This document shows, piece by piece, positions 1 to 62,035 of a DNA stretch of 62,035 nt. This DNA is from Saccostrea cucullata (lineage: Eukaryota): assembly GCF_032062105.1 (NCBI RefSeq), contig NW_026927872.1, positions 248,001-310,035 of the forward strand, written 5' to 3'. The position numbers and the translations under genes were made by a program. The stretch's first letter is position 1; every line of letters begins with the position of its first letter. Below the pieces are notes generated by a model, which had not been told where the DNA came from, did not search any database, and saw only the letters and a list, made by a program, of their open reading frames with translations.

Positions 1-31650: not shown

Positions 31651-33771
31651 ATGGGTTTGTCACGGAACAATTCAGTGACCGAAGACGGATTTGCAGTCGA
31701 AGACGACGTTGCATTATGGTGTCACTCTGTCGATAACACTGTAGTTGAAACACAGCCTTATCCTCAAGCTCCAATCATGATGGAACTAGGGGCTCATTTT
31801 GAAGATTCGGAAGTATTTAGAAAATGTGGAATCTGTTACGAAACCCCGATCGATGGACGTCTTTTGGAATGTTTTCATACCTTTTGTGAAACTTGTCTTG
31901 AAAGGGTCTGGTGTGACGCAACTGTTATCAGATGTACTTTGTGTACAAGAACTACATCGATTCCTCCTGAAGGTATCAATGGTCTACCCAAAAACCCATT
32001 CATAAGATCAAAACCCGGTGATGAGATACAGTTGACCATAACCTGTGATCTGTGCGAGGATGGTCGTCAAGCAGAAGTCCACTGTCTCGACTGTGACCAA
32101 AACCTGTGTTCCTCTTGCCGCGTGATACACCTCAAATGTAATGCTTCCAAGGAACACACTGTTCAAAGCTTCGAATCAAGCAACATACCATTGCCCGATG
32201 ATTTACACAGACCAGCTTGCAAGAAAATTCCAAGTACCTGCGTTGATCATGGCGAAGAATTGTCATATCATTGCAGAATGTGTGCGAAAGCGATATGTAA
32301 ATTTTGTAGGAAGGAGCCGGTGCACAGGGGTCATAGGACAAAGCCTCTTTCAGTTGTTATGGACACAAAGCGTAAACAAGTATCTCAAAAGATGACATCG
32401 ATCGAGAATGGGTATTTTGAGGTTTTAAGAAAGAAGTTATACAATACAAGAAAGCACGCCGAAGCTCTCTCCAATAACATTAAAGATGTAATAAATAGCA
32501 TCCTTGCCAGAGCTGAACATCTGAAGCACGAAATCGATGTGGCGAGCGATGCTCTGATTTCCGAAGTCTTGGAGAAGGAAAAAGAGGGACTTGAAAAGTG
32601 TACCTCGTTAGAAACACTCATTGAACAAGAGGTGTTGGGCATTGGAAGTGCTCTACAGTATATTCACAACATTTTGCAGTATGGTTCTCCTTTAGAGGTT
32701 TGTGACGCCTTGCCAACAATCAACAACATTTTAGATGACTACAGCGACAGAGGACAGACACCTCGTTTGGAGAAAACTGACATCACCTTTGAACTTGGGG
32801 ACCTGACGCCAAAATCAATCCAACAAGGTTTCGGGAGTCTGGCGGTAAGGAACAAAGGACGCTTCTGGGCTCGGTCAATATCAGTAGGTTTTCGAGGTTT
32901 ACAAGATGTAAACATCAAAATGCAGACAGGATTCGACTTCCCAACTTCATCATTGGAAGAAGTTCAAGAAGAGGAAGAATTACCAATACACGCTTTAACG
33001 ACATCTTCAACCCATCAAAATCAGGTTTGGACATGCGCTGGATGGAATTCTTCCACTATTGCTCTTCTCGACAACCAGGGTACACCCCAAACTTCTGTCC
33101 CGATTGGCCATAAAGTGGATGACATCACTGCCTCCACAGAAGACGAATTGTTTATCTCATGCTTCCACAAAAGGATGTTGGTCCGTTATAAAATTTCAAC
33201 AGTCACCATGGAGTCGGTCCATTTACCGTACTATCCACGTGGTCTCACCGTCTGTAATGACGGGAGTCTTCTGATATGTATGACCGACAGCTACAGTTCA
33301 TGTGCCTCGGACAACAGCAGGAGGTTTGTGGCCAAATATACAAAAGACTTAAAATTAGACAGTGTGTACGAATTTGAAAACAATAACAGACTTTTTACCA
33401 GACCGTATAGAGTTGCCGAAAACATCAACGGGGACATCTGTGTAACAGACAAAACATCCATGGGTTCAGGAAGAGTTGTGGTTCTTGATCGTCATGGAAA
33501 GTTCAAATTTGCTTTCGAAGGCCCGTCAAACAACCAATGTAAGGGAAGCTTCTCACCTGCTGGTATTACTTGTGATAGCTACGGGCGAATCCTTGTTGCT
33601 GATTCAAACAACAACTGTGTCCATATCCTTGACCCTAATGGGAACTTTGGCGGGTTTCTTCTACAACAAGGGGACACACCAACGAGTCCACATTCCATTT
33701 GTATCGACAATCACAGTCAATTCTGGGTTGGGGATGAAGAAGGCAATATTAAACTGTACGAGTATCTCTAG
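31651..33771 (+). CDS. TRIM E3 ubiquitin ligase-like protein (RING, B-box1, B-box2, coiled coil, NHL-like beta-propeller), 706 aa, single coding exon
   Basis: RING CGIC...CFHTFCETC...CTLC; B-box CDLC...CLDCDQNLCSSC..H; B-box CVDH...CRMC..ICKFC...HRGH. NHL-like repeats YPRGLTV, RPYRVAENINGDICVTD, SPAGITCDSYGRILVAD and SPHSICID. Splice acceptor in the 5'UTR at about 31593; AATAAA at about 33898. Confidence 0.92.
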   Translation: MGLSRNNSVTEDGFAVEDDVALWCHSVDNTVVETQPYPQAPIMMELGAHFEDSEVFRKCGICYETPIDGRLLECFHTFCETCLERVWCDATVIRCTLCTRTTSIPPEGINGLPKNPFIRSKPGDEIQLTITCDLCEDGRQAEVHCLDCDQNLCSSCRVIHLKCNASKEHTVQSFESSNIPLPDDLHRPACKKIPSTCVDHGEELSYHCRMCAKAICKFCRKEPVHRGHRTKPLSVVMDTKRKQVSQKMTSIENGYFEVLRKKLYNTRKHAEALSNNIKDVINSILARAEHLKHEIDVASDALISEVLEKEKEGLEKCTSLETLIEQEVLGIGSALQYIHNILQYGSPLEVCDALPTINNILDDYSDRGQTPRLEKTDITFELGDLTPKSIQQGFGSLAVRNKGRFWARSISVGFRGLQDVNIKMQTGFDFPTSSLEEVQEEEELPIHALTTSSTHQNQVWTCAGWNSSTIALLDNQGTPQTSVPIGHKVDDITASTEDELFISCFHKRMLVRYKISTVTMESVHLPYYPRGLTVCNDGSLLICMTDSYSSCASDNSRRFVAKYTKDLKLDSVYEFENNNRLFTRPYRVAENINGDICVTDKTSMGSGRVVVLDRHGKFKFAFEGPSNNQCKGSFSPAGITCDSYGRILVADSNNNCVHILDPNGNFGGFLLQQGDTPTSPHSICIDNHSQFWVGDEEGNIKLYEYL

Positions 33772-34013
33772 TTATAAAAAAGCGAAGGAAAATTACAAAA
33801 ACATTAGCAATTTGAATTAAATGAGAGTGTCGGCGTGTATATTATATGTCAAACCGTGTAATATTTATCATATACTTTCTTTTAGAATATATTATAGAAA
33901 TAAAAAATTTTTTTTACAAGCATTCAATGTGAAAATTTTCAATACTTAAAAATTTGATATTGATAATTCTTAAATGCCACCGAGTCAGAATTCTCGGTTT
34001 GACCATAAGCAAT

Positions 34014-36033
34014 AACTAGATATCGAGGGGCCTTAATGGTCACAGGTCTTAGCATATACATAGAGAATAATACATACCCTTTTCCACATCCCATCCTGTA
34101 TCAGCCCGAGACACCAATATCAGCCAGAGGGCTGATATTGGTCGAGGGCTGATACAGGATGTGATGTGGAAACGGGTATGTTTTATTTTATTTATTACAT
34201 ACTTCGTAATAAAATACAGAAGATAAGTAAATATAAACCATGCACGTACTTCTTAAAATGTACACAGTCTATTGTCTCATACAGTGTCGGTTTGTTTCTG
34301 CATGTACTTCTATTTCAAATGTCCCCAATCCGTAATTTTAAAATAATCTATTTTTTATCAGATTATCATTACATTCAAAAAGTTAAAATTAAGAGAATTA
34401 TGTAATCCCCAAAATATGTGTATGATCACAAGTACTGTTTTTTGAGGTTTAATTTACTAGGGGTGTGACTCTGATCCGTATCAGCCCTGCAGGGCTGATA
34501 ACCTATATCAGCCCCGCAAATCCATATCAGCCCTGCAGGGCTGATACGGCTATTGTGACGTCAGCCATATCGCATATGCAAAAAACCTGTATTTATTACT
34601 AAGTATGCAATTAAGTTTTGTAGTATACTAACACCTGTGACCATTAAGGCCCCTCGATATCTAGTAATATCTAGTAATAGAAGTACATGCAGAAACAACC
34701 CGAAACTGTATGAGACAATAGACTGTGTACATTTTAAGAAGTCCGTGCATGATTTATATTTACTTATTTTCTTCTCACCTTAATGTGTTCTGTATAATAT
34801 TACTAAGTATGTAATTAAAATAATAAAATATACCCTTTTACACATCACATCCTGTATCAGCCCTCGATCAATACCGTGTCTCGGGTTGATACAGGATGTG
34901 ATATGGAAAAGGGTATGTATTATTCTCTATGTAATGCATCCATTCACTGGCAATTTTCAAAATACCTGTAAATGTTTATTTAACATTTTATAAACTGAAA
35001 AGTGCGTCTAATCTCAAGGTCAAGCATATTTATATCCACGGAAAGGTCTTGTCACACTGACAATACGTTAACATGTACAGATGAAAGCCCTAGCACCAAC
35101 TCTTCAAAACGTATGGTCAATGTTAAAGTTTGATAAATTTTTGCAAAGGTCAATTATGTTGGTCGTCAAAGAAAGGCCTTGTCACAAGAAAAAGCGTGAA
35201 ATATGAAAGTCATAGCTTCAACCAATCAAATGTTATGGAAATGGTTCAAGTTTTAGCAGACGAACGAACAGAACAAAAACTATATATCCCCTACTTTATT
35301 TATGATTTCTGTAAAAGTTGTTTCTTAATATTAATGCCTCCATAATCGAAAATTCGGGGATAGATAGTTTTTATTCTGTCCGTTTGTTATAATTTTGTTT
35401 GGTTGAAGCTATAGCTTTCATATTTTACAAGAGTATTTTTATTGTGACAAGACCTTTTCTTTATATACCTACAAATTTGACCTTGGAATTTATCCTATTT
35501 TTGATCAACTCTACCCATGGTTTTAGTATCTATTGACATTGCACTTCAGCTTGTATTTCAGGTACTTCAACCTTCACCATACGCTGCCATACAGGAGATC
35601 AAAATTTTTTTATACTCAAATATCCCTAATAAATTAACCTTTGATTCCCTATGGTGGCCCTACTCTAGCCCCAGAAATTGTTAACTGAACAAACTTGATT
35701 CTACATCATGTACACATTGAAGCTTTCGCATACCTTTTTTTAGCTTTTCTGGCTTGTGGTTGAGATTTTTTTTTTAAAGATTCATTAAATATTCACTTAT
35801 TCCTCTTTATATCTCCTTTAAAGTGAATGTGAACCTGGGAGCAAATTTAAATTCCTTTAACTTCAAGTGAATCTTTGTTTGAACAAATCTAAACTCCTTT
35901 TACTTCAGAATGACTTGTGGTAAATTTTGCTGAGAGATTTCAAATAGTTGTAGAGAAAAAGATGAAAATGTGGAAAGTTAAACATGTGATATCCACAAAA
36001 AAAGCCAAATTGAGCCTTAAGCCATGAGCTAAA
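34014..36033 (+). mobile_element. Old, fragmented Helentron/HINE-type sequence hosting other insertions
   Basis: HINE-like start aactaga...ggccttaatggtcac and degenerate terminal hairpin attgagccttaagccatgagctaaa. Mixed fragments lie in between. Confidence 0.45.
34057..34933. mobile_element. Foldback non-autonomous element with long inverted arms (possibly Crypton-like)
   Basis: Ends tacatagagaataatacataccc / gggtatgtattattctctatgta. Region 34220-34314 is mirrored at 34678-34765. Confidence 0.7.
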
Positions 36034-36432
36034 CAACCGAATCCTTCTACCATTCTGTTAGTCCGGTCTGTGACCATAATTTACGTCTATAGTACAGGTA
36101 TTTAAAATTTTTGTCAACATCGTCTGAAGAAAGTTTTTGTAAGCTTTTTTTTTTTTTTTTTTTTTTTTTATTAATACCAATTGTCACAGTATACATGTTT
36201 ATAATATCTTATTAACATCAAAACATCATTAATACATATAGTAAATAAATACAAAAAAAATATAATAATGACAATTGAGATTGAGAGGAGGAAAGAAGAA
36301 GAAGAAGAAAAGAGAGAGAGAGAGGTGAGAAAAGGTGAAAGAAGAACAGAAAAGCATGTTCATAGAAATAAAATAGTGGTCTATGTATGTCCAAGCATTG
36401 CAAGAAATCTTTAGGTGTCTGGTTTCAGGGTC

Positions 36433-39400
36433 TTACATGAGTAGAAGCCAGTCTTTCCATTTATCATTAAATTCATTAATTTGATTACTTTTTGTTGCAC
36501 TATATTTCATCGTAGATAGCAATGTTTTAATATCTCCACGTAACGCTTGTAATCTTAAAACCTCATTCCGACATTTAGTTCTGTATATAAATGATTTAAT
36601 ACATAAAAATATTGTATTTAATTCAGTATTGTTGGGTTTTGGATTCCCAAATATGAAATTACAACTATCTTTTGGAAAGTCTATATTATGAGCTTCACAA
36701 AGAATGGTAAAACTATGTAAAAGCTCCTGAACCTTCTGGCATTCCCACATAATATGAAAAATTGTTTCCTCACATGTCTCACAGAAGCTACATAGTTTAG
36801 TATCCTTCAAACCTATTTTATATAACATTTTATTTGTAACTAAGATATGTTGATTTATTCTGAATTGTAGCCATTGCAATTTAGAACTTTTTGTACATTG
36901 AAAAGGAATTTTGTATATCATTTCCCATAGGGAATCTTCAATTTCAAAATGTTTACTCCATTTTACTTTTGAAACAGGCAGTATATGTTCTGTATTCAGA
37001 ATATTATACATAGCTTTTGTTCCTTTTTTACATAGACAGAATAATTTTAAATAAAAAGGTAGGATGGGCCTTGGGTTTACTCTTTCTTTGTTTATTTTTT
37101 CTACAGCCATAGCTTTTTTTACTGCTTTCTGTAAACTTGCATATGTTAAAAAGTTGGTTTCTATATGAAATTTTGCTTGTAGATCCTTTAATTCTAGAAA
37201 AGTTCCCTTTTCATCTAACAAGTCTGAGATAAAAACTACACCATTAATAAACCATTTGGAGTAAAAAATGGGCTTATTGTCAATTTTAAGTTTTTTATTG
37301 TACCATAATGGTTGAGAGATAAAATCTTCCCATGATTCTATTTTCATTTTGTCTTCTATATTTTTGAAAGCAATTAAAGTATCTTTCCAAAAATCATTAG
37401 TTATACTTTGTAGTATTATTTCAATATAATTTGAACCAGTATTAAATAACTTTTTAATATTAAAAGCTTTTTGAACAAGTGATCTCCATTTAGACTCCTG
37501 TCCATTGAGTAGTTTTTTAATCCAAGATGATTTTAAGCTCTTAATGTAGTTATTTAAGTCAATCATATTCAATCCTCCACTCTTGTAATCTTGAGTAATT
37601 TGTTTTCTTTTTATCTTGTCCACTTTTGATCCCCAAAGAAAATTAAATAGAACACTATTTAGATTCTTAACAAAATTTTCAGAAGGTGAAGGTAAAGCAA
37701 TAAAAAGATGGTTTAGCTGTGCTATTAATAATGATTTTATAAGTGAAATCCTACCCAAGGGGGTAGTACGTCTTTTACTCCACTGTAGTATTATATTCTT
37801 AATTTTGACCAATTTTTTGTCATAGTTGAGTTTTGGAACTCTACTTAAGTCAACATCAAAATAAATACCCAATACTTTAAATTGTGTTGACCATTGAAAA
37901 TCCATTTCATTAAGAGGTTTTTCAGATGAATATTTTTTGCTTCCTATCCAGACTATTTGTGTTTTAGAGAGATTTATTTTAAGTCCTGATAATTTATAGA
38001 ATTGATTTATTTCTTCAATGCAATTTCTTAGGGATTTTTCTGTTCCATCTAGTATAACTAATGTGTCATCTGCATATTGAGACATTAGGTATTCCTCCCC
38101 ATCAATTTTAATCCCTTTTATATTTTTATTATTTTTTATTTTTAAAGCTAAAATTTCTGCACAGAGTAAAAATATATATGGTGAAATTGGATCACCCTGA
38201 CGACAACCACGGCCTAGTTTAAAGAAATTAGATAGGTGGCCGGCTTGATTAATTGCTGATACAATATTACATTGAAATAATGAAACCCATCTTCTTAAAG
38301 AAGGACCAAAATTAAAGAATTTCAGGGCTTTATCAATAAAATTCCATGACACAGTGTCAAAAGCTTTTTCAAAGTCAATCATTAACAACATTCCAGGAAT
38401 ATTTTTTTCTTCTGTATAATGCATTAGATCATAGATTAACCTGGTATTTTCTCCTATGTATCTTCCAGGTACAAAACCTGTCTGGTCTGAACTTATAATT
38501 GTATTCAAGATATTTTTCATTCTACTTGCTATACAGCCAGATCCTATTTTATATACAACGTTTAATAATGATATTGGGCGCCAATTTTTTATGAAAAATT
38601 TACTTTTTCCTTCTTTAGGTATACAAGTGATAATTCCCTGTTTTTGTGTAACAGAAAGCTCTCCTTTTTGGTAACCATAATTTATTGATCTTACTATGAA
38701 ATTTCCCAGCTGTTTCCAGAAAACTTTGAAGAATTCTGTTGTAAAGCCATCGCTTCCAGGACTTTTATCATTTGACATATTTTTCAAAACTAGTAATGCT
38801 TCATTTAAAGTTATCTCCCCTTCAAGACTATTCTTTTGTGTATCACTAAGTTTTTCTGCAGCAATGTCCCAAGTATCATCATTTAGATCAACATTTGTCA
38901 TATCAGAATTAGCCTCATAAAGTACTTTATAATATTTTTCGATTTCAAGAAGAATATCTTTCTGATTTGTTATTTCTGAATCAATTGATTCATCTTTAAT
39001 CAATTTAGGGATTATTTTATTTGTATAGTGTCTGTTCTCTAGGTTTAGAAAGTAATTAGTAGGTTTTTCTCCTTCATTCATCCATTTTACTCTAGACCTT
39101 ATGATATTTCCCATAAGTTTATGGTCTCTTATATTTTCCAATTCCTTTTTCTTATTATAAATTGTTTGAATATTTTTATCGTAGTCTTTTTCCAAATTTT
39201 CGATTTCAGAAATTAACTGATTTTCTTTCTCATTGCTTTTTTTCTTTACATAACTAGAATAAGAAATGGTCTTGCCTCTAATTTCCATTAGGAGTGTTTC
39301 AAGGAAAAGCTGTTCATCCGTAGTAAACTGAATTTCTGAATCTGATATTTCTTTGATATATTCTTTAGAATAGATAGGTAATGCATAATTTTCCTTTGTT

Positions 39401-40209
39401 TCCTGAATAACTTTGTTGACCGTTTCAATATATTTAATATCTTTAAGAAGTGAGTTATTAAATTTCCACAAACCTTTTCCATGAGTAAACTCATTCAATT
39501 TAATCTTTAGGCATATTGGTGAGTGATCAGATTTATAACTATTCAAAATTCTACTTTCTTGAACACTATTTAAAAAAGAATTTGATATGAGAAAGAAATC
39601 TAATCTTGCTTGTTTACAAGGGGAAGGTTTACGCCAAGTATATCTTGTTTCATCAGGATGCATTTCTCTAAAAATATCACTGAAATCATACTCAGAGATG
39701 ATTTCTAGAACTTTGCTTCTTGCCTTTGGGTTATTAATATGAAGATAATTAAAATAATCTTTTTCTGGGTCTAAAACTAGATTAAAATCTCCAACCAAAA
39801 TAACATCTTGATTTGATAAGTCCTTTACAATATTTGACAATCTTTCATAAAATGAGGGTGTGTCCTCATTTGGTCCATATATTGAAATTAAACTCAGACG
39901 CTTGTTTTCAATTGTTAAATCTAAAGCCAAAAGATTTCCCGCGTCATCAGCTATTCTATTATGAACCTTATGTTCAAAATTATTATTAAAAAAAATAGCA
40001 ACATCTCTTGACTTTGACGAAAATGAATTAAAATAAGCCTCGTATCCCCATTCATTTCTAATATCATTCTCCATATCACTTGTAAAATGGGTGTCTTGTA
40101 GACACAGAATATTGCATTGAAATTGCTTATAATATTGGAATACGTCCTTTCTCTTTTTAAAATCATGAAGACCCTGACAATTTGCTGAAACTACTGTAAA
40201 CCCAGACAT
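36433..40209 (-). CDS. LINE ORF2p: APE endonuclease, reverse transcriptase and C-terminal CCHC zinc knuckle, 1258 aa
   Basis: EN motifs NCQGL, LQDTH, IYGPN, GDFN, RLDFFL, SDH. RT motifs KSPGSDG, WRPISLLN, DFEKAFD, GCRQGDPISP, YADD. Zinc knuckle CSFC...ETIFHIMWEC. Confidence 0.97.
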   Translation of the reverse strand: MSGFTVVSANCQGLHDFKKRKDVFQYYKQFQCNILCLQDTHFTSDMENDIRNEWGYEAYFNSFSSKSRDVAIFFNNNFEHKVHNRIADDAGNLLALDLTIENKRLSLISIYGPNEDTPSFYERLSNIVKDLSNQDVILVGDFNLVLDPEKDYFNYLHINNPKARSKVLEIISEYDFSDIFREMHPDETRYTWRKPSPCKQARLDFFLISNSFLNSVQESRILNSYKSDHSPICLKIKLNEFTHGKGLWKFNNSLLKDIKYIETVNKVIQETKENYALPIYSKEYIKEISDSEIQFTTDEQLFLETLLMEIRGKTISYSSYVKKKSNEKENQLISEIENLEKDYDKNIQTIYNKKKELENIRDHKLMGNIIRSRVKWMNEGEKPTNYFLNLENRHYTNKIIPKLIKDESIDSEITNQKDILLEIEKYYKVLYEANSDMTNVDLNDDTWDIAAEKLSDTQKNSLEGEITLNEALLVLKNMSNDKSPGSDGFTTEFFKVFWKQLGNFIVRSINYGYQKGELSVTQKQGIITCIPKEGKSKFFIKNWRPISLLNVVYKIGSGCIASRMKNILNTIISSDQTGFVPGRYIGENTRLIYDLMHYTEEKNIPGMLLMIDFEKAFDTVSWNFIDKALKFFNFGPSLRRWVSLFQCNIVSAINQAGHLSNFFKLGRGCRQGDPISPYIFLLCAEILALKIKNNKNIKGIKIDGEEYLMSQYADDTLVILDGTEKSLRNCIEEINQFYKLSGLKINLSKTQIVWIGSKKYSSEKPLNEMDFQWSTQFKVLGIYFDVDLSRVPKLNYDKKLVKIKNIILQWSKRRTTPLGRISLIKSLLIAQLNHLFIALPSPSENFVKNLNSVLFNFLWGSKVDKIKRKQITQDYKSGGLNMIDLNNYIKSLKSSWIKKLLNGQESKWRSLVQKAFNIKKLFNTGSNYIEIILQSITNDFWKDTLIAFKNIEDKMKIESWEDFISQPLWYNKKLKIDNKPIFYSKWFINGVVFISDLLDEKGTFLELKDLQAKFHIETNFLTYASLQKAVKKAMAVEKINKERVNPRPILPFYLKLFCLCKKGTKAMYNILNTEHILPVSKVKWSKHFEIEDSLWEMIYKIPFQCTKSSKLQWLQFRINQHILVTNKMLYKIGLKDTKLCSFCETCEETIFHIMWECQKVQELLHSFTILCEAHNIDFPKDSCNFIFGNPKPNNTELNTIFLCIKSFIYRTKCRNEVLRLQALRGDIKTLLSTMKYSATKSNQINEFNDKWKDWLLLM

Positions 40210-40713
40210 GAAATATGAAATTGAACTGGTGCAAAAAACTTGGACAAATATTTACTCACCATCAGAAAAAGTGTTGCTCTAAACATGCGAAAGATAGAAG
40301 AGAAGATAAAAGAGGAGATTAAAGAATGGTTTAGCAATAAAGACACATGCATCATAGAGTGATAGGTGTGCACGTCTTGTTAGAGATTTAGTCGATAGGG
40401 CAAAGACATTTTACAAATCATATCGGATATGCCGCTTCGAGAAAAAAATAGTAAACCAAAAAGGGTAAACATTTAAATCCGGAAAAGTATGAATATATTT
40501 TCCAAGTTGAAAACTACTTTTAAATCCGGCTTTACCCATTTATATATTAAACAAAAATAATATTCTTAATAAAAACTTTCGTTGTATTGAATTTGAAGGG
40601 AAAACGGCATTAATATTCGTACTTAGGCCTATATATGAAAAATGAACATATTTACAAGATCAAAAAGGTCACCTGATATTATAGTTACCGTCAGTCTTAA
40701 ACTGTTTGAAAAG

Positions 40714-41922
40714 TCACATTTCTAAAGAATTGGCGACTTCATTAATCACTTGTTCCATAATTGAAAATCTCTGGGGTCCAATATGGGCATCCCCCATCCA
40801 CCTTGTGATAACGAAAGCTGCATTGTTTATATTGTTTTCTTTCATGTAGCGCAGCATCTTACGCCCAGCCCCGTGTTCTGAATCGTCATGATAATTTTCG
40901 TGAACGGTACCGTTCTCTGTAGATAATCTGTACACCAAAATTCGGTTATCAGCACTTGCTGCATAGGGATCTATTAGGACTTTGCTGTACATCTTCTTCA
41001 CATCATCCACATTTTTAACTCGAGCACCGAAAGCCATAAATTCCGAACCGTCCTTTTTGATTGGGTCCGAGTTTTTTATTTCAACCGAGTCTAGGTGTTC
41101 TGTCTCTTCAGGTGTTACCAATAAAGCATCTGCATTTGTGAGAAATGGTACGTCATCTTTATATGTGGAGCCGTTGGGCAAGATGACCTGATTCTTTTGA
41201 ATCTTAACAGTGATGTTTTGGCTGCGCAAACTATCTGCCGTATCAAACACCTTGTTTCGAGCGGAAACAATAGATGCAGGTTGCTGCGTTGTAATAAAGA
41301 AAGGCAATGGTTGTTTAGCAATTTTCTTTAGCTTTTGGGCATTAAGAATTGTGTTGATTTTACTACGGTCAGTCAGCTTTGCGGTAATGGATACAGGTCG
41401 ATCGGAATTATATTCTGGACGCACCCCATTCCTATGAATCCTTACAAAGCTGACATCCACCCCCAGAAGTTCTTTAAAAGTAGCTGGCATGGACGTGGTT
41501 AGGTTTTCGTTGGGTTCGAAAGGATAATTATGAATGAGGATATTATCCCGCATTGACCTTGATCTAAGATCCGTAACATCATTTTCGATGACGGACATTT
41601 TCCTGTCCATTCGGATTACAACCGATCGTAGTAATTCCAGTTCTCTCCGCAATTGAGCGTTTTCTTGACGCAGCAAAGATATATCTTCATAATTGCTCTC
41701 ACTTTGTTCAGAAACATATTTTAATTTTGCATTTACACTCTGATCACCCTCCGACAAATCATTTCTAATAGTTTCCACTGATGATTTAATGTCCTGAATA
41801 GTGGTAACAATTGACTCATTATCGGCTGGGTCTTCTAACGGTTCACTACCTGCATTCTTCTGTGAGCACTCCTCAACCTGTTTTTTAGAAGTAGCCCCGG
41901 TTTTTCTTCTGTCTGACGGCAT
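40714..41922 (-). CDS. LINE ORF1p (402 aa from the first ATG): coiled coil, L1-type RRM/CTD region and C-terminal IMPACT/YigZ (UPF0029) domain
   Basis: Heptad region LLRQENAQLRRELELLRS. L1 ORF1-like motifs RSMRDNILIH, FVRIHR and RPVSITAKL. The C-terminus SEFMAF...ASADNRILVYR...DDSEHGAG...VITRWMG..HIGPQRF matches the IMPACT signature. The ORF track start at 42051 is a TTG codon. Confidence 0.9.
   Translation of the reverse strand: MPSDRRKTGATSKKQVEECSQKNAGSEPLEDPADNESIVTTIQDIKSSVETIRNDLSEGDQSVNAKLKYVSEQSESNYEDISLLRQENAQLRRELELLRSVVIRMDRKMSVIENDVTDLRSRSMRDNILIHNYPFEPNENLTTSMPATFKELLGVDVSFVRIHRNGVRPEYNSDRPVSITAKLTDRSKINTILNAQKLKKIAKQPLPFFITTQQPASIVSARNKVFDTADSLRSQNITVKIQKNQVILPNGSTYKDDVPFLTNADALLVTPEETEHLDSVEIKNSDPIKKDGSEFMAFGARVKNVDDVKKMYSKVLIDPYAASADNRILVYRLSTENGTVHENYHDDSEHGAGRKMLRYMKENNINNAAFVITRWMGDAHIGPQRFSIMEQVINEVANSLEM

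Positions 41923-62035: not shown

Follow-up and report, generated by a model that had tools for sequence, protein, structure and literature searches.

The ORF1 protein of mammalian L1 elements is a type II ORF1p, in which a coiled coil is followed by an RRM and a CTD (PDB 2YKO/2YKP/2YKQ, 2W7A and 2LDY), and it is encoded in a bicistronic element together with an APE-RT ORF2. Other LINE ORF1 proteins appear to carry additional, host-derived modules, such as CCHC knuckles, PHD or esterase domains (classifications by Khazina & Weichenrieder and others). The UPF0029 or "ancient" domain, in contrast, is known from cellular proteins. It is conserved from bacteria to mammals, occurring in bacterial YigZ/TT1547 (PDB 1VI7 and 2CVE), where YigZ has a C-terminal DUF1949 domain, and in the eukaryotic GCN2 regulators IMPACT and Yih1 (PDB 6BQI). 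IMPACT and Yih1 inhibit GCN2 through an N-terminal RWD domain that competes for GCN1, whereas the function of the ancient domain is still unknown, and no ligand or activity is known for any UPF0029 protein (PMC7140605; PMC4503747).

The LINE we investigated joins these two protein families. It lies on the minus strand of a window of 62,035 nucleotides from the hooded oyster, Saccostrea cucullata (assembly GCF_032062105.1, contig NW_026927872.1, positions 248,001 to 310,035; coordinates below are those of the window). The initial annotation proposed that an intact LINE carries an IMPACT/YigZ domain (40714-41075) at the C-terminus of its ORF1p, and our analysis confirms this. The open reading frame extends from 42051 to 40714; counted from its first ATG, ORF1 has 402 residues, and 40714-41075 encodes residues 283-402 plus the stop codon. 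The features of the element are listed in Table 1.

Table 1. Features of the LINE, with coordinates in the window and residue ranges in the encoded proteins.
Feature	Coordinates	Strand	Residues	Remarks
5' target-site duplication	42093..42108	-		AAGCTTACAAAAACTT, read on the element's strand; exact 16-bp repeat of 36131-36146
Full-length L1-type LINE	36147..42092	-		About 5.95 kb, both ORFs open
5' UTR	41923..42092	-		170 nt
ORF1	40714..41922	-	1-402	402 aa plus stop
ORF1 coiled coil	41554..41820	-	35-123	Long predicted helices at 35-57 and 63-123
ORF1 RRM (predicted fold)	41284..41553	-	124-213
ORF1 CTD-like domain (predicted fold)	41137..41283	-	214-262
Linker between CTD and IMPACT domain	41071..41136	-	263-284	Two short predicted helices
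IMPACT/UPF0029 ancient domain	40723..41070	-	285-400
Spacer between the two ORFs	40210..40713	-		504 nt
ORF2	36433..40209	-	1-1258	APE endonuclease at aa 8-233, reverse transcriptase at aa 530-783, zf-RVT at aa 1091-1162
3' UTR	36170..36432	-		AATAAA at 36167-36172
Poly(A) tail	36147..36169	-		Run of about 23 A
3' target-site duplication	36131..36146	-		AAGCTTACAAAAACTT, read on the element's strand

The C-terminal residues of ORF1 match the Pfam family PF01205 (UPF0029) with an E-value of 4e-17 and 62.6 bits against a cut-off of 27, covering profile positions 2-105 of 107. A phmmer search of ORF1 against PDB returned the IMPACT homologue/Yih1 entry 6bqi with an E-value of 3.7e-13, but did not report bacterial YigZ at E <= 1. 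The AlphaFold2 model of ORF1 (pLDDT 90.3) aligned over residues 280-402 (model residues 269-402 for the three Z-scores) with TT1547 2cve (Z 16.6, rmsd 2.1 A over 113 residues), YigZ 1vi7 (Z 15.9, rmsd 1.9 A over 116 residues) and Yih1 6bqi (Z 11.6). The best structural match is thus to the bacterial proteins, although sequence similarity to these is weaker than to eukaryotic IMPACT. ORF1 ends about two residues after the UPF0029 fold, and the DUF1949 domain of YigZ is absent. Pfam lists no RWD domain at E <= 1, and the charged linker of IMPACT and Yih1 is missing as well, so the known mechanism of competition for GCN1 is not available to this protein.

Upstream of the ancient domain, and in frame with it, the order and predicted fold of the coiled coil, RRM and CTD are those of human L1 ORF1p. 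The central domain 2w7a aligned with model residues 123-213 (Z 10.7, rmsd 2.7 A over 88 residues), the trimer chain 2ykq with residues 82-256 (Z 10.2), 2ykq and 2ldy aligned through residues 256-257, and Foldseek recovered 2yko with an E-value of 3.9e-7. This assignment rests on the fold only, as the sequence is too diverged for Pfam Transposase_22 to register. ORF2 matches Pfam Exo_endo_phos, RVT_1 and zf-RVT, and is much closer to human L1 ORF2p (9k6g, E-value 8.2e-92 over residues 3-896) than to R2 (6.7e-18), although without a reference RT phylogeny we do not name the subclade (L1 versus Tx1). The element, with its poly(A) tail and target-site duplication, is a young, intact, low-copy L1-clade LINE whose ORF1p carries one extra C-terminal module.

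The initial annotation attributed the capture of this module to a LINE lineage; however, this is not one lineage of one element but a large, old and still active group with many families in this genome and across bivalves. In the S. cucullata genome we found at least 150 protein matches and at least 149 matches that pass the Pfam cut-off, at 30-100% identity, and three diverged families have both an intact ORF1 with the domain and an intact ORF2 of about 1260 aa. Named homologues occur in Saccostrea echinata, Magallana, Crassostrea virginica, Ostrea, Pinctada and Tegillarca. In clustered protein data, 863 representatives at 50% identity match at E <= 1e-10, and most of the best hits align colinearly over ORF1. 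Distant ORF1s at 23-29% identity, in three unnamed assemblies and two metagenome contigs, also sit upstream of APE/RT-type ORF2s. The near clusters are reported only from Mollusca, whereas the taxonomic range beyond bivalves could not be established, as the accessions concerned (GCA_003704795.1, GCA_029979725.1, GCA_046766195.1 and PRJEB15404) are not linked to an organism in any searchable paper.

The divergence of the domain tracks the divergence of the rest of ORF1 (Mantel test, 0 of 500 permutations reach the observed value). Between distant families the domain is the best-conserved part of ORF1, with 33-38% identity against 15-22%, and it is better conserved than the upstream 250 aa in 93% of 8778 pairs; the linker preceding it is the least conserved segment apart from the N-terminal 34 residues. 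The dN/dS ratio of the domain is 0.09-0.10, compared to 0.06-0.07 for the RRM and 0.11-0.14 for the coiled coil. The fusion is therefore old, and the domain has evolved together with the rest of ORF1 in hundreds of lineages under purifying selection, which suggests that the element needs it.

As the initial annotation noted, the conserved His and the Gly of the DDGE motif are altered in this copy. The His is replaced by Asn and the Gly by Ser, and GD is found in place of GG, while the other motif positions are kept. However, the His and DDGE changes are limited to a Saccostrea subclade. Of 222 LINE-type domains, 78% keep the His and 70% the Gly, and the other invariant IMPACT positions are kept in 87-99% (DD 95-96%, E 87%, GxG 98% and 91%, R 95%, G..R 98-99%). 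The changed or non-catalytic role proposed in the initial annotation thus cannot be extended to the whole group, although the domain of this subclade may work differently from the others.

The domain derives from eukaryotic IMPACT. The LINE-type, bat and fungal domains align colinearly without gaps at 28-48% identity, and LINE-type domains are up to 47% identical to bat IMPACT. A word-index search starting from this copy recovered only LINE ORF1s, but a second search from a more canonical LINE domain recovered bat and fungal IMPACT. In the domain phylogeny the bat and fungal IMPACT domains split from all 163 LINE-type domains with a support of 0.98. The host IMPACT gene is a separate, intron-split locus on another contig; as judged from search matches to its exons, without a joined exon model, it is 57-68% identical to bat IMPACT, whereas the LINE copies reach only 31-41%. 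Searching the RWD family led to unrelated RWD loci.

ORF1 is identical to the NCBI protein named "protein IMPACT homolog [Saccostrea cucullata]". This name is misleading and should not be read as orthology. The NCBI and UniProt names are the only support for a host gene that lies next to a LINE ORF2 by chance, and neither this possibility nor that of a one-off chimera or neutral passenger is compatible with our results: ORF1 lies inside a unit bounded by a target-site duplication and poly(A), is intronless and multi-copy with the same architecture, has the predicted fold of L1 ORF1p upstream of the domain, shows a dN/dS of 0.09 on the domain, and coexists with the real host IMPACT gene. Genes named "protein IMPACT homolog" or "IMPACT-like protein" appear as host candidates in oyster population-genomic and transcriptomic studies (PMC5989259; PMC12564202), and some of them may be transposon ORF1s. 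In full-text searches, which did not cover subscription journals or Repbase and therefore cannot exclude an earlier description, we found no paper that links UPF0029, Yih1 or the ancient domain to a retrotransposon ORF1. The domain thus appears to be an undescribed addition to the accessory domains of LINE ORF1 proteins.

Whereas we are confident in the identity of the fusion, its function is inferred. Our favored, but tentative, explanation is that the domain keeps the conserved surface of cellular IMPACT/YigZ and works as a docking module for the ribosome or translation machinery. If ORF1p trimerises as human L1 ORF1p does, then the trimer would carry three copies; docking would hold newly made ORF1p on the translating LINE mRNA (cis-preference) and might help translation of ORF2 across the spacer. 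The same invariant positions are kept as in IMPACT/YigZ, and published work maps ribosome, actin and Cdc28 binding to Yih1 regions that overlap the linker and ancient domain, and notes that the invariant residues cluster on one face (PMC4503747). However, the mapped ribosome-binding region also includes the Yih1 linker, which is absent here, and no experiment links the ancient domain by itself to ribosome binding. A mobile element that has kept only this domain under strong selection, next to an RNA-binding module, points to a role at the RNA or ribosome. A further-reaching and less likely possibility is that the ancient domain is a ribosome-docking module across all life that LINEs co-opted long ago, giving a physical basis for cis-preference and ORF2 translation, and that ORF1 genes carrying it have moved between different LINE clades. 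If so, an ORF1p without the RWD domain or Yih1 linker would be a natural minimal system for finding out what the ancient domain does.

Alternative roles appear less probable. The domain might be a binding or catalytic module for a small ligand or nucleic acid, acting on the LINE RNA or on a nucleotide cofactor and extending the chaperone activity of ORF1p, rather than docking onto a protein or the ribosome. An invariant constellation of charged and glycine residues (DD.E, GxG, R, G..RF and His) kept from bacteria to LINEs fits a ligand pocket, and in one subclade the His and the DDGE Gly are lost together while the rest stays constrained, as if one sub-activity had been dropped; the absence of a known ligand or activity in the family speaks against this. 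Interference with the GCN1-GCN2/eIF2-alpha pathway, which would keep translation going while the element is expressed, is suggested by the derivation of the domain from IMPACT, but is unlikely as GCN2 inhibition works through the RWD domain that ORF1p lacks. Also unlikely is binding to actin or a cyclin-dependent kinase that couples the RNP to the cytoskeleton or the cell cycle for nuclear entry. Yih1 binds actin and Cdc28, and fragment 133-258 (the ancient domain) bound Cdc28 at least as strongly as full-length Yih1; however, the main determinants were mapped to the linker between the RWD and ancient domains, which has no counterpart here (PMC4503747).

In oligo-dT RNA-seq only 10-50 reads per run lie on the element. 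Nearly all of these lie in its 3' 1 kb and carry variants that point to sister copies, and essentially none cover ORF1 (one bin at depth 0.09 in one run), so that expression of ORF1p is not shown. Between subfamilies, blastn shows about 89-90% identity on both sides of the ORF1 stop.

The minus strand of the window holds a complete non-LTR retrotransposon, flanked by an exact 16-bp target-site duplication, AAGCTTACAAAAACTT, and ending in AATAAA followed by a run of about 23 A. The second open reading frame has APE endonuclease, reverse transcriptase and zf-RVT domains, and it matches human L1 ORF2p with an E-value of 8.2e-92 over residues 3-896, compared with 6.7e-18 for R2. Judged by these matches rather than by a reference RT phylogeny, the element is therefore an L1-clade element. 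The coordinates of its parts, and of the other loci discussed below, are collected in the following table.

Coordinates of the retrotransposon and of additional loci mentioned in the text
Feature	Sequence	Position	Strand	Size
Retrotransposon	window	36147-42092	minus	
Target-site duplication	window	42093-42108 and 36131-36146		16 bp
5' UTR	window		minus	170 nt
ORF1 (ATG at 41922, stop at 40714)	window	40714-41922	minus	402 aa
Segment encoding ORF1 residues 283-402	window	40714-41075	minus	
Spacer between ORF1 and ORF2	window		minus	504 nt
ORF2	window	40209-36433	minus	1258 aa
3' UTR	window		minus	
Open reading frame	window	46996-47415	minus	139 aa
Two exons of the probable host IMPACT gene	G000:C1292 (another contig of the genome)	495438-495647 and 494527-494667	minus	
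ORF1 with IMPACT domain upstream of an ORF2 that is not L1-like	L059 (locus in GCA_046766195.1)	577-5946		
ORF1 with IMPACT domain upstream of an ORF2 that is not L1-like	L058 (locus in GCA_029979725.1)	7001-11560		
LINE-type ORF1 P0124 and two DNA_pol_B_2 genes	L052 (ENA contig)	7001-8410 and 11368-15385		

The initial annotation had placed an IMPACT/YigZ (UPF0029) domain at the C-terminus of an L1-type ORF1 protein, and this observation is confirmed in full. The last 120 residues of ORF1 contain exactly those on which the annotation was based, and they match Pfam PF01205 (UPF0029) at 62.6 bits (cut-off 27, E 4e-17) over profile positions 2-105 of 107. A phmmer search against PDB finds the Yih1/IMPACT homologue 6bqi at E 3.7e-13, whereas no bacterial YigZ is found at E <= 1. 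An AlphaFold2 model built on an alignment of 56 sequences has a mean pLDDT of 90.3 and a pTM of 0.77, and Foldseek places Yih1, the human L1 ORF1p trimer, YigZ and TT1547 at the top of its matches to the predicted structure, with E from 4e-8 to 5e-5. A further structural alignment resolves the domains: model residues 280-402 align best with TT1547 (2cve; Z 16.6, rmsd 2.1 A over 113 residues), YigZ (1vi7; Z 15.9, rmsd 1.9 A over 116 residues) and Yih1 (6bqi; Z 11.6), residues 123-213 with the RRM of human L1 ORF1p (2w7a; Z 10.7), and residues 82-256 with a chain of the human L1 ORF1p trimer (2ykq; Z 10.2). In the predicted structure the protein is therefore composed of a coiled coil, an RRM, a CTD, a short linker, and then the IMPACT ancient domain. 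Pfam finds no RWD domain.

The ORF1 is identical to an NCBI protein of Saccostrea cucullata (P0172) named 'protein IMPACT homolog', and close relatives in Magallana gigas are named 'IMPACT-like protein' in UniProt. The precomputed Pfam list for P0172 gives PF28159.1 as well as PF01205; our own Pfam search showed no such additional hit. These names suggest a host gene; however, that reading does not hold. The ORF is intronless, sits inside the unit bounded by the target-site duplication, and is multi-copy, whereas what is probably the real host IMPACT gene is visible as two intron-separated exons on another contig. These exons are 57% and 68% identical to bat IMPACT, while the LINE copies reach only 31-41%; no RWD exon was detected next to them in a search for the RWD family. 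Oyster studies list 'protein IMPACT homolog(ue)' as a candidate host gene for salinity adaptation or as a differentially expressed transcript (PMC5989259, PMC12564202), and, given this annotation issue, these could be LINE ORF1s.

The fusion is widespread in this genome. The 128-aa C-terminal piece finds at least 150 places in the 1.17-Gb assembly, at 100% down to about 30% identity, and many of these lie in open frames of 400-480 aa; the Pfam model finds 149 places above its cut-off. The family to which the element in the window belongs is small and young, with about six ORF1 copies at 99-100% nucleotide identity and about nine at 88-92%, and the sister copies L003 and L004 differ from the window copy by only 1-3 substitutions over the ORF1 coding sequence. 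We retrieved 13 diverged families. In three of these (L034, L035 and L041) an intact ORF1 with the domain is followed by an intact ORF2 of 1261-1274 aa that is 45-66% identical to the ORF2 in the window. Eight of the others have such an ORF1 followed by a broken or partial ORF2, whereas one (L045) is cut by its contig end and another (L046) has an ORF1 damaged at its C-terminus.

Named homologues occur in S. echinata, Magallana gigas and M. angulata, Crassostrea virginica, Ostrea edulis, Pinctada imbricata and Tegillarca granosa. An exhaustive profile-free search of 1.84 billion cluster representatives gave 2933 hits at E <= 1e-3, 863 at E <= 1e-10 and 53 at E <= 1e-30, and most of the 150 listed best hits are 350-480 aa long and align colinearly over ORF1 residues about 40-400. 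The ESM Atlas reports Mollusca for the near clusters. In three unnamed NCBI assemblies and two metagenome contigs, ORF1s at 23-29% identity are again followed by an APE/RT-type ORF2. In the loci L059 and L058, ORF1s with the same backbone plus the IMPACT domain sit upstream of ORF2s that are not L1-like: for L059, phmmer gives L1 at 5e-20 and R2 at 1.4e-18, over the RT core only, and there is no zf-RVT. These ORF2s align with the ORF2 in the window only over short stretches, at 23-28% identity. This ORF1 type may therefore be shared between LINE clades. P0124, a LINE-type ORF1 with a very canonical IMPACT domain found on the ENA contig L052, has no called ORF2 downstream and lies about 3 kb upstream of two DNA_pol_B_2 genes, which would fit a Maverick/Polinton-like element.

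To assess selection we compared the ORF1 in the window with two subfamily copies (L006 and L009) that are 86% identical in the domain. The Nei-Gojobori dN/dS values, which come from pairwise counts on these two subfamily pairs, are 0.09-0.10 for the IMPACT domain, 0.06-0.07 for the RRM, 0.11-0.14 for the coiled coil and 0.16-0.26 for the CTD; post-insertion decay pushes such values towards 1, so the estimates are conservative. In the same comparison, the 3' half of ORF1 (CTD and IMPACT) is about twice as diverged at synonymous sites (dS 0.46-0.80) as the 5' half (dS 0.25-0.35), which could reflect mosaic ancestry or an RNA-level constraint on the 5' half. Among the most distant families in this genome the IMPACT domain keeps 33-38% identity, while the coiled coil, RRM and CTD fall to 15-22%. 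Over 133 non-redundant full-length ORF1s, the domain is better conserved than the preceding 250 residues in 93% of 8778 pairs (mean 32% against 23%), and its divergence correlates with that of the rest of ORF1 (Spearman 0.34; 0 of 500 Mantel permutations reach this value). The domain has therefore evolved with ORF1 as one unit and is its most constrained part.

The LINE-type domains align without gaps to bat and fungal IMPACT and reach 47% identity to bat IMPACT, whereas the bat and fungal sequences are 50% identical to each other. In an unrooted tree of 165 non-redundant domains, the two cellular IMPACTs split from all 163 LINE-type domains with a support of 0.98. This fits one old capture of a eukaryotic IMPACT ancient domain; however, with only two cellular sequences and no bacterial outgroup, it is not proof.

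The initial annotation also noted that the conserved His and the DDGE motif are altered, and took this to suggest a changed or non-catalytic role. The copy in the window indeed has Asn for His, Ser for the Gly of DDGE, and GD for GG. Nevertheless, among 222 LINE-type domains the canonical positions are kept: His in 78%, D-D in 95% and 96%, the Gly of DDGE in 70%, Glu in 87%, G-x-G in 98% and 91%, Arg in 95%, and G..R-F in 98%, 99% and 82%. The sequences that replace the His (with N or S) are all Saccostrea or unnamed relatives, and within that group the closest relatives of this copy also vary at the Gly position (S, C, Y or D). Two canonical positions were thus released in one subclade while everything else stayed under selection, and a changed role may hold for this subclade but not for the group.

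An L1-type ORF1p carries an extra ancient domain that is constrained and retains the conserved face of IMPACT, but what this domain does is inferred. The function of the ancient domain is described as unknown (PMC7140605). The invariant residues of Yih1 and YigZ cluster in loops on one side of the molecule, and the Yih1 regions sufficient for ribosome, actin, Gcn1 and Cdc28 binding overlap the linker and the ancient domain (PMC4503747). We tentatively favor a docking role on the ribosome or translation machinery that would serve cis-preference and/or ORF2 translation, although we do not consider this explanation more likely than not. A ligand- or nucleic-acid-binding role is a less likely alternative, and binding to actin or a CDK appears doubtful, but neither is excluded. 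Interference with the stress pathway is also improbable, though it too remains open: inhibition of GCN2 needs the RWD domain (PMC7140605), which is absent here, and direct GCN2 antagonism is therefore the less likely reading.

Three oligo-dT RNA-seq runs labelled with the same species gave 10, 17 and 50 reads at 97% identity or more. Nearly all of these reads lie in the 3' 1 kb of the element and carry variants that point to sister copies, and essentially none lie on ORF1. This is weak evidence that the family is transcribed, and no evidence that ORF1p is made.

Full-text searches, which did not cover subscription journals or Repbase, found no paper connecting UPF0029, Yih1 or the ancient domain with retrotransposon ORF1, and databases recognize the domain but not its LINE context. 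What appears to be new here is the accessory domain, carried by an otherwise familiar type of protein, the LINE ORF1p. A 415-aa cluster of the ESM Atlas assigned to Annelida aligns with the ORF1 model over residues 33-369, and all of its members carry Pfam NADAR (PF08719); it may be another ORF1-like protein with a different C-terminal accessory domain.
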